A stretch of DNA of 64,000 nt, from positions 124,001 to 188,000 of IMG/VR virus record IMGVR_UViG_3300047472_000309. The stretch is one strand, 5' to 3'. Under the pieces are notes generated by a model. The model made no database searches and was not told where the DNA came from. It worked only from the letters and a program-made list of their open reading frames with translations. The position numbers were made by a program, and so were the translations under genes. Positions 1 through 64,000 of this stretch are shown here, one piece after another (the first letter of the stretch is position 1; the number at the start of each line of letters is the position of its first letter).

Positions 1-14
1 TCGAAGCGCATCTG

Positions 15-266
15 GTGTCCATGACCTTCGATGGCCGCATCATCGATCGTTATCTGGACGCGCTGGATGAATTCGCGTATCGCTATCGCAACTTCAAGTC
101 GCTGTCGCGCGAAGACCAGACACTCGCTTCGCGTCTGTATGCCTGGGGCCAGCTCATCATGCAGCACGACACGACTTTCCTGCCGACGGCTTTTAGCAAC
201 CACCTGGTGAAGGTGATGTTGAGCTACGTCGAGAAGTCGATGCGTCGCATTGAAGTCGATCAGTAA
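15..266 (+). CDS. 3' part of a hypothetical (probably virion) protein
   Basis: ORF running in from the window edge; followed by AGGAG RBS of the next gene. Confidence 0.6.
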   Translation: MSMTFDGRIIDRYLDALDEFAYRYRNFKSLSREDQTLASRLYAWGQLIMQHDTTFLPTAFSNHLVKVMLSYVEKSMRRIEVDQ

Positions 267-278
267 AAGGAGTCCCTC

Positions 279-1601
279 GTGGAAGAAGTCAATCAAGAAG
301 CGACGATCGTCACCCTGAGTGATGACGTCGAATGCAATCGCCTGAACGATGCGCTCGATAAGCTGGGCGAGTTGGGTACGCGACTGCAAGCAGACGGTCA
401 ACTGACAGTCGACGTGGCGCTCGAACATCAGGCCCTCACCGGTAGCAATACCCTGGTGAATACCTACTACAGCACGCTCGGCAAGCAACAGAAGCTCAAA
501 GTGGCTCAGGAAGGCCTCTACGAGCAAGCCAAGAGCCTGCTGAAGAAGGCGATGGACCTGCTGTGGGAAATGATCGTCAAGGTCTGGAAGTGGCTGCAAA
601 AGCTCTTTGTGAATGGCGTGCCCATGACCGAAGCAGCCCTCGCCCGCGAGAACGAGAAGTTTAAGTCCTTCGTGATGCCGGTGCAAAAAGCCGAACGGGT
701 TCCGAGTTCACGCACTGCCATCATCCAGGCTGTCCGGGAAGAAGGCCTGAACGAAGCGTTCGTGAGCAAGCTCACTCCGGAAGAGATGGACATCTACAAC
801 GAGGGTCCGTACCATCAGGCAGTGCAGCGCATGATTCCGGCGCTGGATGGCTTCAATGTGGCGAGTGTCGTCGAGACGCTGGTGAAGTGGCACGAGAAAT
901 GGTTGCCTGCCGGTCGCCAGTTTGATCAGGACAACGCAGGGGCTGATCCCCATGCGCTTCAGGACAAGCTGGAACGCTTCCAGAAGGACGCTCAGACCGA
1001 TCTGGAGCACGCGACCTCCATGGCTACCAAGCTCATGCAGATCCGCCTGGAGAGCTACCAGACGGCTGTGGAAGCCCGTCGAAAACTGAAGGTCGATCCG
1101 AACTTCCATCTCGGTACCGATCTCTCGGGCATCATGGCGCGTGGTGTGCGCATCTACGACCAGTCGGGCTACAAGAAGATGGGTTCGGCCCTGACCGATG
1201 TCTTCAAGTCCCTCGACTCAACGGTCAAGAAGATGGAGTCGATTCGCACCAAGGCCTACCAGAATCCGATGCCCAACGACCATGGCGGGGCCAAAGCGGG
1301 CGAGGAGTGGATCGAGCAGATCTACATGAAGGAAGTCAATCGGATCATTTCGACGCTGCATCAGTGCGTCTCGATGATTCAGTTGATCAACAACTACTAC
1401 TCGTTCGTGGTTGGCTCGGGCAAAACCATCATGAAGTACGTGATGACGGTGGCGCAGAAGGCCATTCAGCACGGTGGTGATGCTGCCTCGCTGCAAGAAA
1501 TCGTGCGTAGCGGTAGTTCGGCACTGATGGGCATGGCTGCAGATGGTTCGCAAATGGCAGCGCAGCAACAAGCTGCCGGTATGCAAACCGACATGGGTTA
1601 A
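279..1601 (+). CDS. phiKZ-like internal head/virion structural protein
   Basis: 440 aa; acidic N-terminal propeptide with A-x-E prohead-protease-type motifs (VALE, AQE) followed by the GLYEQAKSLLKKAMDLLWEMIVKVWKWLQKLF amphipathic helix typical of phiKZ-like head proteins. Confidence 0.6.
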   Translation: MEEVNQEATIVTLSDDVECNRLNDALDKLGELGTRLQADGQLTVDVALEHQALTGSNTLVNTYYSTLGKQQKLKVAQEGLYEQAKSLLKKAMDLLWEMIVKVWKWLQKLFVNGVPMTEAALARENEKFKSFVMPVQKAERVPSSRTAIIQAVREEGLNEAFVSKLTPEEMDIYNEGPYHQAVQRMIPALDGFNVASVVETLVKWHEKWLPAGRQFDQDNAGADPHALQDKLERFQKDAQTDLEHATSMATKLMQIRLESYQTAVEARRKLKVDPNFHLGTDLSGIMARGVRIYDQSGYKKMGSALTDVFKSLDSTVKKMESIRTKAYQNPMPNDHGGAKAGEEWIEQIYMKEVNRIISTLHQCVSMIQLINNYYSFVVGSGKTIMKYVMTVAQKAIQHGGDAASLQEIVRSGSSALMGMAADGSQMAAQQQAAGMQTDMG

Positions 1602-1627
1602 GCGTAAACGACGCTAGAACGGCATAC

Positions 1628-1651
1628 GAGGCCAGGGTTTCCCCTGGCCTC
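1628..1651. terminator. bidirectional hairpin terminator
   Basis: GAGGCCAGGG-TTTC-CCCTGGCCTC between convergent genes, with CATA upstream and TATG downstream. Confidence 0.75.
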
Positions 1652-1661
1652 TATGACGCTG

Positions 1662-2018
1662 TTACTGCGGGGTCAGTGGACTGATCGTCACGATCCACTC
1701 ACGCGTATTGGTGAAGTCAAACGCGCAGTCCAGGACGATGTGTTGATACAAACAGTCTGGGTCGCTGCCGTCGGAAATCAGAATGTCAATTCGTCCCTGC
1801 TTGCCGGGGGCGAGTGAGGGGTCGTTTTGGTAAGGCAACGTCGTCAGACGCACCTGCACGATCTTGATGTACAGGTTAAAGGTGTACTTGATCAGGGCCA
1901 TGATCGAGTACGCGGTGGTTTGCGTTTGCGTGTTGGCGAGCAGCCAAGTACGCAGGCCGTCGAGATCCACGGCGGTGTCCGGGACTACGATGGGCGTCGG
2001 GGTGGTCGTGGTCGACAT
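1662..2018 (-). CDS. hypothetical protein
   Basis: 118 aa ORF with AGGAGG RBS. Confidence 0.7.
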   Translation of the reverse strand: MSTTTTPTPIVVPDTAVDLDGLRTWLLANTQTQTTAYSIMALIKYTFNLYIKIVQVRLTTLPYQNDPSLAPGKQGRIDILISDGSDPDCLYQHIVLDCAFDFTNTREWIVTISPLTPQ

Positions 2019-2084
2019 GAACTTTCCTCCTTGGTTGGTTCATGCAATAAGCCGAATCAACAAAAAAAAAGAGCACGGGACATA

Positions 2085-2106
2085 GGGAGAGGCCGAAGCC
2101 TCTCCC
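2085..2106 (-). terminator. hairpin terminator
   Basis: GGGAGAGGC-TTCG-GCCTCTCCC on minus strand, then TATG and a T9 tract. Confidence 0.75.
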
Positions 2107-2125
2107 GTCTATGCTCTTGAGCCGA

Positions 2126-3532
2126 TTAGCTCAGGAAGATCGGTTGCGCGAAGATGACTTCGCCGTAGCCGTTACGCACTTGGAACACCAGTGCTTTGCC
2201 CGGCACGTACTCGGCGACGAAGCTCATCACACCGGCTCCCGTGTTACGGAAGCTGGTGTTCAGTTGCAGCAAGACCTGATCGGCCGAACCGCGTGCCATC
2301 GGCGGCAGCTCGTCTTCCATCAACATCCCGATGTACGCCGAGAAACGCGACAACGAGTTGGTGGTGAAGATGGTCTTTTCCGGATAGCCACCCGGATAGG
2401 ACGGCGACGGACGTTGACCGTAGAGGCCCGGTGCCTTACCGTAGGGCGAGAGACCGCCCTGGTCCGGACGAGCGAACGGTTCCGTCATGTCTGCACCCCA
2501 AGCCGCACGCGGTTCGCCGATACCCACCATCGGCGGCATCGCCCGCAGCGGTTGTTGACGACCGCTGTTATCCCACACCCCCGACGGCGTGCCCCAGCGC
2601 TGCGGGTGACCGCCACCCAAGGGCGCGGACACCGTCAGTTCCGGCATGACTTCCACGATCTCGTCGTAGCCGCCAGCATTGCGCTTGGTCGTCAGATGCA
2701 CCACCCCCACCGGAATCGCACCAGCACGTGCGCCGACGAAGAGCTGCAAATCCACCGAGCCTTGCGCCGAGGAGTCCGTCGTGGCGATGCCGACTTGCGT
2801 TTGCACCACGCAGTCGAGTTGGTTCATGAGGTCGTCTGTCGACTCTGTCCCGCGCCTCCAGACATGGACCGTCATCTGCCGCACGGCTTGCAGCAGCTTG
2901 TCGTTCACCGCCGCAACGGTGATGTGCGCACGCAGTACTTCGTAGGCTTGCGGCCAGGGCTTGTGGAAGATGTTCGGAATCGTCAGATTTTCATTGCTGA
3001 CAGTTTCCGCAGGCGCAGTCGCTTCGATCAGCTTCGCGTCGACCCCCAGCCCGACGTGGATCGCTTGCTTGCGTTCCTTGGCATCAGCTTCGCGCACGCC
3101 CGCGAAGTATTCGATGGTTTTCGGACCCCGACGCACCGTATCGACCTTCAGGACAAAGGCGCTATCGGCACGACCCGGCACGATCTGATAGACCAGTACT
3201 TCGTCGCCACGACGCTGGAAGACGTAAGTGCCTTCGCCGTCCGGATCGGGATGCTTGCCGAAATGCTCGCCCAGCGCGTTCTTGAACATCGTATTCTTGA
3301 TGTCAACGTTCTTGCTGAGCTTGCCAAACGGCGGCATCACATTGCGATGGATGAAGTTCAACGCCTCGTGGTGCGAGCGCGGGATCATCGGCAGATCCAA
3401 CACTTGCGTGCTGAACTGGATGGTGGCACGCGGCTTCACTTCCTTCATCGCCTTCGTGCGCTTCACCGCAACCGACGTACGCGAGGGCTTCTTGGTAGCC
3501 GGTTTCTTTTGAATGATCTTCTTAGCGTTCAT
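2126..3532 (-). CDS. hypothetical protein, basic N-terminus
   Basis: 468 aa ORF, ACAAGGA RBS. Confidence 0.75.
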   Translation of the reverse strand: MNAKKIIQKKPATKKPSRTSVAVKRTKAMKEVKPRATIQFSTQVLDLPMIPRSHHEALNFIHRNVMPPFGKLSKNVDIKNTMFKNALGEHFGKHPDPDGEGTYVFQRRGDEVLVYQIVPGRADSAFVLKVDTVRRGPKTIEYFAGVREADAKERKQAIHVGLGVDAKLIEATAPAETVSNENLTIPNIFHKPWPQAYEVLRAHITVAAVNDKLLQAVRQMTVHVWRRGTESTDDLMNQLDCVVQTQVGIATTDSSAQGSVDLQLFVGARAGAIPVGVVHLTTKRNAGGYDEIVEVMPELTVSAPLGGGHPQRWGTPSGVWDNSGRQQPLRAMPPMVGIGEPRAAWGADMTEPFARPDQGGLSPYGKAPGLYGQRPSPSYPGGYPEKTIFTTNSLSRFSAYIGMLMEDELPPMARGSADQVLLQLNTSFRNTGAGVMSFVAEYVPGKALVFQVRNGYGEVIFAQPIFLS

Positions 3533-3594
3533 GACCTTGTTTCCTTGTAACGAGTTTATATTTAACTACGCTGTTTAACTGCAGGGGGCGCTGC

Positions 3595-3975
3595 TTACTT
3601 CGAAAAACCTACGTTCATGGCCGATGACGCCGAAGCGCCATCGTGCGTCATGATGTTGACAAACAGACAGGCGTGGGAGACGTTGAGGAATTCCAGCCCC
3701 TGACAGAACATCCGCCACGACAGCGTGGGCTGGAGGAGCGCCCGTTCGAAGTTACTTCGCTCGAGCTTTTCCATGTCAGGGTCCATCAGGTGTTTCATGG
3801 GGTGTCGTGCCATGAAACGATCCATCAGAGCTTCCCACTTTTCCGGAGTCATCTCCACGCCGCGAACCAGGGCGCGGAATTGCACCGCCAGAATCTGGTC
3901 CGTGGCCATCGGTTGCTTTAGGGGCTCTAGCAACTGCTCAATCACGTGCGGTTTAGACACCTGCATCCTCCGCAT
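3595..3975 (-). CDS. hypothetical protein, paralog of 3953..4357
   Basis: shares ILA..FR, KW..LM..F and W.....GL.FL motifs with its neighbour. Confidence 0.7.
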   Translation of the reverse strand: MRRMQVSKPHVIEQLLEPLKQPMATDQILAVQFRALVRGVEMTPEKWEALMDRFMARHPMKHLMDPDMEKLERSNFERALLQPTLSWRMFCQGLEFLNVSHACLFVNIMTHDGASASSAMNVGFSK

Positions 3976-4357
3976 CAGGCTTGCGCGGCCCGGTCCAGTC
4001 GATCCGGCTTGGGATCGGCACCAGCTCCTTGCCGTTGATCACGCCCGTCACGACGATGTTAGCCGCAGTGAGACCGAGAAAACGCAGGCCGATCAGATAC
4101 GTCTTCCAGGTCATCGAGGGTGCCGTGAGCTCCTTCGTCACGTTCGCGGTCAGTGCATCCCGCGTGGTTTCGTCGGGCTTCTCGACCAGCTGCATTTCTT
4201 GCTGCACGAACTTAACCATCAGTTCGTCCCATTTCTGCTCATCGACCTGGAGTGAGAGCAACATCCGGCGGAAATTGTCGGCTAAGATGCCGCCACCCGT
4301 CAGTGCTGCTGCTTCACTGGTACCGGCCAAGAGGGCTTTCACTGTATCGTTGCTCAT
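3953..4357 (-). CDS. hypothetical protein, paralog of 3595..3975
   Basis: 134 aa, AAGGAG RBS, shared motifs. Confidence 0.75.
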   Translation of the reverse strand: MSNDTVKALLAGTSEAAALTGGGILADNFRRMLLSLQVDEQKWDELMVKFVQQEMQLVEKPDETTRDALTANVTKELTAPSMTWKTYLIGLRFLGLTAANIVVTGVINGKELVPIPSRIDWTGPRKPDAEDAGV

Positions 4358-4416
4358 GATACTCTCCTTGTTAAAAAGAGGAGCCCAGTCGGATAGCTGG
4401 ACTCTACCGTTACAAC

Positions 4417-7026
4417 TTACTTCAAGTTCAACACGAGTTCGACCACTGCCTCCACCGAGCCTGCTTCCTTGACACGGATCACCAGTTTGTCGTGCTCGAC
4501 GTAGTGCACGTCGTAGATCTCGTCGTTCACGCCCTTGTGGTGATACATCTGGTCGATGTATTTCACCATGTTGCGAGCGCGCTCCTGCCTCTCCTCGTCA
4601 TCGAGGAGTTCGATGATCACGGCCATGGCGTGATTGAAGAAGACCCACACCGGCGTGGCGAAGCAGGTGCCCGGCAAATACGCGGTCGATGCCGTCACCG
4701 GCGGCGGGGGCGGTGCTTTCTTTGTTTCCGGTGAACCCAATACCCCCACTTGAATCACGTTCTCCTGCCACATGAGTGGATTAGAGGTTTCCATCACCGC
4801 AGTCGTCACTACCAGCATGACTTCCGAATCACTGCGGTCCGGATCGAAAACCCTGACGTGATAGGTGCCCGGAATCACTTGCGAGGCTTTCTTCGTCGTT
4901 GCGTCCATCACTGGACGCTGTTGCTTAACGATTTCGAAAAAGTGATAGGCCGTCACACCGGGATAAACGGAGGTGATCGAAACCGGACCTTCATTGAAGG
5001 CGAGCCAGCTCGTGAACTCCTCATACCCCACCACGTCATCCAACAGCGTCATGAAGCGCAAGGAAACCCCGGACTGCATCATGTTGACTGCAGGGGCTTC
5101 GCCGACTTTCGGACCTTCTTTCCAGTTCTGGCGCACGATCACTGGTTGCCGGATGGTTTCCGATTCGCCCATAGCACGAATACCCTTCATGCTCGTGGGC
5201 GTTTCGTACTTGCTAGTGTCCTTGAAGAGCATCGTCGGATCAGTCTTCGGGGCTCCCGTATCCGGAATCGGGTTCGCTGCCGAGCCCACATCCACGCTCT
5301 TACCGCCCATTGCTTGAGTACGTGCCGAAAGCGGTTCGAAGACCGGCGGCGGTCCCATCTTCGGCATCTCGACTTCGAACGCACCGATGCATTCCGAGAG
5401 TTTGCCTTGGTCAATCGATTCGAGTTCCGTGTACACATCGAAACCAAACAGCAGCTTCGAGTCTGCACCCGGCGAATAGACCTTGCCCTTGATGTGGCCG
5501 CGCTCCAGCGTGTGGTTACTGCGCAAGCTCGGCGAGATGACCCGTTCGAACTTGATCACCACTTGGCTGGCCAGACGACGATCCAGATCCCGGATGAGCG
5601 CGTAGCGCCGCTGGATGTCATTCCACAGCCGCTCGATGTCCTGGACTTCGCGCGCACTGGCCGTGTTCGTGAGCACCATCAGTGCACTAGCGCCGAAGCT
5701 CAGCGAGTCGACACGGTTGACCGCCAGATGTTGATTCTGACGCAGCGTCGGGTCCGTCAGGTACAGGATCTTTTCCACTTGCTGGGGCTTGCTGCCGATC
5801 CGATACTGAGTTTCCCATTCCGCCGTGGTCGTGAACGTGAGCATACTGCCGAGCTGCATCACGCCGAGCGGCTTACCCACAACTGGTACGAGCACAGCCA
5901 TGTCGACCAGACCCAACTCCGACGAGAGTTCATCCGAATGCGGGTTCTTCGTGCCAAGCAAGCTCGCACGCTTAACTGAGACGAAAGCGAACCGGATCAG
6001 GTCCGGCTCCACATCGTGCATTTTGCAGACCTTGTTGAGCAGCGTCTTGAAGTACTCGCAATCGCGCCGCTCCACCGACTGACCTTCCAGCCATTCTAGC
6101 GCGCACTCCAGGGTCGTCGGTCCGCCGCCCTCGAGCGGGACCAACACCGGCGCCGGTTCTTCTTTCTTTTGTTCCGGCCGAGCAGTCGCCTCGGCCGCCT
6201 TGGTGTCGTTTGCTGCTGCGTTGTTTTGTTCGAGTGCCATCTCTGCCTCCTGAGCAGGTTGTTCGGTGTGGGCTGCCGTATCGACAGGCGTGGGTGGCGT
6301 GTTCATCTCGTACAGCAGACGTGTTGCCTCGATGATGAACCCGTCAGCTTCCAGAATCTGACGCTGATCAAAGGTCAGAAAGCTGGTTTCAAAACGCAGG
6401 GTTGCCAGCACCATGTCCCTCGCGCCCTTAGGGCGCATATAGAGCTTGATCAGACCCCCGCGGCCTTCACGCGGATGACGCAGTGCATTACCTCGCACGA
6501 ATTCCACTTGCTGAGGCGTGAGGTTGTGCAACTTCAGGAAGTCCCGCAACTGCCTGAAGAGGACCTCACCCTGACTACCGTCGCCGCGATACACCGACAT
6601 CCACATGCGCAGATCGTCGATCGTCGCTGCGTTCTCTTTCGAGAACTCCGACAGGTCGATCCGCTTGATGTCGTAGTCCGTGCCGAACACGATGTATTCC
6701 TTGCCGTCGACCATCATTGTCCGCAACGCGTTGTGGTGCACGGTTTCAGCCGGGCGTCCAAGAGTGATCCATCTCAGTTCGATCATGAACATCCCGGCGA
6801 GCGCGGCTGCTTCTTGCGGCCGATAGCAATGATAGACTTGCCCCCAAAGTTCACCCGCTGGTGCCTTGCTATTGACGATACATTCCGCGACGTGATCCGC
6901 CACGACGCTCTTACGCAAATAGGTGTTCGACTTGATCCAGTCACCGAGTGTCTGTTCCTCGCCCGGATTCGCGACGATCGGAAAACTGGTTTGCCCTTGT
7001 TCGTGGGCTTGTTCGAGGGTAATCAT
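4417..7026 (-). CDS. large hypothetical protein
   Basis: 869 aa ORF, no recognisable motif. Confidence 0.8.
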   Translation of the reverse strand: MITLEQAHEQGQTSFPIVANPGEEQTLGDWIKSNTYLRKSVVADHVAECIVNSKAPAGELWGQVYHCYRPQEAAALAGMFMIELRWITLGRPAETVHHNALRTMMVDGKEYIVFGTDYDIKRIDLSEFSKENAATIDDLRMWMSVYRGDGSQGEVLFRQLRDFLKLHNLTPQQVEFVRGNALRHPREGRGGLIKLYMRPKGARDMVLATLRFETSFLTFDQRQILEADGFIIEATRLLYEMNTPPTPVDTAAHTEQPAQEAEMALEQNNAAANDTKAAEATARPEQKKEEPAPVLVPLEGGGPTTLECALEWLEGQSVERRDCEYFKTLLNKVCKMHDVEPDLIRFAFVSVKRASLLGTKNPHSDELSSELGLVDMAVLVPVVGKPLGVMQLGSMLTFTTTAEWETQYRIGSKPQQVEKILYLTDPTLRQNQHLAVNRVDSLSFGASALMVLTNTASAREVQDIERLWNDIQRRYALIRDLDRRLASQVVIKFERVISPSLRSNHTLERGHIKGKVYSPGADSKLLFGFDVYTELESIDQGKLSECIGAFEVEMPKMGPPPVFEPLSARTQAMGGKSVDVGSAANPIPDTGAPKTDPTMLFKDTSKYETPTSMKGIRAMGESETIRQPVIVRQNWKEGPKVGEAPAVNMMQSGVSLRFMTLLDDVVGYEEFTSWLAFNEGPVSITSVYPGVTAYHFFEIVKQQRPVMDATTKKASQVIPGTYHVRVFDPDRSDSEVMLVVTTAVMETSNPLMWQENVIQVGVLGSPETKKAPPPPPVTASTAYLPGTCFATPVWVFFNHAMAVIIELLDDEERQERARNMVKYIDQMYHHKGVNDEIYDVHYVEHDKLVIRVKEAGSVEAVVELVLNLK

Positions 7027-7047
7027 TTCAATCCTTGTTTTCTTGGT

Positions 7048-8118
7048 TTAAACGAACCCGGTCTTCTTAGCGAAGCGGTTCACGACTTGTTGTTCAGCTA
7101 CGTCTTTCGCCAGCACTTCCGAGAGCGGCCACTTCTGCTTGAGTGACCAGTCCTTTTGCAACAGGCCCGCAGCATCGCAGGCCACGGATGCTTCATCCGG
7201 GCTGAGCTCCCGGAATTGCAGGATGTCAAAGCAACGACCCTTGCGCAACAAGGCCGGATCGATCCGGTCAATGCTAGGGAGATTGGTTGAGAACACGATC
7301 TTCTTATTCTCGTGCTTGACCACGCCTTCCGAGGCATTGAGAATCGGCGCCATCAGCGTGTTGCCGTCTTCCCGGCTTTTGAGGTAGTTATCGATATCCT
7401 CATACGCCAGGATCTTCGCCGACGAGCTCCGGAAGAAACGCCCGATCAATGACGGCGCGGCAACCACTTCCTTGTTGTAGGCCAGATACGTGTCGTAGTT
7501 ACCCGACATGATCAGTGAGCGCAGGAAGGTGCTTTTACCCACCCCCGGCGGCCCGAAGAGGACCAGGACTGATTCGTCCGACTCCATGTACGCCTTGAAA
7601 TAGTCTTCCAGCGAGACATTGAGCCACGGATAGAACGACTGCAGCGCCAGCTTGGTCGAGTCCTGCGTCATGTACTTACTGGCGAAGGTTGGCTCGCCCC
7701 GATCATTCAGACTCATGGCCGTATTGATCATGGCCCCCACCGCAGTGAAGTTCTCCTTCACCCAGTCTGTCACCACCTGCGCTTCCGTCAAATCCCCGTA
7801 AACGCCGACGCTGATGGTGCTATCCTGCGTGGAGAAGTCCACCAGCGCCTCGACATAGCCTTCGTCATTATCCTTGATGGCAAAATGAGCCCCACTCACT
7901 CGGTACGTGAAAAAGCCACGCTCTTGCAGGTAACGAATGAAGCGATCGCGATCGTCCAGTCCACTGATCGCGCGCGTCGCGGACTTACGGCCGCTATTGA
8001 GACCTGCTTTTAGACGCGTGGCCGTCACGATGGCGTCGAACTTCTGGATGGCGTCACGCACGCTCTGACCCGCGTCGAAGAATTGATTGATGTTCCAGTA
8101 CTTGAAATGTTCTTGCAT
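7048..8118 (-). CDS. AAA+ ATPase
   Basis: Walker A GPPGVGKS, Walker B ILAYEDID, sensor 1 STN, SRH IDPALLRKGRCFD; start set at MQEHF after ACAAGGA RBS. Confidence 0.9.
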   Translation of the reverse strand: MQEHFKYWNINQFFDAGQSVRDAIQKFDAIVTATRLKAGLNSGRKSATRAISGLDDRDRFIRYLQERGFFTYRVSGAHFAIKDNDEGYVEALVDFSTQDSTISVGVYGDLTEAQVVTDWVKENFTAVGAMINTAMSLNDRGEPTFASKYMTQDSTKLALQSFYPWLNVSLEDYFKAYMESDESVLVLFGPPGVGKSTFLRSLIMSGNYDTYLAYNKEVVAAPSLIGRFFRSSSAKILAYEDIDNYLKSREDGNTLMAPILNASEGVVKHENKKIVFSTNLPSIDRIDPALLRKGRCFDILQFRELSPDEASVACDAAGLLQKDWSLKQKWPLSEVLAKDVAEQQVVNRFAKKTGFV

Positions 8119-8222
8119 GATGACTGTTCCTTGTTTCAATTGTAACGATTGTAAGTTGCGCTATTTGAACCAACGGCATAGAGCGAAGAGAGTTACCTCC
8201 CTTCGCCCATCGCCCCGAATTA

Positions 8223-10070
8223 TTATTCGACGTCAACCTTGCACTGGTAGATGGCCAGTGCGGCCGACTGATTTTGGCCGAGCTTAACTGCCCGATCATA
8301 GACCGCGATAAACGCGTTGTTACCTTCGCGCAGGAAGTTCTGCGGCAGATGTGCACCACCGTCGCGCACCAAGGCAGCATGGAACGCCCAGTTTTCCACG
8401 TTAGCGAGACCTTCGCCATCGAGGATGTACTGACGGAACGCGATGAGTGCACGCTTGTCGCGCTCGCTAATCAACGACACGAGCAAGCGCTCGATGAAAT
8501 GATCGAGCATGTACTCGTCATTGCCGATGACTTCGACGTCCTTGATCGCGCGAATCGGCTGCGCATGCACGATCGTGTCCATGACGTTTTCCGCGAGGAT
8601 CTTGCCAGGCGTCTGGGCTTGCACCAACTCTTCTGCCTGCGCCAGCAATGCCCGCGCTTCTTCCGTCGTGGTCCCGACGGCTTCGTCTGGCGTCGGCTTG
8701 ACGTCGCGTACTTCGCTCCACGCGTCGTGCCGCTCGCTCAGTGCTTGGCTGCGCTCCAAGGTTGCTTGACGGCTTTCTTCTGACATGGTGAGCGCGAAGG
8801 CGCCGTTATGCGTGTCGACGTTCAGCACCAGCAGCTTGAGCAACGTGTCGTCTTCGCCCGGATCGCCCTTGCCCAGAGCTTCGACTTCGACTTCGTTGTC
8901 GTCCTTCTTCTGCATGCGGAAATACACCTTCGGATTGGGCACCCCGGCTTCAATGAGTGCCTGTTCCGGATCGCCCAACTCCATGCGGAAGCCCGTGGCC
9001 GTCCCATCGTGACCCGCCACCTCCATGACGAACGTCACGATCTGCTCGTGCGTCGTGAAGATCACAGCCTGGCCCGCTTGCAGTTCCTTGGTGATCTGCG
9101 CAAAGCTATCGAGCATGCGCGTCGTCACCATGCTTCCTTCAAGGCGCGGACGCACAGCGATGCCATCCTTGCCGTAGTCGGCAAAGAACATCTGCAGCTT
9201 CGGCGCACGCTCGCCTTCGTCCAGATCACTGCGCTCGAGCGTGACAGTGAGGATGCCGGGGCCGTTCTCGACGGAGTAACGCGGCGTGTCGATCGTTTGC
9301 TTCTTGTGCGTCGTGAGCACGAGATGCTTGGACCACAGGGCCGTCTTCTCGTCGATGAACTTGAGATTGTCCACCAGTTCGTCGTTCGCCGAATGCTCGC
9401 GCAGATATTCATCGAACTCTGCACGCGTATAGAACTTGATGCTGTTGTTTTCTTGCTCGGACACTACTTGCTCCTTCTTTTGTTCGAGTGATGGGTAAAA
9501 ATCTCGCACGATCAACTCCGCCCACCAGGGCGTCATGCGGTAATGTGGCTTCCAGTGCGCCGGTGCATCTTTGGCGTCGGCCAGCTTTGTAAGAGCAACT
9601 GGCTGACTCGTCACTGACGACCGGGACTGGTTCAGCCAGAAGCCGCGGACGCACGCTATGCCGTCCCGGAAGCTTTCGCATTCCAATGGCGGATCGTCGT
9701 TTTGATGTTCTTGCGCCTTCAGACGCAAGAAATCATTGATGCTGGGATGAGTGGCCTGTCGGCTCACCGCGGTGAACGTAACAAATACACCCATCGACGT
9801 GAGGTTATCGCGATACGCCTGGTAGAAGTCAATCTTCCAGTTTAGCTCGTAGAGCAATCGAATACTGCGATCCCAGTCGTCCACGTAGAAGTTGCCGATC
9901 TCTCGCACCATCTCGTTGACGGCTTCTGAGAGGGCGATCTCGGCGGTCTGACCCGTCGCGTACTCTCTCACAAAGGCACGCATGTAGTCCACTGTCTGCA
10001 AGCGCGTGCCGTTCAGGATCGCCATGCTGGTGGGTAAGTCTCGGGGGCGCCAGATGCTCAATTCACTCAC
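8223..10070 (-). CDS. large hypothetical protein
   Basis: long ORF; probable GTG start at 10070 after AAGGA RBS (track starts at 10154). Confidence 0.75.
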   Translation of the reverse strand: MSELSIWRPRDLPTSMAILNGTRLQTVDYMRAFVREYATGQTAEIALSEAVNEMVREIGNFYVDDWDRSIRLLYELNWKIDFYQAYRDNLTSMGVFVTFTAVSRQATHPSINDFLRLKAQEHQNDDPPLECESFRDGIACVRGFWLNQSRSSVTSQPVALTKLADAKDAPAHWKPHYRMTPWWAELIVRDFYPSLEQKKEQVVSEQENNSIKFYTRAEFDEYLREHSANDELVDNLKFIDEKTALWSKHLVLTTHKKQTIDTPRYSVENGPGILTVTLERSDLDEGERAPKLQMFFADYGKDGIAVRPRLEGSMVTTRMLDSFAQITKELQAGQAVIFTTHEQIVTFVMEVAGHDGTATGFRMELGDPEQALIEAGVPNPKVYFRMQKKDDNEVEVEALGKGDPGEDDTLLKLLVLNVDTHNGAFALTMSEESRQATLERSQALSERHDAWSEVRDVKPTPDEAVGTTTEEARALLAQAEELVQAQTPGKILAENVMDTIVHAQPIRAIKDVEVIGNDEYMLDHFIERLLVSLISERDKRALIAFRQYILDGEGLANVENWAFHAALVRDGGAHLPQNFLREGNNAFIAVYDRAVKLGQNQSAALAIYQCKVDVE

Positions 10071-10080
10071 TGCGGTTTCC

Positions 10081-10671
10081 TTATTGTTGGGTGAACGCCG
10101 TGATAACGCTATGGCGCTGGAAATCTTTGTACGCGATGAGCGTGAGACCTTCATCGTTCATTTCCAAATCAAAGGTGATCGCTGTCGGATACTTGTGGTG
10201 CAACATCTCGAAGTACTCGAGGCTGTGTGCCAGCAGGTCATTTTTCGGGTTATTCAGCGATACGTGACGAATACTGAGCGCCGTCTTCAGGTCCGCGAAG
10301 GTGAAGTGGGCATTCATCGCAGCGGTTTGTTGCACGCGCTTACGAATCACGAGCTGCTCGCTGACCTCGCTCGTCTTCTTCCACTTCAGATGGACCGTCC
10401 CCATCTGCGTGTTGGGCGTACCCGGCGCCATCACGTAGAGGTCGATCTTCTCGCTGCTACCTTCCACCCGGCCGAAGGCAAAGCGCGGTGCACTGTAGGG
10501 TTCGCGGGGGTTACGCGCCTGATACGACTCCATCACCTTATTCACTTCCGAGATGATGTCGGCAGCGATCTCTTCGCTTGTGTGATCCACCAGGTGAGAG
10601 TGGAGTTCAAGCGTTCCTACGAACAGTTTGGCACTGATGGCTTTGGTTGCAACGACGCTCATGGTAATCAC
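10081..10671 (-). CDS. hypothetical protein
   Basis: 196 aa ORF just downstream of an early promoter motif. Confidence 0.7.
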   Translation of the reverse strand: MITMSVVATKAISAKLFVGTLELHSHLVDHTSEEIAADIISEVNKVMESYQARNPREPYSAPRFAFGRVEGSSEKIDLYVMAPGTPNTQMGTVHLKWKKTSEVSEQLVIRKRVQQTAAMNAHFTFADLKTALSIRHVSLNNPKNDLLAHSLEYFEMLHHKYPTAITFDLEMNDEGLTLIAYKDFQRHSVITAFTQQ

Positions 10672-10723
10672 CTCATAGTCAGATTGGTCTACTAGATGAT
10701 GCTTTCTTATCTAGCTCTGACGG

Positions 10724-10740
10724 GTAATATAGGGCTGAAA
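10724..10740 (-). promoter_or_regulatory. phiKZ-type early promoter (TTTCA-N4-TATATTAC)
   Basis: minus strand TTTCAGCCCTATATTAC; TATATTAC is the phiKZ early promoter core and the motif recurs intergenically. Confidence 0.7.
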
Positions 10741-10750
10741 GTCGTTTCAA

Positions 10751-11158
10751 TCAGAAGGGAAGCAGCCAAGCCAGCACGACGGCAAGGATTCCCACTACAA
10801 CGAATGCCCCCAGGACTGTTGCCACGCCGGAGTCCCCTTTACAGGTGACGCTTACGTCACTCGCCCCGTGTTCTTCTGTCTTCTCGACCCCGCTCGGACA
10901 CAGGTCATGATAACTGCTGCCGTGTCCAACGTAATACGTGCGCGGCACCACATGCGCTTCTTCGTGGAAACTGCTGCTGTGGCCACCCTCGCTCCCATGG
11001 GGTGAACTGTGCCCTTCCCCACTGGCGTGACCACTCGCATGTCCGCCACCGCCGTGTCCACCTCCGCCCCCGCGCGCAAAGGCCAGCGGTATGCACACCA
11101 ACATGGCGATCATAAACGTGAGAATAAACCCCGCTATTACTATTTTGGTCTTTTTCAT
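10751..11158 (-). CDS. Gly/His-rich membrane protein
   Basis: N- and C-terminal hydrophobic segments around a GGGGGGHGGGGH low-complexity stretch. Confidence 0.7.
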   Translation of the reverse strand: MKKTKIVIAGFILTFMIAMLVCIPLAFARGGGGGHGGGGHASGHASGEGHSSPHGSEGGHSSSFHEEAHVVPRTYYVGHGSSYHDLCPSGVEKTEEHGASDVSVTCKGDSGVATVLGAFVVVGILAVVLAWLLPF

Positions 11159-11265
11159 TGCTTGTTATCCTAGTGTCAAAGCACGCCTACAATACATGCC
11201 CTCATCGTGTCAAAAAAAGATTGGCGGCATAAACGGGAGCCCGAAGGCTCCCGCAGATGCGCCGA

Positions 11266-11571
11266 TTAGGCGTTCTTCTTGATGAGCGCCCAGATGACAG
11301 TCCACTTGCCGGTCCGATACAGGAAATAGGCAGCAGCCGCCAACCAGAGCCACAGTGGCAAAGACGTCAGGAAGTACAGCGCCGTCACCACAGCCACGAT
11401 CACAACCTTCGTCGTGATGAGAGTGGGTGCCAGGCCGAACTTCGCAACCGCCTTTTGCAACCATTCCGAAGCATCCGCCATGCTATTCTTGAGAATTGCG
11501 TACTGGCCGAACGCGTCGGAGAATTGCAGTGCCACCACAGCCAAGAAGACGAAGAAGACGAGTTGCGTCAT
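11266..11571 (-). CDS. small membrane protein
   Basis: MTQLVFFVFLAV start after GAGG; about 3 hydrophobic segments. Confidence 0.65.
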   Translation of the reverse strand: MTQLVFFVFLAVVALQFSDAFGQYAILKNSMADASEWLQKAVAKFGLAPTLITTKVVIVAVVTALYFLTSLPLWLWLAAAAYFLYRTGKWTVIWALIKKNA

Positions 11572-11953
11572 GTTGACCTCGAGGAAAGGATTACCAGGGT
11601 ACTGCACATGATAATCCTTTTCTTTTTTCACCCTATCTTCACGCAGGTGAAACCCTCGAATGTCGTGTAGCCATTGTTCGACAGCCACTCATTGAGCTCG
11701 GCCAGCTCGTCATGCCAGTCCTGAGGGATCGCCTTCTTGGCCTCGAAGTAGCGTCCCATCGCCTCGACGATTTCTTGAGCACGCAGCTCAGCGACGATAA
11801 AACGCGGGCGCAAGCCCAGTGGCGGAGCTTTAGTCTCGGCTACCATGGTCATCCCCAAACAGATTGATACAGACGACGCAGTCGCCCTCGGCGGTATGCC
11901 AGCGCACACATCGACACACCTGACAGTACTTGCTGGTGGCCTTCTTCCAGATA

Positions 11954-12271
11954 CTAAACATTGCGATTCTCCTTGTTGGGCGCGGGACATTGCTCCAGCA
12001 GTGCCTTGAGCTGGCGCGTATAGTAGCGCACCAGTTCACCATTGAAATCGCGCACCGCAAGCATGCCCTTATCCACATACTCGACCACCAGGCCGTGGCT
12101 CTGCGGATCAGGGTACTTCATGTCGAGGGCTCGATTAGTCGTTTCGCGAAACTCTACGAGCGTTTCGATAAAGCGGTAGGTCTTCTTACCGGTCGGGCCG
12201 GGAAGGAGTTTGGCCCACCACTTCAGGAACGCGTAGTAATGCCGTTCGAAGAAGCTTACTTTCATGCTCAC
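11954..12271 (-). CDS. hypothetical protein
   Basis: 105 aa ORF in operon. Confidence 0.6.
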   Translation of the reverse strand: MSMKVSFFERHYYAFLKWWAKLLPGPTGKKTYRFIETLVEFRETTNRALDMKYPDPQSHGLVVEYVDKGMLAVRDFNGELVRYYTRQLKALLEQCPAPNKENRNV

Positions 12272-12285
12272 TCACCTTCCTGATT

Positions 12286-12705
12286 TCAAACGTTGGGTAA
12301 TGCGTCCAGGGCTTGACGATCTTTGTCCGAGAGCATGTAGTGCATGCGTGACAAGCCGCGCGCATCATTGGACTCAAACTCCTTGTCATGATCCTCGGTT
12401 TGGAGGGCAATTTTCATGATCCGGTCGGGCCCGAAGCGTAAACGGTCTATGCCGCGACTATGCGCCACCCAGACGGCCGCAAACACCTTGGGGGAGGTGT
12501 AGGGCTTACCATCATCGTACTCGACCGCATAGCCCTTCTCCTGGAGAATCTGACGGATCTCCCCATAGAACAAAGTAGCCAGCCGCTTGACACGAAAGTT
12601 GCGCAGATACTTCGGATTGCCCTTGATAATGATCGCGAGCTTGTGCTTGGCTTCTTCGGCCGCATCGAAAACTTTGAGTCGTCGATCGATTTCCACTTGT
12701 TCCAC
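12286..12705 (-). CDS. hypothetical protein (possible hydrolase-like, AHSRG motif)
   Basis: 139 aa; A-H-S-R-G resembles a nucleophile elbow. Confidence 0.55.
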   Translation of the reverse strand: MEQVEIDRRLKVFDAAEEAKHKLAIIIKGNPKYLRNFRVKRLATLFYGEIRQILQEKGYAVEYDDGKPYTSPKVFAAVWVAHSRGIDRLRFGPDRIMKIALQTEDHDKEFESNDARGLSRMHYMLSDKDRQALDALPNV

Positions 12706-12806
12706 TGTGCCCCCTATCGCGGCGGATACTTGTTACCCCAGACCAGTACCAGGATCAGCACACCTACGAAGATCCAGACCCGACTCACGGATTTCTTTTT
12801 CATGCT

Positions 12807-13160
12807 TTACTCCATGCGCACGATCTGATCGATCTTGCCATTATCGAGCTTAAAGCCCACGACCACTCGACTAACCGGGGTGTCGGGATCACTGGCTTTA
12901 GCAAAGTCCATGTGGTGAACGATCAACTCGCAGTGCACCGGCTCCTGAGTGTCGAGATGCTTGAGCACTGCAGCACGATCAATGCCGAGGCCAGTGCCGA
13001 TCTTGACCGGGCCATGACGATCCACTTGTCCTCGTACCGTATCGGCAAGATACTCGAACATGTCGGGCGTAGCACCGTAGTTGCGCAGGATGTCGTAGAT
13101 TTCATCCAGCGTATGCTCGTCTGTATCAGCCAGCGGTTCCAGGTATTTCTTTTCCTGCAT
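12807..13160 (-). CDS. hypothetical protein
   Basis: 117 aa, ACAAGGAG RBS. Confidence 0.7.
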   Translation of the reverse strand: MQEKKYLEPLADTDEHTLDEIYDILRNYGATPDMFEYLADTVRGQVDRHGPVKIGTGLGIDRAAVLKHLDTQEPVHCELIVHHMDFAKASDPDTPVSRVVVGFKLDNGKIDQIVRME

Positions 13161-13222
13161 GCTCGCTCCTTGTTTGATGTCATAAGCGGGAGAGGTTCCG
13201 CGCCTCTCCCGTCAGTCCTCGT

Positions 13223-13648
13223 TTACTGCAGTGTCAGTCCGGCTTGATTGGTCCGGCCCACACGACGCGGCGCCACCACTTCCTCGCCCCGGCGCGGGCG
13301 CAGCTTCACGCCTTCCAGCAGCCACGGCTGGTTATCCCGCAACCACGCCACGTCCTTGGTAATGGTGCCGGTGGAGAGCTTAAAGCACTTGGCGATGATC
13401 GTCTGCTTCATGCCCGCTTTCATCATCTTGGCAACAAACGCTCGGCGCGGCTCCACTGCCATCCAGTAGGCGAATTCCTCCACCCCATTGCGAAAGAGCT
13501 TTGCCTCGTAGCCCTTGTCAACCTGAACGACGACAAGCTTGAGAAACAGGAATTTGTGTATCGTAATCTGCACGTACTTTCGGCTGTTCTCGTACTTATC
13601 GTAGATTTCGTCGATGTACTGCTTCGCCCGGTCCATCTTCTTTGCCAT
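13223..13648 (-). CDS. HTH DNA-binding protein
   Basis: start MAKKMDR after ACAAGGA; C-terminal GMKQTIIAKCFKLSTGTITKDV helix-turn-helix. Confidence 0.65.
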   Translation of the reverse strand: MAKKMDRAKQYIDEIYDKYENSRKYVQITIHKFLFLKLVVVQVDKGYEAKLFRNGVEEFAYWMAVEPRRAFVAKMMKAGMKQTIIAKCFKLSTGTITKDVAWLRDNQPWLLEGVKLRPRRGEEVVAPRRVGRTNQAGLTLQ

Positions 13649-13809
13649 TTCAGTTCCTTGTAACAATTGTAGAGTAACGACTAATGCGGGGCTTTGCGCC
13701 CTCTCATCTACGGGTAGTAGCTTACCCATACGAAGTGCCCAGCGCGTAAAAATCACATTCCTTCGAAATAACGGCATAAGAGGAGAGCCGAAGCTCTCCC
13801 CCAATACCT

Positions 13810-14372
13810 GAAGCGTCGATTGCAAAGTCCTGTGGACAGGGATAAGCAAAAGCTTTGACTCTATGCGACTCGAATGCACTTCCGACTATACTTACCAGAC
13901 AGGGTGGCCATCCCAGCAAGTAAGTACACCCGGCTGCGCATTCCCAGCCCGACGTAGACGCAGCGGCCGCGGTGAAAACCGCAGGCGCCACTAGGCGAAC
14001 AAGTCCCGTAACGGCCGCACAAGGAAGACGGGCGTAACAACTCCGGGCTGGCACGTCGGGTTACCCCGGTTACCAACGAATCGCGAAGAAGCGAGACTAG
14101 ACGCAGTATCGGTACTGGAAACAAACAACTTACTGGTGTTTGCGTCACCAGTCGTACGATTCGTGGCACCCTTCGCGCGCAAACGCGATCTCGTCCACAC
14201 GTAGGTACCTCCGCTAATCGTGAGTCACGGAGTCACAGGCGAAACTCGCCTGAATCTTGCTTGCAGCAAGTCTGGAAGCACTATCGACTCGGTCTGATCC
14301 ACAAGGTCCAGTCAGCGGCAGGTCAGTGCATGCAAAGGAGAGGGCGTAGTTTCACGTCCGACAATGCTTCCA
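13810..14372. ncRNA. candidate large structured ncRNA
   Basis: ~560 nt with no credible ORF and many nested inverted repeats, between the tRNA-like cluster and a terminator. Confidence 0.5.
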
Positions 14373-14394
14373 AATTTGATGGCAGAAGAAAACT

Positions 14395-14520
14395 TGGTTC
14401 CGTCAGGTTGGTATCGAACCAACGACCTCCGTCTGGTTGGTGAGTGGGAGAGTCCACCCTACCTGGTCGGTAGGTGGGCCCACTCTGATGACGGCGCTCT
14501 ACCAACTGAGCTACTGCGGA
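14395..14520 (-). ncRNA. tRNA-like RNA 1 (anticodon loop replaced by a long hairpin)
   Basis: TCCGCAG-TA-GCTCAGTTGGTAGAGC-G-CCGTC-[insert]-GACGG-AGGTC-GTTGGTTCGATACCAAC-CTGACGGA-A-CCA. Confidence 0.8.
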
Positions 14521-14544
14521 CACTGAGGTACAACGGTAAAAGGA

Positions 14545-14677
14545 TGGTTCCAAGCGACACGAATCGAACGTGTGACCTCCCGTCTGTGTATACCAACTCC
14601 ACCACTTCCCAATACTGGGAAGCCCGGATTCGAACCGGGGGAACTACGGGCACTCTTCCAAACTGAGCTACGCTGGA
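14545..14677 (-). ncRNA. tRNA-like RNA 2 (anticodon loop replaced by a circularly permuted tRNA module)
   Basis: TCCAGCG-TA-GCTCAGTTTGGAAGAGT-G-CCCGT-[T arm, closed acceptor hairpin, D arm]-ACGGG-AGGTC-ACACGTTCGATTCGTGT-CGCTTGGA-A-CCA. Confidence 0.8.
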
Positions 14678-14702
14678 CACTGATACAACTACAACGAATT
14701 CT

Positions 14703-14787
14703 TGGTAGAGAGGGTGCGATTTGAACGCACGAAGGCAGAGCCACCGGATTTACAGTCCGGCCCTTTTAACCACTCAGGCACCTCTCT
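14703..14787 (-). tRNA. tRNA-Tyr(GTA)
   Basis: AGAGAGG acceptor, D loop with GG, CCGGA-CTGTAAA-TCCGG anticodon arm, long variable arm, GTTCAAATC T loop, ACCA end. Confidence 0.95.
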
Positions 14788-14799
14788 ATTGCTGCATAT

Positions 14800-15531
14800 C
14801 TATACCACGTTCTGATAAGACTTGCCGTTGATGATGTCAGAGATCAACGAATGATGAGCGCCGTACTGACGACCAATCTCCCGCATTCCCATCGTCCCCT
14901 TCAACTGGCGAATCTCTCGAACCTGTTCTTCTGTGAACCGAGAACTACCCACTTCTGTCCCCTGCAGAATAGGAACCAAGTTATTAGCATAGGCGTGCTG
15001 GGTATTCTCTTTGTACGTCGCCCATTCAAGATTCGTGTCGCGATTGTCGATCTTCACCGCGTTCAGGTGATTAACGATTGGCTTGTTATCTGGGTTAGGG
15101 ACAAAAGCTTTTGCGACTTCACGACTCGTCTTGATTGCGCGATTCACTCCATTGCGACCACCGATCTTGGTGATGTGATGGAGATAGTTGCCATCTACTA
15201 AATTTTGCGACACAACGCGATTTGTCCGCTTCGAATACAAATCTCCGTTTCGAGTGACCAGGAAATAATCTTCCAGGCCCTCAATCGGTTTCGCGTCGTT
15301 ATGAGGACTTGGGTCATCGGCGGTTCGCTTACGAATCTCGCCGTCCTCAATAATTAGGTTGAGAGGGAAAGGCTCCCCATCTTCCATTTCCTGCTCAAAC
15401 TGGTCCAGCGGGCGAAGCTCGTGCGTGTTACCCGATTCTTTCAAATGGGTGATCAACATGAATTCTTTGCCGTTCTTGTCTTTTGTTTGTCGCAGAACCC
15501 ATTCGTCCAAATTAGGCATTACCAAAGGCAT
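14800..15531 (-). CDS. HNH homing endonuclease (NUMOD4-HNH-HTH type)
   Basis: IEGLEDYFLVTRNGDLYS (NUMOD4-like), VAKAFVPNPDNKPIVNHLNAVKIDNRDTNLEWATYKENTQHAY (HNH), C-terminal HTH. Confidence 0.9.
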   Translation of the reverse strand: MPLVMPNLDEWVLRQTKDKNGKEFMLITHLKESGNTHELRPLDQFEQEMEDGEPFPLNLIIEDGEIRKRTADDPSPHNDAKPIEGLEDYFLVTRNGDLYSKRTNRVVSQNLVDGNYLHHITKIGGRNGVNRAIKTSREVAKAFVPNPDNKPIVNHLNAVKIDNRDTNLEWATYKENTQHAYANNLVPILQGTEVGSSRFTEEQVREIRQLKGTMGMREIGRQYGAHHSLISDIINGKSYQNVV

Positions 15532-15662
15532 GCTTTATCCTTCAAAAAGTGGGAACTACTAGAGAGGGCGTTGAGGACACGCACGACGTTCACACAAGCT
15601 TCTGGTTAGGAAGCTCATGCAAGCATCACCCTCTCTAATAGATGCTCAGACGCGGTAAAAAG

Positions 15663-16544
15663 TTACTTTACGTCGTAGTCTGGATCGAAACACATGTGGC
15701 TATAGTTCACCAGCATGTCCGTGAGATCGATGATTTGGAACTGCCAGTGTGAGCCAATATTCGCCGCAGGCGGCACGTAGTCTTTCCCCGCGATCTTCGC
15801 TTCACTGTCATCGAAGTCCACGTAGTGAAACACCCCGGCCAAAATCTGATCGAGTGTACGCCGCGCGCTTTCTGCGTCCACGAATGACTGGATCTTGTTG
15901 CCAAGCCTGGCCCACTGGACTGTATCCTTCTCAGGATTCTGAGAATGAAACTCGAACCCGGCAAAATAGAGAATCGTGTTTTCCAATACCAGCCGCAAAA
16001 CGAACATACCTGCCTCCTTTTTCGCGTTGACGTCTTTGTGGTGAGAACCTCCCGGCTCGAACTCCTTCACCGGCACGTACCATTTGCCCTCATTCACGCT
16101 CGCCAGGATCTTGGCTTTCATGGCCACGAAGCTGTGACCGTAAAGATGAGCGATCTTGCGAGCCATCGTATCGAGATCGGGATAAACTTCGGAGATCGGG
16201 GTGCCGAGGGTGACTTCTTCGTACACCTGCCAGGCGGTAGCTTCCTGGATCGTCCAGGCAGGTGTATAGTCGGTCGCTACCGGCCGCTCCCCGTAATAAT
16301 GTTCCATGCTCATGTCCAGCGCATGGCCGTCGCGTTTAGTCCAACCGTGTAAATCCCGACCATCCGAGCGCACCCCAACCAAGGTGTACACTTCGTTGGA
16401 TTCATCCCAGCGTCGCCGACACTCGTCCCAGTGCTGTTGGTGCGCACCTAACTTGGTGCCGTCCATTAGCGGGATGTAGCGACCCAGTGCGTCGCGCGGA
16501 TGTTGCCAATCCGGAGCCACTCGACGGTATGCAATCTTACCCAT
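15663..16544 (-). CDS. hypothetical protein, paralog of 18200..18718
   Basis: shared WQHP...Y.PL.DG and YE..TLGTP.S motifs. Confidence 0.75.
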   Translation of the reverse strand: MGKIAYRRVAPDWQHPRDALGRYIPLMDGTKLGAHQQHWDECRRRWDESNEVYTLVGVRSDGRDLHGWTKRDGHALDMSMEHYYGERPVATDYTPAWTIQEATAWQVYEEVTLGTPISEVYPDLDTMARKIAHLYGHSFVAMKAKILASVNEGKWYVPVKEFEPGGSHHKDVNAKKEAGMFVLRLVLENTILYFAGFEFHSQNPEKDTVQWARLGNKIQSFVDAESARRTLDQILAGVFHYVDFDDSEAKIAGKDYVPPAANIGSHWQFQIIDLTDMLVNYSHMCFDPDYDVK

Positions 16545-16939
16545 TAGAAACCTGCCTGTTTAACTTGATGTTGCAAAAGCGCGATGAAGCGATCGAGCTT
16601 GACATGGTCGACGTACGTGGGCCACGAACAGCCCAGAAAGAAATGCGTGAGCACGCCCAGCATCTCAGCGCGCATCATCGTGTCAATCGAGCCCGCCAAG
16701 ACGAGCGCGGTTCGCTCACGGATGTAGAGGGAGAGAATCTGTTCGGCTTGCGCAGGCAGCAGATCGACTTTGGCTTCCTCAGACCAAAGTTCAGCGACTT
16801 CCGCGTACGCTTCATCGGGCACCACCATGTAGCGATGATTCAGAAGCTCTATTGACTGTTGCCAGCGCGCATTGACGATAAAGCCCTGGTGCTCATCCTC
16901 GGCCATCTTCAAGGTATTCTGAGCGCTATCGATAAACAT
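16544..16939 (-). CDS. hypothetical protein
   Basis: 131 aa, translationally coupled. Confidence 0.7.
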   Translation of the reverse strand: MFIDSAQNTLKMAEDEHQGFIVNARWQQSIELLNHRYMVVPDEAYAEVAELWSEEAKVDLLPAQAEQILSLYIRERTALVLAGSIDTMMRAEMLGVLTHFFLGCSWPTYVDHVKLDRFIALLQHQVKQAGF

Positions 16940-17403
16940 CAGAATTCCCCTTCAGCCAGAAACTTGAGCAAGTAGGGTAGCAGATTCGACACCCCATCTT
17001 CCGTCAGATGCATGCGTGAACGGAGTTCCGAGCCCGGATGTGCTTGCAGATTGCGTTGCACCTGGTCCGGCTCCACGCCGAGCCATAACGCAGGTGCACT
17101 CGCCAGACTGCTTTCTTGCAAACTGCAATCTTGTCCGTACAAGTCCTTGAACAGCACGCGCGTGGCGCCGCGCCGAGTTTCAATCTCGATCTGGCGCCGC
17201 ACTGGGTGCTTCATCTGTGCCTCGAACTGCTCGTGTAGGACATTGATCGGATTGCGCTCTTGACCCGGCAAACCATCCAAGTCGCGTGTCGCTTGCAATT
17301 CCTGGATGTGGTGCTCCGGACCATTGAGAGCCCGTAACAGAGTACGCAAGGCTTCGGCATCGACGGCGACGTAACGGGTATATTTGAAAACGCTCATGCT
17401 CAT
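16939..17403 (-). CDS. conserved phage hypothetical protein
   Basis: FKDLYGQDCSLQESSLA...LWLGV...RMHLT motif, a common phage domain. Confidence 0.7.
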   Translation of the reverse strand: MSMSVFKYTRYVAVDAEALRTLLRALNGPEHHIQELQATRDLDGLPGQERNPINVLHEQFEAQMKHPVRRQIEIETRRGATRVLFKDLYGQDCSLQESSLASAPALWLGVEPDQVQRNLQAHPGSELRSRMHLTEDGVSNLLPYLLKFLAEGEF

Positions 17404-18080
17404 TTTCCTTGTACGTGAGTGTCAAACGTCCAGTTCTTGATGTCGCTGGCTTGGATGAAGGGGAATGCTTTACGCAACTCCTGCGTGACGTTCTTACGGG
17501 CGTCACTACCCGTCATCATCAGCGACAGGTCAAAGAGCGGGTGCTGCAACGAGAAGTAGTGATGCTGGCCGAAGATCGTCACTTCACCGGTCATGCCGCG
17601 CCGCCGGGAGGTCGTCTTGTTGTGGCAGTCCGTGGTGAACACCACGTCCGAATCCATCGCAAGTGTGATGGGCGTACAGCGCTTGACGGCAGCGCCGATA
17701 CGGCTTTCAACATGACGACCACGTCGCTGGAAGAAGTTGTGGAACTCCTTTGCTACGCGGTAGTTCTCGGACTCATTGGGTGCTTTCTGCATCCAACTAT
17801 TGAGGACGAGTTCACCGAACTGTGCGATGAAGTTTTCGTCTGTCAACATCGCCTTGATGTAATCGACTGTATTCTCGGCATCGCGGAGGTCCACAGGTCC
17901 GGCTTCGACATAGTGGGTCATCTGCAAATAAACCTTGACGGCTTTGTTGGTCTTCTTGTTGCCGAGCGTGATGAACCAGTTGGGTAGGTCCGCTACCTTC
18001 TTCACCTGCTTGGGAAGCGCGATGAAAGTGAACTTGCAATAGGAGTTTTCCAACGTGATCGGATTTGCGTTTGCAGTCAT
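17400..18080 (-). CDS. hypothetical protein
   Basis: probable start MTANANP; the longer track ORF overlaps the upstream gene. Confidence 0.65.
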   Translation of the reverse strand: MTANANPITLENSYCKFTFIALPKQVKKVADLPNWFITLGNKKTNKAVKVYLQMTHYVEAGPVDLRDAENTVDYIKAMLTDENFIAQFGELVLNSWMQKAPNESENYRVAKEFHNFFQRRGRHVESRIGAAVKRCTPITLAMDSDVVFTTDCHNKTTSRRRGMTGEVTIFGQHHYFSLQHPLFDLSLMMTGSDARKNVTQELRKAFPFIQASDIKNWTFDTHVQGK

Positions 18081-18199
18081 TGTAACGTTCTCTATAGTGG
18101 GGTCGGGCACGCATTCGTAGCGGGCTTGGACACCAAGGTCATAAACGGCGAGGGTATAACCCCTCGCCCAAAGTGCTCTACTGCGAGACGCATCTACCA

Positions 18200-18718
18200 T
18201 CAGGCGGGTTGGAGCAACACATCCTCGATAAGAATGGTGTTGATCTTCTCCCGCATCAGCTGGCCAAAGGTAAAGCCCTGGCACAACTGTAACCAACCGG
18301 TAAAGGTCAGTCGCCGAGTCGGACAGAGCGTGACATTGTGGGTCACACACCAATCCGCCAACTCGTTTTCGGTCGGAAACGCCGGGGATAAAGGCGTACC
18401 CAACGTGAGCGTTTCGTACAACATAAAGCTGGTGGCTTGCTCGGGTTTCCAGACGGGCATGTACTGGTCTTGATGGGGCACGTTGCCGTAATACTGGTGA
18501 AAACAAGTCTGACAGATACCTGCCTCACGCCGAGTGATCCACTCTTTCGCGTTCAGGGGGTCTCGTACCATCCCGAGCTCCCACATCCGGCGATTTTCTT
18601 CATACCGCTGGAGGTCACTTTCAAAGCGACTTCCGTCCAACAGTGGGACATACAGCTTGTCGTTTAACTTCGGGTGCTGCCAATCTACGGCTACCTTACG
18701 AACTTCGCGACTCATCAC
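18200..18718 (-). CDS. hypothetical protein, paralog of 15663..16544
   Basis: WQHP motif family. Confidence 0.75.
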   Translation of the reverse strand: MMSREVRKVAVDWQHPKLNDKLYVPLLDGSRFESDLQRYEENRRMWELGMVRDPLNAKEWITRREAGICQTCFHQYYGNVPHQDQYMPVWKPEQATSFMLYETLTLGTPLSPAFPTENELADWCVTHNVTLCPTRRLTFTGWLQLCQGFTFGQLMREKINTILIEDVLLQPA

Positions 18719-18742
18719 TTATCTCCTGTTGGTGATGCCTTG

Positions 18743-19234
18743 CTAGGTCGACAAGACAAGCTGATACTGCCTATACTCGACTTCGCCGGTGAGACAGTGC
18801 CGGAGAGCAACAGCGTCCCACATGGCGTTGTGTTGTACAGCGCCCTTAGGTGGATTCAAATACGGGTCCACCCGTTTAACTTCGAAAGCAATGCCCGGAA
18901 TGTCAATCATCTTGCCCGGTCCCGTAATCAGCAACTCGCTGAAATACTTCACGTCATCGGGCCAGTCGGTGACAATACAGACTTCGCCTTCTTCCTCTTG
19001 CAAAAATGCTTGCAGGAGGTCCTGAAACGCGCGATACGACTGGTGATGGCAGGTAATACCGCGCGGCACAGATCCGAGGTACGGCACCACGTTGTTCGTC
19101 ACCCACCCGTCTAACTGCTCTAGCGGGGGCGGAAACACGTTATATAGCGCAGTACCGTCTTCTTTGATGAGGCCGACGGAGATGACCTCACCCTTGTAAC
19201 TATTGAATTCAAAATCCGTGAATATGCGTTTCAT
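18743..19234 (-). CDS. DEDDh 3'-5' exonuclease (RNase AS/Rv2179c-like)
   Basis: IFTDFEFNS...ISVGLIKEDG (ExoI) and HNAMWDA (ExoIII). Confidence 0.8.
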   Translation of the reverse strand: MKRIFTDFEFNSYKGEVISVGLIKEDGTALYNVFPPPLEQLDGWVTNNVVPYLGSVPRGITCHHQSYRAFQDLLQAFLQEEEGEVCIVTDWPDDVKYFSELLITGPGKMIDIPGIAFEVKRVDPYLNPPKGAVQHNAMWDAVALRHCLTGEVEYRQYQLVLST

Positions 19235-19349
19235 TACTTCTTCCCTTTGTCTAAGTTATTGCCCTACTCAGAGAAGTAATATGTCGCCCAAACTGGTTTC
19301 ATTAGGGCATAAACCAGAGCCCCTGCTCTGGACAACTTTTATTCTGGTT

Positions 19350-19600
19350 AGGGTATAAAAAGCGGGGTAGCAGAGCTCGCGTATCGGTGGAGAACGAGCT
19401 GGCAGTCTGCACCCCGTGGACAAACAAAAAAGCAGGAGGGACTCTGATCCGGTGTTGGACAGACCAGCGCTGATAGCCCCTCCCGTCGGAGAACGGGTAA
19501 GAAAAAGCGAAGGCCAGGCAGCAGGCAGGAGGAGGTGAGCCGAGCCACCCGGCCTTCGAGAGGAGACCTCTACAATTGAACAAACAAGGAACAGTCTACT
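19350..19600. ncRNA. candidate structured sRNA
   Basis: several hairpins separated by A-rich linkers; G-U pairs favour the + strand; GGA-rich. Confidence 0.4.
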
Positions 19601-19640
19601 ACCGCACTAAAGCTGCATGCAAAAGACAGCAGCCCGAAAG

Positions 19641-20012
19641 TTAATCGTTAACCTGCCAGCGCTTAGCGGCCGCAATGACTTTGGCGGCGCGTTCTTCTAC
19701 CGGCAGCTCGAGGAGTCGGCGATGCGCAGCAATGTCCGCTTCGGTGTAGGGGATAATCGTTGACTTGCCATCGCCCCACACGGTGCGACCGGGTGCATCC
19801 TGACGGGCTTTGAACCAGCGACCCGCAAGCACTTCGATCGGTGAAAGTTCGTTCAACATCTCACACGCAGTGACCAAGAACGCATTTGATCCTTCCACGC
19901 GTTTTTCGTGTCGGTTCAGTGTCTCGAGCAATACCTCGGGTGACTGCTCAGCTGCCAAGGTGCCGTCTTCAAAAACCGAATGCATGAAAAGACCCATTGC
20001 CACACTCATCAC
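19641..20012 (-). CDS. hypothetical protein
   Basis: 123 aa, AGGAGG RBS. Confidence 0.7.
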   Translation of the reverse strand: MMSVAMGLFMHSVFEDGTLAAEQSPEVLLETLNRHEKRVEGSNAFLVTACEMLNELSPIEVLAGRWFKARQDAPGRTVWGDGKSTIIPYTEADIAAHRRLLELPVEERAAKVIAAAKRWQVND

Positions 20013-20020
20013 GTGCCTCC

Positions 20021-20353
20021 TTAGGCGAAGAATTGCACAGCCAGTAAACGAATCCGGTTAATACGCATGTTCGTACCCGCAGCGCCCATTTTCCAGTCCG
20101 ACAGGATTTGAGGCGAGGGATGCGACTTGCTGTGTTTGAGCAGCCCACACGCCAGGTACTCAATCGGAGCCAGTCCGCCTAAGGTATTCTGGGTGGAGGG
20201 CTTGGTCAGCGCCTGACGCGCAGTGTCCGGAATACCCGGCAAGCTACAGAGCTCATTGAGCAATGTATCCGGATCGCCAATATTCGCATTGGTGAGTTGC
20301 GTGAGCACTTGCGCGCTCTTCCCTACAAACATCTGTTGCCAAGCCGTACCCAT
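20021..20353 (-). CDS. hypothetical protein
   Basis: 110 aa, AAGGA RBS. Confidence 0.65.
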   Translation of the reverse strand: MGTAWQQMFVGKSAQVLTQLTNANIGDPDTLLNELCSLPGIPDTARQALTKPSTQNTLGGLAPIEYLACGLLKHSKSHPSPQILSDWKMGAAGTNMRINRIRLLAVQFFA

Positions 20354-20412
20354 GATCGTGTCCTTGAAAGAGAGGATGAACTACACAAGATTTCATCCTC
20401 CCCCGACGGCCT

Positions 20413-20595
20413 TTAGCGCTCTTTCGGGAACCGACGATTGAGTTCGTTGAACTCCAGATTCAATTGCATTCCCAATTGATGGCGAATCCGCAACAGTCCT
20501 TCTTTGATGATTGTACGGCCTTGTTCGATCTGTTCATCGGAAAGACCTTCGTCATCCAAAAGGTTTGCTGCAACACGTTCGATATCGGCGGCCAT
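20413..20595 (-). CDS. small hypothetical protein
   Basis: 60 aa, AAGGAGG RBS. Confidence 0.6.
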   Translation of the reverse strand: MAADIERVAANLLDDEGLSDEQIEQGRTIIKEGLLRIRHQLGMQLNLEFNELNRRFPKER

Positions 20596-20604
20596 GTCGC
20601 CTCC

Positions 20605-21582
20605 TTAATGCTGCTGGTGGGTACCTTCGACTTCGCGTGCAATGCGCGCTCGCGTACGACGTTGCAAGGCATCGATCGCCGCGTTGATGTGATCCAGCGC
20701 TTCCTGGTTTTCGTCACAGGCGAACTTGCCGTCCTGGAAACCTTGCAGACGATGACCGCACACGGCGAGCAACGATTCGAGCGTCACGCCGTTCTGACCG
20801 ACCTCCGGCACCACACCGTTCTGGAACAGCACGTGCAGATACATGCGCTGACCTGCCCAGTGCTCGCCTGCTGACGCGTTGCTTTCCGTGTCGAAGCCGG
20901 AGAGCTGGTAGCTGTGGTTCGCACCGCTGATTTCGTTGGCGCCATCGCCGACCACCACGACCAATTGCGTATCGGCGCCTTCGACGAGATGCCGAGTAAT
21001 CACAGCGCCGCGTTGACGACCCAGCGCGCGTGCTTCGGCTGCTTCTTCCGTGGCCGGATCACCTTGACGATAATTGGCTTCCGCGTCCGTTTCGTACGCG
21101 GCCGTGACGATCACGTCTTCGAGCGGCACGTCTTGATGAAAGCCCTTGCTACCCGTACGCATACGACGAATTTCGTCGATCACTTCTTGACCGGCCACGA
21201 CTTGGCCGAACACGCAGTAGCCCCAGCCTTGTGGCGTGGCCGACGTATGGTTCAGGAACTCGTTGTCGCGCACGTTGATAAAGAACTGCGCGCTCGCCGA
21301 ATGCGGATCGTTGGTGCGTGCCATCGCGATCGAATACGCGATGTTCTTCAGACCGTTGTCCGCTTCGTTGCGAATCGGCGCGTCCACCGTCTTTTGCTTC
21401 ATGCCGGGTTCGAAACCGCCGCCCTGGACCATGAAGCCATCGATCACGCGATGGAAGATCGTGTTGGTGTACTGACCCTTGTGCACGTAAGCGAGGAAAT
21501 TTGCGACAGTCTTGGGGGCGCGCTCATCGTCGAGCTCGACGAGGAAGTTACCCTTGTTGGTTTCGAATAGGACGTGTTTCAT
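20605..21582 (-). CDS. ppiB: cyclophilin-type PPIase fused to a Tad1-like anti-Thoeris/CBASS sponge domain
   Basis: aa 1-163: [40 protein letters not shown]; C-terminus: GANHSY...FQNG...[36 protein letters not shown]...[14 protein letters not shown], matching the Tad1 pattern. Confidence 0.85.
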
Positions 21583-21626
21583 GACGGAGTGTTATGGTTG
21601 TAAGTGTAGCGTGTGGCCGAGAGGCC

Positions 21627-22385
21627 TTAAACCGGGTGATACTCGGGCGAAGTCCGATAGCGCGAGGCGAGCGTGTCAGCTGCAACAGCCTGCAGGTTTT
21701 CCTGCGAGACATACTTGGGTGCACGCAATTCGTTCACGCGATCTGCGTCCAAATCGTAACCGACCAGTCCCACCTGTTCCAGCGCGATCCGGGTCAGGTC
21801 CTGGTGGATCTGTTTACGAATCGCTTCTTCTTGTAGCGAAGGCGCATCGGGAAACGTAAAGAGTGCCTCGATGTGCGACGTGTAAAAGAAGGTGTCGGCG
21901 AGTTCGAGGTTGATACTGCCGCCGATCTTGGCTTCCAGCGTGATCTTGATCCCAGCAGATGTAAACGGGTCAAGCACGTTCAGGATCTTCCCATGCACAT
22001 CGCGCGTGTAGCTATCGATGGTCGTCGAGAACGTCACGCCGCCTTCAAGCTCAACCGTGCGGTAATTACTGCGCGTGTACTTGAGCGGCGCATTGACTTC
22101 TGCGCGGATGTACTGATCGCCGACTTTCACGTAGACGTTTTCCAACAGCGCCTTGTGACTGATAGCGTCCGTCACACCCAACGGCGATGTCTCCAGCAAA
22201 CTTTCTGTTTGGCCCACGCCGAGAATCGAGAACTGTTGGCCGAACCGATACGGCGCCGTCGACAACGAGTCGTTGTCGATTTGAACGATGTGTTGCAATT
22301 CTCCCACCAAAAGTCGCTCGACTTCCGGCCGATACAACGGAACAATCCGCACCGCGCGGAACCGTTTAAAATGTTGCGCTTCCAT
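21627..22385 (-). CDS. truncated paralog of phiKZ-like major capsid protein (putative)
   Basis: IVPLYR, TAPYRFGQQFSILGVGQTESLLET...TDAI, GSINLELADT, VGYDLDADRVN resemble, from memory, the central part of Chimalliviridae major capsid proteins. Confidence 0.5.
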   Translation of the reverse strand: MEAQHFKRFRAVRIVPLYRPEVERLLVGELQHIVQIDNDSLSTAPYRFGQQFSILGVGQTESLLETSPLGVTDAISHKALLENVYVKVGDQYIRAEVNAPLKYTRSNYRTVELEGGVTFSTTIDSYTRDVHGKILNVLDPFTSAGIKITLEAKIGGSINLELADTFFYTSHIEALFTFPDAPSLQEEAIRKQIHQDLTRIALEQVGLVGYDLDADRVNELRAPKYVSQENLQAVAADTLASRYRTSPEYHPV

Positions 22386-22426
22386 TTACTGTCCTTCTTC
22401 TTGGTTTTAGTGACGCACTCCACAGA

Positions 22427-22901
22427 TCGCTCTTTGACACTTCTCTGTCTTACCGTCCTTCTTTCGATTAAAGCGGTAGTCCTCAACAGAGTCGTCGACA
22501 CGTGAGGACGTGTCGTTTGGACCAAAGAACTTTCTGCAGGCTGCGTCCCTTACTTAGTCATCGACTTATCGTTGGCTTGCGAGTCCAACCTTACGTCGCC
22601 TTTTCGTTTCAGGGTACAACTTGCCTTAACTCCGGTAGCACCGTAAGTCTTAGCCGTACGATTTGATTCAACGTATCAACTTGGCGGTATCTCGCTGATG
22701 TGAAGGCGCCACACGGGCGACACCTCACCTCCTAGTAGGATCGTGAACCTACTGCTCTGAGGGGGAGTGAGAGCTTCCCCCTTTCGCGGGCGTTACACCC
22801 ACGAATTACCAATCGTCCCTTGAGAAGGGTGTCTTAACAGATGGACGATTGATAACCGTTGCCGACTTGCACGGCTCATCAGAGAGCTTACTACAGAGCG
22901 A
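22427..22901 (-). ncRNA. candidate large structured ncRNA (~475 nt)
   Basis: ends pair (TCGCTCT/AGAGCGA); many internal stems with minus-strand G-U pairs; no credible ORF. Confidence 0.6.
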
Positions 22902-23207
22902 CTACGCAACCCGGAAAATGGGATTGTCTGCGTCACGCATGCGCTTCAGAAAATCGCGATGACCGTGACGCTTGAGTTGACCTTCCAAGAGGTCAGCCGC
23001 TTCAAAGCACTCGATCATCTTGCTTTCAATGACCGTTGCCACCGAGCCCTTGCACTTCTCATCGGACTCCAACGACGTGCGCAGCTGATACGCTTCAGAG
23101 CGCGTCGTTTCAATCGCAATCCACAGTGCTTCTGAATAAGCACGTGAATATTCGATCGGTTTAAAGTTGTTGTCGTTCACGATTATCCTGTTTGATCTGA
23201 ACAGCAT
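22902..23207 (-). CDS. hypothetical protein
   Basis: 101 aa ORF. Confidence 0.6.
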   Translation of the reverse strand: MLFRSNRIIVNDNNFKPIEYSRAYSEALWIAIETTRSEAYQLRTSLESDEKCKGSVATVIESKMIECFEAADLLEGQLKRHGHRDFLKRMRDADNPIFRVA

Positions 23208-23324
23208 GACTCTTCCAGATTATGCCGCACCTCAGTAAGTTTTCCTATTCTATTGTTTTCTTTAATAAATCACCATTCTTACGGCATAAAGGCAGGACCG
23301 TAGCCCCGCCTTTATCAGAGGCGC

Positions 23325-23684
23325 TTAGGCGCCTGCTTGTGCTTCGCCGCCTTCCGAGGACGGCGTGCCGTTGGCAGCATGCGTGGTGCTGTCAGCCGGA
23401 ACCGCGTAGCCGACTGCCGTCACGAACGGACCCGATGCCGGAGGTGCTTCACCCGCGTCGACGAACGGAACGTTGTTGGTCGCCCACGCGCCCGACGGGG
23501 TCTGCTTCGTTTGTGCCGGGTTCTTGATCGCGACGTTCACGCGCGAGCCGCCGGTCAGGACCTTGACGATCGTGCAGGGCAGCGGTGCGATGTTGGTGAC
23601 GGTAGCACCCGTGCCGTCCAGACCCAATGCGGGCGACGTGAATTGCGGGAAGTACTGAGCGGCGGTGTTATTTGCTGCGGGCAT
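23325..23684 (-). CDS. hypothetical protein, paralog of 23742..24203
   Basis: shared PL..TI..V....VN and NVP(F/Y).D motifs. Confidence 0.7.
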   Translation of the reverse strand: MPAANNTAAQYFPQFTSPALGLDGTGATVTNIAPLPCTIVKVLTGGSRVNVAIKNPAQTKQTPSGAWATNNVPFVDAGEAPPASGPFVTAVGYAVPADSTTHAANGTPSSEGGEAQAGA

Positions 23685-23741
23685 GGATCACTCCAGTTAA
23701 GAATGGGAAAAGGCTACTGCATGTGTGCCGAACCGAAAAGC

Positions 23742-24203
23742 TTAGTTCGGATCTTGCGCGACCGGGGTTTCCGGAGCCTCGACGGGCGTACCCGTCTCGT
23801 CGGCCATGATCTTGACCGGTGCGTAAGGCTGCGCACTGTCTTCCGGGTTGGCCGGGGGATTGATCGGCGAGAGCGGCATGTTCCAGCCTGCCTTCTGATA
23901 CGGCACCGTCTTGGGCGGCGGGAAGGCCGGAGCGTCGTTCGGGTCCACACAATAACCACCCACGCCAGGGATGATGTTTGTGTAGGGACGCGCTGCGTAT
24001 TCGCTATCGAAGTACGGCACGTTCTTCAGCATATACTGGCGACCCGTGGGGCCCGTGACCGTCAGGTTCACTTTGAGCGTCGGACCCACGTAACGGATCG
24101 TAGCGCTCAGCGGCGTGATCGCTTCGATCGCATTGAGGTCAGCCAGCTGACCTCCGCGTTCCGGATAGAACTGGACCGCTTGGCCGATTGTCGGTGCACC
24201 CAT
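23742..24203 (-). CDS. hypothetical protein, paralog of 23325..23684
   Basis: PTIGQAVQFYP...PLSATI...VNLTV phage family. Confidence 0.7.
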   Translation of the reverse strand: MGAPTIGQAVQFYPERGGQLADLNAIEAITPLSATIRYVGPTLKVNLTVTGPTGRQYMLKNVPYFDSEYAARPYTNIIPGVGGYCVDPNDAPAFPPPKTVPYQKAGWNMPLSPINPPANPEDSAQPYAPVKIMADETGTPVEAPETPVAQDPN

Positions 24204-24316
24204 CAGATCCCCCAGAGCAGAAACGGGTTGAACAACGCCATCGATTGGAGCATGGCGCGCTGTGTGACGCCATTCATTAGCATGGCGTACGTCATGAAAG
24301 ACATGTCAGATTCCTT

Positions 24317-24661
24317 TTATTGACCACCGCGAAACTCGGGCGGCGGCATGGGGACTTCGGAGTTTTGCTTCAGCCTCACGCCCCAGGCTGCAGCGAGTGC
24401 TTGGCCCGAGATCGCTACGCAGCCACCCGAGAAGGCGAGGCTGTTAAACGAGTGATTCTTCAGCGTGTCGTAGATCGTGAGCGCGATGAAGACAAAGCCA
24501 CACAGCAGCACAAATCCGTAACCAATCAGACGGGCCGGGTCGTAGTCACCGTTCCAGTTCTGGAACATGTCGCCGAATGTCTTGGCGATCAAGGCGCGCG
24601 TTTGTTTCATCGTGAGCTTGTCACGCAGCCATTTCAAGAAGGCCAGGAATTTGGCGCTCAT
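24317..24661 (-). CDS. small 2-TM membrane protein (holin-like)
   Basis: two hydrophobic segments, 114 aa. Confidence 0.55.
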   Translation of the reverse strand: MSAKFLAFLKWLRDKLTMKQTRALIAKTFGDMFQNWNGDYDPARLIGYGFVLLCGFVFIALTIYDTLKNHSFNSLAFSGGCVAISGQALAAAWGVRLKQNSEVPMPPPEFRGGQ

Positions 24662-24672
24662 GTTAGTTTCCT

Positions 24673-25089
24673 TTATTGATCGTGCGGCGGAAAGTCCTCG
24701 AGCGGAATCGTGACTCCTGCCAGCTTATGGGTCGAATCACCACAGTACACGAGATAGCCGCCAGTGATAAAGTAGTGGCATACCACATCCACTATTTGCT
24801 CATAATGATCGGGCTTTCGCGTGGGCAAGTCGAGCCGCTCGTCAAAGCGTCGCGTATACCGTAGCAGCAGCGACGGATGGCAGGTAAGTTGTTCGTTAAA
24901 TTGACCATTCCACGTCCAGACCGGATGCGGGTGGGCTTGAAGCTGCTGCGCAATATAAACCACATGGTTCATATCACACGCAGGACAGTGGTGAACAATT
25001 CCGATTCGATGATTCGGATCTTTCGAATCGACCAGCCAGCGCAACTTCTTCGAGTCAGTCATGATCCTCCGTCCATACTGCGACGCCAT
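24673..25089 (-). CDS. DUF6527-like Cys/His metal-binding protein
   Basis: HCPACDMNH...WTWNG...PSLL...CHYFITGG...CGDSTHKLAG. Confidence 0.7.
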   Translation of the reverse strand: MASQYGRRIMTDSKKLRWLVDSKDPNHRIGIVHHCPACDMNHVVYIAQQLQAHPHPVWTWNGQFNEQLTCHPSLLLRYTRRFDERLDLPTRKPDHYEQIVDVVCHYFITGGYLVYCGDSTHKLAGVTIPLEDFPPHDQ

Positions 25090-25165
25090 AAAGCCAAAAA
25101 AAAAAAAGATGGGGTAAGAGGAGGTGAGTCAGAGACCCGAAGGCATCTGACTCACAGAATGAAGC

Positions 25166-25522
25166 TCACGCTGGCATGCAGCAAAGCTCCTGGCCTAAGA
25201 GGATGTGATTAAAGCGCTGAGCCACGCTGTCTTGCGCTGCATACAGCCACTGGATGCACTGCAAACACATGTAACCCAGCACTGCCATCGCGGTAATGGG
25301 TAGGCCCACGAACCAGGCGCCAAAGGCGAGGAAGGTGTAGACGAGCACCGCGATGACCATCTCCGTACCAGGGATGAGGTTTGCCGAGAGGAAGGACTTT
25401 TGGAGCCAGACCGTCAGCTTGCTTTGGGGATCTTGGATCGTGAGCGAGACGAGCGCCCTCACGACCCAGAACGCGACCAGCGCAACGAAGACGACCAGAC
25501 CGATTGCGTATGCGATGGCCAT
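25166..25522 (-). CDS. small membrane protein
   Basis: about 3 hydrophobic segments. Confidence 0.7.
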   Translation of the reverse strand: MAIAYAIGLVVFVALVAFWVVRALVSLTIQDPQSKLTVWLQKSFLSANLIPGTEMVIAVLVYTFLAFGAWFVGLPITAMAVLGYMCLQCIQWLYAAQDSVAQRFNHILLGQELCCMPA

Positions 25523-25530
25523 GATAATGT

Positions 25531-25884
25531 TTAGTGAACAGTGGGGGATTGGGGGCTAACCGGTTGAATCGTGAGGGTAGCGGCCTCATCGAGGATAGCC
25601 TTCAGGTCTTTCTCGGTGTCTTTAATCACGGCTTGCATCATGAGGTCCAGAAAACCCATGCCGAGATCCAGCGTCGCATTGATGGCCTTTTCAGCGAAGA
25701 TGCGATCCTGAGCCGTCGAGTCGTACTCGCAGGTGCCGTGCACGAGCGTGAGTTCACGACGATTCGCTTCGGCCTTCTTTTCGTTGGCGTAGGACACGTT
25801 CAAGTAGATCACGTAGGCAAACATACCCACGAGCATGGCGCTCGGAACGATGGCGGAAAGGTTAGCGTGGATGAAGTTCAGCAT
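25531..25884 (-). CDS. small membrane-anchored protein
   Basis: N-terminal TM segment, AGGAG RBS. Confidence 0.7.
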   Translation of the reverse strand: MLNFIHANLSAIVPSAMLVGMFAYVIYLNVSYANEKKAEANRRELTLVHGTCEYDSTAQDRIFAEKAINATLDLGMGFLDLMMQAVIKDTEKDLKAILDEAATLTIQPVSPQSPTVH

Positions 25885-25984
25885 GATAAGACTCCTGACA
25901 AAGATTGATCAACTCATGGAAAACGCAGGGGAGCCCGAACTCCCCTGCGGGCACTACCGCACTACTGTACTACTGCCGCAACCC

Positions 25985-26191
25985 TTAGGCTGCCGCGGCT
26001 TGTGCGCCATTGGCGTCGTTGCCTGCTTCCTTGACCGACGACATCTTCGAGTCGATGGTCTTGGCGGCTTTCTTCGCTGCGCTACGGCGACGCAGGGCCT
26101 GGATGCCCTTGTAGCCACCGAAGCCGACGCCTGCGCCACCGATAACACCACCAGCGATGATTGCGATCTTGATTGCGAGTGCTTGATTCAT
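25985..26191 (-). CDS. small membrane-anchored protein
   Basis: Gly-rich TM segment then basic tail. Confidence 0.65.
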   Translation of the reverse strand: MNQALAIKIAIIAGGVIGGAGVGFGGYKGIQALRRRSAAKKAAKTIDSKMSSVKEAGNDANGAQAAAA

Positions 26192-26416
26192 GGTAAAGCT
26201 CCTATAACGGTTTAAAGTAACTACCTGTTGTACTACGGGGGTGCACGCTCTTAAGCGACGTGCTTACTGTCGCCGAGTCATCAGCGAAAACCAGACCAGC
26301 AAAGTCAAAACCAGAAAGACAGTCCACTTGCCACTACGTTTCTTGGCCATGATTACATCACGATCAAGATGTAGATGATCGCGGCCAGAAAGAGGATCTT
26401 CTTCATGATGCGCTCC

Positions 26417-26752
26417 TTAGAAGGAGAAGCTCGCGAACTTCTTGGAGGTGCTTTCCTTAAGTTCACCGAGCTTACGGTTAAGAATCATCACGGCCCCGAC
26501 GACGACCGTGAACCCCATCACTGCGGCGAAGATGCGATAGTCGGCATGCACGAGCGAGATGATCGCCGCACCCACAATACCGGCGTTCAGGATCTCGCTT
26601 TCGCCTGCGGTCTTTTGTGCGTGGTGAAACATAGCGCGCACACGCTCCACGCTCGGGTTCTTCGCAGAACGGGTATGGAAGTTGTACCACACGCCCATGG
26701 CGAACGAGATCATGCCGATGATTTGCAAAACGATGAAGAGGGTTTCGAACAT
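26417..26752 (-). CDS. small membrane protein
   Basis: start MFETLF after AAGGAG. Confidence 0.7.
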   Translation of the reverse strand: MFETLFIVLQIIGMISFAMGVWYNFHTRSAKNPSVERVRAMFHHAQKTAGESEILNAGIVGAAIISLVHADYRIFAAVMGFTVVVGAVMILNRKLGELKESTSKKFASFSF

Positions 26753-26807
26753 GACGTTCTCCTTTAAGCGATGTGGAATGAAGGGCAGCTCATAACCGCC
26801 CGAAAGT

Positions 26808-27185
26808 TTACTGCGCGAAGTCTTCCCCTTTCGGCCAATGCCAGGCCGGGGGATCATTCGGTTGATGGTCGACATCTCGCTCCGCAATATCGATCCAGTT
26901 CTGAATCGTCACGTACGAGATAAGGCAGCACACCAGTGCCAGTCCCAGGAAGATCGCGAGCAGATGCAGCTCGACGTACACGGCACCCGCGAAGAGCACC
27001 ATGAGGAGTAACGTGGTGAGTACCGACGGACGGCGCGTCACGTTGTAGTCCTCCAGGTTCTTCTGGGCGCTGGCGTAACGCCGGGCGAGTTCTTCGTTGG
27101 ACATCTCGTCTTCAGACTTGATCAAGCCCAGCCATGTGGCGACACGCACGACTACCTTTTTCAAGGCACGGAAAATATGCTTCAT
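26808..27185 (-). CDS. small membrane protein
   Basis: two TM segments, AAGGAGG RBS. Confidence 0.7.
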   Translation of the reverse strand: MKHIFRALKKVVVRVATWLGLIKSEDEMSNEELARRYASAQKNLEDYNVTRRPSVLTTLLLMVLFAGAVYVELHLLAIFLGLALVCCLISYVTIQNWIDIAERDVDHQPNDPPAWHWPKGEDFAQ

Positions 27186-27212
27186 GATAACCCTCCTTAG
27201 GGTCGAGTGAAG

Positions 27213-27590
27213 TTAAGCAACCGCAGCTTCCGCCGCGAGATCCATCGGCACGGCATTCTTGCCAGCGATGTGCATCGTAATGGCGTGCTCGATACCGCGC
27301 GCGAGCGCCCCTGCAGCAAAGAGGCCGATGAACGCGGCTGTGAAGGCCCAGCCTGCTGCGAGGACCAGACCCATGATCAGATACAGAACGGCCGCACGCA
27401 TAAACGCCGGGGAGAACTTACGGCCACGCAATCGCTCGCGATCCATCTTGACATTCGCTGCTGCAATCTCCACCACGCGCTTGTGAATCGGCGCCTTCTT
27501 GAACTTATCGAGGCCTGTGATGGCGCTCCAGGCAAAGATCACCGCGAGAATAACGAAGACCACAAAGTAATAGACGACGAGTGCGACCAT
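27213..27590 (-). CDS. small membrane protein
   Basis: TM-basic linker-TM-TM layout. Confidence 0.7.
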   Translation of the reverse strand: MVALVVYYFVVFVILAVIFAWSAITGLDKFKKAPIHKRVVEIAAANVKMDRERLRGRKFSPAFMRAAVLYLIMGLVLAAGWAFTAAFIGLFAAGALARGIEHAITMHIAGKNAVPMDLAAEAAVA

Positions 27591-27624
27591 GGTGTTCTCC
27601 TAGACCAACGAAAAAGTGAGTGAC

Positions 27625-27990
27625 TTAGTACGCGTACACGCCTGCTTGATCGACAGCGTCGTTGTGACGCACGACGCGATGCATGAGCAGCTTGCGGATC
27701 AGCGCCGAGGTCGCATCACCCGCATACCAGACACACAGCGCAGCGGCGCCGTAAAAGCCCACCAGGCCGAGGAACACGCCGAACACAAAGAAGAACGAGG
27801 CGAAGCCCAGATCGAAGTCGATCGAACCCGCTACCGAAAGACGCTCTTTGGTGCGCTCGATTTCACGGGCTTGGTCAGCCGGGTCTTTCTTCAAGAACTT
27901 CTTGTAGGCAGCGATAGCGCCGCGCGCTTTGATCGCGCCGATGATCAACATGGTGAGAGCGAGGATAGCAACGAAGAGAGCGACGGACAT
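27625..27990 (-). CDS. small membrane protein
   Basis: start MSVALF after ACAAGGA; same layout. Confidence 0.7.
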   Translation of the reverse strand: MSVALFVAILALTMLIIGAIKARGAIAAYKKFLKKDPADQAREIERTKERLSVAGSIDFDLGFASFFFVFGVFLGLVGFYGAAALCVWYAGDATSALIRKLLMHRVVRHNDAVDQAGVYAY

Positions 27991-28019
27991 GATGGGTTCC
28001 TTGTAATCAGTAATGTGGG

Positions 28020-28397
28020 TTAAGCGGCAGCGACATTCAAGCCACGACCCGTTTGCCAGAAGCGGATCAGGTGGATGTCCTTGAGTTGCTCCAGGAAATC
28101 CGCGAAGCAGCAGGCAAAGCAGAAGGTGAAGAAAAGCGAGGTGAGCGTGAAACCACCCATCGCACACACCAGGGCGAGCGCCGCCGCGATCATGAAGTAG
28201 CTCGCGTCAGGCAGCGGATCGTTGTCGATCTGCACCGACAGACCCTTCGCAGCCAGGCGCACTTTCTTGATCTCGATGTACGACTCGCAGAATTCTTGCG
28301 ACTGCACGGCCAACAGTTTCTTGGCTTCTTCCATGTTGAAAGCGAAGAGCACGAGCAGCAGCGCTGCGATCACGAACAAGGCGAAGAGAACGATCAT
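28020..28397 (-). CDS. small membrane protein
   Basis: same TM-linker-TM-TM layout. Confidence 0.7.
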   Translation of the reverse strand: MIVLFALFVIAALLLVLFAFNMEEAKKLLAVQSQEFCESYIEIKKVRLAAKGLSVQIDNDPLPDASYFMIAAALALVCAMGGFTLTSLFFTFCFACCFADFLEQLKDIHLIRFWQTGRGLNVAAA

Positions 28398-28411
28398 GGT
28401 GCTGCTCCTAA

Positions 28412-28585
28412 TTAGTAGGCGGTGGACTGGTAGCCGGATTCAGCAGCATACGCGTCGAGGAAGGTTGCCGTATTGCGGATGGCGTTATCGATCATCCACA
28501 ACACAAGCGAGATCGTCAGGCACACAGCCAGCGGCAGAATGACCATCAGTGCGAAGAGCACCAGAATGAAACCGAGGACTTCCAT
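28412..28585 (-). CDS. 57-aa membrane peptide (not in ORF track)
   Basis: MEVLGFILVLFALMVILPLAVCLTISLVLWMIDNAIRNTA..., AGGAAG upstream. Confidence 0.6.
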   Translation of the reverse strand: MEVLGFILVLFALMVILPLAVCLTISLVLWMIDNAIRNTATFLDAYAAESGYQSTAY

Positions 28586-28615
28586 GGCAGTTGCTTCCTA
28601 GAAAGAGTGAGAGAG

Positions 28616-28960
28616 TTAAGCAGCGACAAAGCCATTCATTGCATCGCGCTTAGCGCTGCGGCGCAGCGTGAGCTTAGCGATCACGAACTGAACGAGCTCG
28701 CCACCGATGACTTGCGTCGTCATGGCGAAGACGACGGTCGGGAATACGCAAGCGAGCAAGCCCAGCGAGCAGCCGAACACCGTCAGCGCCAGCATCGCTG
28801 CCGAAGCCGCGAAGTAAACGAAGAGGTCGTTGGAAAACTTGCTGACGACGGCTTGTGCTGCGCCTTCCGTGCCCAGCATCTTTTCGTGCTTCTTGAATTC
28901 CAGAGCGCCGATGAAGAGAGCAACAAAGAGAACGATAGCAGCGATGATGAGTGCGAACAT
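28616..28960 (-). CDS. small membrane protein
   Basis: same layout; first gene after a promoter motif. Confidence 0.7.
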   Translation of the reverse strand: MFALIIAAIVLFVALFIGALEFKKHEKMLGTEGAAQAVVSKFSNDLFVYFAASAAMLALTVFGCSLGLLACVFPTVVFAMTTQVIGGELVQFVIAKLTLRRSAKRDAMNGFVAA

Positions 28961-29014
28961 GGTGAGGCTCCTTTCAGGTGTTTGGGTAGAAGCTATTTGC
29001 TTCTATTCACACGA

Positions 29015-29031
29015 AGAATATATGTTTGAAA
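29015..29031 (-). promoter_or_regulatory. early promoter motif
   Basis: TTTCAAACATATATTCT on minus strand. Confidence 0.55.
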
Positions 29032-29106
29032 TCTTTTTCAATCCACTTTTAAGTGGGCTCAAAGAGATTCCAGACCAGGGAGCCGAAGCCCCTGGTGCTT
29101 ACTCAC

Positions 29107-29460
29107 TTACATCCAGTGGCACAGCGGATGCAGCTGCTTCGGACGATAGGTGCGTCCAGGCAATGCCGTCATGAGAGCGTTGCGCAAGATGCAGGCGATC
29201 GCACCCAGGAAGGTAAAGAACGCTGCAGCTTGCCAGCCAACGTGATAGAGCAGTGCTGCAACGGCGATATAGACGACCGGGATCACCCAGGCCTGCCAGA
29301 TTTCCAGCACGCGCCGTGTGGGTGCCACGAACACGACACGCCGACACCAGTCCGTCGCCGGATGCTGGAGGGGGCCGACTGCTGCCACCACCGTGGTGAC
29401 AAAGTGGAAGACGAAAGCGTAAGCCATCAGACCCGACACGATCATTTCGAATTTGCTCAT
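29107..29460 (-). CDS. small membrane protein
   Basis: about 3 TM segments, AGGAG RBS. Confidence 0.7.
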   Translation of the reverse strand: MSKFEMIVSGLMAYAFVFHFVTTVVAAVGPLQHPATDWCRRVVFVAPTRRVLEIWQAWVIPVVYIAVAALLYHVGWQAAAFFTFLGAIACILRNALMTALPGRTYRPKQLHPLCHWM

Positions 29461-29523
29461 GTGTAACTCCTAGTTGGATTTAGTAGAGGGTTTTGAGTTC
29501 GATACTGGTTTGAACTCATGCGC

Positions 29524-29540
29524 GGAATATATACTTGAAA
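29524..29540 (-). promoter_or_regulatory. early promoter motif
   Basis: TTTCAAGTATATATTCC on minus strand. Confidence 0.55.
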
Positions 29541-29607
29541 AAATCTAGGATCGAGCCCAAAGAAAAATCGACGTCATAAAGGCGAGCCCGAAGGCTCGCC
29601 TCTGGGT

Positions 29608-29964
29608 TTACAGACGGTGGTTGGAAGTGAGGCGCCGAATCTCCTCACTCTGATGCTCAATCACTTCGGCAGGCACATCGGACTCAGGCGGATAGAGGAT
29701 GTAGTTACCGTCACTTGGTTCCTCCACCTCGACACGCTTGCCGCTGTTGCGAGCGCGACACTCGCCTCGCTGACAATGTACGAGTTGCCCGCCCAGTTTT
29801 TCCACATCCGACAGTACCGCCTCCACACTGTCGTACTGGTGCGTCGCCACGTACTTTAACTGGACGTACCGGTGATACTTCATCGCCAACAACGTTATCG
29901 CCACCAGTACAACTAGGAGGGCGATAATGACTTTCTTGGACCTTTTGGTCTCTCTAACTGGCAT
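29608..29964 (-). CDS. membrane-anchored hypothetical protein
   Basis: N-terminal signal anchor. Confidence 0.65.
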   Translation of the reverse strand: MPVRETKRSKKVIIALLVVLVAITLLAMKYHRYVQLKYVATHQYDSVEAVLSDVEKLGGQLVHCQRGECRARNSGKRVEVEEPSDGNYILYPPESDVPAEVIEHQSEEIRRLTSNHRL

Positions 29965-29985
29965 GATCTTCCTGAGGTAAGCCGG

Positions 29986-30330
29986 TTAATCTTTCAGACT
30001 GTCGAAGTACGCCCCATCAACACAACCTTGCGGATCAAGGGTGACGAGAAAGGTTGAAAGGTGGTGTACTGTAAAACGCCGCTGAGTGGGCGGGGCGGTC
30101 ACTTGTCGTACTCGAACGATGCGGCGATTCTCTTTACCGGTGTAAACGAGCTCGAACGCGATGTCAAAGTGAAGTTCTCCGCGCGGAGTGAATTCCCGCG
30201 CCTTGGACTGACCAGCCCACACATGGCTTAATACTTGATGAAACACGGTACTGCTGACACAGTTGCGACGGATGTACTCCAGCCCACGACGCTCGTCAAT
30301 CTCCTCGTTCACGTACATCATCAGGCTCAT
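29986..30330 (-). CDS. hypothetical protein
   Basis: 114 aa, AGGAG RBS. Confidence 0.65.
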   Translation of the reverse strand: MSLMMYVNEEIDERRGLEYIRRNCVSSTVFHQVLSHVWAGQSKAREFTPRGELHFDIAFELVYTGKENRRIVRVRQVTAPPTQRRFTVHHLSTFLVTLDPQGCVDGAYFDSLKD

Positions 30331-30339
30331 CGCTGTCTC

Positions 30340-30702
30340 CTAGGCGTAGTGTGTCTCCCAGACCGGATTGCGCAAGCGTACGGTCTCCTGGACAGTGAGC
30401 GCGTGCGTGTGCACAACCTGGGCTTTGATAACGTCATCCATGTCCACCAGCATGCCTTCCACCTGGTCATCCCAGGTCGATCCAAAGAGCCGGATCAAGA
30501 AGAGCGTGCGTTCAGTGAATTCGAAAGCCCGCTTCGGGATGACGGTCTGTTGAATCGCTTCGATGGTCTGTTTAACGGCCTCCGCTGACCCGAAGGCGCG
30601 TGCATGACCCATGTGCACCGTGAGATCCCAGTCTCGACTGTGTTGCGCCACAGTCAGGTACAAGGGGTTTTGCTTGTGACGCTTAAAACGCAACACATAC
30701 AT
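30340..30702 (-). CDS. hypothetical protein
   Basis: start MYVLRF after AAGGAG. Confidence 0.65.
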   Translation of the reverse strand: MYVLRFKRHKQNPLYLTVAQHSRDWDLTVHMGHARAFGSAEAVKQTIEAIQQTVIPKRAFEFTERTLFLIRLFGSTWDDQVEGMLVDMDDVIKAQVVHTHALTVQETVRLRNPVWETHYA

Positions 30703-30713
30703 CACGACTCTCC

Positions 30714-31217
30714 TTAGGCGGCCACGGGAACCTTGAGCGTGCGCAGGAACCGTTCCATGTCTTCCATGGGTTCGGCCATGTTGCCCCACTGCACCGGCGC
30801 GATGTCGCCGTAAGTGGTCTTCAGGAACAGCTCGACCGCCTTCTTGCTCATCTCGCTCTTGGCCCGCAAGAACCAGTACGCGGTGAGGAGCGACATCTCC
30901 TTGATTTCGCCGTGCTTGAGCAACAGCACCCGGCTCGGTTCGGGCGTATGCACCGAGGTGGTTTCCGCGAAGATGATCGGCGAGAAGAGCAAGCCCGTGA
31001 CCTGGTAGCGGTTGTTCAAGAACTCCATCTTCTCCTGAATGGAGACGGCAAAACGACGCTCCATGTCAAAGAGGATAAAGCTCGGTCCCAACGGCGTGCG
31101 CGAGAGGATCGGCGGCATGGCCGACTCCACGAAAAGGTCACCCCCGATGTGACGTAGCTGCAAGTCGGTGAGCAACCGGTGCATGGTCGTGATGATTTGT
31201 GCGTTCTGAATGTTCAT
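30714..31217 (-). CDS. hypothetical protein
   Basis: 167 aa ORF. Confidence 0.7.
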   Translation of the reverse strand: MNIQNAQIITTMHRLLTDLQLRHIGGDLFVESAMPPILSRTPLGPSFILFDMERRFAVSIQEKMEFLNNRYQVTGLLFSPIIFAETTSVHTPEPSRVLLLKHGEIKEMSLLTAYWFLRAKSEMSKKAVELFLKTTYGDIAPVQWGNMAEPMEDMERFLRTLKVPVAA

Positions 31218-31220
31218 GTT

Positions 31221-31694
31221 CTATATTTGATACTGATAATGGTCAAACACGTGGTAGGTCCCGAACTGGAGAAAATCCAGTCCACTTTCTGTGCCCTGTT
31301 TAATCAGAACATCTATTTTTTCCGTAAACTCCAGGCTTGAATCCCGAAAGCTCAGGCTTTTAAACACTTCCCACATCCAGAGCGCCAACTGCTGCTTGGT
31401 GCGAATACTCGCCTTTTCTTTGGGAATGTCCACGTACCAGCAAGGGTCCGCAGGCAGTGGGGCAATCCGTGCGCAGGTGATCAACAGGTTAAACGGATGA
31501 ATCGGTGACTCTTGGCGCACCAACACATGGCCGCCCGTATCCGGCGAAATGAGGGTCAAGCACTTACGGTTCTCATACACCGAATGCAAGTAGTCGAGCG
31601 AAAACTTTACATCCTCGTCGTGCGAACCCACATCGAGCATAAAGCGCACGAGTGAGTCACCAAACTGGGTCAAGCTCGACTGGCGGATCTGCAT
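31221..31694 (-). CDS. hypothetical protein
   Basis: 157 aa, AGGAG RBS. Confidence 0.7.
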   Translation of the reverse strand: MQIRQSSLTQFGDSLVRFMLDVGSHDEDVKFSLDYLHSVYENRKCLTLISPDTGGHVLVRQESPIHPFNLLITCARIAPLPADPCWYVDIPKEKASIRTKQQLALWMWEVFKSLSFRDSSLEFTEKIDVLIKQGTESGLDFLQFGTYHVFDHYQYQI

Positions 31695-31803
31695 GTTGTA
31701 CTCTCCTGTTTAAAAGTGAGGGCCTACTCCTTATTTCAATTGATGGGGCAGTGCGGTCAAAAAGACTTAGCCAGCATAAAGACGGGACCGAAGTCCCGTC
31801 ATG

Positions 31804-32406
31804 CTAAGCCTCTTCCGTCTGGACGGTGGTCCGATAGATTTCCATGCCCCGAATGAGTCCAGCAGGCGTTACATCCAGATTCAGGCGCGCGCAGGCACGA
31901 TGCTCGCGCGTGACACGCTGGCCAGCGGGAAAGTCAAACAGCACCACAAAGACACGATCGAAGATGTCGCGCCCGACCCGCCAGGCGGCCGTGCGGGCCC
32001 GTAGGTTCGCCATGCCTTCAAACTGCACCTCCCCCATCTCGTCCATCTTGCGAGCGAGTTTTAACTGAGTCGCCTCGTTCTTACAGAAGGGACCTAAGAG
32101 ATTTAAAATCTCCTGGTACGAATGGGTTTCCCCTTGCACTGAGCGCAAGTCGTATACACCGCCGCTCTTGCTGGCTTTGATCCGTGTCGGGCAAAAGCCT
32201 TCCTTCAGATAAGTGCACAATTCGCGGTAGAGCTTTATGCCGTAGTATTCGCGAGTGATCTGGTCGCGGTACTGGCGATGGGTATATTGATCCTTGCCGA
32301 CTTCCTTGGCACGCACCTTAGCAGCGCGCACAATCCAGGATTTAATCTTCTCGGCTTCTTCTTGCGTTACTGCAATCATGCTGCCTGCTCCAAAATTTTT
32401 TGCCAT
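31804..32406 (-). CDS. hypothetical protein
   Basis: 200 aa ORF between two hairpins. Confidence 0.7.
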   Translation of the reverse strand: MAKNFGAGSMIAVTQEEAEKIKSWIVRAAKVRAKEVGKDQYTHRQYRDQITREYYGIKLYRELCTYLKEGFCPTRIKASKSGGVYDLRSVQGETHSYQEILNLLGPFCKNEATQLKLARKMDEMGEVQFEGMANLRARTAAWRVGRDIFDRVFVVLFDFPAGQRVTREHRACARLNLDVTPAGLIRGMEIYRTTVQTEEA

Positions 32407-32468
32407 CTCATAAGTGCTGAGGGTAAAAAATGATGGTCATAAGAGAGGACCCGAAGGCCCTCTCGGTG

Positions 32469-32894
32469 TTACTCGTAGGGTACTGACGGGGCAGGATGCA
32501 CCACTCCCACACTGCCAAAGGTCCAGCGGGAAAACAGATGCACGCCAAAGTCCGCAATCATGCCGCTCGTCGGATCGAGCTTGTACGACATCCGTGCATA
32601 GCGCGGTTGCTTAAGCGCAGTAGCGTCCAACGCAACAGCCGATGCGATCACCGCGAGGTCCAGCGACGGATCGCTCGTGTAGTACATGATGAACTGCTCG
32701 GGCGTCAAGACCTGGTTGTGCTCAGCAAACTTACGCTGCGCAAACGAGAGGAAACGGTAATAGCTGTCCCGTGCTTGCCAGCCCACTAGCGTAGTCTGAT
32801 CCGAGTACATAATCAGATCGTTCCCAAAGCTTGCTGCATCCGTTGCCACTAAGGAGCCGTCGCGCGGCACCTTACTCCAAAAACCTGCTGCCAT
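32469..32894 (-). CDS. hypothetical protein
   Basis: 141 aa, AAGGAG RBS. Confidence 0.7.
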   Translation of the reverse strand: MAAGFWSKVPRDGSLVATDAASFGNDLIMYSDQTTLVGWQARDSYYRFLSFAQRKFAEHNQVLTPEQFIMYYTSDPSLDLAVIASAVALDATALKQPRYARMSYKLDPTSGMIADFGVHLFSRWTFGSVGVVHPAPSVPYE

Positions 32895-32936
32895 GTTCGC
32901 GCTCCTTATTTCCTCACACAGGATGAGGCGCAGGCC

Positions 32937-33455
32937 TTAGGGCTGGATGTCGCCGTCTTCAGGTACGTCGGGCAGTGGTGTAGTGGCGTAGGACTTCACC
33001 CGGTTTGGATCGATGGTGTTGGGTGTCACCTCCTCCTTGGGCGGCACCGCCAGTCCATACGCCGGATACATCAGCTCGATGCCCTGTCGATCGGTCTTGA
33101 TGTGGCCACAAAGCTCGAGAAACTTCTTCACGAGTTCGAACGATAGGTTGGCGAGCCGCTTCGGATCAAAGGTCCATTCCTGCGACCACTTAGCCTCCCC
33201 CTTGAGCATCATGACGACCATCAGCACACAACCGCCCGGCACACCTTCCTTAGCCGTGACGAAGGCATGCAATTCCCGGCCATCTTCGGGCAGTGAGCAC
33301 GAGAGCGTCTCAATGGGCTTGCCATTCCACTGCAGCGCCCCCAGGGTCGTATAGAGCCCGCAGTCAGGCAGCTCCCGACGCTCGATGTCCAGCAAGAGAC
33401 GAAGAAAGAACTGCCGCTCCAGCGGCGTGTCCATCCCACAGTTTCTGATGCGCAC
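32937..33455 (-). CDS. hypothetical protein
   Basis: 172 aa ORF. Confidence 0.7.
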   Translation of the reverse strand: MRIRNCGMDTPLERQFFLRLLLDIERRELPDCGLYTTLGALQWNGKPIETLSCSLPEDGRELHAFVTAKEGVPGGCVLMVVMMLKGEAKWSQEWTFDPKRLANLSFELVKKFLELCGHIKTDRQGIELMYPAYGLAVPPKEEVTPNTIDPNRVKSYATTPLPDVPEDGDIQP

Positions 33456-33470
33456 TACTTCTCTCCTAGG

Positions 33471-34064
33471 TTATTGCGAAGCCGGACGCAGGTTCACTGC
33501 ATGCGACTTGCCAGTAGCGAATTGCTTCGAGACGTCCCCGTCCACGAGCGGCTTGTACTTGTCCAGGTCCAGATGCGGGTAGCCGACGATGTGCATGGCC
33601 ACGCCACCAGGGAATGAACCGAGCGCCGTCTTGTAGGAGCGCGTGGCATCGATGAGCGCCGTCTGGTTGTTCTGAAACTCATCCCGACCTGCCTGGATGA
33701 TTTCCTGGAGCTTGCGATAGACGCTCGAATCGATCTGCGGGTTCTGTTCGTGAATCGCCTGGAACACCGCTTTCGCACCGTCCTTGCCGTAGCGATTTTG
33801 CAGCGCCGCCGTGATGACTTCCTTGATGTCGGACTTCTGCATGTCGGTCACCTGCGCGGCTTCCTGGACCTTTTGCGTATAGTTCGACAGGATGTTCTGG
33901 TTGTTCTGGTAGACCGCATCGATGTGTTGCTCGAAACGGTTACCAGAGTTGTACGCGCCGATCAGCGTGCCGCCGACCACCGCGATAGCGCCCAGGATAA
34001 GTCCGACAGTGATCGCCAGTGCCAACACCAGGGTTTTGTTCGAGTTGCTTTGTGTGGTTGCCAT
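33471..34064 (-). CDS. LemA-like membrane-anchored protein
   Basis: N-terminal TM, YN....E..I.A, helical body, ..Y...L..FPG C-terminal motif. Confidence 0.6.
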   Translation of the reverse strand: MATTQSNSNKTLVLALAITVGLILGAIAVVGGTLIGAYNSGNRFEQHIDAVYQNNQNILSNYTQKVQEAAQVTDMQKSDIKEVITAALQNRYGKDGAKAVFQAIHEQNPQIDSSVYRKLQEIIQAGRDEFQNNQTALIDATRSYKTALGSFPGGVAMHIVGYPHLDLDKYKPLVDGDVSKQFATGKSHAVNLRPASQ

Positions 34065-34081
34065 GTTCTGTTACTTCCTTG

Positions 34082-35161
34082 TTAGTAGCGATAGCGCCGA
34101 CGGCGCGGTTTGTTGAGAAAGAGGACGATGCCCCCGGCCGTAGCGGCCAGTGAGAGCAACGCAATGATGACGCAGGCTGACATCGAAGGGGTCGATTCCC
34201 AAGCGAGGTAGCTAAAATCCTTCATGTGCTTGCGCTGAAAATCGCGGTTGACCCAGCCGCCGATTAACGTCGTCGTATCGACAGGGTCAAGCGTGCCTTT
34301 GTCTTGGATCGCGTCAGCCACCTGAATCTTGAAGGCTTCGTTATCCGACCAACTAAAGACACGGGTCCAATCGACTGTCGGATAGTGACTCGTCCCGATG
34401 ACCGCGACCACATCGTTTTTCTTGCCGCCCAACCAAGCCGCCCGAAGAGCATTGGCAAAATTAGGATCTTGAACAGTCGTAAGCACAAGGATGACATTGA
34501 CTTGTTTCCTCGGTCCAAGGGGTCGCAGCATCAACGCGAGCTGCTGATTCCACGCATTAAGGGTGAGTTCATTCATCGGTACGTTACCCACGAGCAAGAC
34601 CCGTCGGATCTTGTAGTAGTCGTAGATGCCATCCGGATAGGACGGAATCATCGACTTGTAGGTACCGATGAGGGTCTTTTGCTCGCGCGTGTTAAAGAGC
34701 GAGTCTTTCGCCCCCATCACGTAGTTGATGAAGCGATGCGTTTGCGCCACGGGGTCACCGATATGAATCTGGCTCCAGCGGGGTGGCTCGTAGAGGCCTT
34801 GCGCATCGATGCGACGGATCTTGATGTCGTCACCCGCGGTGTTTTCTACCTTCCAGTCCACATCGTAGTCGTGCTCGTAACAGGTGTCACAGGTCGTGGT
34901 CTTGCCTTGAGTGCGACAGTTGCACGAGTAGCTGTGTTCACACGACACGTGCTCCGAATACTTTTTGGTCACCTCGCCATTCCACACTTCGGTGTCGACC
35001 CGATTGTGAAAGAGTACGCCCCCATAGCCAATCAGCACTACCAGTGGCCCCACCACCGCCAGCACAATCAAGGCAGCACGCTCAAACTTCTTACGATGCC
35101 AAAAGAGCGCGCCTGCCGTGAACCCGCCACTTAAGGCGAGCAGATAGAGAAGAGATTCCAT
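34082..35161 (-). CDS. membrane protein, partner of the LemA-like gene
   Basis: 2 N-terminal TMs, CEHSYSCNC...CDTCYEH Cys cluster, W.GGKKND motif, C-terminal TM. Confidence 0.65.
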   Translation of the reverse strand: MESLLYLLALSGGFTAGALFWHRKKFERAALIVLAVVGPLVVLIGYGGVLFHNRVDTEVWNGEVTKKYSEHVSCEHSYSCNCRTQGKTTTCDTCYEHDYDVDWKVENTAGDDIKIRRIDAQGLYEPPRWSQIHIGDPVAQTHRFINYVMGAKDSLFNTREQKTLIGTYKSMIPSYPDGIYDYYKIRRVLLVGNVPMNELTLNAWNQQLALMLRPLGPRKQVNVILVLTTVQDPNFANALRAAWLGGKKNDVVAVIGTSHYPTVDWTRVFSWSDNEAFKIQVADAIQDKGTLDPVDTTTLIGGWVNRDFQRKHMKDFSYLAWESTPSMSACVIIALLSLAATAGGIVLFLNKPRRRRYRY

Positions 35162-35172
35162 TTTCTTTCTTG

Positions 35173-35466
35173 TTAAATCCCGAGAATCATGAGGAGGATC
35201 ATCAGTGCAGCCCCGATGACGATATACAGCCCGACGAGTGCGTACATAAACCGCCGCCAGTAGCGCGCTTGTTGCTTGCGCTTGGGCGTATCCTCAAAGA
35301 GCGGGATGCGGTTCCAAGCGAGATTGAGCGCGACGAGCAACGGTAAGAACAACAACAGCATCGTACCCTGCCAGATGACCGGTCCTGCATGCGAGCCGCT
35401 GATGGGCGCCGACATGGCGGAGATAGACACGGCCGTCGCCAGCCCCGTGGCGATTGCGATACTCAT
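35173..35466 (-). CDS. small membrane protein
   Basis: hydrophobic segments. Confidence 0.6.
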   Translation of the reverse strand: MSIAIATGLATAVSISAMSAPISGSHAGPVIWQGTMLLLFLPLLVALNLAWNRIPLFEDTPKRKQQARYWRRFMYALVGLYIVIGAALMILLMILGI

Positions 35467-35529
35467 GATGGTCCTTTCTGGAACTATGAATTAACTCACA
35501 CCGTAAGATAACGGCGATGGGTAAATTTA

Positions 35530-35937
35530 CTAGACCAATTTAGGCTGTTCGTCATCAGTGAGGTTCGCCGCTTTGGAGAGCACGAGGTTATCCACGACGC
35601 CTTGTGCGTTGATGATGAAAAGCGCATCCACGTCAACCGTAGGATGGTGCGGCTCTTGGCCCAGGATACTGAGCTTAAGCTGGTACGCCAGCATCTCAGC
35701 GTCTTCGCCGTGAAAGTCAAACACGGCCTTGACCTTTTGCAGCTCCACCGTGCATTCGACTGCGTCGGTGTTGTAGCTCTTGCCATAGAGCGAGAGTTCT
35801 TGCGCGACCCACTCACGAGCGAGCCGGAACATGTGGGGTTTGCGCTCGGGGTCCGCCTGCGGCTCGAGAAACGCAAAGATCGCGTCGAGCTGACCCGTGC
35901 TTGCAGTGGCGTTCAACATGATCTGGTTATTGGCCAT
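35530..35937 (-). CDS. hypothetical protein
   Basis: 135 aa, AGGAG RBS, follows an early promoter motif. Confidence 0.7.
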   Translation of the reverse strand: MANNQIMLNATASTGQLDAIFAFLEPQADPERKPHMFRLAREWVAQELSLYGKSYNTDAVECTVELQKVKAVFDFHGEDAEMLAYQLKLSILGQEPHHPTVDVDALFIINAQGVVDNLVLSKAANLTDDEQPKLV

Positions 35938-35964
35938 ACAGTTCTCCTGATTGATGACATAGCA

Positions 35965-35981
35965 GTAATATAGGTGCGTAA
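35965..35981 (-). promoter_or_regulatory. early promoter motif
   Basis: TTACGCACCTATATTAC on minus strand. Confidence 0.6.
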
Positions 35982-36060
35982 TCTTTTTCGGTAAGTAAAA
36001 AAATATTGGATCGTATGAAGTGTATTTTTTTCGCTTCGATCACTACCGAAAGGGGTTAGC

Positions 36061-36852
36061 ATGAGCAACAGTAAGTACAAGCGTAAACGCAAGACGCATG
36101 ATGCGCGCGACTTCGTTTACCACGGTCACAAGACCTTCGGGGCGGCCCTGATTCCGCCCAAAGCGGACTTGACGCCTTACCTCGGCCCGGTCTTCGATCA
36201 AGATCAGCTCGGTAGCTGCACCGCCAACGCCTGCGCAGGCGCACTTGAATACGAACAGAACATCCAGAACAACAATCACAACGCCGTGCCACTCTCGCGG
36301 CTATTCCTGTACTGGAATGAGCGTAATCTGGAAGGCACGGTCGATCAGGATTCGGGTGGTCAGATTCGTGATGTGGTGAAAGCCGCAGCCCAGTACGGCG
36401 CGCCGCTCGAAACCACCTGGCCGTACAATGAACGGGCGTTTCGTCAGAAGCCTTCGCTCGAAGCATATACTGAAGGGCTGCAACATCGGGCACTGAAGTA
36501 CGAAGCCGTGCCGCAGGACATGACGGCCTTCAAGCACGTGCTGGCGGTGCTCAATCGTCCGATTCTGATCGGCATCATGGTGTTCGATTCGTTCGAGTCG
36601 CAAGAAACGATCGCCTCCGGGGTCGTTCCGATGCCGGGTGCGAATGAAACCTGCCAGGGCGGTCACGCCGTGCTGTGCGTGGGTTACGACGATCAGAAGC
36701 AAGCATTTCTCGTGCGGAACTCCTGGAACGAAATCTATCCTCCGGCTTGGCCGGGTTCGAAGGAGCGAGGCTCGTTCTGGTTGCCCTACGAGTACATGAT
36801 GAATCCGGAACTCGCTGAAGACTTCTGGGTGATCACAAGCGTGAACGGCTAA
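36061..36852 (+). CDS. papain-family (C1A) cysteine protease
   Basis: DQDQLGSCTANA (Gln/Cys), GGHAVLCVGYDD (His), VRNSW (Asn). Confidence 0.92.
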   Translation: MSNSKYKRKRKTHDARDFVYHGHKTFGAALIPPKADLTPYLGPVFDQDQLGSCTANACAGALEYEQNIQNNNHNAVPLSRLFLYWNERNLEGTVDQDSGGQIRDVVKAAAQYGAPLETTWPYNERAFRQKPSLEAYTEGLQHRALKYEAVPQDMTAFKHVLAVLNRPILIGIMVFDSFESQETIASGVVPMPGANETCQGGHAVLCVGYDDQKQAFLVRNSWNEIYPPAWPGSKERGSFWLPYEYMMNPELAEDFWVITSVNG

Positions 36853-36877
36853 GCAAAAAAAGAAGGACAGCATAGAC

Positions 36878-36900
36878 GCCCTCCCCGTCGCGGGGAGGGC
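36878..36900. terminator. bidirectional hairpin terminator
   Basis: GCCCTCCCCG-TCG-CGGGGAGGGC between convergent genes, flanked by CATA and TATG. Confidence 0.75.
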
Positions 36901-36920
36901 TTATGTCGCTTGAGCCTTGA

Positions 36921-37286
36921 TTACGCAGCGAAGAGTTCCACCGCTTCGTACCTCGCCGTGGGTGTGTCCTCGATCAGCTTCGACATGATTGCGTCCTTGA
37001 ACTCGACCGGCAGCAGCGTTGCGTTGTGCTGGCTATTGGCCCAGCTAAACGACGTCGGCTTTTCCTCATCCGCGAAGTAAACCTGGCTGAGATACTGATA
37101 CTTCTTCTCACCCCGTTCATCATACGCACGACGAATCACCCAGCCGAAGCTCTTGGAGTCCACTGTCTTTTCAAGGATCTCCGCTGCGTGTCGTACCCCA
37201 TTATCGTACGCGCGCATGGTGTCCAAGTGAGCGGGCTTCTGCGGAACTTCCTTGAGGATAAGAGCCACCAGGGGATGCTTATTCAT
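36921..37286 (-). CDS. hypothetical protein co-transcribed after the Tas gene
   Basis: 121 aa, GAGGAG RBS, starts 22 bp after the Tas stop codon. Confidence 0.7.
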   Translation of the reverse strand: MNKHPLVALILKEVPQKPAHLDTMRAYDNGVRHAAEILEKTVDSKSFGWVIRRAYDERGEKKYQYLSQVYFADEEKPTSFSWANSQHNATLLPVEFKDAIMSKLIEDTPTARYEAVELFAA

Positions 37287-37308
37287 TTACCACTCCTCTT
37301 TTAAACAG

Positions 37309-38574
37309 TTATGCCGTGTAGCGTGGATGCTGCCAACCGGCTTCTTTCGCTTGACCGTGGACCTTACCCAGCACGCCTTCCGAATACTCCGGTGCGACCA
37401 CCAGACCTTCCAGCGCACGCCACTTGTTGTACAGATCAACCAAGAAGCGCTTGACCATGTAGCGGATGGCCATGTTGTGTTTGTGCAGGTCCGTCTTCTC
37501 GGCGTGGCGCGGATCGTTCTTCAGGCGGTTCTTGTAATTGTTGTAGATGACCGCATACGGGCTCGGCTCAACCACCACCGTGTGACCCTTGGCGCGCAGG
37601 TAGATGATGACGGCCTGATCTTCGTCCATCTCTGCGTAGTCCTTCGGATCAAAGCCTTCTTCCTTAGCGAGCTCCAGCCGACGCAGTGCACCGACTTTCT
37701 TGCCATCCACCGTGGAGATGCCCGCACGCAAGAACGAGGTCCCTGCCACGCCGATCAGCTTGGTCTTCAGGAACGGGTTGAAGGTAATCGAATCACGCAG
37801 GGCGAGTTCACCTTCGCGGTTGGTGTATTCCTTCTGCACCAAACAGAAGTCACGCCGTGAACGACCGACCGCTTCGAAGGTCACCGGATACTTGCCTTCA
37901 GCGAGCATCGGCTGATCGAAGTTCTTGCTGTCGGCGTACCAGGCGTCGATTTCCTGACCCCGCACCGTCTGCTCACGACCCTTATCGTCGATGTACTTGC
38001 CGATGTGCACTACGTCCAGGCCTGCGAGCTTCCAGAGGCTTGACGGATATTCCGCCTTGGTGATGTCGATCTCAGAGACGATGATGCCTGCCAAGGCCGG
38101 ACCAATCCCGCGCACGCTCGACAAGAACTCGGTATAGATCGGGATCTTCTTCAGAATCCGTTCCATGTCCTTGAAGTGGTGCTCTTCGTTCTTGAGCGTG
38201 TTCAGGTAGTTATCCACCAGCAACAGTTCGCTGTAGTGCGTGATGAGCTCATCGCCCTTGAACTTCTTCTCCGTGGGGAGCTTAGCTGTCACGGTTTCAG
38301 CGGCTTCAGCCGTGTCGTCGTGGTGCTCGTCGATGATACCATCGGTGATGCGGCGATAGGACTTGCGCAGCTGCTCGAGCAGGTTCTTTTCCTGCTTCTC
38401 GAGTTCCGCCTCGCTCATGCCGTCCTGACGCAGACCGAGCTTGGCTTTGAAGCTCGCAGTCACGCGGTTACCCATCTGGATTCGCAGCCCTTGCATGTCA
38501 TAGGCCGAGCGCACCATGGTGCGAATCACTGCGAGGTTGGGGTTGTAGGTCGGAGCGATGATCGGGGTATTCAT
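37309..38574 (-). CDS. tasA: TIGR-associated Nop-domain protein (TasA-like; IS110/Nop5-related, no nuclease domain)
   Basis: starts at the IS110-type coiled coil (IRTMVRSAYDMQGLRIQMGNR); VRGIGPALAGIIVSEIDI..EYPSSLWKLAGL, FNPFLKTKL, Y..YK.R, H.HNMAIRYMVKRFLVDLY..WR.LEGL; no N-terminal RuvC/DEDD or HNH; abuts the dual-repeat array. Confidence 0.85.
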   Translation of the reverse strand: MNTPIIAPTYNPNLAVIRTMVRSAYDMQGLRIQMGNRVTASFKAKLGLRQDGMSEAELEKQEKNLLEQLRKSYRRITDGIIDEHHDDTAEAAETVTAKLPTEKKFKGDELITHYSELLLVDNYLNTLKNEEHHFKDMERILKKIPIYTEFLSSVRGIGPALAGIIVSEIDITKAEYPSSLWKLAGLDVVHIGKYIDDKGREQTVRGQEIDAWYADSKNFDQPMLAEGKYPVTFEAVGRSRRDFCLVQKEYTNREGELALRDSITFNPFLKTKLIGVAGTSFLRAGISTVDGKKVGALRRLELAKEEGFDPKDYAEMDEDQAVIIYLRAKGHTVVVEPSPYAVIYNNYKNRLKNDPRHAEKTDLHKHNMAIRYMVKRFLVDLYNKWRALEGLVVAPEYSEGVLGKVHGQAKEAGWQHPRYTA

Positions 38575-38620
38575 GATTCGGTTTCCTTGTTTCAATTGTA
38601 AGTGGTTGTATACGCGTTAA

Positions 38621-40071
38621 TGTTACACTAGCTGCTCTTGGGTGAGACTCTACTGGTTTGATACACTAAGACAATCTGGATGAATCGTTGAGGTTGATAC
38701 ACTGTGCGAATATGGATGAATAAAGGTCGCTGATACACTACTCTACGCTGGGTGATTTCTGTATTGTGATACACACAGACCTGATGGATGAATAACCGTC
38801 CTTGATACACTAACCAACATTGGGTGGCTTTTGCGCCATGATCCACTATTTTCAACTGGGTGAATTGAATACGTTGATGCATTTTCCACGTTGGGTGGTT
38901 TAACTTCGCTGATACACAGTCCTTCGTTGGAGGACTCCAGGATAAAGATACACTAACCGGAATTGGGGGACTGTTTGACCGTGATACGTTACTGCACGTT
39001 GGGTGACTGCAAACATGTGACGCACTGCGAATTGATGGGTGGTTCAAGACTTTTGATACGTTGAGGGATACTGGAGGCCTAATGCACGATGACTCAATCA
39101 TCCTACTGGGCGACTTGATCGATGTGCTACACATACCTCGCATGGATGAATCCAATGTCTCGGTACGCTGATATTCATCGAGTGAAGGCGTCTTTCATGG
39201 CACACTTCATGCTTTGGGTGTCTCTTGCCTCTGATCCATTCTATCACAATGGGTGGCTGGAGCAGATTGATACACTCGAGATCGTGGGTGACATTCGTCC
39301 TACCTTGATACATTAACTCATGACGGATGCATAGACGTCTTTGATACACTTACGATGCATGGGTAATTAGCGTGCTTTGATGCACTAACTCTTTTTGAGT
39401 GCGCTTCCCGAAGTGGTACACTAAAAATTTTTGGGTGTCTGCGTATTTTTGATGCGGTTGATTGCGTGGGTAACTTCCATGTTTTGGCCCGTATTACTCA
39501 TTTGGGCGACAACACCTTTTGACGCACTTCTCCTCCATGGGCGAAATTAAACCGGTGGTACGATTTCGACTCTCTGGGGGACTATGTCAGTCTGACACAC
39601 TAGACTACAATGGGGGACTTTTACTCATTGATGCAATTATCCGGTTTGGGCGAATAACAAAAACATGGTACATTCATCTCTCCTGGGTGCTTCAACATGC
39701 CTGATGCGCAAGTGTAGTATGGGTGGCTTCATCTTCTCTGACGCACTGTTCGACAATGGGTCACTTAGTTACTGTGATACACATTTCCCCTATGGGTGCG
39801 ATACCGATGTGATACATTTATTGCAATTGGGTGACTGGTCCGGATTGATACGCTGACTACGCCTGGATGAATTAGCGCTCGTTGGCACACTGGCATAGGG
39901 TGGGTGAATCTTGAGTTTTCTGATGCGCTTGGCGCAACTGGATGCCAATGATACTGTGCCACACTTCGACAACTGGGTGACTTAACTTCCTTGGTCAACT
40001 ATGCGGGACTGGGTGACATCGATACTCTGATACACTAAATCAGTTGGGTGACTGGTGGTTCTTGATGCGTA
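38621..40071 (-). repeat. TIGR array (tandem interspaced guide RNA array), ~40 units of ~36 bp
   Basis: alternating 9-mers TGATACACT and TGG(G/A)TGA(A/C)T separated by unique 8-12 nt (mostly 9 nt) spacers; unit starts at 38659, 38695, 38731, 38767, 38803, 38839, 38875 ... 40028, 40063; strand assigned by inference. Confidence 0.9.
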
Positions 40072-40076
40072 CTACG

Positions 40077-40105
40077 GCCCGAGGTTTGCCTCGGGCTTTA
40101 TGCCG
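40077..40105 (+). terminator. hairpin + TTTATGCCG at the distal end of the array
   Basis: GCCCGAGG-TTTG-CCTCGGGC-TTTATGCCG. Confidence 0.6.
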
Positions 40106-40113
40106 CACAGGTG

Positions 40114-40413
40114 TTAATGCACTGTATCATTACCGCGGTGCAACACCGTCAGGTTCTCCTTCACCTGCTCGACCCTGATCGTCGTCTTCGCGATGATATC
40201 GTCGACATAGGCAAGCACTTCAGTAGCCTCGTCGATCAGGACCAGATCGTTATCCGCCATGCGCTGACCTGCTTCGCAGAACGGTTTCACGCGCCCGGTG
40301 ATCTTGCCGATGCACTGGCTCAGCTCTTCAAACGTCGCGAACGAATTCGGTGGGTTATTGACAAACGCCACAAGTTCTTCACGTTCTTCGGGGGTGAGTT
40401 CAAAACGTTCCAT
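40114..40413 (-). CDS. hypothetical protein
   Basis: 99 aa, AGGAG RBS. Confidence 0.65.
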   Translation of the reverse strand: MERFELTPEEREELVAFVNNPPNSFATFEELSQCIGKITGRVKPFCEAGQRMADNDLVLIDEATEVLAYVDDIIAKTTIRVEQVKENLTVLHRGNDTVH

Positions 40414-40435
40414 CGTCTACTCCTGGTGATGTTCT

Positions 40436-40801
40436 TTACTGCGTGACTTCCACGACCTCGCCCGGAATCACACGAATCGAATCCGGCTCGTAGACATCCT
40501 TGTAACCTTGCGGGTACTTCCGGCCGATCTCGCTGTCGTCGTTACGCGGGTCCCAGTGCACCACGTACGGGCAGCGATTGCCGTCGTAAAAGCCGCTCAC
40601 CATAGCACCCATCATGGCGCTTTGCAACGCCGCATCCTGAATGGTCGCAATGGCTTGCGCCGCTGCGCGCGGATTTTCCTTCGCGTAGCTATTGGGCGTG
40701 ATGTTGTTGTAGCCGACGATGGTGCCTTTACCATGCGAGTGCGGACCACCGTCGAAGTGCGTGACGCGTTGGCCGATCGGCAGCAGCTGTATTGGTTGCA
40801 T
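40436..40801 (-). CDS. hypothetical protein (SH3-like)
   Basis: PIGQRVTH...GKGTIVGY...YVVHWD pattern. Confidence 0.65.
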   Translation of the reverse strand: MQPIQLLPIGQRVTHFDGGPHSHGKGTIVGYNNITPNSYAKENPRAAAQAIATIQDAALQSAMMGAMVSGFYDGNRCPYVVHWDPRNDDSEIGRKYPQGYKDVYEPDSIRVIPGEVVEVTQ

Positions 40802-40802
40802 A

Positions 40803-41150
40803 TTAGTGTTTCACAATTAGGTTGGTAGGGAGCTCGGGGTCTTGCTCAGCAATCCGGATAATGCGATCCTGCTCATTCACGAAGAGCGCCCACTTGGTGA
40901 CCAGATGGTCAGCGCGTGTCATGGTGAGCAGGTACGCGGGATTGGAGTGACCGTCGAGTGTCTTAATCATTCCGTAGACCAGACTGTAGCGCAAGGTCTG
41001 GCCATTGAAACGCCGCAAGATCGTTTCAAAGTAGGGCCGCGCCAACAAATGCAACTGGTGCTTCGCTTCCAGATCGTGGCACTGTGCATAGATGGCCTGG
41101 ACCATATCGCCGATATTACCTCGAGCAGCCACGTCGAGTAGCGACGCCAT
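40803..41150 (-). CDS. hypothetical protein
   Basis: start MASLLD after AGGAGG. Confidence 0.65.
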   Translation of the reverse strand: MASLLDVAARGNIGDMVQAIYAQCHDLEAKHQLHLLARPYFETILRRFNGQTLRYSLVYGMIKTLDGHSNPAYLLTMTRADHLVTKWALFVNEQDRIIRIAEQDPELPTNLIVKH

Positions 41151-41176
41151 GACTAACCTCCTGGAACATAGAAACC

Positions 41177-41677
41177 TCAATTGCTCGCAAGGAGCATTGG
41201 AATATGCGGGGGTGGAAGAGATGCTACGCGCACAGTTTGCTGCTTAGCTGCAAGAATCGTCTTGACGGCTTGACGAACCTTGGTGGCGTACACTGCGCGC
41301 TCTTTAGGCGTGTTCGAGTGATAGCCGCCGACGGCAGCCCAAGTATTGCCGTACCGGTTCATCGAGCGACGCAGCAACCAGGCTGCGACGTATATGTTCT
41401 TGCAGCTCTGCATCAAGTCCCGACGGCCGATCTTGTACCTCTTCAGTTCCGGGAGATGGATCGAATTCACTTGCATGATGCCAAAGTCAATCGAACCATT
41501 CTTGTTGCGATTAATGGCCTTGGGGTCCATTTGGCTTTCTACCGTGGCGATCCCTTTTAGGATCGTCGGATTCACGCGCTGGTAAGCCGCAGCATCCGTA
41601 AAGCAGTCAGCCTGTGTAACCCCGGAAAACAGCATAGTTGCAGCGGCGAGGGTGGTGAGGAGTGTTCTTCTAACCAT
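41177..41677 (-). CDS. soluble lytic transglycosylase (SLT, IagB-like)
   Basis: signal peptide, DCF..AA, IATVES (catalytic Glu), D.GIMQVNS, AVGGYHS. Confidence 0.9.
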   Translation of the reverse strand: MVRRTLLTTLAAATMLFSGVTQADCFTDAAAYQRVNPTILKGIATVESQMDPKAINRNKNGSIDFGIMQVNSIHLPELKRYKIGRRDLMQSCKNIYVAAWLLRRSMNRYGNTWAAVGGYHSNTPKERAVYATKVRQAVKTILAAKQQTVRVASLPPPHIPMLLASN

Positions 41678-41738
41678 CGTTCTTATTTCCTATTGTAATC
41701 AGCGTTGATGAAGGTATTGCGTTCCTAATGCTAAGTTA

Positions 41739-41755
41739 GTGATATAGGGCTGAAA
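41739..41755 (-). promoter_or_regulatory. early promoter motif
   Basis: TTTCAGCCCTATATCAC, near-identical to 10724-10740. Confidence 0.7.
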
Positions 41756-41816
41756 TCAGATTGACGTCATAGAGCGAGGAAGCTCTCCTCCCCGCTTTTT
41801 GACGTTGCTTGTTGTT

Positions 41817-42119
41817 TTAGTGATGCACTGCAACGAACTGGTCCGTCACCGTCCAACCATAACGTGCCGCCAGCTGATTGGACCACGCGAGGCATTCGGC
41901 GTGGGTGCCAACATCACACAACGCCAAGGCGCGGCCGTCCTTGTGACGCGCGTAGGCCGAGAAGAATTCCGGATTCTCGTTATCGACCACGCATGGATGC
42001 GAACCGTCTTCGACCGTGCCAGTAGCGGTACGCACGCCACAGATTTCAATGCCAGTAAAGTTCTCCGGCTGATCCTTGATCACTGCGGCTGCGAAGAACT
42101 CGTTCTTAAAGCCTTCCAT
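41817..42119 (-). CDS. hypothetical protein
   Basis: start MEGFKN after AGGAG. Confidence 0.65.
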   Translation of the reverse strand: MEGFKNEFFAAAVIKDQPENFTGIEICGVRTATGTVEDGSHPCVVDNENPEFFSAYARHKDGRALALCDVGTHAECLAWSNQLAARYGWTVTDQFVAVHH

Positions 42120-42148
42120 GGTATTGCTCCTGTAGTGAAACGTTATAG

Positions 42149-42499
42149 TTAGCGTAACTGCGGCGGGACTGCGTTGGTGACAATCGTGCCGTGATGCATG
42201 AGGTAGTCCGACGGGACAGGCCAGTGATGCAATTGGTAGACCACGTCCCGGCATCCAAAACAAAAGACTTTGTGCCTATGGATGTCGTACCAACCCGTGC
42301 GTGCACCGCACTTAGGACAATTAGGGTTCGCACCCCAAGTCTTACGAGGCGGGGGAGGAGGTTGCTTCTCCCAAACCTTCACCCACTCGCCTTTCTTCTT
42401 GACATAGATCTTGTTGACCGGAACCTTTTGCCAAGTACTGCGCCGCAGGCTAAAGAGCCGCTTAAATAGCCACGTAAGCATGCGCACCGTCAACCTCAA
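42149..42499 (-). CDS. Zn-ribbon protein
   Basis: CPKC...CFGC. Confidence 0.55.
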   Translation of the reverse strand: MRLTVRMLTWLFKRLFSLRRSTWQKVPVNKIYVKKKGEWVKVWEKQPPPPPRKTWGANPNCPKCGARTGWYDIHRHKVFCFGCRDVVYQLHHWPVPSDYLMHHGTIVTNAVPPQLR

Positions 42500-42911
42500 C
42501 GCGAAACCACAGCTCGAGCATGGCAGACAATCTGGCCAATACGTCCAGCGAAATCGGGTCGTCCAGATTCCTGAACTTGGTCATCGGGTACTGGAGAGGC
42601 CGAAGTCGTCTTGCCACCTCGGCGGGCTTGATACCCTTCTTCACCATGGCGTTCCAGATCAACACCTTCGCCTCGACGTTCAGACTGAGCGTCATGGCCA
42701 TTTCGTCGGCTTGCGGGTTTGAGGGCATCGGGATCGGCTTGCCTTGCTCCATCAGCAGCTCCGCGATCACCTTGAACGCCTCGTAACCCATCTTCACCGC
42801 GTACTCTCGGGTCGAGCCGCGCGGCGCGCCAGTGGTCAATTGCGGAATATCGCGCGATTGGACTAGCCAGCCCGGATCGTCGACCGTTACCTTAAGCGGA
42901 TAAATCAGCAT
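42462..42911 (-). CDS. hicB: HicB-like antitoxin (orphan)
   Basis: YP....DD.GWLV...DIP...T.....E.A.....EA...G.PIP.PS, then AKVL.WN.M...GI..AE.ARRL HTH. Confidence 0.8.
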   Translation of the reverse strand: MLIYPLKVTVDDPGWLVQSRDIPQLTTGAPRGSTREYAVKMGYEAFKVIAELLMEQGKPIPMPSNPQADEMAMTLSLNVEAKVLIWNAMVKKGIKPAEVARRLRPLQYPMTKFRNLDDPISLDVLARLSAMLELWFRVEVDGAHAYVAI

Positions 42912-42929
42912 TTCCTTGTTTCCTTCTTG

Positions 42930-43322
42930 TTAGTCGAACTTAATATCACGCAGGCGCTGCCTAGCTGGGGCACGTAACCAACCGAAGCTCAGTACGTAGC
43001 GTGAACCTTGCTCAATCGGCGTGACCATGTGCAAGCACTGATCGGGCCGAAAGAGTGCAATGCGCCACCAGCGAAAGATACACTTTTCCACCACAAAGAA
43101 ACCACCGACTTTGGGTCGCTTCACCTCGATGTTAAGTCGATAGTGACGCTGATCAAAATTGGCTTTGTCCTTGTGAGGTGGAATCGAGGAACCCGTCGGG
43201 TACTGGATCAAGTGCATGTCGAACTTGAACCGGGAGTTGTTGATGAACGTCATGATGCGATAACCGCTCTTCTGACGTCCCTCTTCCCACTTAGGCAGCA
43301 GGCGCCTGAGTGCGATTAGCAT
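42930..43322 (-). CDS. 2OG-Fe(II) oxygenase
   Basis: Y..GS.IPPHKD (HxD), LHMVTPI..GSRYVLSF (His, Arg). Confidence 0.8.
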   Translation of the reverse strand: MLIALRRLLPKWEEGRQKSGYRIMTFINNSRFKFDMHLIQYPTGSSIPPHKDKANFDQRHYRLNIEVKRPKVGGFFVVEKCIFRWWRIALFRPDQCLHMVTPIEQGSRYVLSFGWLRAPARQRLRDIKFD

Positions 43323-43608
43323 TCTTCAGTAGCTCCGTATCGAAAACGGTTTCGAAAACATCCGGCGCAATACCACGATAGTAGGTGACCCGCAGTGTTA
43401 GGCGGCCGTTATCCTTTCCCCAGATGTCTTCAACCTCTCTCACGTGCTCGGAGATCGAGGACAACCTTCCGTAGAAATCCAGAAATTCATCCTTGAAGCT
43501 CGGTGCCAGCACTTCGATCATCGACAGAATGCCTGACAGCTTTAGACCGAGTGCTTCGATGAACTCTACGTGTGGTCGGTCCGAATTAGGACGGGTGAGT
43601 TTTGGCAT
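43291..43608 (-). CDS. hypothetical protein
   Basis: 105 aa, coupled. Confidence 0.6.
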   Translation of the reverse strand: MPKLTRPNSDRPHVEFIEALGLKLSGILSMIEVLAPSFKDEFLDFYGRLSSISEHVREVEDIWGKDNGRLTLRVTYYRGIAPDVFETVFDTELLKNANRTQAPAA

Positions 43609-43898
43609 TACTCCACCCGATCGAGATCTTTCTCGGTGACACGCGGCTCAGTCTTGGGTGGTTCCGGCGGGATGTCCTGCAGCCAGTCTTCGGCCACCGT
43701 GACGTACATGCCCGTCGCACCATACTGGGAGACGAACTCCTTGCCATCCGCCGACTCGACATACCAGAGTGGGCCGTGCTCGATGTGATCCAGCGGTTGA
43801 CGATGGATCGTCTTACACTTGCGACCCACTGCCAGACCGTTGGGACCATTGGCCGAACCAATGATCAGATAGACTTTCCCCGGAACGACGTTTGCCAT
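43608..43898 (-). CDS. hypothetical protein
   Basis: 96 aa, coupled. Confidence 0.65.
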   Translation of the reverse strand: MANVVPGKVYLIIGSANGPNGLAVGRKCKTIHRQPLDHIEHGPLWYVESADGKEFVSQYGATGMYVTVAEDWLQDIPPEPPKTEPRVTEKDLDRVE

Positions 43899-44302
43899 TA
43901 TGCTGCTTCCTTTGCTTCTGCGCCTGTATTCAGGCGTCCTTTGATAGGGAGGGCCAACAGACGCATCACGTCGAGCAGACGCGGCACATCGGTGACGGAA
44001 TCGATTTCCAGCAGGCGATGCTCTTCGCTGCGCGACAGACGCAGCGACAGACGAATGCCGCAGTAAAACGGCTTGCTCGGATCAGTCTGCTGACAGATGG
44101 GCCGCAGCGTATAACGGGCACCATGGTGCGTGATGAACTCATGGATATTCGCACCTTGCTTCCACTGCTTGAAACCCAGATGCTTCACCGCACCTTGCAT
44201 CGCTTCGATGAAGGGCAGGATATACTTCGCGTGATGATCCGCGTTCGCGACCGTGCCTTTGATACCTTTACCGCCTTTACGCAACAACGTTACTTCAGTC
44301 AT
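43898..44302 (-). CDS. hypothetical protein (ADHHA motif)
   Basis: 134 aa; G....ADHHA recalls the integron cassette protein VCH_CASS14 family (weak). Confidence 0.6.
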   Translation of the reverse strand: MTEVTLLRKGGKGIKGTVANADHHAKYILPFIEAMQGAVKHLGFKQWKQGANIHEFITHHGARYTLRPICQQTDPSKPFYCGIRLSLRLSRSEEHRLLEIDSVTDVPRLLDVMRLLALPIKGRLNTGAEAKEAA

Positions 44303-44368
44303 TTACTCAGCTCCTTTAAGCTTGAGATTGAGCCGACCTCAAAGTCTGGCTCGGGTTGGATAAAACGT

Positions 44369-44731
44369 TTAGCCTGCTCTCGCCAAGGAGAACAGGTTGT
44401 AGCAAGCAAACAGAGCCCACGGAATCACGATGATGGCGCCGATGACTCTGCGAATGCTTGCTCGACGAGTGGCCGCCAGCGCGATCAACAACACGCCCGT
44501 CACCCCCATCATGAAAATGAAGACGGTGAAATCAGTCGACAGCGGCTTTTCTTCCGGCAGCGGCAACTGATGCGGCGGTTGCACCACCTGAACCGTCGTG
44601 CCTGCCGGAGCCTGCACGATGATAACTTGGGGTTGGGATTGCTGACTCGCCGAATGCGAATTGCTGTCATCCATGGCCGCACTCAAAGCGAGGTTTACCC
44701 CGACATTGTTAGTGAGGGGGACGTAGCTCAT
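44369..44731 (-). CDS. membrane protein
   Basis: two C-terminal TM segments. Confidence 0.6.
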   Translation of the reverse strand: MSYVPLTNNVGVNLALSAAMDDSNSHSASQQSQPQVIIVQAPAGTTVQVVQPPHQLPLPEEKPLSTDFTVFIFMMGVTGVLLIALAATRRASIRRVIGAIIVIPWALFACYNLFSLARAG

Positions 44732-45057
44732 TCGGGCTCCGGCACGTAGTTGATGGTGAACTGACGGATCTCCGAAGCGCTCGGACCCAGCTTGACCCAC
44801 TTGAGGATCACTTGGTCCTTGCTCACCGTGATGGTCTTGGAGTCCGACTGGAGCATCTCGTCGATCTCGTCCTTGCAGAAGAGGCCGCTCTCGCGCATTT
44901 CACGCAGCGTCGCGTCGATACCGTATTTCGCTACGACGACGAGTGTGGCTGCTTCCGGATTCTGCAGGTGACTCGTCAGGTTACGGCTCGTGTCGAGCTG
45001 CTTATCCGGAATCGGGTTCCGACCTTCTTTGAATTCCATCTTGGTAAAGTCTGCCAT
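44728..45057 (-). CDS. hypothetical protein
   Basis: 109 aa, ACAAGGAG RBS. Confidence 0.7.
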   Translation of the reverse strand: MADFTKMEFKEGRNPIPDKQLDTSRNLTSHLQNPEAATLVVVAKYGIDATLREMRESGLFCKDEIDEMLQSDSKTITVSKDQVILKWVKLGPSASEIRQFTINYVPEPE

Positions 45058-45258
45058 CTTGTTCTCCTTGTTATTAAACCTACGCTATCGTGATGGGGAA
45101 GAAATCTGCATCAACGTGCTTGACAGCGTGCTTGCGCTGACCCGGATGTGGACGACTGCTCGCCGTGGTTACATTGAAGGCCACAGACAGAACGTATGCG
45201 CCCATCTTGTTGCGCCAGCGACGAGAATTCTCGCTTTGGCGTTTGATGAGCTTACGCA

Positions 45259-46131
45259 TTAGACTCTCGCTGTCGTAATGCCCATCTGGCCTTGATACTT
45301 GCCTGCGCGCTTGGCATAGTCGACTTCACAGTGGTCGCCCTGCAAGAACATGAACTGCGCGATGCCCATGTCCGCGTAGACTTTCATGGGCAACGGCGTT
45401 TGATTGGCGATCTCGATGACCACCTGACCCTTGAAGCCGGGTTCGATCGGTGTCACGTTAATCGCACAACCTGCGCGCGCGTACGTCGACTTGCCGACGC
45501 AGATGGCCACCACGTCGGTCGGCATGTTGAAGTACTCGATCGTGTGGCCCAGCACGTAGCTATTGGGCGGAATGACCACGTAGTCGCCTTCGTGATCGAC
45601 ATAAGCCTTCTCCGGCATATTCAGCGGATCGATGACTTCCGAGAACACGTTGGTGAAGATCTTGAACTTGCGACCGAGCCGAACATCGTAGCCCATGCTC
45701 GATGTGCCGTACGAGATGATCTTCTGGCCGGGATTCGTTGCAATGGCGCCGTCCTTAGTACCGAAGCGCCAGATTTGCTTGTCATCATCCCAGTATTTGT
45801 CGGCAGTGCGAACCTGCCCCGGCACGAAGGGTGTGATCATGCGCCCCCATTGGCCGTCCGGTTGACCGACCACCAAACCCTGATCCGGGTCCGGAACGAA
45901 ACAAGCGCCGCCTGCGAAGCCGACGGCCTGCTCGATCGTGAGTTCCTTCAGGTGCCGCATGGCTTCTTCCAACCCGCCCTTCCAGCGCGTGTCGTCCCGA
46001 TACCCGTCCCCGAGGCAATAGAGCTCATCACCGACCAGTGCGTAAAGCGTCCGGCGCAGGTTGTTATCGACGCGCTGATGCGTGGGCATCAGCGAGAGCT
46101 TTCTGATGGCGCGGTCATTCAAAATGGTCAT
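45259..46131 (-). CDS. dcd: dCTP deaminase with N-terminal insertion
   Basis: [44 protein letters not shown]. Confidence 0.93.
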
Positions 46132-46240
46132 TTCACTCTTCCTTGTTTTAAGGTCATACTTGCATACCGTGAGGCTGCGCAGTAAGCTTTATCCTGCAAC
46201 GGCATAAAGCCCAGAGTAGCTGTACCACCCTGGGTCTCTA

Positions 46241-46543
46241 TTAGCCTTTCCCCGTTCGAGCCAAGTATTCCTGCACCCGAGCAATCTCTTCGGGCGTAGG
46301 GTCCTGGGGTAATTCGTCATGGATCACGGGTTTCAGACGGATCTCTTTTACGAAACCAATCTTGGTGCTGCAATAAGAGCACCAGCACTGACCGTTGGTA
46401 TTCTCTTCGAATAGTTCATCCATGACGATACCTTCGCCCACGTCCTCGAGATTGACATCGTGCTCACTCAAGCGAGTCTGGTAGCGAACGTAGTTCCCAC
46501 ACTTCGGGCACTCAAACTTCACATCCCAGCAAACGCCCATCAT
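46241..46543 (-). CDS. Zn-ribbon protein
   Basis: CPKC...CSYC. Confidence 0.65.
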   Translation of the reverse strand: MMGVCWDVKFECPKCGNYVRYQTRLSEHDVNLEDVGEGIVMDELFEENTNGQCWCSYCSTKIGFVKEIRLKPVIHDELPQDPTPEEIARVQEYLARTGKG

Positions 46544-46926
46544 TCACCCCTTTGCAGCGTGAGTGCTGCTTCGTGAATGACTTGTGAATAAGTAACGAGC
46601 AGGGTCGCCGAGAGGTTCAGATGAAAGTCCACATCCGAGAAGCCTGCTTTCTGCTCAGTCGGAATCTTCTCCTGATCGAGCCCGGCCAGATACTCCTTCA
46701 GATTTTTCAGACCCGGACCCACTTCGCCATGTAGATAGGTCGAGAGCACGGTGAGCGCAAGGACCTTCTCCTTGCGCGTCGGCGCTACCAGAACCTTCGC
46801 CGTCATGGTAGCAGCGATCTGGGAAATGGTGCCCGCCCACAGCTCCAGGGGAATTTCAGGCGGCACTTGGTGCTTGGTGTCTTCGAAGAACTTGCCGAGG
46901 TTGTTAATGTCAAACGCCGCGCTCAT
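46540..46926 (-). CDS. hypothetical protein
   Basis: 128 aa, coupled. Confidence 0.65.
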   Translation of the reverse strand: MSAAFDINNLGKFFEDTKHQVPPEIPLELWAGTISQIAATMTAKVLVAPTRKEKVLALTVLSTYLHGEVGPGLKNLKEYLAGLDQEKIPTEQKAGFSDVDFHLNLSATLLVTYSQVIHEAALTLQRGE

Positions 46927-47894
46927 TCTTCCTCCTTCTTGGGAAAAGTCTCGACACTGTGGAGCTGGTCGCCGTTACCGATCACGACCTTCGTCACCTT
47001 CGGGAACTTGTGGCCCGGTGGATCGATGATGTGTGCTTCGTCGAGAATCACGAAGTCCTTCTCGATCTGGGCACGTTGCTCCGGCATCAGGTCGCCCGGA
47101 ATGATCACCTGCCCCGGATAGAGCTTATTCACACCTTGGTCACGGATGTGTGCGGTGAGGTCCTCGATACCCTTCGTGAATTCCGCCACGTCGAACTTCT
47201 TACCATCGCCCAAATGCATGTCGTTGAAGAGCCGCGGGATCGAGCTCGGATACATTAGCGAGAGCTCCTTCGCGCTCTCTCGCTGGAAATACTCGACCGT
47301 GCTCTGTGGCGTATCCTGATCCATCACCATGCCACCCATGAGAAACTCGGTGGGACGTAGATGCAGCCAGGGACGATGGCTGTTGGTCCGGGTAGGGATG
47401 TCACCGTAGACAGCGCGGCGGCCGTTGTAGAGCGTGCTGACGCGTTTACGAAGGCCTGTAGGCTTCCACTGTGCCGGATGCTCGAAGAGCGTCTGGTAGT
47501 TCGCCGACTTGACGTGCTCGAAGTAACGTTGCGCGGCCTTCTTGGTGACGAAGATGAACGTCGCCTGCACTTGCGGATGTTCCGGTGTCGGAATGCCGTA
47601 GCTGCTGCAATCATAGACGAGCTCTTCGATGTGCTCGTGCTCGAAATACACGCGTGCCCTGAACGACCAGTCGGGGGTTGGATTCGACACCGCGCTCGGA
47701 CTGTAGTCCGTCATCGACCGCCAGGGTCGCTCGAGGATTTCCATGCGTTCGGGCCGATGGCACCAGGTCAGCGCCAGACGATTGCCACCCTTGCCATTAT
47801 CCACCATCGCTTTACCCCAGCCTGCCCGCACAAGCCAGAACGTCTTCCCTGCTTTCAGATCCTTCAGTGTTGCACGACCTGCTTTTGAAGCCAT
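46923..47894 (-). CDS. hypothetical protein, K(A/S)GR paralog family
   Basis: MASKAGRATLKDLKAGKTFW. Confidence 0.75.
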   Translation of the reverse strand: MASKAGRATLKDLKAGKTFWLVRAGWGKAMVDNGKGGNRLALTWCHRPERMEILERPWRSMTDYSPSAVSNPTPDWSFRARVYFEHEHIEELVYDCSSYGIPTPEHPQVQATFIFVTKKAAQRYFEHVKSANYQTLFEHPAQWKPTGLRKRVSTLYNGRRAVYGDIPTRTNSHRPWLHLRPTEFLMGGMVMDQDTPQSTVEYFQRESAKELSLMYPSSIPRLFNDMHLGDGKKFDVAEFTKGIEDLTAHIRDQGVNKLYPGQVIIPGDLMPEQRAQIEKDFVILDEAHIIDPPGHKFPKVTKVVIGNGDQLHSVETFPKKEEE

Positions 47895-47899
47895 GGTAA

Positions 47900-48223
47900 T
47901 TACTCCTTGTCAACCGCGATGAATTCGACGATCTGGCCGCTGTCATTAACCCGCAGCAGTGCGCGATAGGCGACACTCTTACGCCCGTCGTCCCAGTTAA
48001 AGATCAGACCGTAAACGTGCGCACGCATGCTCGGACTACCCACCCTCACGCGCTGCTCTTTCGCCTCGTGAATAATCGTGCCAAGATGAGCACAGTCGTC
48101 TTCATCCACTTTATCAATGATGCGACGCGCCCAAGCCTGAAAGGACGGGATGAGATGTGGGGGAACGTTTTTATCCACCCACTCAATTGCAGCCGTGTTG
48201 CGCGCCAGTTCGACGATTTCCAT
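47900..48223 (-). CDS. hypothetical protein
   Basis: 107 aa, ACAAGGAG RBS. Confidence 0.65.
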   Translation of the reverse strand: MEIVELARNTAAIEWVDKNVPPHLIPSFQAWARRIIDKVDEDDCAHLGTIIHEAKEQRVRVGSPSMRAHVYGLIFNWDDGRKSVAYRALLRVNDSGQIVEFIAVDKE

Positions 48224-48249
48224 CTGGTTCTCCTTGTTTCAATATTCCG

Positions 48250-48810
48250 TTAAGACAGCTGCGCTTCCGCAAACGCTTCCTGTGCTGCCTTAGCCGCCTC
48301 GAATAGATTAAAGGCGTGTTTCGGATGCCGCTCGTACTTGGCTTCGTTCACCAACCACTGCTCCGTCATGACAAACTGGTTATCTGCCAGATTGATGAGG
48401 TCAATGCCGGAACGACGCATAAAGTGCGAACCGTGCTTGAACACCCGGCGATCTTCGCAGAGCGTCTCGACTCGATTGCTTTCGTAGCGCTTGATCCAGC
48501 GCAGCACAGCCGAGCGACTGACAAAGCACTTGTCGAAGGACGGTTCCCCTTTGTGATTCAGGGGGAAGTTCTTGATGTAAATCAAGCGACCGCTGAGTTT
48601 GCCGCGGCGATACTCGTAGAAAACCCAGAAGGCTTCGGGCGAGGCGCTACCAGCTGGCAACTCAAGCTGACTGATAAGCTTTCTGGCCCATGTCCCTACC
48701 AGCGTCGGTAGCGGATAACGCTTACCCGTAGCGTGATCGATCGCTGCATACCACAGTGTTTTCCCCGCGCGGACATCACTGACTTCGGCGCGGCCTGCTT
48801 TAGTTGCCAT
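48250..48810 (-). CDS. hypothetical protein, K(A/S)GR paralog family
   Basis: MATKAGRAEVSDVRAGKTLW. Confidence 0.75.
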   Translation of the reverse strand: MATKAGRAEVSDVRAGKTLWYAAIDHATGKRYPLPTLVGTWARKLISQLELPAGSASPEAFWVFYEYRRGKLSGRLIYIKNFPLNHKGEPSFDKCFVSRSAVLRWIKRYESNRVETLCEDRRVFKHGSHFMRRSGIDLINLADNQFVMTEQWLVNEAKYERHPKHAFNLFEAAKAAQEAFAEAQLS

Positions 48811-48997
48811 CTTCTTTTTTCCTTTCGTTAATCTTCTTCAGGCGTGCTTCGAGTTCTTCTTTAGGCACATACACCAGCAGGTGCTGCCAGGCGCGAGAGT
48901 CGACCGATTTAGTTTCGGCAGGAAACGCTGCGAGCACGTCGACCAGCTCCATCACCTTGTCGCTGATGTGCTCTCTCATGGGTTTGCGCTGGCTCAT
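48800..48997 (-). CDS. small hypothetical protein
   Basis: 65 aa, AGGAG RBS. Confidence 0.6.
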   Translation of the reverse strand: MSQRKPMREHISDKVMELVDVLAAFPAETKSVDSRAWQHLLVYVPKEELEARLKKINERKKEDGN

Positions 48998-49006
48998 GGC
49001 TTACTC

Positions 49007-49360
49007 CTAATGCAAAGTCGGTTGGAATTGCAGCAACTCCACAATCTTCCCCGATTCAGAAGTGCGCAGAAAAAGCTGCGCACGTTTGTACTCTTCGGGT
49101 TTCAAGAGCGGATCTTCAAACAGCATCGTGAACACATGCCCGTATTGCTTGAGCGTATAGCCGGGCACCTCCAGCCAAGCTCGCTCGGTGAGCGAGACCG
49201 TCACTCCTTCAGCCAGATCACATGCGTCGTAGATCGCAAACTGTTTGCGACACCAGGCATGGAACTTCTGGAGCAACAGCTCCTCCTCGACGTTGTTCTC
49301 AATGTACACATGCGCAAACCCGTTCATGGCAATGCGCGAGAGGCGATCAACGTCCATCAC
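49007..49360 (-). CDS. hypothetical protein
   Basis: 117 aa, AAGGAGG RBS. Confidence 0.65.
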   Translation of the reverse strand: MMDVDRLSRIAMNGFAHVYIENNVEEELLLQKFHAWCRKQFAIYDACDLAEGVTVSLTERAWLEVPGYTLKQYGHVFTMLFEDPLLKPEEYKRAQLFLRTSESGKIVELLQFQPTLH

Positions 49361-49366
49361 ACCTCC

Positions 49367-49615
49367 TTAGAGCGGCCACTTGAGCACATCGTAGCGACCG
49401 GTGAATACACCCCAGGCCAGCTTCAGACGGCGCCGCAGGCACAGACCTGGATAACCCATCGGCCGAGCAGGTACGTAGTGTTGGCCATCGGCCGAGACGG
49501 ACATCTCCCAGTGGCGGAGCTGCTCGGGTGTAAAGACATTCGGTGCGCCGCCACCATTGGTTTGTTCCACACGGGGACGGGAGGTTTTACCACGCACCAT
49601 TCCTACAGTCGACAT
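49367..49615 (-). CDS. conserved small phage protein
   Basis: YVPARP.G......RLKLAW.VFTG..D.L.W motif. Confidence 0.7.
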   Translation of the reverse strand: MSTVGMVRGKTSRPRVEQTNGGGAPNVFTPEQLRHWEMSVSADGQHYVPARPMGYPGLCLRRRLKLAWGVFTGRYDVLKWPL

Positions 49616-49627
49616 TTCTTCTACTCC

Positions 49628-50155
49628 TTAGCGGATATAAGCAGTCATGAGTTGGGTGTATTCGACATCCAGCGCCTGATAGTCTGGTGTGCCGGACTTG
49701 TTGCCTTTGACCCACGTGGTGATGAGCGAGCGCAGCCATTTGCCTGCGATGCGGATCTTCCAATCACGCGGGTAATGTGTGTGATCCAGCCGCCCGAGTT
49801 CACGGTTAAGCAGGGCCACGAAATTTTCGTGTTCCACGATGGCATCCAGATGGGCTTTGCCACCTGCCAAATCCGCACCCTCGACCAGAAACAACGCGTC
49901 ACTATTGAGTTTGGAATAGGGCGTGTATTTGACGGCCTTGGGCACACGGATGGTTTCCCATTCGAACGACACACGGGTCTTGCACCAGTAGCACACGACT
50001 TGCTCAGTCAGCGACATCAGTGCCGTCGTCATCGCCGCGTTGGCGTTGTGCAGCGTCGCATGGCTGACAACGGTGTCGCCATTGTCCAGTTCGAGGCGGT
50101 CGGACTTACCGCACTTTTCGTTGGGACACGTATAGTAAAGCAAACTCTTCGTCAT
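49628..50155 (-). CDS. Zn-ribbon protein
   Basis: CPNEKC...CYWC; first gene after an early promoter motif. Confidence 0.7.
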   Translation of the reverse strand: MTKSLLYYTCPNEKCGKSDRLELDNGDTVVSHATLHNANAAMTTALMSLTEQVVCYWCKTRVSFEWETIRVPKAVKYTPYSKLNSDALFLVEGADLAGGKAHLDAIVEHENFVALLNRELGRLDHTHYPRDWKIRIAGKWLRSLITTWVKGNKSGTPDYQALDVEYTQLMTAYIR

Positions 50156-50198
50156 GATTCCTTTACGTCGGATTTAAGCGCTACACTACTCACTAGGG

Positions 50199-50215
50199 GT
50201 AATATAGGTTTTAAA
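50199..50215 (-). promoter_or_regulatory. early promoter motif
   Basis: TTTAAAACCTATATTAC on minus strand. Confidence 0.7.
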
Positions 50216-50292
50216 TCATCTTCAGTGCCAAAAAAAGAAAGGCTGTCACAGAGCGGAGCCCGAAGGCTCCGCTCGTATGCCGTTCGACGACG

Positions 50293-50682
50293 TTACAGCT
50301 TGACTGCGATGGCGCCCGTCTTCTTGGCGCTGCCGTACATCGGCGACTGCTTCGGACGACCGTCGGCGGCCTTGCGCGTTTCAGCCTTCGGTGCTGTCGC
50401 GGTTTTGGCCGGGACTTCGACCTTTTGGGTGCGCTTCTTGCCGAGGGCGGCGAGCTGGTCGGTCGCTTGCGCAGCCAGAATGTCGTGCGCATCGACGCCC
50501 ATGGTCTGCTCGAGCTTGAGCGCCAGGGCCGGGCTGATTTCCATCTCACCATCCAACACGAGCTGGAAGTCTTCATCCGACAGACCGCAGTCGGACGCGA
50601 TACGGTGCTTGTGGTTGCCCAGGGCCGGGGCAGTCATCTTTTCGAAACCGTTGCACAGCAAGTTAACAATGTTCTTGATCAT
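50293..50682 (-). CDS. HigA-like HTH (antidote-type) protein
   Basis: IASDCGLS......LDG..EISPALALKLEQTMGVDA...LAAQ..DQL. Confidence 0.7.
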   Translation of the reverse strand: MIKNIVNLLCNGFEKMTAPALGNHKHRIASDCGLSDEDFQLVLDGEMEISPALALKLEQTMGVDAHDILAAQATDQLAALGKKRTQKVEVPAKTATAPKAETRKAADGRPKQSPMYGSAKKTGAIAVKL

Positions 50683-50749
50683 GATGAGATACCTTTTCCT
50701 CGTTTATTAACGGAGCACTGCTTCTAGTTGTGGGTACTGCAAAAAAGCC

Positions 50750-51652
50750 TTACTTCTTCACCGTAGTGGTTTTCACCTTGCCACTGGGTGTCGTGTAGGG
50801 AAGCGTCTTCGACTTGGCCTTCGTCTTCGTCTTCGTCTTCGCGATGACTTGCTTGACCGTGGTAGTGGGGACCAACGGAATCGCCACACCTTGCTTGCGC
50901 AGGATGTCGAGCTGCTTTTTCAGGCGTTTGTTCTGCTGAAAGAGCTTCTCGTTCATCGTGGAGATTCGGATGATGTCCTGCGTGTTCTTCGCATTACGCA
51001 CGAATTGCAGCGGGATCTCCTCCATGTCAGCATGGAACTTCTCCATGACGGGACGGATCAGATCCGTCGGAATCGGTTCACACAACCCCACCCGGCGAAA
51101 GCGCTTTAAGCCATCGTCTTCTCGCAGCGCCCAGCAATCGATCCAGCCACCTGATGTCGTATCGGTGATGAAGGTTTCCATCATCGCGCGAATCGGATCG
51201 CGATGGTGCGTGATATTGCGAATCACGTCTTGCGCGCCACTACCGAGCGCCACGGTTTGATCCAGCTCGTAGCGCGTGTAGACAAAACCTTGGTGGTCCA
51301 ACCGAAAACTGTGGTTGGCTTTCTCGCCGATGAAGAAGATTTCGAACGTGTTGCCTGGCACGATCATGTTGGAGGTGGAGACCATGTCGTAAAAAGCAAG
51401 CGTCAGCTTGCTGTCCTCGCGCTCCTTGATATTGCCTTGCAAGTGCTCAGCAAAGGCTTCCATCGCGTCCTGGCTGCCCGTGCCCGAGTAGCCGTAGACG
51501 ATGTCATCGAACTCAAACTCCGGCCTGTCTGAGAGGATTTTAAACGGCGGGTTCAGCAACACGATCTTTTCCAGACTGTTGATGCGATCACTACCTTTGT
51601 AGATAGTGGAGTCAGCAAAGAGTCGGCCGTCGTGGTAGAGGATGGTAGTCAT
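50750..51652 (-). CDS. Ntn-hydrolase (HslV/proteasome-beta-like) protease
   Basis: N-terminal MTTI...ADS, LEKI, GTGS, ALGSGA, D..SGG. Confidence 0.75.
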   Translation of the reverse strand: MTTILYHDGRLFADSTIYKGSDRINSLEKIVLLNPPFKILSDRPEFEFDDIVYGYSGTGSQDAMEAFAEHLQGNIKEREDSKLTLAFYDMVSTSNMIVPGNTFEIFFIGEKANHSFRLDHQGFVYTRYELDQTVALGSGAQDVIRNITHHRDPIRAMMETFITDTTSGGWIDCWALREDDGLKRFRRVGLCEPIPTDLIRPVMEKFHADMEEIPLQFVRNAKNTQDIIRISTMNEKLFQQNKRLKKQLDILRKQGVAIPLVPTTTVKQVIAKTKTKTKAKSKTLPYTTPSGKVKTTTVKK

Positions 51653-51688
51653 GTCAGCGACCTGTAATGTGAAATCTAGTTATTATGC

Positions 51689-52018
51689 CTATTCGCTCTC
51701 GACCAACAGGATCGAGCCAAACTCCGGCTCAAAGAAGTCAGTGAAGTAGCGCTTACCTGTTCTTTCAAACATCTCTTCTGCCAAAGGTAAGAAACCCTGC
51801 AGCAGTTCAAACGTACCTTTGCTGTCGTGTACCGTAATGGTCACCACAGTTCCGAGTTCTTTATTGTTGTACCTGCCCTCTGACACCGACATCACGAACG
51901 GCCGCTCGTTGATTTTGCTAAAGAAGGCTGCAAACTTATCGACCGATTCGGGATTGGCAATCAGGCCATACAAGAGTTCGACTGTCTCCCTTACTGAACT
52001 CCGAACCAAATCAGACAT
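51689..52018 (-). CDS. hypothetical protein
   Basis: probable start MSDLVR. Confidence 0.6.
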   Translation of the reverse strand: MSDLVRSSVRETVELLYGLIANPESVDKFAAFFSKINERPFVMSVSEGRYNNKELGTVVTITVHDSKGTFELLQGFLPLAEEMFERTGKRYFTDFFEPEFGSILLVESE

Positions 52019-52225
52019 GGTGAATCCCCGGCTATACGCGTGTGGGTCGCCAATCACCTGAGTGCTGGGGGTTGGATTCAGGCAGAGAGGTTTCCACACC
52101 CCTCATCCCTACCAACGGGCCTTTTCCCACCGACTTGATAATCCGGCCAAACCTGAAAACCGGCACGATGGACCACTCCCCGTGAGTGCCGCGCCCAGCA
52201 CTCAGGTGACTAGCACTAGTACGTC

Positions 52226-52654
52226 TCAAATACCGTGTGGCGCTGCGAGCCGTTCTTCGACGGCTGTTACGGCTTCTTGGGTGACATCCGGTAAACCAAA
52301 ACCAGACGGTAAGACAGGCGTCTGATGTTTCGGCACAATGTTCATTATTGCGCCCATCGAGGCGAAGTCGTTCAACCGCATCCTCTTATGGACGAACTCT
52401 CCAGTGCGTGTCTTAAGATAACCCTCCTCGAGCAAAATTTGCTCGACGATGGCTTCTCGTTCTGGCGCGATAGTCGCTTCCAAGGAGAACGACGTGTCTT
52501 GCATGAATTTCACGTGATCCCAGCCGACCGTCGTAATGATGCGCTTCACCGTACGCAGGGCAATCAAGTCCATCTGCTGCCGATAGGTCAGCCGTTTAAC
52601 ACCAATGCCTCGCATGACTTGACGCCGTCTGCGGATTTCACTTCGCCTGCTCAT
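52226..52654 (-). CDS. hypothetical protein
   Basis: start MSRRSE after GGAGG. Confidence 0.65.
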   Translation of the reverse strand: MSRRSEIRRRRQVMRGIGVKRLTYRQQMDLIALRTVKRIITTVGWDHVKFMQDTSFSLEATIAPEREAIVEQILLEEGYLKTRTGEFVHKRMRLNDFASMGAIMNIVPKHQTPVLPSGFGLPDVTQEAVTAVEERLAAPHGI

Positions 52655-52907
52655 CACTTTTCCTCCGTGGTGGAAAGAGCAGCAGTTGCTGGGGAGCAGT
52701 TCCGTCCTGAAGATGGAGCATGACGCGATCACCCTTATCCGTCGCCTCCAAGACAGCGGTGACGGCTTTCACGCAGCGCCGGATGACTTCACCCATGCTG
52801 TCTGCGTTGAGGCGCTCCTGTAAGGCCTGAATCTCGGCTTTCACTTCCGGATGCATGTCCAGATTCAGGCGGACCTTTTCAACGGTATGAGCCGGTCGCG
52901 GCATCAC
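52638..52907 (-). CDS. ribbon-helix-helix (CopG-like) DNA-binding protein
   Basis: RLNLDM..EV...I..LQ......SMGEVIRR. Confidence 0.65.
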   Translation of the reverse strand: MMPRPAHTVEKVRLNLDMHPEVKAEIQALQERLNADSMGEVIRRCVKAVTAVLEATDKGDRVMLHLQDGTAPQQLLLFPPRRKSDEQAK

Positions 52908-53446
52908 GCCTCCTTCTTATTCATGATACGTTGCAGTTCCGAGGACGCGATGGCGGCGGCTTCGTCAGGCGACGGCGCATTCATGCACATGAGGGCTTGC
53001 GTCACTGTCACCGCCATGTCAAACGTGGTGCTGCCGACAAAGTACGCCCGTGCCATCAATTGCACTGCTCGATTACGCAACAACACGCTGATCTTGTCGT
53101 CGACGAGCTTGTGCTCGACGCATACGAAGCTGAGTGCGTCGTGCAGCACTTGACCGAGCGTCAACTCTTCGCGCTCAAAAGCAGCATGGGCGGAGTTCTC
53201 GACCAGGCAGAAGAAATCCCCCTCTTCAGTCACGACGCCTTTGCTGTTGACGCCGATCGGACCGCCGTACGGAAACGCCATCACAAAGAAGTCCGCGATC
53301 GGCTTGTCCACGCGCGGCAAAACAAAGTTAATCTCGCGTTGCATGTTCAACAGTTTACCGATCATGGGCAACGCCCGTGCCACCACCGGCCGCATGCGCT
53401 TTTCGTTGAACGAGACGATCGCCGGGATTGCTTTTTCTTCTGCCAT
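52904..53446 (-). CDS. hypothetical protein
   Basis: 180 aa. Confidence 0.7.
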   Translation of the reverse strand: MAEEKAIPAIVSFNEKRMRPVVARALPMIGKLLNMQREINFVLPRVDKPIADFFVMAFPYGGPIGVNSKGVVTEEGDFFCLVENSAHAAFEREELTLGQVLHDALSFVCVEHKLVDDKISVLLRNRAVQLMARAYFVGSTTFDMAVTVTQALMCMNAPSPDEAAAIASSELQRIMNKKEA

Positions 53447-53473
53447 TTGTCCTACTCCTTTTAATTAGCCTAT

Positions 53474-53782
53474 TTACTCTTCTTCGTCGAGCACACACCC
53501 CGTCACGTCAAAGAGCATGAACGGTGCCCAGTACTTGCCCTTGGAGGTGGCAATGTAGCGTGCGAGCTCCGGCACATTCGTCTCGTTATCGTTGACCTGA
53601 TAGAAGCAGAGCTTACGCGTTTCGAGCTCATCGCCCATGTTCTCCGGCTCGAGGATCACCAACTGCACGGTGCTTTCGCCCGTATGGTCGATAAAATCCA
53701 ACACCTTCGTGCCTTTATCGAGCACGACTTCGAACGGCCTTAACTTGCCGTTCATGAGGATGTCAAACGTTTTGAGCTTCAT
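53474..53782 (-). CDS. hypothetical protein
   Basis: probable start MKLKTF. Confidence 0.6.
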   Translation of the reverse strand: MKLKTFDILMNGKLRPFEVVLDKGTKVLDFIDHTGESTVQLVILEPENMGDELETRKLCFYQVNDNETNVPELARYIATSKGKYWAPFMLFDVTGCVLDEEE

Positions 53783-54350
53783 CGGCGATCCCCAGATCTT
53801 TGGCCATTTGGGTGAGCAAGGCACGCATGTTCAGATCCTGCTCGGGCGTGGCACGCAGTTGCTCGTACGTGACGAACTTCATGAAGTCGGCGTGATCCGG
53901 CGAAGGCAACACGTACTCGCTGCTCACCGGCTTGCCCTCATTCCACGGGTAGCGCACGGATGACCAGCTCTTGCCTTGCAGGTTCTCCTGCACGGCCACC
54001 TTCCATTCGGCACACAGCGCGCCGATCTTGAGCGACAGTTCAGTGGACACGTAGGTAAAGAGTGCTGCACCGTACGCGACTTCCTTGAACGGATTCGACT
54101 CGTGCAACGCGTGCAGTGCGTCACGGAACGGCTTTTGTTTCATCACAACCTGACGACGGTTCTCCAGATAGTTCAGGTAGAACTCGTCAGTTACGGGCGC
54201 GGCGAGCTGTTGCTCGCGACCTTCCTTGCTGTAGATCGGGACGTTCCCTGGCGTATGCGCACCGTGGTGGCCATTGGCCAACATCCGTTGCAGCGCCAGC
54301 GGCAGCTTCTTCTGAGCGGTGCGGCGTTGTTCAGCGTTGGACTTACTCAT
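53763..54350 (-). CDS. hypothetical protein
   Basis: start MSKSNA after ACAAGGA. Confidence 0.65.
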   Translation of the reverse strand: MSKSNAEQRRTAQKKLPLALQRMLANGHHGAHTPGNVPIYSKEGREQQLAAPVTDEFYLNYLENRRQVVMKQKPFRDALHALHESNPFKEVAYGAALFTYVSTELSLKIGALCAEWKVAVQENLQGKSWSSVRYPWNEGKPVSSEYVLPSPDHADFMKFVTYEQLRATPEQDLNMRALLTQMAKDLGIADEAQNV

Positions 54351-54775
54351 GACTTGATTTCCTTGTTGTCGTTGGTGATTTCCAGCCCCATGCTCTTGCA
54401 GGCTGCTTCGAAGCGTTCTTGGTCGTACGCCGACCACTCGTTTTCGAAGTGGAAGACGGGCTTGTAATTCGGATCTTCCGCCATGCGCTTAAGCACCATG
54501 TGGAACGTGAGGTTCGACTTGCACTCACTCGGACGAGGGGTCGACGCAAACAGCACGAGCTCGCCTGGCTTAAAACCCCCTTTCGGGATCATTTCCTCGA
54601 AGCGCTTGAAGTTCGTCGGAATGACCGGCGGGAATTCGTGGTCCTTCAGCATGTTGCGGATCTGATCACACAGCTGCTGGGTCGCCCTCGGATTGGGGTC
54701 CGGTTTGCGCGGGATCAGATCGAGGTAATCAACGATTTTAAACGGCTCAGCCGCTGTGTCCTTATTCGGTTCCAT
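54347..54775 (-). CDS. hypothetical protein with DnaB-like motif fragment
   Basis: IPTNFKRFEEM..GGFKPGELVLFAS.P....KS and F.FENE. Confidence 0.55.
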   Translation of the reverse strand: MEPNKDTAAEPFKIVDYLDLIPRKPDPNPRATQQLCDQIRNMLKDHEFPPVIPTNFKRFEEMIPKGGFKPGELVLFASTPRPSECKSNLTFHMVLKRMAEDPNYKPVFHFENEWSAYDQERFEAACKSMGLEITNDNKEIKS

Positions 54776-55001
54776 ATTCTTTCCTCGGGAAAAACGTCAG
54801 TTGTACGGCACGACCACCCAGCGGGCGGTTCCCTTTGGCCTCCGGATTCTTGCGTGTTTCCAGATAGCTGAAGTTGCGATTGGTGCGATAGCGGCACTCT
54901 TCGCACTGAATCACGGTGTTGTACCCGCAGACGTACACAATACCTTCGGGTGAGTCCCGGTACTCACCCCGGCAGCAAGGATGGCGTTCAGAAGGCGCCA
55001 T
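54762..55001 (-). CDS. small Cys-rich protein
   Basis: CC...C...CEEC. Confidence 0.5.
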   Translation of the reverse strand: MAPSERHPCCRGEYRDSPEGIVYVCGYNTVIQCEECRYRTNRNFSYLETRKNPEAKGNRPLGGRAVQLTFFPRKEYGTE

Positions 55002-55509
55002 AGTTCGGGGTGGGGTCAGAAGGCACCCACTTGAGATCGTTGAAATCGACCTGCTCGAACTGCGCGGCCGGTTTGGCGTGCTTGGCGACGGACTCGCGCG
55101 CAGGCGTGCCGAGGGTCACCCCTAGCGGCGCGAAATTGGGCAGCCGACCTGCTTGCACGTCGTTGATATAACGCTGACACGCTTTCTGGCTGGTAAAGCC
55201 ATTCCACTGGCAGAGCGAGCCATCAGGCAATTCCACGATCGCCAAGTTGCGTGTCGGATGAAACGTCGAGAGCGCCGGGCCTTGGTAGTGACTCATGGTG
55301 CGGGGCTTACCGATCGAATACATCGGCAGGCTGTAGCCCACCAGCTGACCCTGCTCGTTTTCCACCAGTCCGACCAAGCGGTAGGTGAAACCGAGGGTGA
55401 TCAGAAAGGGCTTGGCGACCATCTTGCCATCGCGACCGACTGCGGGTTGCCAGATGGTTTTACCTTGACGAAGATCTTCGAGCTTGATGCGACCTGATTT
55501 GGTGGGCAT
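54988..55509 (-). CDS. hypothetical protein, K(A/S)GR paralog family
   Basis: MPTKSGRIKLEDLRQGKTIW. Confidence 0.75.
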   Translation of the reverse strand: MPTKSGRIKLEDLRQGKTIWQPAVGRDGKMVAKPFLITLGFTYRLVGLVENEQGQLVGYSLPMYSIGKPRTMSHYQGPALSTFHPTRNLAIVELPDGSLCQWNGFTSQKACQRYINDVQAGRLPNFAPLGVTLGTPARESVAKHAKPAAQFEQVDFNDLKWVPSDPTPNYGAF

Positions 55510-55591
55510 GATTTATCCTTGTATGGGTACTCAACCGATGGGGTGACGGCGTAAAAACGGCATAGAAGGCAGCCCGCAGGCCGCCGTCTAC

Positions 55592-55954
55592 TCACATTGC
55601 TGCTGAGAGCTTTAAGACAGGACTGCTTGTGCGTTGTTCCAGCGCATAGGTGTCAATAATGCGATGACGGAAGGTGCGTACCTGCCCGTCCACCACCCGT
55701 GCTGCCCCCAATTCAAAGAGGCGGGCCTTTTGTTGCAGTGTTTTCAAGAGGTTCGGATCAAATAGCGTCCGACCAGTCTTGTATTGCACGTGCGTACAGA
55801 GTGCATCGAAAAGTGACGAGAGATCTCCCTCATTAGGGAGGATTTCAGCGCGGTCCAATTCACCATACCAATCTCCCAGCTTTCCTGAACTCGCTCTACC
55901 GAGATACAACATCTTCCCCGTATAAAGCCGTGCAGTAATAACATTTGACGGCAT
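55592..55954 (-). CDS. hypothetical protein
   Basis: 120 aa, GAGGAG RBS. Confidence 0.65.
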   Translation of the reverse strand: MPSNVITARLYTGKMLYLGRASSGKLGDWYGELDRAEILPNEGDLSSLFDALCTHVQYKTGRTLFDPNLLKTLQQKARLFELGAARVVDGQVRTFRHRIIDTYALEQRTSSPVLKLSAAM

Positions 55955-56028
55955 GTTTCTTCTCCTCTATATTACAAGTAGACAATACTCCTGGTTAGGT
56001 TACTGGTTTTCTCCAACTACTCTCTTTA

Positions 56029-56580
56029 CTACTGCTTATGCATGTGTGCCACTAACAACTCTGATACTCTCTTCCAGCTTTCCACCGACGGCATCTTCAA
56101 GATCGGCAAGTTCTCGATGTGCGCGAACGACGGCTGCACGCTGAGCTCATTGCGATCCTTCTCGGCATCAAGAAGTCGTTGTTCAGCAGAGCGAATGCCT
56201 GTCGGTTCCAACGGACCATGGAACTCCGGTGGCGGTCCGAACATCGGAATGAAATGCTCGACAGTACGTGTGCGCGGAATCCTGATATCGTCCAGGATTT
56301 CGGCAAGCGGCTTGGGCAGCGTCAGCACAAACCGGAAGAAGTCAGCATCGTGAACGCGCGTATAGACGTCGCAATCCACCATGCGTTCTTGCAACTCGCG
56401 CGCCCAACCGTAGCCGACTGCCATATGCCAACGCTCGGTGAGTGAGAGCGAGATCTTTTCGGACCAGACTTCACCCGGCCGAGTCCTAAGCCCAGGATGC
56501 CAGCAACGCCACTCTTCACCTTTAGGCGCATAGCCGATTTGCCACAGCTTCGGGCGCCAGCTCATCTCACCTAAATTCAT
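56029..56580 (-). CDS. hypothetical protein
   Basis: 183 aa. Confidence 0.65.
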   Translation of the reverse strand: MNLGEMSWRPKLWQIGYAPKGEEWRCWHPGLRTRPGEVWSEKISLSLTERWHMAVGYGWARELQERMVDCDVYTRVHDADFFRFVLTLPKPLAEILDDIRIPRTRTVEHFIPMFGPPPEFHGPLEPTGIRSAEQRLLDAEKDRNELSVQPSFAHIENLPILKMPSVESWKRVSELLVAHMHKQ

Positions 56581-56867
56581 ACCGCGTCCTTATAACGAAG
56601 TTCCAACACGTCCACCTCCCATTTGGTGCCGCCGACACGCCGCTTCGCATCGGCGTCGTGGCGCATGCGCATGAGGAAATGATGCGTGAATGATTTGCGC
56701 GTAGCGGTTTCCACCAGCGTCTGTTGAGCTCCCGGTGCGTAGATCGCGGAGCGCTCGATTTCGACGACGGTGTTGAAGTTCTCAGGCCGCGTGAGCTCCT
56801 GGCGTTTGATCTTACCAATGACTCGCACGCGTGCCTGGACTTCAATCTTCTTTTTTGTTCTGTCCAT
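56577..56867 (-). CDS. hypothetical protein
   Basis: probable start MDRTKK. Confidence 0.6.
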   Translation of the reverse strand: MDRTKKKIEVQARVRVIGKIKRQELTRPENFNTVVEIERSAIYAPGAQQTLVETATRKSFTHHFLMRMRHDADAKRRVGGTKWEVDVLELRYKDAV

Positions 56868-56887
56868 TGTAATGACCTTTTTCGCAG

Positions 56888-57172
56888 TTAGAGACGCACC
56901 GCTGCACTCGTGACTGCTTCGCCGTGACCGAACTGTTCCACAGTGAGATGACCTGTGACAGGCTTCCAAGTCGGCCGGATCAATGCATTACGAACCAACG
57001 ACTGACCCTGTAGCGTCGAGCGCAACATTCCAAAATCATGACTCGCTGCTTCTCCATGCGGATACAACGTGGCGTCCTGGATGTTCTCATGGAAGCCCTG
57101 CGGCGTGCGTTGTCCGTTGGAATAGTAGAGCTTGCGACCATCGTCGCAGTTGAGTATGATCAGATTAAGCAT
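56888..57172 (-). CDS. hypothetical protein
   Basis: start MLNLII after GGAGG. Confidence 0.6.
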   Translation of the reverse strand: MLNLIILNCDDGRKLYYSNGQRTPQGFHENIQDATLYPHGEAASHDFGMLRSTLQGQSLVRNALIRPTWKPVTGHLTVEQFGHGEAVTSAAVRL

Positions 57173-57242
57173 ACAACCTCCCCTAGGGAAACACATATCT
57201 GATGAACCCCCACACCGGTCCTCTTTCCTGGAGCGCATTATA

Positions 57243-57638
57243 ATGACTGCTGATACCCCAGTGACCACCATCCTCAGTGTGGTTCAAACAACTTCCAGCG
57301 GTGATCGTCCTAACAATCCCGGCATTATCCAGGAAGCCCAGCGTCTGGGTGTTCTGGAAGCAACCAATCCGACTAAACTCGGTGCTGCAGTCCTTGCGAA
57401 TCCGCAAGGGGTAGTGCTGAACTTTGCGCACGCGATCTTTGCGGCGATTGCGTTCACGAAAGAACGCGAAGAGCATGATGCGACGCAACCCAAACCGGTG
57501 ACCAGTGAGCAGGATCTGTGGCAGTACATCGAGCGCATGATTGCGAAGTGTAATGCCGCGGGTCTGGCCTTTACGATCACCCTGGATGAAAACGGGAAAA
57601 TGATTCCCGCCATCCAAAAAGCAGCGCCCACCGCGTAA
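57243..57638 (+). CDS. hypothetical protein (isolated + strand gene)
   Basis: start MTADTP after GGAG; followed by hairpin + TTTATGCC. Confidence 0.7.
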   Translation: MTADTPVTTILSVVQTTSSGDRPNNPGIIQEAQRLGVLEATNPTKLGAAVLANPQGVVLNFAHAIFAAIAFTKEREEHDATQPKPVTSEQDLWQYIERMIAKCNAAGLAFTITLDENGKMIPAIQKAAPTA

Positions 57639-57684
57639 CGCGAGGCAGACGCTTTCCCCCGGCCGCTGCCGGGGGTTTATGCCG

Positions 57685-58278
57685 TCAATAGTCCGGCTGA
57701 ATCAGACGCTTGGCAGGCAACTGCTTGAAACCTTGCTTACCATTAATGCGCGGTTCATGCGCGAGGTGTTCGCGATACAGCGTAAAGTTAAACGTGCCAT
57801 CGCTGATGTGGTTATACACGTCGACTGCGGCCTTCTTCATGTTGTTCATGCCAGGATGTGCGTTCAGCGAATAATCCACTTCCAGCATATCGAGCAGTTC
57901 TTGGGCGATAGGGTGCGCACGACCATGCGGGCCACGAACTTTGCGCCAGACCAGGTAACGAATCCGGACCTTCGTGCGATCATCATCGAAACAGATGACT
58001 TTCGCCAGATGGTACGTGCTCGAGGCCTGGGTGCGTTTGGTCACCAGATCGCCGTGGAGCTTAAATTCAAATGCGACGTAACCGTCACCCGCTTCCTGTC
58101 CGTAAGTGAGCGCTTGCGGGTTCTGGGGATTGTTCAAGTTATGGCCCCGTACCCACGACAACAAAGTGAGTGCGAGGTCATGTAGATTCCGTTCAATCAA
58201 CGGCGTCAGCGATTGGGGCTGCTGCGTCTTTTCGTCGATACAGTTCCAGTCACGCAGCGTTTCCGTTGGGATCATCAC
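57685..58278 (-). CDS. hypothetical protein
   Basis: 197 aa, ACAAGGAG RBS. Confidence 0.7.
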   Translation of the reverse strand: MMIPTETLRDWNCIDEKTQQPQSLTPLIERNLHDLALTLLSWVRGHNLNNPQNPQALTYGQEAGDGYVAFEFKLHGDLVTKRTQASSTYHLAKVICFDDDRTKVRIRYLVWRKVRGPHGRAHPIAQELLDMLEVDYSLNAHPGMNNMKKAAVDVYNHISDGTFNFTLYREHLAHEPRINGKQGFKQLPAKRLIQPDY

Positions 58279-58382
58279 CTAACTCCTTGTTATTGTTGAC
58301 ATCTCGGCCATATACAGCATAAAAGGAGGCTACCCCGTTAGTTTTACCTAGCGGGAATAGCGCTCCTTATGCTCGTTGTGAA

Positions 58383-59474
58383 TTAGAGCTTCACTTCTTC
58401 CATGTAAAACGGCTGCTTCAGGTACACCGAACCCACCGCCTTCTGGTCTTCGATGTCAATCAACTCCGCCCACACTTCTTCACTGCCCCGAACCAACTGC
58501 GACTTCAACGCCTGGAACGGCAAGGGTTCTTCACCCTGCGCCAGGTCCTTCACGTCGCTCATTTCCATCAGACTGCGCAACAACTCCACGCCCTCGTTCA
58601 TGCTGACGATGAGCGCTTCATCGGGTACGTAGTCTTCACTGGTCTGCCCATCGGCGGTGAGCCAGAGGTCCGCCATCGGTTCCCGCACGATGCGTACGGT
58701 GAAATGATGGGCGTCACTGATCTTCACTACCGTGCGCAGCAAATGCGTCTCGACGGTCTCCTCTCGATTCACGTCGACGATTTCGAGCACCACCTTCTCG
58801 TACCACCACAGCCCTTTGGAGGGGCTGCCGTCGGCGTCCTGGGGTACTTCTTCGGTATAGTCGGCCGGACGCCTACAGAGGTGCAGCTTGAGCTGCGACC
58901 AGCCATCGCTTTGCTCGAGTGCCGTGTCTGCGCTTTCCACCGACTCATGGTCCACACCGATTTCACCAATCGTCGCATCCTGCAATTGCTGGATGATCTG
59001 TCGCACTAAGTTAATGTGCCCGTAGAGGGTTGCTTCCTCCTTGTTCACGGTGAGGTTGATGTTGGCATCTTCGTCGACGTTGATATACACGTCATCCTGG
59101 CCTTCGCGCACGACTTTCAGCTGAAAAGCATCGGAGTCTTGCGAGCTGGCAGGCGCCTTGGCGCTATCGTCCATGTAGGCGATGCTGTGCATGATCGCAT
59201 CGTCATCGGTGCGCACGACGTACAGTGCTGCCACGTCCCCATCGAGTTGCTCTTTCAGACTGATGAAAAGCCCGTCGCCGATCTCATCATTGGCAATCGC
59301 CTCCAGCTTCGTAATCGCCATGGCCAGATCACTGAACTGGGCCGCCTGGTCGCGTTGCGCCCAGAATTCCCGATCGAACAAGAACGCGTAAAAGGCCTCT
59401 GCGGTGTTGCCGGACTTCACGCATTTGATCATGTACTGCGACTGCATCGGGCTGGTCGCTTGCAACTCATTCAT
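58383..59474 (-). CDS. acidic hypothetical protein
   Basis: 363 aa, Asp/Glu-rich, hints of three repeated modules. Confidence 0.75.
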   Translation of the reverse strand: MNELQATSPMQSQYMIKCVKSGNTAEAFYAFLFDREFWAQRDQAAQFSDLAMAITKLEAIANDEIGDGLFISLKEQLDGDVAALYVVRTDDDAIMHSIAYMDDSAKAPASSQDSDAFQLKVVREGQDDVYINVDEDANINLTVNKEEATLYGHINLVRQIIQQLQDATIGEIGVDHESVESADTALEQSDGWSQLKLHLCRRPADYTEEVPQDADGSPSKGLWWYEKVVLEIVDVNREETVETHLLRTVVKISDAHHFTVRIVREPMADLWLTADGQTSEDYVPDEALIVSMNEGVELLRSLMEMSDVKDLAQGEEPLPFQALKSQLVRGSEEVWAELIDIEDQKAVGSVYLKQPFYMEEVKL

Positions 59475-59488
59475 CTCACTGCTCCTCG

Positions 59489-59821
59489 TTAAGAACGGTT
59501 AAAAGAACCCAGGTCAAACGTGCTCTCCGCGTGAGCACCATCGCTCAGGGCTCGTTCGAGCGCCGAGGAGTTCGACATGAGATCGTCCATCTGTTTGATC
59601 TTCTCTTGCAGGAATGCATCCGGGTACTCGCCGCGGTTGATACGTTCGAGCACCACCGTGTAGTTCGCATCCATGAAATACTTCGCCAAGCGACGGCGGT
59701 AAAACTGGCGACGATCCTGCATGATCGCCCCCGACCCGCGCACCTTTTCGGCCTCCAGCGCTAGGTTATTGAGTTTCCGCACGAACTCTTGACCCAGCTC
59801 TTTCTGTGTGGTATCGGTCAT
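59489..59821 (-). CDS. hypothetical protein
   Basis: 110 aa, GGAGG RBS. Confidence 0.7.
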   Translation of the reverse strand: MTDTTQKELGQEFVRKLNNLALEAEKVRGSGAIMQDRRQFYRRRLAKYFMDANYTVVLERINRGEYPDAFLQEKIKQMDDLMSNSSALERALSDGAHAESTFDLGSFNRS

Positions 59822-59946
59822 AATACTTCCTCCAAAGTTAACGACCTCGGTTGCATTGCTACTTGATGATATATGTTTATTTTGTCCTTCAATAGAAAAG
59901 AAAAAGGAACCGGAGGACTCGGGAGCCCGAGGGCTCCCGATGCACC

Positions 59947-60672
59947 TTAGTGCAAGTCCAGCTCCGCCAATGCACGCGAACCGAAGGCGGTCACGCCGCC
60001 TGCCAGCCCGTCACGCTGCACTTCGCTCACCAGTTGAATGGTTTGCCGGGCGTAGCACAACTCCTGGACGTCGGTTTTAATCGGCGCCTGGGTAAAACCC
60101 ATGCGCTGCCACTCCCGCAGAATTTCCTCGGCCTTCTGCGTCGCGACGAGCTTGCTCACCCAGCAGCAATGCGCGTCGAACATCGGGTCACCCACGCCTG
60201 ACCACTCTCCCCCGACAAAGTGGTAGACCGGCATGTCGCTACCGCCGTACCAGAGGGACTCGTGTTCGCGTCCTTCCAGTGTGAGCTTGATCCCAAAGCG
60301 TCTCGATGGCTTACCTGCGATACGGTCCGATGCGGTTGTGATGATCTGGAAGGTGCTTTCCTTTGTCACCCGAATCACATCGGAGACGGCGTGCGGCGGC
60401 AAACCATCAATCTTGGAGCGGATCACTTCTTTGATGATGAGTTCGCGGATCTTGTCGTAATCCCCCGGATCACGGTAGTCAAAATCCACCAACCCGAGAC
60501 TGTCCATCGACGGTGTCAGCATGCCATCGGGTACGTGCACGGTGTCGGACACGACGAGCGTCCGCACGAGCTTATTGTCCTTATACGCTGGGTGGCGAAG
60601 TTCAAAGGTAATCTTCTTCACCCAGGTCGGTGCATTGTTCATTTCAATCCTCTTAGTGGCTGTAATAGCCAT
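59947..60672 (-). CDS. hypothetical protein
   Basis: 241 aa. Confidence 0.7.
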   Translation of the reverse strand: MAITATKRIEMNNAPTWVKKITFELRHPAYKDNKLVRTLVVSDTVHVPDGMLTPSMDSLGLVDFDYRDPGDYDKIRELIIKEVIRSKIDGLPPHAVSDVIRVTKESTFQIITTASDRIAGKPSRRFGIKLTLEGREHESLWYGGSDMPVYHFVGGEWSGVGDPMFDAHCCWVSKLVATQKAEEILREWQRMGFTQAPIKTDVQELCYARQTIQLVSEVQRDGLAGGVTAFGSRALAELDLH

Positions 60673-60881
60673 TTATCATACCGCCTATCAATGCACCCAG
60701 ACACAAGAGTGCAAAAATAAGATCGGCTATTGTTATTTTCAATTTACTCATGGCGCATCGTCGATTTTGAACGGAGAGAGGGCGAACGCTTAGCAGAGCG
60801 TGTGTCGCTTGCGAGCACAACGGTCTGTGCCCTCCCCCGTTCATGGAACAGTACTCACTCGATGATGCCACTACGTTAATT

Positions 60882-61619
60882 TTACCAACCGGTCCCGACT
60901 GACCAGCCACGGCCCCGAATGACGGCGTAACCACTGTCCCGATACACGGGATAGGGCTGGTAGTAACGCGGCTGTGAGCGCACCACATAACCCGGCTGGA
61001 CATAGACTGGTTGCGGGGCGATATACACCGGCCGGGGCGGCGGTTGATAGCCAGGCGGCGGATACGGGTCGTAGCCATACTCTTCCATGGCTTCTTGCCG
61101 ATTGCGCCAGCTCGGTGCACGCCCAAAGTCCGTAGCAGGCTGGTAGTAGCGCGGGTCCGGCTGCACGACATTCACCACAACCGGCGGCTGAGCAGCACGT
61201 ACGTACTGTTGCGGTTGCGGCTGATAGGCGACCTCAGCTTGTTGTTGGGGCGCAGCATAGACGGGCGCTGGCGCTTGACGCACAACAGGTTGAGGGATGG
61301 CAGCCACTTGGGCGGCTTGGGGGTAGCCTGCGTAAGCTTTCGGTAACGGCGGCAGGGGCGGATAGTTTTGGGCATCTTTTTCTTTTTGTTCTGCGGCGCC
61401 TTGTATCCGACCATTACGGAAGGCACGGGCGGTTCCCGTCATCGGGGCGGCAGGGTCTTCCTGCGCGCCGTCGATGTTGTACTGGCTTTCGGGGATGACG
61501 CGCTCATTCGGGGCGAGCGCAAGATCCTCAGTGCCATCATAGGCGCTGAGCGGGCCGTCTGCGAGCGCCGTGCTCGAGACACTAACAAGCAATGCAGCTG
61601 CTAACAGATGCTTAATCAT
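60882..61619 (-). CDS. secreted Pro/Gln/Tyr-rich protein
   Basis: signal peptide MIKHLLAAALLVSVSSTALA; PPPPRPVY and QPVYVQP repeats. Confidence 0.75.
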   Translation of the reverse strand: MIKHLLAAALLVSVSSTALADGPLSAYDGTEDLALAPNERVIPESQYNIDGAQEDPAAPMTGTARAFRNGRIQGAAEQKEKDAQNYPPLPPLPKAYAGYPQAAQVAAIPQPVVRQAPAPVYAAPQQQAEVAYQPQPQQYVRAAQPPVVVNVVQPDPRYYQPATDFGRAPSWRNRQEAMEEYGYDPYPPPGYQPPPRPVYIAPQPVYVQPGYVVRSQPRYYQPYPVYRDSGYAVIRGRGWSVGTGW

Positions 61620-61694
61620 TACGTTCTCCTGAAAGAAAGCGACGTCATAAACGCCCGAGGGGAAACCCTCGGGCCGTATGCTGCTTAATGCTAC

Positions 61695-63359
61695 TTAACG
61701 CTTGACAGCGTGGCTACCAAAGCCTTCGGCGATCAGCGACTTGACGATGTCATCGAGCTCGTTCTTCTCGAACACGATGCCCTTGATGGTGACTTGCTGA
61801 TTCACCAACGACAGTTGCGAGACGGCGCCCGACTCACGGCCGTAGCCGAGCGCCCGCAGTTCTTCAACGAGCTGACGGCATTCGGCGAAGCTGAACTTCT
61901 CGCCCTTGATGGGAATGGCCAGTTCGATCAGAGGGGCGGCGATCGGCGCAGCCTTCGGGGTGACTTGCACGAGCGAGGGGGTGGCGTTGTACTTCGAATT
62001 GGTTGCGGCAGACATGTCTTCGGTTTCCTTGTTGTCGGCGATTTCGGGTTGTGCTGCGGGCTGCTCAGTTTGCACCGGCAGTTCTTGTTGCGGCGACTTC
62101 GCTTGGGCTGCTGCGCGCTGAGTGGCGTGATACGCCGCCAGCGGTTCGTTCACTTTCAGCTTCGGGTTGGCAATACCGGGCTTCAGTACCCAGACATTCG
62201 CGCGGCCTTCCTTGGAGATGTCGAACCACCCTTCGATGCCCAATGCCGAGAGACGATTGGTGATGCTCTTGGCTGACTGGCTTGGACGCACCAACTGCAC
62301 CAGCGTGATCACGTCCTCCGACTTGTACGGCTTGTGGTCGGACATCACCTTCCAGATGAGCGTGTTCAAATGGTCGTCTTCCGCCATCGTCGGGGCAAGG
62401 TCAATCACGGGATTCATCGGTGCTTCCGGGGTTGTGTTCACTTTCTCGACGGCTTCAGCCGAGGCCTCTTCCTGCGCCAGGACGCTCGCGCCGTCCACCT
62501 TCTCAGCACGCTCAGCATTGAGCGCATCGGAGACGATCGAGAACACTGAACCGACTTCGCGCGACGCCGAATGCAGCGGCGCGAAGTTGCCCTGCGCGCT
62601 GGATTCATACATCGCACCGACACGCACTTCGCGTTGGCTCTCGGCCGCGGACGCCGTGAGATTGCCACGGATCTGGGCGAGCGCCGTTTGCTCTTCCAGG
62701 AGCACCTGGTTCAGCGGCTTGGGCATCGGCACGTGCTTCTTCATCGAGTAGCGCATGCCGCCCGAACCACCATCGCGACGGTCGAAGTAGTTACGCGAGT
62801 TGATCATCGAATCGACCCGACGATTGATCTGCACGCGATCGAACTTGTACTCGGCCAGCATCGCACAGATTTCGTTCTTGGTGCGGGCCTTGTTATCGGA
62901 CATCACCTTCCAGATCGCCACATCCAGACCTTCTTCGAGGACGATGACGCCCTTGGGGTCCGGGGCTTGGCGAGTGCCCACTGGGTCAGTGAGCTTGAAC
63001 GCAGCGGCTTTGTTGCGGGCACTGGTGATGGTTTCCACCGGCTTACGCTTGAGGGTGTAAGTTGCGGGACGACCTGTAATAGTCATGATTTCGAATTTTC
63101 CTTCATTGACGAACTTGTTCATGAGAGCCGGAATCTGATCTGCGTCCGGATGCTTGGCCAAACAGCGCTGCACATCGCCTACCGTCCAACCCCGGTAGTT
63201 AGTCATCAGTGCGAGCATCGCCACGTCGATGTCTTCGAGTGCGGTCGGTGCGTTCTCAGCTGCCGCCAGTTGTTGCGCAAAAGGTTTCTCAGGCTTCGCC
63301 GGAGTGAACAATTGGTGAATGTTACGCAGATCTTTCAGGGCACGACCTTTAGCCATCAC
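61695..63359 (-). CDS. protein with three winged-helix-like repeats
   Basis: AMLALMTNYRGWTVGDV / AIWKVMSDNKARTKNEI / LIWKVMSDHKPYKSEDV, each ending Y/W.LK. Confidence 0.7.
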   Translation of the reverse strand: MMAKGRALKDLRNIHQLFTPAKPEKPFAQQLAAAENAPTALEDIDVAMLALMTNYRGWTVGDVQRCLAKHPDADQIPALMNKFVNEGKFEIMTITGRPATYTLKRKPVETITSARNKAAAFKLTDPVGTRQAPDPKGVIVLEEGLDVAIWKVMSDNKARTKNEICAMLAEYKFDRVQINRRVDSMINSRNYFDRRDGGSGGMRYSMKKHVPMPKPLNQVLLEEQTALAQIRGNLTASAAESQREVRVGAMYESSAQGNFAPLHSASREVGSVFSIVSDALNAERAEKVDGASVLAQEEASAEAVEKVNTTPEAPMNPVIDLAPTMAEDDHLNTLIWKVMSDHKPYKSEDVITLVQLVRPSQSAKSITNRLSALGIEGWFDISKEGRANVWVLKPGIANPKLKVNEPLAAYHATQRAAAQAKSPQQELPVQTEQPAAQPEIADNKETEDMSAATNSKYNATPSLVQVTPKAAPIAAPLIELAIPIKGEKFSFAECRQLVEELRALGYGRESGAVSQLSLVNQQVTIKGIVFEKNELDDIVKSLIAEGFGSHAVKR

Positions 63360-63432
63360 AAACAGCTCCTTTATCTTCTTCGTTGATCAATTCAAGCCTA
63401 GGAGAAGAATGTACTACAACCTTCTCACTCCT

Positions 63433-63449
63433 GTTATATAGGGCTGATT
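63433..63449 (-). promoter_or_regulatory. early promoter motif
   Basis: AATCAGCCCTATATAAC on minus strand. Confidence 0.55.
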
Positions 63450-63551
63450 TTATCTGGAATCCTTGATCTGGGTCCTCATTCCACCATAGACAGATCATGG
63501 CGAGCACGAGTAAAAACGGCATAGACCCAGGGCCGTAGCCCTGGGCATCGA

Positions 63552-64000
63552 TTAGGTCGGGTTCGACCAGACGATCTTGGCAATGGCCGCTGGATCGCTC
63601 AGCATCATCACCTGCACTTCGAGCTGGGCCTTTTGGGCGATGCACTTGCTAATCCAGTTAAAGCCATCGATGCCGACTTGCTGGATTTGCGCAGCGTTGT
63701 GACCGCGCATTGCCCAGTTGCTGTAGCGGTCCGCACACCAGAAGAGCACCGAGGTGAACCCCGGCAACATCGAGCGCTGCACCGCTGCATTCAGGTTCGC
63801 CTGATCCGTGCTTTTGGCCGGATAGTGGTAGACTGCCCCCAGCGCACTGGAATTGAAGCCACCGACAATAGCGGCTGCACAAGCGTCGTCGATTTGCTGG
63901 ATTTGCAGGTTCTGGATTTCCCCCAACGGCGTGGGGATGTCCGCCAGCGCTTCCGCATCACTGATCACCGTAGCACCGGCAGGCAGATCATGCGCGAACG
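63552..64000 (-). CDS. tail-fibre assembly / DUF4376-like protein (5' end beyond window)
   Basis: AC..AI.GGF.S.ALG..YHYP....DQANL, FWCAD...W....H.AAQIQQVG.D. Confidence 0.75.
   Translation of the reverse strand, partial: FAHDLPAGATVISDAEALADIPTPLGEIQNLQIQQIDDACAAAIVGGFNSSALGAVYHYPAKSTDQANLNAAVQRSMLPGFTSVLFWCADRYSNWAMRGHNAAQIQQVGIDGFNWISKCIAQKAQLEVQVMMLSDPAAIAKIVWSNPT

Follow-up and report, generated by a model that had tools for sequence, protein, structure and literature searches.

Tandem non-decoding tRNA-like RNAs with an irregular acceptor stem and structured inserts in place of the anticodon loop in jumbo phages

The DNA analyzed here (the window) comprises 64,000 nucleotides, positions 124,001 to 188,000 of the IMG/VR record IMGVR_UViG_3300047472_000309, and is part of the complete 310,654-bp genome of a soil jumbo phage. 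On its minus strand a small RNA cluster is present, in which the genes follow each other in the order tRNA-Tyr (14787-14703), RNA2 (14677-14545, 133 nt) and RNA1 (14520-14395, 126 nt). The tRNA-Tyr (anticodon GTA; 60.6 bits with the Rfam tRNA model) opens the cluster and is, according to ARAGORN, the sole canonical tRNA of the 310,654-bp genome. All canonical tRNAs but this one have been lost from the phage, and RNA2 and RNA1 have been retained. All elements that the original prediction had listed for this locus were recovered at their positions on the minus strand.

A few nucleotides upstream of tRNA-Tyr lies a conserved box, TATAGATATGCAGC (14791-14804), which reads TATGTATATGCATC in relatives and is also found upstream of tRNA-Tyr in the cultured phage FLC9 and in the related phage sequences L050, L052, and L089. 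This box may be the phage promoter of the RNA cluster; a sigma-70-like site is absent from positions 13500-15000. Directly 5' of RNA2 the leader hexamer TCAGTG is present (14678-14683), and a second copy stands ahead of RNA1 (14521-14526). In relatives the leaders read CAGUG, CAAUG or CGAUG, and the spacers between the genes of the cluster contain conserved motifs as well.

Besides the leader, both RNAs share the start UCC and the end GGA-A-CCA. Here, the body of a tRNA is largely preserved: the D stem has 4 bp (GCUC/GAGC in RNA1, GCUC/GAGU in RNA2) with G18 and G19 in the D loop, the T stem has 5 bp with the T loops UUCGAUA (RNA1) and UUCGAUU (RNA2), and the variable loop is AGGUC in both. 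The determinants of the L-shape, namely U8, A14, G18 G19, the UUCGA T loop, G53-C61, and A73-CCA, are kept. Two features are unusual. First, the 5-bp anticodon stem is not followed by a 7-nt loop, which is replaced by an insert of 56 nt in RNA1 and 62 nt in RNA2. Second, both acceptor stems have seven Watson-Crick pairs, and between pairs 4 and 5 a single nucleotide of the 3' strand is left unpaired.

Within the window, ARAGORN and Rfam RF00005 at its gathering score detect tRNA-Tyr only, and no true match besides tRNA-Tyr was obtained with Rfam at gathering or at permissive thresholds. A covariance model termed R1 recognizes RNA1 with 121.7 bits and RNA2 with 134 bits; in the window's clade, neighboring tRNA-Asn genes reach 54-62 bits with the same model. 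An ancestry of the scaffold from tRNA-Asn was considered as the general origin and was not retained, since the UCC...GGA ends and the close resemblance to tRNA-Asn are confined to the window's own clade, in which such an ancestry is suggestive.

The minimum-free-energy fold of RNA1 is exactly this cloverleaf, including the bulge in the acceptor stem. The latter pairs UCCGCAG with CUG[A]CGGA (14399-14406), in which the A at position 14403 is unpaired; in-silico deletion of this A renders the fold approximately 3.8 kcal/mol more stable. The insert (14434-14489) forms a long bulged hairpin in this fold, with an internal loop AUCA / ACCAACCA, a GAGUGGG/CCCACUC helix and a distal hairpin, and a CCA-rich single strand adjoins the 3' strand of the 5-bp stem. 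In the soil variant L104 the insert helix is kept via multiple double changes (AGGUGGU/ACCACCU). At the position of the CCA-rich strand, the RNA1- and RNA3-type sequences that were read contain CCA-N(0-2)-C-[CU], mostly followed by A, with L089 as the exception. A pairing of the ACCAAC loop of RNA1 with the D loops (GUUGGU), which is perfect in the window, was discarded, as it is not conserved in FLC9 or L104.

The acceptor stem of RNA2 is formed by UCCAGCG (7 nt, 14677-14671) and the 8-nt strand CGC[U]UGGA (14549-14556), in which the unpaired nucleotide is either U of the UU at positions 14553 and 14552. The insert (14584-14645), delineated by parsing and by covariation in seven orthologues, is a second, circularly permuted tRNA-like module. 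By parsing, it contains a variable-like linker AGUUCC, an inner T arm (14639-14623), a 7-bp acceptor-like hairpin capped by GUAU (14622-14605), and an inner D arm preceded by UG (14602-14586). The proposed nested fold has an energy of -41.6 kcal/mol vs. -42.3 for the minimum. The inner hairpin has 7 bp in all seven sequences and three covarying pairs, one compensatory change being that from CCCA-GUAU-UGGG to CCCC-GUUA-GGGG in L050 and L052; two further covarying pairs are located in the inner T stem. The loop closing the inner 7-bp helix starts with (G)CCA in three lineages.

These features do not fit a decoding tRNA. No 7-nt loop is present, the nucleotide equivalent to position 33 is U, C or G among the orthologues, and the 3' strand of the acceptor stem has 8 nt with one base unpaired, an irregularity of some form being found in all 24 RNAs of this kind that were identified. 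A tmRNA was dismissed as well, in agreement with the original prediction: ARAGORN detected none in the whole genome, no G3-U70 pair exists (all aligned sequences have C3-G70), the D stem has 4 bp, and a tag reading frame is lacking. Furthermore, an antisense role was rejected, as complementary matches of 11-14 nt within the phage genome occur at chance numbers, and no 18-nt complement resembling a primer-binding site was found elsewhere in the phage genome.

The two RNAs could also be intron-containing tRNA genes or decaying pseudogenes broken by insertions. In favor of an intron, phage tRNA genes with small inserts are known, such as L029, a tRNA-Asn in which U33 and G34 are separated by a hairpin of 31 nt, and the RNA1 of FLC9 passes the Rfam tRNA threshold (42 bits) if the insert is skipped. 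However, when introns are allowed, ARAGORN assigns Leu, none, none, stop, Val, and Met to the RNA1-type orthologues and Ser or Val to RNA2. Excision of the insert restores no conserved U33, anticodon or purine-37, and because of this the RNAs are not regarded as intron-bearing tRNAs; the original prediction had named splicing to a normal 7-nt loop as the outcome that would speak against it, and these inconsistent anticodons give no sign of it. In addition, neither a group I intron nor any other intron family was matched in Rfam, and RtcB and Rnl2-type ligases are absent from the complete phage genome. Neutral decay of pseudogenes is excluded because scaffold and cargo both covary. Taken together, an origin of this kind is very improbable.

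This covariation became visible in relatives of the two RNAs. The family is defined by a tRNA elbow, an A73-NCA end, an irregular 3' acceptor strand, and an insert other than an anticodon loop or a short non-canonical loop. Besides the two RNAs of the window, 22 relatives from 10 other phage records share these features, giving 24 RNAs in 11 records: IMG/VR jumbo phages, FLC9, FLC1-1B, FLC4-3B, one further record, and two soil contigs. Three carriers are cultured phages, FLC9 infecting Burkholderia glumae and FLC1-1B and FLC4-3B infecting Ralstonia pseudosolanacearum. As the original prediction had proposed, a covariance model was used to search phage records, and homologues were recovered: with models built without the respective sequences, E = 4e-19 to 7e-14 for FLC9 and E = 1e-22 to 2e-16 for the two soil contigs. 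An exact scan for the 8-nt 3' strand ending in GGAACCA returned the three closest IMG/VR genomes and coding-sequence noise only, and a protein-based search returned close IMG/VR relatives, L089, and FLC9 only. Among 185,579 cellular genomes, a pattern of the leader and the D arm found ordinary tRNAs and no member of the family. The genes have been missed by tRNA finders and by GenBank annotation; in FLC9 the whole cluster is unannotated, including eight normal tRNAs.

Not one of the 24 acceptor stems is regular: 20 contain one or two extra nucleotides in the 3' strand, and four contain a 2x2 internal loop. In comparison, all 45 other insert-bearing tRNA-like genes with seven of seven acceptor pairs from unrelated IMG/VR contigs lack an extra nucleotide. 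The extra nucleotides vary in sequence (A, U, G, C, UU, AA or CA). The original prediction had placed the bulge at the same position in both RNAs. This holds within the window's clade, where it lies between base pairs 4 and 5, but not beyond it, since the irregularity is located between base pairs 5 and 6 or at the junction to the T stem in distant relatives and is the 2x2 internal loop in the FLC1-1B type.

In an alignment of the scaffold of 19 sequences, 98.1% of the cells are paired vs. 74.0% in shuffled alignments (none of 500 as high), counts which overstate the number of independent events because the sample represents about seven independent lineages with many close relatives. The covariation score is 0.679 vs. 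0.205 in the shuffles (again none of 500 as high), 14 of the 21 scaffold pairs change on both sides, and slid controls of the alignment reach 31-45% pairing. The divergence spanned is deep: a neighboring protein shares 29% identity with its homologue in FLC9 (tblastn), and FLC9 still has three such RNAs. The cargos are conserved in structure within each RNA type. Judged from this sequence comparison, the RNA pair is not a chance event and represents a selected family. This supports in part the original prediction, namely the selected family, and the original prediction had also stated that homologues lacking the bulge or compensatory changes would contradict it; the irregularity is kept and compensatory changes are seen.

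Downstream of RNA1, at a distance of about 130 nt, a structured non-coding region of ~500 nt (13765-14262) is located, which ends in a GC-rich UUCG hairpin. An RNAalifold consensus of five homologues yields 152 pairs, and double changes are seen in 37 of these. No Rfam family matches this region, and a pattern scan with its conserved block returned known relatives only. It is probably part of the same transcription unit as RNA1 and RNA2 and is kept separate from the finding itself. On the side of transcription, one metatranscriptome contig, which may be carried-over DNA, runs from the 3' end of a tRNA-Asn across the spacer into RNA2, of which it covers the first 54 nt; this junction is precursor-like and displays no mature ends. 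The sequence is present in soil and rhizosphere DNA runs, the RNA fragment in one library only.

It is known that tRNA-like elements punctuate the MALAT1/mascRNA transcript and mitochondrial transcripts. Likewise, RNA1 and RNA2 could act in cis as sites at which RNase P and RNase E punctuate a polycistronic RNA island, whereby the ~500-nt RNA, for instance, could be released or protected. Their position on one strand between tRNA-Tyr and this conserved structured RNA, the conserved spacer motifs, and the contig crossing a gene junction would be in line with such a function. Nevertheless, ordinary tRNAs would suffice for it and do occupy these positions in relatives, a gap of some 130 nt lies between RNA1 and the large RNA, and the typed conserved cargos, the loss of the anticodon and the conserved bulge are left unexplained. 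A role in cis is therefore assigned a low probability.

Among known RNAs, the permuted module of RNA2 resembles YrlA (RF02553), whose modules are arranged in the order variable region, T arm, acceptor-like stem-loop, and D arm (PMC4201824). The insert of RNA2 shows exactly this order, with a variable region, a T arm, a closed acceptor-like stem-loop, and a D arm emanating from the helix, and its inner helix has 7 bp as in YrlA of Mycobacterium smegmatis. The latter is cleaved by RNase P and receives a CCA end (PMC4201824). In FLC9, the RNA termed X3 has an extra V hairpin as a further similarity, and its inner module matches YrlA positions 29-81 with 21 bits (E 0.011 for a search space of 97 nt). 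On the contrary, the module of RNA2 is carried by the anticodon stem of another, complete tRNA body instead of a Ro60-binding stem, the window phage has no rsr gene, and RNA1 does not contain a permuted module. YrlA hits within the window turned out to be artefacts across gene boundaries, the T arm belonging to one gene and the D arm to the gene after it.

This resemblance raises the option of Y-RNA-like adaptors, in which the permuted module of RNA2 and X3 would serve as a tether for the Ro60/Rsr ring or PNPase of the host or for another enzyme of RNA repair or decay. The order of the modules, the alignment of the FLC9 X3 module to the Rfam YrlA model, and the (G)CCA start of the loop in three lineages, which recalls the M. 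smegmatis YrlA (PMC4201824), speak for such adaptors. However, the scores of 21-22.5 bits fall far short of the 69 bits of the YrlA gathering threshold, a Ro-binding stem is absent, and no GNCGAA Ro-binding motif was seen when the sequences were read by eye. Furthermore, a search for TROVE/Ro (PF05731) was negative for the complete 310,654-bp genome and positive for the control genomes, and RNA1 would not be covered at all. Such adaptors are accordingly considered quite improbable.

With RNAC and RNAD of phage T4, the species 1 and 2 stable RNAs, the window RNAs have in common that small RNAs in tandem occupy the distal end of the tRNA cluster of a phage, those of the window being known from sequence. 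In RNAC a T arm is present and the ends pair like an acceptor stem. In contrast to the window RNAs, the T4 RNAs lack a D arm, a full cloverleaf, a nested tRNA, and a defined acceptor bulge, and no homology was evident, as model R1 scored rnaC at 9.2 bits (E 0.16) and did not hit rnaD. The function of RNAC and RNAD is still open after 50 years (PMC3014915, PMC9697503). Similar to tmRNA, the window RNAs combine a tRNA acceptor and T arm carrying CCA with a long helix in place of the anticodon arm that bears other modules; in contrast to tmRNA, they have a complete D stem and neither G3-U70 nor a tag reading frame nor pseudoknots. Another parallel in design is man-made. For recombinant RNA expression, an engineered "tRNA scaffold" carries the cargo at the position of the anticodon loop and is processed and stabilized by the cell. 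The same exchange of the anticodon loop for a cargo is found here, but the phage RNAs are natural, conserved and have an additional irregularity in the acceptor stem.

Phage tRNAs are also known as tools of counter-defense, such as the tRNA-Lys of T5 against PARIS and tRNA-Tyr against retron effectors (PMC11464382, PMC11555353, PMC10264068). RNA1 and RNA2 are likewise members of a phage tRNA cluster, in which the sole tRNA of the window is a tRNA-Tyr. In contrast, those tRNAs decode with altered anticodon loops, and RNA1 and RNA2 cannot decode. The anticodon nucleases PrrC, RloC, and AriB recognize an anticodon loop. Due to this, the original suggestion of a protection against these nucleases is weakened; if the RNAs are decoys, factors reading the tRNA body, the elbow or the CCA end would be likelier targets, because no anticodon loop is present.

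Among such factors are toxins that pyrophosphorylate the CCA end or extend it, as well as tRNases from contact-dependent inhibition systems that act on the acceptor stem or the T loop. A look-alike that is abundant, uncharged and outside of translation would absorb them, so that RNA1 and RNA2 might be decoys or sponges for defense toxins acting on the acceptor end or the body of tRNA. It is a special case of the main explanation given below. It would fit that the A73-CCA end and the complete elbow are kept and the anticodon loop is discarded, that CCA-rich single strands recur in the cargos, and that the window phage keeps these RNAs and almost no tRNAs; the counter-defense role of phage tRNAs points in the same direction (PMC10264068, PMC11464382, PMC11555353). 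Nevertheless, no defense system or toxin is linked to these phages, and the gene ends in AACA in three of the seven fully parsed RNA2/X3-type RNAs and in AUCA in one of the RNA1 type. Also, the elaborate cargos and the need for a bulge are left unexplained, so that this specific version is unlikely.

A non-ribosomal use of aminoacylated RNAs has precedent in the staphylococcal cell-wall tRNA-Gly species, which are charged and kept away from EF-Tu. For RNA1 and RNA2 this would imply that a synthetase blind to the anticodon charges them as carriers and that the bulge averts EF-Tu. EF-Tu binds the acceptor and T helix, which is the site of the bulge, and the A73-CCA end is conserved in most members. 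However, none of G3-U70, a long variable arm or G-1:C73 is present, and an acceptor-stem bulge is more likely to impede charging as well. A function as charged carriers is thus highly improbable.

We lean, if only slightly, toward the explanation that RNA1 and RNA2 are non-decoding, tRNA-derived structured RNAs of a clade-specific family, which are matured by the host and act in trans as mimics of the tRNA shape. According to this proposal, both would be co-transcribed with tRNA-Tyr from a phage promoter as members of the tRNA cluster. Release would rely on the tRNA maturation of the host, with RNase P generating the 5' end and RNase E and exonucleases trimming to the encoded CCA. We infer maturation by the host because CCA is encoded, the genes are located in a tRNA cluster, and phage genes for RNA processing are lacking; a CCA-adding enzyme and TGT are absent from the complete phage genome. 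The tRNA fold would supply stability. The RNAs would further be kept out of translation, because they have no anticodon, an A73 that is unfit for a tRNA-Asn-like body, and a kinked acceptor helix, which on general grounds should be a poor fit for synthetases and EF-Tu.

During infection, the target of the mimics in trans would be a tRNA-binding factor, which they would bind, titrate or recruit. Here, RNA1 has a hinged hairpin with a CCA-rich single strand, and RNA2 has a second closed, circularly permuted tRNA-like body, with which it would offer two tRNA elbows in one molecule. The likeliest classes of partners would be host enzymes or defense toxins that read the tRNA body or the CCA end, or decay and repair machines of the Y-RNA type. 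A more far-reaching version is offered tentatively and is rather unlikely: the RNAs might constitute a natural scaffold-plus-cargo system, in which tRNA maturation by the host yields a set of stable mimics inert in translation, the kink bars them from synthetases, EF-Tu, and the ribosome or directs them to a dedicated partner, and the cargos, one of them with a second complete tRNA elbow, capture or disarm host factors reading the tRNA shape or the CCA end. If this was true, RNA2 would be the first bivalent "Siamese" tRNA mimic, and the adjacent structured RNA of ~500 nt may be a further part of this RNA-based machinery.

A conserved bulge of the acceptor stem as the signature of a family, conserved cargos in place of the anticodon loop, and a permuted tRNA nested inside another tRNA were not found described in the literature. 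Mimicry of tRNA is recurrent, as seen for tmRNA, Y RNAs, and viral tRNA-like structures, and a use of phage tRNAs in counter-defense has come to light recently. The question of what non-decoding RNAs do in phage tRNA clusters dates from RNAC and RNAD of T4. Since three cultured phages carry members of the family described here, the role of such RNAs is therefore directly testable.

The source record is a complete 310,654-bp virus with direct terminal repeats, i.e., a jumbo phage, of which the window represents bases 124001–188000. The only tRNA called by ARAGORN or Rfam, in the window as well as in the whole genome, is a tRNA-Tyr(GTA) at 14787–14703 on the minus strand. On the same strand it is followed, after a 25-nt spacer, by RNA2 (14677–14545, 133 nt) and, after a further 24-nt spacer, by RNA1 (14520–14395, 126 nt), both directly preceded by a TCAGTG leader. 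In each of these tRNA-like RNAs, the 5' acceptor strand (7 nt) and UA lead into a 4-bp D arm whose loop contains G18 and G19. A 5-bp stem occupies the place of the anticodon stem; next come the variable loop AGGUC and a 5-bp T arm with UUCGA in its loop, and the 3' end consists of an acceptor strand of 8 nt, A and CCA. The acceptor stems, UCCGCAG/CUG[A]CGGA in RNA1 and UCCAGCG/CGC[U]UGGA in RNA2, are both made of seven Watson-Crick pairs, of which pairs 4 and 5 are separated by a single unpaired base in the 3' strand.

RNAfold yields exactly this bulged cloverleaf for RNA1 (−49.9 kcal/mol, z = −2.6), in which a 56-nt hinged hairpin takes the place of the anticodon loop. Deletion of the bulged A in silico lets the fold gain about 3.8 kcal/mol, so the bulge is a retained cost. 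The 62-nt insert of RNA2 opens with a variable-like linker and a T arm (CCCGG-UUCGAAU-CCGGG), continues with a 7-bp hairpin that GUAU closes, and finishes, after UG, with a D arm that has GG in its loop. This predicted layout corresponds to a circularly permuted tRNA; the nested double cloverleaf has −41.6 kcal/mol compared to a minimum free energy of −42.3. Parsing and folding thus confirmed every detail of the original prediction on leader, arms, bulge and inserts of both RNAs. Plausibly, RNA2 would have originated from a tandem tRNA dimer by loss of the two anticodon loops and of one strand from each anticodon stem; in the resulting "domain-swapped" arrangement, copy 1 would pair through its 5' half with the 3' half of copy 2.

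An IMG/VR scan with a gapped pattern (D arm, 45–75 nt, AGGTC, T loop) revealed the same two genes in three more records (L007, L050, and L052), two of which are jumbo phages; a single homologue each came from Ralstonia phage FLC1-1B and from a record of 279,845 bp. A covariance model (R1), a step suggested originally, was built from nine of these sequences and recovered members outside the model: three in Burkholderia phage FLC9, whose neighboring protein is only 29% identical to that of the window (tblastn), one in FLC4-3B, two in the IMG/VR fragment L089 and, from soil metagenomes, seven on the contigs L091 and L104. The family was not found in cellular genomes with the pattern used there (leader plus D arm).

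Altogether 24 anticodon-less tRNA-like RNAs from 11 phage records were parsed, and none has a regular acceptor stem. An extra 1–2 nt (A, U, G, C, UU, AA, or CA) is present in the 3' acceptor strand of 20, at bp 4/5, bp 5/6 or the T-stem junction, and four contain a 2x2 internal loop at bp 4–5 with the common acceptor CCCGCGG/CCAAGGG; in FLC4-3B the acceptor is CCCGCGA/UCAAGGG, pair 7 being A-U, not G-C. The same CCCGCGG/CCAAGGG acceptor, as in the FLC1-1B RNA, was also seen in a 78-nt non-decoding tRNA-like form with a 6-bp stem and a 5-nt UCGAA loop (L084 4721–4798 and L089 1297–1374), and a Glu/His-like non-decoding form with a 7-bp stem and 5-nt loop lies at L007 9118–9198. Canonical tRNAs of the family's clusters gave normal ARAGORN calls. 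An extra acceptor nucleotide is absent from all 45 unrelated tRNA-like genes with an insert and 7/7 acceptor pairs that other IMG/VR contigs provided.

In a model-fitted alignment of 19 scaffold sequences, where the figures are generous since the alignment is structure-fitted and many rows are closely related, standard pairs occupy 98.1% of cells vs. 74.0% after shuffling, and the covariation score is 0.679 vs. 0.205 (0/500 shuffles as high for either). Both sides change in 14 of the 21 scaffold pairs, and pairing falls to 31–45% when partners are slid by 1–3 columns. Independent hand parsing gave the same picture. The bulge might have been lost or its helices left uncompensated in homologues; instead, all 24 are irregular and compensatory changes are present in the helices.

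The cargos are conserved by type. Among seven RNA2-type sequences from four lineages, the inner hairpin is always exactly 7 bp and covaries at three positions (U-A/G-C, C-G/G-C, A-U/C-G/G-C); two positions of the inner T stem covary, and the inner D stem combines a purine-A pair with either GUG/CAC or GCG/CGC. A fifth lineage, represented by L091, has UAUCGCC/GGCGAUA as its 7-bp inner helix. In L089 (620–630), L091 (2145–2155) and FLC9 (L087 2325–2340) the closing loop starts with (G)CCA followed by a 4–10-nt linker, as though resembling an encoded tRNA 3' end and 5' leader, in contrast to the tight GUAU tetraloop of the window RNA2. By analogy to the YrlA RNA of M. smegmatis, for which RNase P cleavage has been reported (PMC4201824), RNase P might possibly open the inner helix of these three lineages. 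YrlA, a bacterial Y RNA whose permuted tRNA-like module has a layout matched by the RNA2 cargo (PMC4201824), is the nearest precedent for this architecture, and X3, the FLC9 relative of RNA2, aligns locally to positions 29–81 of the YrlA model (21 bits, E 0.011). Membership in the YrlA family was rejected, since the Ro-binding stem is missing, the score falls far short of 69 bits and no TROVE gene is present in the phage. That RNA2 acts as a Y-RNA-like adaptor for Ro/PNPase-type machinery is considered improbable.

For the RNA1 type, the soil variant L104 has AGGUGGU/ACCACCU as its proximal helix, in place of the GAGUGGG/CCCACUC of the window. The hinge has on its 3' side ACCAACCA, GCCAACCA, GCCACCA, CCAUACCA, CCACUA or CCACU across lineages, L089 being the exception, where an ACCAAC motif lies in the hairpin loop. 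In a minimal 80-nt member (L091 1740–1819) the loop is just 8 nt long, UUGCCACU, and UU forms the acceptor bulge; L091 and L104 share a third cargo type, a GGCCAUUAAC loop on a covarying helix.

It is very improbable that these are spliced tRNAs or pseudogenes. ARAGORN does return anticodons once introns are allowed, and these are inconsistent: Leu(CAG) for the window RNA1, no call for its closest orthologues, stop(UUA), Val and Met for distant ones, and Ser or Val for RNA2. Splicing of the inserts, raised originally as a way to restore a normal loop, thus leaves no consistent anticodon, and an intron-bearing tRNA was rejected. Rfam intron families gave no match, and neither an RtcB nor an Rnl2 ligase was found in the phage genome. 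Pseudogenes were rejected because scaffold and cargo both covary. The RNAs are not tmRNA either, as already stated in the original prediction: they have a C3-G70 pair, a full D stem and no tag, and ARAGORN is negative. No obvious case exists for an antisense RNA or primer.

tRNA genes with a cargo seem to be widespread in phages. Between D arm and variable loop, dozens of unrelated IMG/VR contigs from phages and giant viruses (L003–L075) have 45–75 extra nt in tRNA-like genes whose 7-bp acceptor stems are perfect. Among these are tRNA-Tyr genes of giant viruses that contain eukaryote-style introns; a normal anticodon stem-loop is present at the insert 3' end in L004, L006, L017, L021, L034, L035, and L040, and no anticodon loop whatever in L009, L030, L033, L043, L062, and L064. 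On a 349,660-bp IMG/VR contig, a tRNA-Asn-like gene of the form UCC...GGA-G-CCA (L029 432–514) harbors a 31-nt hairpin exactly between U33 and G34 of the CU-GUU-AA anticodon loop, possibly a small intron or a masked tRNA in a jumbo phage.

Upstream of tRNA-Tyr, the first gene of the cluster, a conserved box TAT(A/G)nATATGCA (14791–14804, minus strand) is shared by the window and most relatives, L007 retaining only TATATATGCA; no sigma-70-like promoter was found in 13500–15000. GUAGUAG or UUGUAC occurs as a motif in the minus-strand spacers (14521–14544 and 14678–14702), which before tRNA-like genes end in (C)AGUG or CGAUG; trailers are U-rich. Box and spacer motifs are possible promoter and processing signals, to be read by a phage RNA polymerase or by RNases of the host. 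In one metatranscriptome contig, the end of tRNA-Asn is joined to a spacer and the first 54 nt of RNA2, which is weak evidence for co-transcription because of possible DNA carry-over. With such motifs flanking the genes, RNA1 and RNA2 could be cis-acting processing modules, which is regarded as improbable, as it would not account for the conserved cargos of each type.

Relatives mix more canonical tRNAs (Asn, Asp, Gln, Glu, His, Phe, Ser, Pro) with further odd tRNA-likes, 4–8 canonical tRNAs compared to one (Tyr-GTA) in the 311-kb window phage. The latter has lost all canonical tRNAs but Tyr, yet retains RNA2 and RNA1. A soil relative has 106 additional nt between tRNA-Tyr and RNA2, where relatives have tRNA-Asn, and 217 after RNA1. 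In FLC9 (L087 1600–3200; record ~128100–129700), where GenBank annotates no RNA genes, ARAGORN calls eight canonical tRNAs (Tyr, Asn, Ser, Glu, Asp, Gln, His, Phe), R1 adds three tRNA-like RNAs, and a further ~150-nt class-II-like element lies at L087 2755–2905. Immediately upstream of the window cluster, a 243-aa minus-strand ORF (14800–15531) weakly matches HNH_3 endonucleases (E 2e-4, below the Pfam cutoff), reminiscent of homing endonucleases in other phage tRNA clusters, e.g., T4 segB.

About 130 nt downstream of RNA1, on the same strand, lies a conserved non-coding region of ~500 nt (13765–14262), with homologues at L007 9326–9814, L052 12233–12715, L087 3183–3675, and L089 1653–2240. 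It ends in the hairpin GGAGAGC-UUCG-GCUCUCC, its invariant blocks include GGAAGUGCAUUCGAGUCGCA, and its fold is well supported: of 152 pairs predicted by RNAalifold, which include those of a long-range closing helix, 37 show compensatory double changes. No Rfam family matched. The region is a candidate for a new large phage ncRNA beside a tRNA cluster, a location where GOLLD and ROOL RNAs are also placed.

With slightly more confidence than doubt, we read RNA1 and RNA2 as host-processed, non-decoding tRNA-shape mimics which carry a cargo and act in trans. The cluster would be transcribed polycistronically from a phage promoter. RNase P would cleave the 5' ends, as the 12-bp acceptor/T stack, elbow and RCCA end it recognizes are all retained, and the 3' ends would be trimmed to the encoded CCA. 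Neither a CCA-adding enzyme nor an RNA ligase, RtcB, Ro or TGT is encoded by the phage, so any maturation would have to rely on host enzymes. Exclusion from translation would result from the missing anticodon, from A73 instead of the G73 expected in a tRNA-Asn-like body, and from the 3'-strand kink within the helix gripped by synthetases and EF-Tu. The CCA end is kept; a role as charged carriers for a non-ribosomal reaction is nevertheless highly doubtful beside this kink. Within the mimic reading, a decoy for toxins reading the tRNA body or CCA end, both of which are present, is unlikely, and the anticodon-nuclease decoy put forward for testing in the original prediction seems least apt, because the loop recognized by such enzymes is absent.

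No account of these RNAs emerged from full-text literature searches; for FLC1-1B and FLC4-3B, the genome paper (PMC11530567) lists only "five tRNA genes", and the FLC9 record (LC667451) has nothing annotated in the RNA cluster. RNAC and RNAD of phage T4 are similar in position, tandem arrangement and in that their function is not known (PMC3014915, PMC9697503). The family is assigned here to the tRNA-derived mimic RNAs, within which the conserved acceptor-stem bulge, the cargo replacing the anticodon loop and the tRNA nested in a tRNA are its distinguishing marks. Further close precedents are tmRNA and the engineered tRNA scaffold.

What the first reader, a model, noticed from the sequence alone, without database searches (positions are those of the whole stretch)
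14545..14677. Double-elbow RNA: a CCA-ended tRNA body whose anticodon loop is replaced by a second, circularly permuted tRNA
Seen (minus strand): outer acceptor TCCAGCG, D arm GCTC-AGTTTGGAA-GAGT, stem strand CCCGT; then AGTTCC, a perfect T arm CCCGG-TTCGAAT-CCGGG, an acceptor-like hairpin CTTCCCA-GTAT-TGGGAAG, TG, a Leu-type D arm GTGGAGTTGGTATACAC; then ACGGG closing the shared stem, AGGTC, outer T arm ACACG-TTCGATT-CGTGT, and CGCTTGGA-A-CCA. Two tRNA cores share one 5-bp helix and neither has an anticodon. Known: T arm, closed acceptor stem, D arm is the permuted tRNA-mimic layout of bacterial YrlA Y RNAs. I know of no described fusion of this module with a full CCA-ended tRNA body, and no Ro60/Rsr gene is visible here. 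Inference: a decoy for elbow-recognising proteins or tRNA-targeting defence nucleases, or a scaffold.
Basis: partly seen in the sequence, partly recalled or inferred. Interest (0 to 1): 0.85.

Follow-up and report, generated by a model that had tools for sequence, protein, structure and literature searches.

The report
Nested double-tRNA RNA in jumbo phage
A giant phiKZ-like phage carries, in its tRNA gene cluster, a conserved 133-nt RNA made of a tRNA body whose anticodon loop is replaced by a second, circularly permuted tRNA core; it cannot decode, most likely acts as a tRNA mimic, and I found no published description of this layout, which recurs in unrelated phages.

Summary
RNAalifold, run without my structure, returns the same double cloverleaf from five orthologues. 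Ten of its 36 pairs show compensatory changes, including pairs in the shared 5-bp helix and in the inner acceptor-like hairpin. No anticodon loop exists, and forced "intron" calls disagree between orthologues, so it is not a decoding tRNA.

It is not an isolated oddity. The next gene (14395-14520) uses the same scaffold: a bulged acceptor stem, A73 and an encoded CCA. Its insert is a hairpin followed by ACCA. Relatives of this scaffold occur unannotated in Ralstonia jumbo phages FLC1-1B, FLC4-3B, RP12 and RP31, and in a 323-kb contig that carries three of them.

Independent nested tRNA-in-tRNA designs occur in Bacteroides temperate phages (14 variants) and in several other contigs. In both well-sampled families the outer body drifts with covariation while the inner module keeps its sequence.

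The inner module has the YrlA layout but fails Rfam YrlA membership. No Ro60 gene lies in the window.

Best reading: a tRNA-processed, non-decoding chassis that displays a second tRNA core as a mimic, decoy or tether. The structure is well supported. The function is inferred.

The parts
14703..14787 (-). Ordinary tRNA-Tyr(GTA) with encoded CCA. It lies immediately upstream of the finding and sets the strand and the tRNA-cluster context.
   Evidence: ARAGORN; Rfam tRNA 60.6 bits
14545..14677 (-). W1: the whole 133-nt nested double-tRNA RNA (the finding).
14671..14677 (-). Outer acceptor stem, 5' strand (7 nt). Pairs with 14549-14556, where one U is bulged after base pair 4.
   Evidence: 2 covarying pairs
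14652..14668 (-). Outer D arm: 4-bp stem and a 9-nt loop with A14, G15 and GG.
   Evidence: G-U to G-C change in L081
14646..14650 (-). Shared 5-bp helix, 5' strand. It is the anticodon-stem position of the outer body and also the 3' strand of the inner core's anticodon-stem position.
   Evidence: 2 of 5 pairs change on both sides between the window and L165
14640..14645 (-). Inner variable-loop equivalent (AGTTCC). GTTCC is conserved in W1, N1 and N3.
14623..14639 (-). Inner T arm: 5-bp G+C stem and TTCGAAT loop. Identical in all orthologues and in paralogue N3.
14605..14622 (-). Inner acceptor-like hairpin: 7 bp closed by a 4-nt loop.
   Evidence: 2 pairs with compensatory changes; a different 7-bp stem in N3
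14586..14604 (-). Inner U8-G9 plus a Leu-type D arm (3 bp plus G.A, loop with GG). The D arm is identical to that of a genuine tRNA-Leu(TAG) on L229.
14579..14583 (-). Shared 5-bp helix, 3' strand.
14557..14578 (-). Outer variable loop (AGGTC) and outer T arm (5 bp, TTCGATT loop).
   Evidence: 4 of 5 T-stem pairs covary
14545..14556 (-). Outer acceptor 3' strand (8 nt, one bulged U), discriminator A and encoded CCA.
14395..14520 (-). W2: a paralogous 126-nt scaffold RNA. It has the same tRNA body with a bulged acceptor stem, A73 and CCA. Its anticodon loop is replaced by a long bulged hairpin followed by ACCAACCA.
14800..15531 (-). HNH homing-endonuclease ORF flanking the tRNA cluster. Context only.
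   Evidence: PHROG 59, E = 6.7e-31; Pfam HNH_3 below its cut-off

Best explanation
W1 is a real, selected, non-decoding RNA gene of a phiKZ-like jumbo phage.

An outer tRNA-shaped body (acceptor stem, D arm, T arm, A73-CCA) serves as a chassis. The host tRNA-maturation machinery would recognise and trim it: RNase P at the 5' end, trimming to the encoded CCA at the 3' end.

In place of the anticodon loop the chassis carries a second, circularly permuted tRNA core: T arm, closed 7-bp acceptor-like hairpin, Leu-type D arm. The two L-shaped cores sit head to head on one shared 5-bp helix.

The RNA has no anticodon. Its outer acceptor stem is bulged and its inner acceptor is closed. It therefore most likely does not take part in translation. 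It more likely works as a tRNA mimic, presenting the sequence-conserved inner elbow or core to a factor that recognises the tRNA body. That factor could be a processing or modification enzyme, or a tRNA-targeting defence protein. The RNA would act as a competitor or decoy, or as a tether between two tRNA-binding partners.

The 7-bp inner hairpin may also be opened by RNase P, as happens in Mycobacterium smegmatis YrlA. That would give a two-piece RNA with two acceptor ends.

Shown: the secondary structure, its conservation, the absence of an anticodon, and membership of a scaffold family.
Inferred: the processing steps.
Speculative: the molecular target.
For: Structure and selection:
- RNAalifold recovers the double cloverleaf independently.
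- 10 of 36 pairs covary, including the shared helix and the inner hairpin. 0/500 shuffles match, and slid controls are near zero.
- By direct reading of the sequence, the nucleotides needed for both elbows are present: U8, A14, G15 with C48, G18-G19, T54-A58, C56, G53-C61.
- Both halves pass ARAGORN once given a loop. The shuffle test gives 4/1500.

Non-decoding:
- No default tRNA call.
- Forced intron calls differ among orthologues: W1 Phe, N1 Val, R1 Val, R2 Met, W2 Leu.

Chassis-plus-payload logic:
- W1 versus N1 identity is 55/62 in the insert and 41/72 in the outer body.
- The Bacteroides-phage nested family shows the same pattern: the outer acceptor covaries at 7/7 pairs while the inner module is almost invariant.
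- The same scaffold carries other inserts in W2, N2, N3, R1, R2 and RP12.

Context and precedent:
- All members sit in phage tRNA clusters, on the same strand as the tRNAs.
- M. smegmatis YrlA, with a 7-bp acceptor-like stem, is cut by RNase P and receives CCA (PMC4201824).
Against: - There is no expression, processing or binding data. No cultured phage with a W1-type RNA was found.
- Only five orthologous sequences are available, amounting to about three independent lineages. The inner T and D stems never vary, so covariation says nothing about them.
- The single-sequence fold is not more stable than shuffles.
- No candidate partner protein was identified. Neighbouring ORFs are uninformative.
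- Closed inner hairpins in other nested families range from 3 to about 13 bp. RNase P opening therefore cannot be a general feature.
- A 5-bp spacer between two tRNA cores may be sterically strained. This was not modelled.
Confidence: 0.5

Rival explanations
1. It is a Y-RNA-type tether. The inner module is a YrlA-like effector-binding domain. The RNA works with a Ro60/Rsr orthologue (or another ring protein) and an exoribonuclease, with the outer tRNA replacing the usual Ro60-binding stem.
For: - The order T arm, closed acceptor-like stem, D arm is the YrlA layout, and the Rfam YrlA model aligns to those elements locally (PMC4201824).
- Phage-encoded YrlA RNAs exist next to Ro60 genes.
- Some jumbo phages carry TROVE proteins (PMC7824862).
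Against: - The Rfam YrlA score is 13.1 bits against a gathering score of 69. The two higher hits are mis-registered across neighbouring genes, the dimeric-tRNA artefact that the YrlA authors warn about.
- The Ro60-binding motif GNCGAA(N)G was not seen on reading W1 (no pattern scan was run).
- No TROVE domain among 74 window ORFs.
- PMC7824862 reports TROVE only in jumbo-phage groups 2 and 3, not in the nucleus-forming phiKZ-like group.
Confidence: 0.1
2. It is a precursor rather than a final product. RNase P (and 3' trimming) cuts inside the inner acceptor loop, and the released half-molecules, such as a 5' tRNA-half-like fragment, are the active species.
For: - A 7-bp inner stem stacked on a 5-bp T stem is the geometry RNase P measures. 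M. smegmatis YrlA with such a stem is cleaved and CCA-tailed.
- W2-type paralogues carry a hairpin followed directly by (A/U)CCA in W2, R1, R2, N2 and RP12. From my own knowledge, this resembles the minimal bacterial RNase P substrate.
Against: - After cleavage the pieces would stay paired through 12 or more base pairs, so release is not obvious.
- The inner discriminator position is G, or C in N3, and is not followed by CCA.
- The closed inner stem ranges from 3 to about 13 bp in the other nested families, and the shortest (3-5 bp) would be poor RNase P substrates.
Confidence: 0.15
3. It is a decoding tRNA gene interrupted by an unusual intron (the permuted tRNA) that is excised to give a normal tRNA.
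For: - ARAGORN with introns allowed returns a call for every member.
- Rfam's tRNA model scores the shorter-insert relatives above threshold: R1 44.4 bits, Bacteroides-phage family about 48 bits.
- Other phage tRNAs in the scans do keep an intact anticodon loop beside an insert, for example tRNA-Asn(GTT) on L053.
Against: - No excision leaves a 7-nt loop with U33 in W1.
- The implied anticodons differ between close orthologues: R1 Val and R2 Met, W1 Phe and N1 Val. The linker of W2 varies ATCA/ACCC/ACCA among near-identical phages.
- The insert is far too short for a group I intron, and no bulge-helix-bulge motif was seen on reading the sequence.
- The insert is more conserved than the 'exons'.
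Confidence: 0.03
4. It is a non-functional relic: a tRNA pseudogene produced by recombination between tRNA genes in a crowded cluster.
For: - The lineage carries other aberrant tRNA-like genes (L081 9118-9287; RP12 L350 1282-1392).
- A homing endonuclease lies next to the cluster.
Against: - It is kept in five contigs, including a distant one.
- Compensatory changes occur in four helices and the inner arms are invariant.
- The shared helix serves both cores at once, which a simple tandem junction would not give.
- Independent nested families show the same constraint pattern.
Confidence: 0.07
5. It is a cis-acting processing or stability element: tRNA-like punctuation that directs RNase P cuts to define the ends of neighbouring transcripts.
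For: - It lies between the HNH ORF/tRNA-Tyr and downstream ORFs on the same strand.
- tRNA-like punctuation is an established principle (own knowledge).
Against: - It does not explain a second, sequence-conserved tRNA core, nor the diversity of inserts on one scaffold.
- An ordinary tRNA (Tyr) already sits there.
Confidence: 0.05

Closest known systems
YrlA (bacterial and phage Y RNA, Rfam RF02553)
   Same: - A tRNA-like module in permuted order: variable region, T arm, closed acceptor-like stem-loop, U8-like linker, D arm, closed by a helix at the anticodon-stem position.
- The mycobacterial form has a 7-bp stem that RNase P opens (PMC4201824).
   Different: - In W1 the closing helix leads into a complete CCA-ended tRNA body rather than a Ro60-binding stem with the GNCGAA(N)G motif.
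- No Ro60 gene lies nearby.
- The Rfam score is far below threshold.
Phage T4 stable RNAs C and D (species 1 and 2)
   Same: - Small stable RNAs of unknown function at the 3' end of a phage tRNA cluster, next to a homing endonuclease gene.
- rnaC has a canonical T arm and an acceptor-like stem with two central mismatches. This resembles the irregular acceptor stems of the W-family scaffold RNAs.
   Different: - On reading its sequence, T4 rnaC has no recognisable D arm and no second tRNA core.
- No sequence similarity to W1 was evident on reading.
- The structure of rnaC was read by eye only.
Engineered 'tRNA scaffold' chimeras (RNA of interest grafted into the anticodon stem of a tRNA; own knowledge)
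   Same: - The same design logic: the tRNA body gives processing and stability, and the payload replaces the anticodon loop.
- The evolutionary pattern fits. The outer body is conserved only in structure and the payload is conserved in sequence.
   Different: - Those are laboratory constructs.
- Here the payload is itself a tRNA core and the chassis has a bulged acceptor stem.
Circularly permuted tRNA genes of the red alga Cyanidioschyzon merolae (own knowledge)
   Same: The inner module has the 3'-half then 5'-half gene order, joined through the acceptor ends.
   Different: - Those genes mature into normal decoding tRNAs with an anticodon.
- W1's inner core has none and is embedded in another tRNA.
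Ordinary and intron-containing tRNA (Rfam RF00005)
   Same: Acceptor stem, D arm, T arm, variable loop, A73-CCA, and a position in a tRNA cluster.
   Different: - No anticodon loop.
- Only a local 18-bit match for W1.
- Bulged acceptor stem.
- Inconsistent pseudo-anticodons among orthologues.

Membership tests
tRNA (RF00005) | Score at or above the Rfam gathering score (29 bits), or a default ARAGORN call | tested here: not met
   The window-wide scans call only tRNA-Tyr. W1 alone gives a local 18.1-bit match that joins the outer D arm to the inner T arm.
tRNA (RF00005) | A 7-nt anticodon loop with U33 and an anticodon conserved among orthologues | tested here: not met
   No such loop can be formed. 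The forced calls give Phe, Val, Val, Met and Leu among relatives.
tRNA (RF00005) | Acceptor stem, D arm and T arm with the tertiary-contact nucleotides | tested here: met
   Present twice, by direct reading. ARAGORN accepts each core once a loop is supplied.
YrlA / Y RNA (RF02553) | tRNA-like module in the order T arm, acceptor-like stem-loop, D arm | tested here: met
   The local Rfam alignment covers model positions 30-81 over exactly these elements. The layout matches the description in PMC4201824.
YrlA / Y RNA (RF02553) | Rfam gathering score (69 bits) | tested here: not met
   13.1 bits for the inner module. The 22.5- and 18.9-bit hits span two neighbouring genes.
YrlA / Y RNA (RF02553) | Ro60-binding helix with the conserved GNCGAA(N0-1)G motif on the 5' strand | tested here: not met
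   By direct reading of W1 (no pattern scan was run), the motif is absent and the termini form a tRNA acceptor stem instead.
YrlA / Y RNA (RF02553) | Encoded next to a Ro60/Rsr (TROVE) gene | tested here: inconclusive
   No TROVE hit among 74 ORFs of the 64-kb window. About 246 kb of the 310-kb contig was not inspected.
tmRNA | tRNA-like domain plus a tag-peptide reading frame | tested here: not met
   No ARAGORN tmRNA call and no Rfam tmRNA match in the window.
Group I or archaeal-type tRNA intron | A group I catalytic core (over 200 nt), or a bulge-helix-bulge motif at the exon-intron junctions, with exons restoring an anticodon arm | tested here: not met
   The insert is 62 nt. There is no Rfam intron match. 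No bulge-helix-bulge motif was seen on reading, and the exons do not restore a loop.
W-family scaffold RNAs (defined here: W1, W2, N1-N3, R1, R2, RP12) | A tRNA body in a jumbo-phage tRNA cluster with an irregular acceptor stem (bulge or central mismatches), A73, a usually encoded CCA, a 5-bp anticodon-position stem and a 40-65 nt structured insert | tested here: met
   The outer body covaries across eight members.

The most novel reading that the evidence does not exclude
Phages have evolved a natural 'tRNA-scaffold' class of non-coding RNAs. A structurally conserved tRNA chassis hijacks host tRNA processing and stability, and interchangeable payloads replace the anticodon loop. In W1 the payload is a second tRNA core. 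After RNase P opens its closed acceptor, the product would be a two-ended 'Siamese' tRNA that binds or blocks two tRNA-recognising proteins at once. One possibility is that it neutralises a tRNA-targeting anti-phage nuclease while remaining invisible to the ribosome.
Probability: 0.25. Interest if true: 0.88.

Novelty: new variant of a known kind. Interest (0 to 1): 0.72.

Why it matters
tRNA mimicry by non-coding RNAs is known from a few cases: tmRNA, YrlA, and viral 3' tRNA-like structures. What such mimics do in phages is largely open. The stable RNAs C and D of the T4 tRNA cluster are still described as having unknown biological roles (PMC3014915).

This locus gives a clean, conserved and unusually explicit case. 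It has two complete tRNA cores and no anticodon, so any function must come from the tRNA body itself.

The same chassis-plus-payload pattern is seen in Ralstonia jumbo phages that can be grown in the laboratory. It also appears in common Bacteroides temperate phages. The question can therefore be tested experimentally.

It also matters for annotation. These genes are currently missed, or would be called intron-containing or pseudo tRNAs with arbitrary anticodons.

Tried and rejected
- **Rfam, whole window and local permissive scans.** Nothing reaches threshold except tRNA-Tyr. The YrlA hits are dimeric-tRNA artefacts.
- **BLAST of W1 against 50,697 phage records.** No match, so no cultured W1 carrier was found. 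The 10-kb megablast also found nothing.
- **Metagenome scan with an inner-module pattern.** It returned three unrelated hits only: one ordinary Ser-Leu tRNA pair and two coincidental matches.
- **Viral scan for the inner T arm plus Leu-type D arm.** It added only L226 and L227, which are not nested RNAs of this family.
- **Intron reading.** Rejected because the anticodons are inconsistent.
- **Neighbourhood clues.** Pfam and PHROG searches of ORFs around W1, around the Bacteroides-phage RNA and around an actinobacterial tRNA-like element gave no RNA-related partner.
- **Promoter and terminator scan.** Uninformative, as expected for a phage with its own RNA polymerases.
- **Literature searches.** No description of a nested or anticodon-less double tRNA. 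The single 'anticodon-less tRNA' hit refers to a cleavage product of a Schlafen-like defence nuclease.
- **Walking the rest of the 310-kb contig for Ro60, RtcB or CCA-adding genes.** Not attempted. The look-up cap would cover less than half of it.

Full report
**1. What is there**

On the minus strand the window carries an ordinary tRNA-Tyr(GTA) at 14703-14787. ARAGORN and Rfam (60.6 bits) both call it, and it is the only tRNA either finds in 64 kb. Twenty-five bases downstream lies the finding, W1 (14677 to 14545).
- an outer acceptor 5' strand;
- an outer D arm;
- a 5-nt stem strand, then AGTTCC;
- a 5-bp T arm with a TTCGAAT loop;
- a perfect 7-bp hairpin closed by GTAT, then TG;
- a Leu-type D arm (3 bp plus a G.A pair, loop with GG), then AG;
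- the return strand of the 5-bp stem, then AGGTC;
- a second T arm;
- an 8-nt acceptor 3' strand, then A and CCA.

**2. Is it more than chance?**

The support is comparative rather than thermodynamic.
- The single-sequence MFE fold is not the double cloverleaf and is no more stable than shuffles (z = -0.43). The double cloverleaf lies only 0.7 kcal/mol above the MFE.
- I cut the inner module at its hairpin loop and closed it with any 7-nt loop on the shared stem. ARAGORN then calls it a tRNA. It does the same for the outer body with the insert replaced by a loop.
- Of 1500 dinucleotide-preserving shuffles of the 62-nt insert, 4 gave a tRNA call at any of 53 cut points. The real insert gave calls at 11 adjacent cut points around the hairpin loop.
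- By direct reading, both cores keep the nucleotides that build the tRNA elbow: U8, A14, G15 with C48, G18-G19, T54-A58, C56, G53-C61.

**3. Conservation and covariation**

Pattern scans of IMG/VR recovered:
- the source contig (L051, 310,654 bp; the window corresponds to contig positions 124,001-188,000);
- three close relatives (L081, L151, L153);
- one distant relative (L165, 323,678 bp).

In the close relatives the terminal pair of the inner hairpin changes from A-U to C-G, together with a changed loop.

In L165 the changes are as follows:
- the shared helix changes at two pairs;
- the inner hairpin changes at two pairs;
- the outer T stem changes at four of five pairs;
- the outer acceptor stem changes at two pairs;
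- the inner T arm and inner D arm are unchanged.

RNAalifold, run without my structure, returns exactly the double cloverleaf: 36 pairs, 10 of them with double changes. The pair count gives 98.9% paired cells. No shuffle out of 500 reaches any of the five measures, and structures slid by 1-3 columns show 0-1 covarying pairs.

Caveat: there are five sequences and roughly three lineages. The inner T and D stems never vary, so their pairing rests on sequence conservation and tRNA homology, not on covariation.

**4. It is not a decoding tRNA**

No excision leaves a 7-nt loop with U33. ARAGORN with introns allowed produces a call for each member. The implied anticodons are Phe for W1 and Val for its orthologue N1. 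They are Val and Met for the two closely related Ralstonia phage RNAs, and Leu for W2. The supposed anticodon region of W2 reads ATCA, ACCC or ACCA in near-identical phages. The insert is too short for a group I intron, and I saw no bulge-helix-bulge motif on reading it.

**5. W1 belongs to a scaffold family**

The next gene, W2 (14395-14520), has the same body. It starts with YCC, has a one-base bulge in the acceptor 3' strand, a D arm, a 5-bp stem, AGGTC, a T arm and A-CCA. Its insert is a long bulged hairpin followed by ACCAACCA.

The same scaffold occurs elsewhere:
- Ralstonia jumbo phages FLC1-1B and FLC4-3B carry it unannotated, immediately after tRNA-Tyr. One acceptor pair covaries (G-C to A-U), and the acceptor stem keeps two central mismatches.
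- Ralstonia phages RP12 and RP31 also carry it.
- L165 has three members in one tRNA cluster. N1 is the W1 orthologue. N2 is W2-like. N3 is a second nested form with the same inner T arm, a different 7-bp hairpin and a degenerate D arm.

Across eight W2-type sequences the outer body covaries: the anticodon-position stem has three pair types at one position, and the T stem and acceptor stem also covary. The inserts cannot be aligned with one another. Each insert ends in a hairpin followed directly by (A/U)CCA.

For the short-insert Ralstonia RNA the Rfam tRNA model scores 44.4 bits. Pipelines could therefore label such genes as tRNAs.

**6. Nested tRNA-in-tRNA designs recur independently**

A scan for an outer D arm, an early T loop and a late T loop found several further cases:
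- a family in about 45 gut-phage contigs;
- L177/L185/L091, with a 7-bp closed stem and a Leu-type D arm;
- L166;
- L209, from a 310-kb contig.

The gut-phage family has a longer connecting stem, an inner T arm, a 3-4 bp acceptor-like stub and a D arm. It has no encoded CCA.

The same pattern in cellular genomes found the gut family in three Bacteroides assemblies and a nested RNA in a Phycisphaerae MAG (L312).

In the 14 variants of the Bacteroides-phage family, all seven outer acceptor pairs and three outer T-stem pairs covary. The inner module is almost invariant. W1 versus N1 shows the same asymmetry: 55/62 identical in the insert and 41/72 outside it.

I read this as a chassis constrained only in shape, carrying a payload constrained in sequence.

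**7. Context**

The window is from a phiKZ-like jumbo phage. It gives Pfam hits to the PhiKZ major capsid protein and, below Pfam's cut-off, to phiKZ internal head proteins. An HNH endonuclease ORF flanks the cluster.

No TROVE/Ro60, RtcB, RNA ligase or nucleotidyltransferase domain was found among 74 ORFs. The other 246 kb of the genome was not examined.

A comparative survey reports TROVE proteins only in jumbo-phage groups 2 and 3, not in the nucleus-forming group. It also reports fewer RNA-repair genes in that nucleus-forming group (PMC7824862).

**8. How it most likely works**

| Status | Statement |
|---|---|
| Shown | The secondary structure; its conservation; the absence of an anticodon; the location in a tRNA cluster on the tRNA strand |
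| Inferred from established tRNA biology | Co-transcription with tRNA-Tyr; 5' maturation by RNase P; 3' trimming to the encoded CCA; formation of two elbows |
| Inferred by analogy | Opening of the 7-bp inner hairpin by RNase P with CCA addition, as shown for M. smegmatis YrlA, which has a 7-bp acceptor-like stem (PMC4201824) |
| Speculative | The target |

Only tRNA-body features are common to all nested families. The inner core is the sequence-constrained part. The most economical mechanism is therefore mimicry of the tRNA core toward a protein or RNA that reads the elbow or the acceptor/T domain. The RNA would act as a competitor or decoy, or as a bivalent tether.

The bulged outer acceptor stem and the closed inner acceptor argue against aminoacylation and ribosome entry. 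This is an inference.

I give about 0.9 to 'real, selected, non-decoding nested tRNA-like RNA' and about 0.3-0.4 to the mimic, decoy or tether mechanism. The combined statement is scored 0.5.

**9. Comparison with known systems**

- **YrlA.** The inner module works like the tRNA-like domain of YrlA and has its layout. W1 is not a YrlA member: it scores 13 bits against 69, I saw no Ro60-binding motif on reading it, and no adjacent Ro60 gene was found.
- **T4 RNAs C and D.** The genomic situation resembles these RNAs: stable RNAs of unknown role at the end of a phage tRNA cluster, beside a homing endonuclease. Reading rnaC by eye shows a canonical T arm and an acceptor-like stem with two central mismatches.
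- **Engineered tRNA scaffolds.** The design logic matches that of these laboratory constructs (own knowledge).

I found no description of a nested or anticodon-less double tRNA in Rfam 15 or in six full-text searches.

**10. Verdict**

The finding is a new variant of a known kind (tRNA-mimicking non-coding RNA). It also points to a broader, apparently unannotated class of phage RNAs built on tRNA chassis.

Noticed in passing
window 14395-14520 (-): A second non-canonical tRNA-like gene (W2) lies directly downstream of the finding. It has the same bulged-acceptor scaffold with A-CCA. The anticodon loop is replaced by a long bulged hairpin followed by ACCAACCA. The 4-nt 5' linker varies (ATCA/ACCC/ACCA) among near-identical relatives.
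   Followed up: yes
L001:3100-3211 (FLC1-1B), L119:1600-1711 (FLC4-3B), L350:1497-1604 (RP12); also RP31 (hit H18): Cultured Ralstonia jumbo phages carry an unannotated W2-type scaffold RNA at the end of their tRNA cluster. The insert is a hairpin (with a GNRA loop in FLC1-1B and FLC4-3B) followed by (A/T)CCA. In RP12 the terminal CCA reads TCA.
   Followed up: yes
L165:6438-6571, 6281-6418, 6033-6161 (all -): A 323-kb viral contig has three scaffold RNAs in one tRNA cluster: a W1 orthologue, a W2-like RNA, and a second nested form with the same inner T arm but a degenerate D arm.
   Followed up: yes
L080:6911-7041 and 13 other variants (alignment A4); Bacteroides assemblies L252, L279, L301: An independent nested tRNA-in-tRNA family occurs in temperate Bacteroides phages and prophages. 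The outer acceptor stem covaries at 7/7 pairs and the inner module is nearly invariant. It lies between recombination genes and an HNH ORF. Rfam calls it 'tRNA' at about 48 bits.
   Followed up: yes
L177:5737-5855 (+), L166:8937-9049 (-), L209:351-460 (+), L312 about 1735-1875 (-): Further, mutually unrelated nested designs: an outer tRNA body, a connecting stem, an inner T arm, a closed stem of 5 to about 13 bp, and an inner D arm. Several have mismatched or bulged outer acceptor stems.
   Followed up: partly
L053:2127-2221, L009, L010, L012, L039, L045, L048, L098, L099: Phage tRNA-Asn(GTT)-like genes keep an intact CTGTTAA anticodon loop but carry a ~43-nt insert in the 5' strand of the anticodon stem. 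The insert has a conserved AAACAGCAA-type motif. This could be an unknown small intron or an extra arm.
   Followed up: no
L256:1111-1256, L242:6991-7138, L283:286-431 and other Arthrobacter, Pseudarthrobacter and Nocardiopsis loci: A chromosomal actinobacterial tRNA-like gene (Rfam tRNA 39-49 bits) has an ~85-nt insert containing a T-arm-like hairpin inside a long-range stem. Neighbouring ORFs have no informative Pfam domains and none is TROVE.
   Followed up: partly
L081:9118-9198 and 9214-9287; the same in L153: Close relatives of the window carry two more aberrant tRNA-like genes downstream of W2. One is a Glu-like body with a 7-bp/5-nt-loop anticodon arm. The other has the pseudo-anticodon AAA. 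They also carry an extra tRNA-Asn. All three are absent from the window.
   Followed up: partly
L350:1282-1392 (RP12): An unannotated class-II-type tRNA-like gene occupies the place of tRNA-Tyr. It has a good acceptor stem, T arm and CCA, but an abnormal, enlarged anticodon region.
   Followed up: no
L001:3215-3520; L119:1715-2010; L350:1605-1900: A ~300-nt G+C-rich non-coding stretch follows the W2-type RNA and is conserved in blocks among FLC1-1B, FLC4-3B and RP12. It has no Rfam match and has no counterpart in the window.
   Followed up: partly
L349:1409-1547 (-) (phage T4 rnaC): T4 stable RNA C has a canonical T arm and an acceptor-like stem with two central U.U mismatches. This is reminiscent of the irregular acceptor stems of the scaffold family. 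It was read by eye only.
   Followed up: partly
window 14678-14702 and 14521-14544; spacers in L081, L165, L001, L350: A short motif, GTTGTA(G/C), recurs 10-20 nt upstream of the scaffold RNA genes and in their 3' flanks in several related phages. It may be a processing or promoter signal. It was not tested statistically.
   Followed up: no
window 14800-15531 (-): An HNH homing-endonuclease ORF abuts the tRNA cluster, as segB does in T4.
   Followed up: partly

What the first reader, a model, noticed from the sequence alone, without database searches (positions are those of the whole stretch)
20605..21582. Cyclophilin-Tad1 fusion: immune-signal sponge joined to a host-like PPIase
Seen: one uninterrupted ORF. 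Aa 1-163 is an intact PpiB-type cyclophilin. After a ~30-aa linker the C-terminal ~125 aa reads GANHSY...LFQNG...[36 protein letters not shown]...[16 protein letters not shown]. Known (from recall): Tad1 proteins follow GA.H.Y...FQ.G...GV....LL....DRL..FQ.G.F...EN..AL.H......RR...R..R.V.GT and sequester Thoeris gcADPR and CBASS cyclic nucleotides. Tad1 is normally a small stand-alone protein. Inference: the fusion may aid folding, localise the sponge, or oligomerise the PPIase.
Basis: partly seen in the sequence, partly recalled or inferred. Interest (0 to 1): 0.75.

Follow-up and report, generated by a model that had tools for sequence, protein, structure and literature searches.

The report
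Cyclophilin–Tad1 fusion in jumbo phage
A giant soil phage has joined a prolyl isomerase taken from its host to Tad1, a protein that soaks up bacterial immune alarm signals, and related phages keep these two parts next to a capsid-protein fragment, which suggests the anti-immune protein is carried inside the virus particle.

Summary
Window 20605..21582 (minus strand) is one uninterrupted 325-aa ORF. Residues 4-161 are a PpiB-type cyclophilin with all catalytic motifs. Residues ~162-193 are a linker. Residues ~194-325 are a Tad1 domain that keeps the gcADPR/cyclic-dinucleotide pocket (F282, N292, R309, R313). The fusion is not an artefact: contigs from four metagenome runs span the junction, and the cultured Burkholderia phage FLC9 and several other assemblies have the same gene.

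The genome is a complete 310.6-kb PhiKZ-like (chimallivirus) phage. PhiKZ gp184 is already known as Tad1, a head protein reported to be cut by the head protease and injected. So Tad1 carrying an N-terminal extension is not new in this group.

The new parts are the cyclophilin and a three-module cassette of cyclophilin, truncated major-capsid-protein paralogue and Tad1. The cassette recurs in permuted forms: MCP-like gene then Cyp-Tad1 (here); Cyp-MCP-like-Tad1 in one ORF; Cyp gene then MCP-like-Tad1. One close relative has cleanly deleted Tad1 but kept the cyclophilin.

Best reading (about 0.5): a capsid-linked, pre-packaged anti-Thoeris/CBASS sponge with a co-travelling foldase or docking module. 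Packaging, cleavage and the cyclophilin's role are untested. I rate it a new variant of a known kind.

The parts
20605..21582 (-). Whole Cyp-Tad1 ORF, 325 aa plus stop codon
   Evidence: ORF list. Contigs of four runs span it without indels. It carries the only Tad1 domain and the only cyclophilin in the 310.6-kb genome.
21100..21573 (-). Cyclophilin (PpiB-type PPIase) domain, aa 4-161
   Evidence: PF00160 E 6.4e-43. NCBIfam PpiB 236.5 bits, below the equivalog cut-off of 297. 3s6m E 2.7e-76. 70-74% identical to Trinickia/Paraburkholderia/Burkholderia PpiB. The motifs FHRVI..FM.QGG, AMART, AQFFxN and GWGYxVF are kept in all 10 phage copies.
21004..21099 (-). Linker, aa ~162-193, acidic and Ala-rich
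   Evidence: Low pLDDT at aa 164-171 and a short helix at 179-188 in the AF2 model. The L016 deletion starts at about codon 192. It contains AYE, ATE and AAE (S/A/G-x-E-like) motifs, but these are not conserved in relatives.
20608..21003 (-). Tad1 sponge domain, aa ~194-325
   Evidence: phmmer against PDB Tad1 chains E ~1e-8 and PhiKZ gp184 E 7.5e-17. AF2 model pLDDT 93.5. Foldseek top 20 hits are all CbTad1/CmTad1. 3,550 family representatives.
20644..20739 (-). Stretch holding the predicted gcADPR/CDN pocket residues F282, N292, R309, R313
   Evidence: These align to CbTad1 F82, N92, R109, R113 (alignment). Mutating those residues abolishes gcADPR and cGAMP binding (bioRxiv 10.1101/2023.11.15.567273). 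They are invariant or nearly invariant in alignments A5 and A8.
21627..22385 (-). Upstream gene: truncated paralogue of the PhiKZ-type major capsid protein (MCP-like module), 252 aa
   Evidence: PF25620 PhiKZ_MCP positions 146-365, E 6.5e-14. phrog_3231 major head protein. 30% identical to aa 235-445 of the phage's own 734-aa MCP, E 8e-21. The same module lies upstream of, or is fused within, the Tad1 gene in FLC9, L014, L016, L018 and L020.
20413..20595 (-). Downstream 60-aa ORF with a strong AAGGAGG ribosome-binding site; function unknown
   Evidence: ORF list. In relative L016 the Tad1 domain is deleted and this ORF is fused in frame to the cyclophilin and linker.

Best explanation
The gene encodes a two-domain protein of a rhizosphere PhiKZ-like (nucleus-forming, chimallivirus) jumbo phage whose host is probably a member of the Burkholderiaceae. 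The C-terminal domain is a Tad1 sponge. It should bind the TIR-made signal gcADPR, and probably some CBASS cyclic dinucleotides, in a pocket at a dimer interface. That would keep the Thoeris and CBASS effectors switched off. This step rests on homology and on conserved pocket residues. The N-terminal domain is a prolyl isomerase captured from the host lineage and kept catalytically intact. The protein is one part of a conserved three-module cassette: cyclophilin, truncated major-capsid-protein paralogue, and Tad1. By analogy with PhiKZ gp184/Tad1, I infer that the cassette loads the sponge into the phage head so that it enters the next cell with the DNA, before any phage gene is expressed. PhiKZ gp184 is reported to have its N-terminus wedged into the capsid and its Tad1 part freed by the head protease and injected. 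The cyclophilin would travel with the sponge. It could act as a foldase that helps ejected or assembling proteins reach their native state, or as a module that docks onto a proline-containing capsid element. Domain identities and the genetic linkage of the three modules are shown here. Packaging, cleavage, injection and the cyclophilin's role are inferred.
For: Tad1 identity. Pocket residues F282/N292/R309/R313 match CbTad1 F82/N92/R109/R113. The genome is a chimallivirus: PhiKZ-type MCP (E 1e-198), gp175-type head protease (E 5e-38), chimallin, PhuZ. PhiKZ gp184 is a capsid-inner-surface protein cleaved by gp175 (PMC11297242). It is called Tad1 and described as injected (10.1101/2025.11.23.690004; PMC13282480). 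Cassette: the MCP-like gene lies directly upstream here and in FLC9. L018/P0004 and P0006 are single ORFs of Cyp-MCP-like-Tad1. L020 has a separate cyclophilin gene next to an MCP-like-Tad1 fusion. Seven of the 11 closest Tad1 representatives carry the MCP-like module. The Tad1 domains of all three arrangements form one clade (82/95). Among 80 viral Tad1 loci, a cyclophilin lies within 6 kb in 5, and all 5 also have the MCP-like module; the 74 loci without that module have none. The nine fused cyclophilins form one clade (100/98) and keep all catalytic motifs at 58-76% identity. The cyclophilin is retained where Tad1 is deleted. The PhiKZ capsid chain 8y6v_I does not match the Tad1 fold, which fits the Tad1 part being free rather than structural.
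Against: In this phage Tad1 is covalently joined to the cyclophilin, not to the MCP-like module. Nothing resembling the N-terminal capsid wedge of gp184 is present. The predicted complex of the MCP-like protein with Cyp-Tad1 gave no answer (score 0.01). S/A/G-x-E motifs in the linker are not conserved, and L015 has none. The gene is not syntenic with PhiKZ gp182-184. No virion proteome or expression data exist for this phage or for FLC9. Residues matching the CbTad1 cyclic-trinucleotide site (R90, T97) are Asp here, and the Met-Trp hexamer contact is Asp-Ala. The ligand range and the oligomeric state may therefore differ from those of CbTad1.
Confidence: 0.5

Rival explanations
1. The protein is a free cytoplasmic sponge. 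It is made after infection and is never packaged. The cyclophilin only speeds folding, adds solubility or changes the oligomeric state of Tad1 in cis.
For: There is no N-terminal capsid-targeting region: the cyclophilin starts at residue 4. Here Tad1 is not covalently linked to the MCP-like module. The complex prediction gave no support. The flanking genes are small accessory genes of unknown function, as in anti-defence islands.
Against: This view does not explain why the cyclophilin and Tad1 are found only together with a truncated capsid-protein module, in three different permutations. It also does not explain why the cyclophilin is kept in L016 when Tad1 is deleted. The only characterised chimallivirus Tad1 is a head protein.
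Confidence: 0.3
2. The cyclophilin domain is itself the capsid-docking module. It would bind a proline-containing loop of the MCP or of the MCP-like paralogue, much as cyclophilin A binds the HIV-1 capsid and as the cyclophilin domain of TRIMCyp targets capsids. In this arrangement it would replace the covalent MCP-like anchor.
For: In this arrangement the cyclophilin sits where the MCP-like module sits in MCP-like-Tad1 relatives, N-terminal to Tad1. The MCP-like protein has a proline-containing C-terminal tail. Cyclophilin-capsid binding is established for HIV-1 (my own knowledge). A host PpiA chain appears in a phage lambda tail-fibre structure, 8xck.
Against: No interface was predicted (which is uninformative either way). 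In L018/P0004 and P0006 both the cyclophilin and the MCP-like module are present in one chain, so the cyclophilin is not simply a substitute. Full conservation of the catalytic motifs suggests that enzymatic activity matters.
Confidence: 0.15
3. The cyclophilin is a neutral host-gene capture that happened to land in frame with Tad1 and has no role of its own.
For: The domain is clearly of host origin, 70-74% identical to Burkholderiaceae PpiB. Phage genomes often pick up host genes.
Against: The fused copies form one old clade with long branches yet keep every catalytic motif. The fusion persists across phages only 58% identical in this protein. The cyclophilin survives the Tad1 deletion in L016. 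A second, stand-alone cyclophilin next to MCP-like-Tad1 in L020 may be an independent capture (AU test p 0.028, post hoc).
Confidence: 0.05

Closest known systems
PhiKZ gp184 (Tad1 of Pseudomonas phage PhiKZ; PDB 8y6v chain I)
   Same: Both are chimallivirus proteins with a C-terminal Tad1 domain (35% identity over 110 aa, E 1e-20). gp184 is the best-scoring solved relative. The head protease gp175 has a homologue in this genome. In each genome it is the only Tad1 copy.
   Different: The 115-aa N-terminal region of gp184 has no similarity to a cyclophilin or to the MCP-like module. PhiKZ has no adjacent truncated-MCP gene. The two genes are not syntenic. In the domain tree gp184 sits on a very long branch outside the clade studied here.
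Stand-alone Tad1 sponges (CbTad1 7uav/7uaw/8smd, CmTad1 8kbb, SBSphiJ7 Tad1)
   Same: Same fold (TM 0.66-0.79 normalised to the target). The four gcADPR/cGAMP pocket residues are conserved.
   Different: Those proteins are about 120-135 aa with no fusion partner. The cyclic-trinucleotide site residues of CbTad1 (R90, T97) and its Met-Trp hexamer contact are replaced here by D290, D297 and D304-A305.
MCP-like-Tad1 fusion proteins of uncultured jumbo phages (P0007, P0008, P0010-P0013, P0015, P0018)
   Same: These are the closest Tad1 domains (50-56% identity). They carry the same truncated-MCP module that is encoded immediately upstream here.
   Different: In them the capsid module is covalently attached to Tad1 and most lack a cyclophilin. 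The complete L027 genome has none at all.
Cellular PpiB cyclophilins of Burkholderiaceae (for example 3s6m)
   Same: 67-74% identity, the same length and the same catalytic motifs.
   Different: The cellular proteins are single-domain. The phage copies form their own long-branched clade and score below the NCBIfam PpiB equivalog cut-off.
Virus-associated cyclophilins in eukaryotic systems (cyclophilin A packaged via the HIV-1 capsid, TRIMCyp, the mimivirus-encoded cyclophilin); from my own knowledge
   Same: A cyclophilin that is genetically or physically coupled to a viral capsid, and, in TRIMCyp, a captured cyclophilin fused to an immunity-related protein.
   Different: These are unrelated viruses and hosts. 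The analogy is functional only and was not tested here.

Membership tests
Tad1 (Thoeris anti-defence 1) sponge family | Significant sequence homology to experimentally characterised Tad1 proteins | tested here: met
   phmmer against PDB: CbTad1 and CmTad1 chains at E ~1e-8 and PhiKZ gp184 at E 7.5e-17. The precomputed Pfam label is PF24729 Acb2_Tad1_hairpin.
Tad1 (Thoeris anti-defence 1) sponge family | Fold: an N-terminal antiparallel beta-sheet followed by two long C-terminal helices | tested here: met
   AF2 model with pLDDT 93.5, showing strands followed by helices at residues 83-99 and 105-130 of the 140-residue domain construct. The Foldseek top 20 PDB hits are all Tad1, and the next hit is at E 0.25.
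Tad1 (Thoeris anti-defence 1) sponge family | gcADPR / cyclic-dinucleotide pocket residues (CbTad1 F82, N92, R109, R113) | tested here: met
   They align to F282, N292, R309, R313 (alignment; residues). They are invariant or nearly invariant across 68 relatives.
Tad1 (Thoeris anti-defence 1) sponge family | Cyclic-trinucleotide site (CbTad1 R90, T97) and hexamer contacts | tested here: not met
   The aligned residues are D290 and D297, and the Met-Trp helix contact is D304-A305 (alignment). This is a sub-function of some Tad1 proteins, not a condition of membership.
Tad1 (Thoeris anti-defence 1) sponge family | Binds gcADPR or cyclic nucleotides and rescues phage from Thoeris or CBASS | not testable with these tools
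   This needs binding assays and plaque assays.
Cyclophilin-type PPIase (PpiB-like) | Pfam PF00160 match above the gathering score over the full domain | tested here: met
   147.2 bits against a cut-off of 21.7, aa 4-161.
Cyclophilin-type PPIase (PpiB-like) | Catalytic and substrate-site motifs (Arg in FHRVI, FM.Q, AQFF, GWGY.VF) | tested here: met
   Present here and in all 10 phage copies. Near-identical to 3s6m across these motifs.
Cyclophilin-type PPIase (PpiB-like) | NCBIfam PpiB equivalog score (NF008057, cut-off 297 bits) | tested here: not met
   236.5 bits. It is PpiB-like but diverged, so it should not be named an equivalog.
Cyclophilin-type PPIase (PpiB-like) | Measured prolyl isomerase activity | not testable with these tools
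   This needs an enzyme assay.
PhiKZ gp184-type head-packaged, injected Tad1 | Tad1 domain at the C-terminus of a longer protein in a chimallivirus that encodes a gp175-type head protease | tested here: met
   (MCP, protease, chimallin, PhuZ). The Tad1 domain is C-terminal.
PhiKZ gp184-type head-packaged, injected Tad1 | N-terminal region homologous to the capsid-bound part of gp184 | tested here: not met
   No similarity outside the Tad1 domain. The N-terminal extensions of Tad1 proteins are heterogeneous.
PhiKZ gp184-type head-packaged, injected Tad1 | Presence in virions, cleavage by the head protease, delivery into the cell | not testable with these tools
   Only indirect evidence exists: genetic linkage to a truncated-MCP module. 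Linker protease motifs are not conserved.

The most novel reading that the evidence does not exclude
The cyclophilin is a virion-delivered enzyme. It would be loaded into the head together with Tad1 through the truncated-capsid-protein module and ejected into the next host cell. There it would act as a co-injected foldase that helps the sponge, and perhaps other ejected proteins such as the virion RNA polymerase, to refold quickly after passing through the tail. This would be the first phage known to inject a prolyl isomerase. It would also show that chimalliviruses use MCP fragments as a general adaptor for packaging anti-defence cargo.
Probability: 0.2. Interest if true: 0.8.

Novelty: new variant of a known kind. 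Interest (0 to 1): 0.6.

Why it matters
Tad1 is so far the only characterised anti-defence protein of nucleus-forming jumbo phages, and it is reported to be delivered ready-made from the capsid. This locus shows that, in one soil lineage, the sponge is genetically tied to two further modules: a truncated copy of the major capsid protein and a prolyl isomerase captured from the host. The three modules are shuffled between fused and separate forms. This suggests a modular way of loading cargo into giant-phage heads, and it gives a first hint that a foldase takes part in that process. The cultured relative FLC9, a natural Tad1-deleted relative (L016) and a cyclophilin-free relative (L027) make the idea directly testable.

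Tried and rejected
1. Assembly error or hidden stop: rejected.
2. Readthrough or frameshift joining the upstream MCP-like ORF to Cyp-Tad1: rejected. The two frames differ, and a stop lies three codons upstream of the ATG in the cyclophilin frame (open frame 328 aa).
3. Predicted complex of the MCP-like protein with Cyp-Tad1: the tool gave 'no answer' (score 0.01), so I use it neither for nor against.
4. Head-protease motifs (S/A/G-x-E; the motif is from my memory of Thomas et al. 2012): present in the linker but not conserved in relatives, so I claim no cleavage site.
5. A common N-terminal module among the ~230-aa Tad1 proteins, including gp184: none found; they are heterogeneous.
6. PADLOC: no hit. 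The local Pfam copy does not detect the Tad1 part at E <= 10, although PF24729 is precomputed for it.
7. Synteny with PhiKZ gp182-184: absent. Only the gp199 RNase H homologue lies nearby.
8. Papers not held in the library: Li et al., Nature 2024 (PMC12159963), and Thomas et al. 2012 (PMC3323674). PhiKZ Tad1 injection is therefore cited from secondary sources.
9. Literature searches for a cyclophilin in jumbo phages or chimalliviruses, or together with Tad1: nothing relevant.

Full report
OBSERVATION. The window holds one uninterrupted ORF at 20605..21582. It has an ATG start and encodes 325 aa. Pfam places a cyclophilin domain (PF00160) at aa 4-161 with E 6.4e-43. NCBIfam scores it as PpiB-like at 236.5 bits, below the equivalog cut-off of 297. 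The best solved relative is the Burkholderia pseudomallei PPIase 3s6m (E 2.7e-76), and the alignment is almost identical across the catalytic motifs. A sequence search of aa 185-325 against the PDB finds the Tad1 structures 7uav, 8kbb, 8kbe, 8kbg and 8kbh at E ~1e-8. It also finds a better match, E 7.5e-17, to chain I of 8y6v, 'gp184'.

THE FUSION IS REAL. Contigs from four rhizosphere metagenome runs, from four samples, cover the junction between the two domains with no insertions or deletions. One run (X4) carries a variant strain with 14 substitutions and no gaps. The same architecture is found in the cultured Burkholderia glumae jumbo phage FLC9 (gp131, 58% identity over the full length). 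It is also found in several independent metagenomic proteins and contigs: P0002, P0003, P0005, L013, L014 and L015.

WHAT THE GENOME IS. The window lies in a complete 310,654-bp virus record with direct terminal repeats. The genome encodes a PhiKZ-type major capsid protein (E 1e-198), a homologue of the PhiKZ head maturation protease gp175 (E 5e-38), chimallin, the nuclear shell protein (E 6e-34), and the tubulin PhuZ (E 8e-25). The PhiKZ head-gene block gp175-gp182 is syntenic at 44-62 kb. This is therefore a nucleus-forming chimallivirus. The cyclophilin is 70-74% identical to cellular PpiB of Trinickia, Paraburkholderia and Burkholderia. The nearest cultured relative infects Burkholderia, and the reads come from rhizosphere and soil. 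Together these point to a host in the Burkholderiaceae. That is an inference. The genome has a single Tad1 domain and a single cyclophilin, both in this ORF.

THE TAD1 DOMAIN. An exhaustive search with aa 185-325 finds 3,550 family representatives. Stand-alone members of about 130 aa align from about query position 10, so the domain spans about aa 194-325. An AlphaFold2 model of the domain is confident (pLDDT 93.5, pTM 0.84). Its 20 best PDB matches are all CbTad1 or CmTad1 structures (E 3e-8 to 9e-7; TM 0.66-0.79 normalised to the target), and the next hit is at E 0.25. I mapped the residues shown by mutagenesis to bind gcADPR and cGAMP in CbTad1 (F82, N92, R109, R113; bioRxiv 10.1101/2023.11.15.567273) through the HMMER alignment. 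They correspond to F282, N292, R309 and R313. All four are conserved here and are invariant or nearly invariant in 68 relatives. By contrast, the CbTad1 residues needed for cyclic-trinucleotide binding (R90, T97) align to D290 and D297. The Met-Trp pair in the helix that forms the hexamer contact aligns to D304-A305. I therefore expect gcADPR and cyclic-dinucleotide binding at a dimer interface. I do not predict cA3 binding or a hexamer.

WHAT WAS ALREADY KNOWN. 8y6v is the PhiKZ capsid. [quoted passage not shown] A transposon-mutagenesis preprint calls orf184 'tad1'. [quoted passage not shown] A 2026 review states that Tad1 is injected by PhiKZ and blocks CBASS and Thoeris, citing Li et al., Nature 2024, which I could not read. 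So in chimalliviruses Tad1 is not a small stand-alone protein. More widely, 64 of the 150 nearest representatives are 180 aa or longer. My Tad1 model does not match chain 8y6v_I. This fits the view that the capsid-resolved part of gp184 is its N-terminal region, but an absent match is weak evidence.

THE NEW FINDING: A THREE-MODULE CASSETTE. The gene immediately upstream (21627..22385, minus strand, 252 aa, 44-bp gap) is a truncated paralogue of the PhiKZ-type major capsid protein. It matches PF25620 at positions 146-365 (E 6.5e-14) and the PHROG 'major head protein' family. It is 30% identical to aa 235-445 of the phage's own MCP (E 8e-21). The same module accompanies Tad1 in relatives, in different arrangements:
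- A. MCP-like gene followed by the Cyp-Tad1 gene: this window, FLC9 gp132+gp131, L014, L024.
- B. One ORF of Cyp-MCP-like-Tad1, about 530 aa: P0004 on a 326.7-kb contig, and P0006.
- C. A separate 167-aa cyclophilin gene immediately upstream of an MCP-like-Tad1 fusion: L020/P0008 on a 253.7-kb contig.
- D. MCP-like-Tad1 with no cyclophilin anywhere in a complete 272-kb genome: L027.

An HMM of the MCP-like module hits 7 of the 11 closest Tad1 representatives. In a tree of Tad1 domains, the Cyp-fused, Cyp-MCP-fused and MCP-fused proteins form one clade that contains nothing else (support 82/95), and arrangements A and B are interleaved within it. Among 80 IMG/VR loci with a related Tad1, a cyclophilin lies within 6 kb in five, and all five also carry the MCP-like module. 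None of the 74 loci without that module has a cyclophilin. These loci are not phylogenetically independent, so the count describes a pattern and is not a statistical test.

EVOLUTION OF THE CYCLOPHILIN. The nine fused phage cyclophilins form one well-supported clade (100/98) nested among Burkholderiales PpiBs. Their branches are much longer than those of the cellular proteins. This fits a single capture from a host, followed by divergence and module shuffling. The stand-alone cyclophilin of L020 falls outside the clade. An AU test of a single origin for all ten gives p 0.028, but I defined the group after seeing the tree, so a second independent capture is only suggested. All ten copies keep the catalytic motifs FHRVI..FM.QGG, AMART, AQFFxN and GWGYxVF, which argues for selection on enzyme function.

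A NATURAL DELETION. L016 is a 315-kb contig, 98% complete, whose cyclophilin is 98% identical to the window's. It lacks exactly the segment from about codon 192 of the fusion gene through the stop codon, the ribosome-binding site and the first two codons of the downstream 60-aa ORF. The result is an in-frame cyclophilin-linker-small-ORF protein of 251 aa. No Tad1 domain is detectable anywhere in that genome. L016 also has two tandem copies of the MCP-like gene. Three points follow. The domain boundary inferred above is confirmed by nature. Tad1 is dispensable, as expected of an accessory anti-defence gene. And the cyclophilin is retained without Tad1, so it is not merely a helper for folding Tad1.

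MECHANISM. Shown here by homology: a Tad1 sponge domain with an intact gcADPR/CDN pocket, joined to a cyclophilin with intact catalytic motifs. Shown here by comparative genomics: both are tied to a truncated-MCP module. Inferred from PhiKZ: the cassette places the sponge in the head, and the head protease may release it. The sponge would then enter the next cell with the DNA, before cytoplasmic TIR or CD-NTase sensors can raise their signals. That timing matters for a phage whose DNA is shielded but whose host can still abort the infection through signalling systems. Speculative: the cyclophilin is co-packaged as a foldase for proteins that must refold after ejection, or it docks the fusion onto a proline-containing capsid element. 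I put about 0.5 on the capsid-linked model as a whole. I put about 0.9 on the two domain identities and about 0.2 on the injected-foldase version.

EVIDENCE AGAINST, AND GAPS. In this phage Tad1 is covalently joined to the cyclophilin rather than to the MCP-like module, and nothing resembles the N-terminal region of gp184. The complex prediction for the MCP-like protein with Cyp-Tad1 returned 'no answer'. Candidate protease motifs in the linker are not conserved. There is no route by frameshift or readthrough from the MCP-like ORF into the fusion ORF. No virion proteome or transcript data exist. The main rival, a purely cytoplasmic two-domain sponge, keeps about 0.3.

NOVELTY. Tad1 and its packaged form in PhiKZ are known. 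I found no paper that links a cyclophilin to Tad1, to jumbo phages or to chimalliviruses. The library does not hold most subscription journals. The cyclophilin fusion and the permuted cyclophilin / MCP-fragment / Tad1 cassette appear to be undescribed. I rate this a new variant of a known kind, with interest 0.6.

Noticed in passing
L016:4001-4756 (relative of window 20413-21582): A close relative (315-kb contig) has a clean in-frame deletion of the whole Tad1 domain. The deletion fuses the cyclophilin and linker to the homologue of the window's 60-aa downstream ORF. No Tad1 is found anywhere in that genome. The loss might reflect escape from a defence that senses sponges, but that is speculation.
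   Followed up: yes
L016:2392-3954: The same relative carries two tandem copies of the truncated-MCP gene upstream of the cyclophilin gene, where the window has one.
   Followed up: partly
G000:C1:105154-105807 (outside the window; locus L004): A second truncated MCP paralogue (PF25620 positions 144-360, E 2.9e-17, in a 392-aa open frame) lies about 7 kb from the full-length MCP gene. The genome therefore has at least two MCP-fragment genes.
   Followed up: no
window 24673-25089 (-): A 138-aa ORF with a PF20137 domain (DUF6527, called BubE in newer Pfam releases), E 4e-7. The same family occurs a few kb from the cassette in L018 and L020, so it is a conserved neighbour of unknown role.
   Followed up: partly
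window 18743-19234 (-): An RNase H-like protein, homologue of PhiKZ gp199, which is annotated as a structural protein in PhiKZ. It lies 1.4 kb downstream of Cyp-Tad1 and is the only trace of synteny with the PhiKZ gp184 region.
   Followed up: partly
window 14800-15531 (-): An HNH endonuclease ORF (phrog_59, E 6.7e-31), probably a homing endonuclease in the same minus-strand gene run.
   Followed up: no
window 21371-21472: Word depth rises 5- to 20-fold in all four metagenome runs, and many short contigs end here. This is the most conserved core of the cyclophilin, so cellular ppiB genes of other community members map to it. It is an assembly hazard, not a feature of the phage.
   Followed up: yes
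window 20942: A C>T difference (G214D in the protein, at the start of the Tad1 domain) is fixed in three of the four runs. It is a strain polymorphism and creates no stop codon.
   Followed up: yes
PDB 8xck (hit): A structure of the phage lambda central tail fibre contains a chain of the E. coli periplasmic cyclophilin PpiA. This may be a precedent for a cyclophilin bound to a phage structural protein.
   Followed up: no
window 20605-21030 (-): The PHROG families that match the Tad1 domain (phrog_23843, phrog_2428, phrog_22140) are all labelled 'unknown function', and PADLOC-DB has no model for it. Routine annotation would therefore miss this anti-defence domain. FLC9 gp131 is annotated as a hypothetical protein.
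   Followed up: yes
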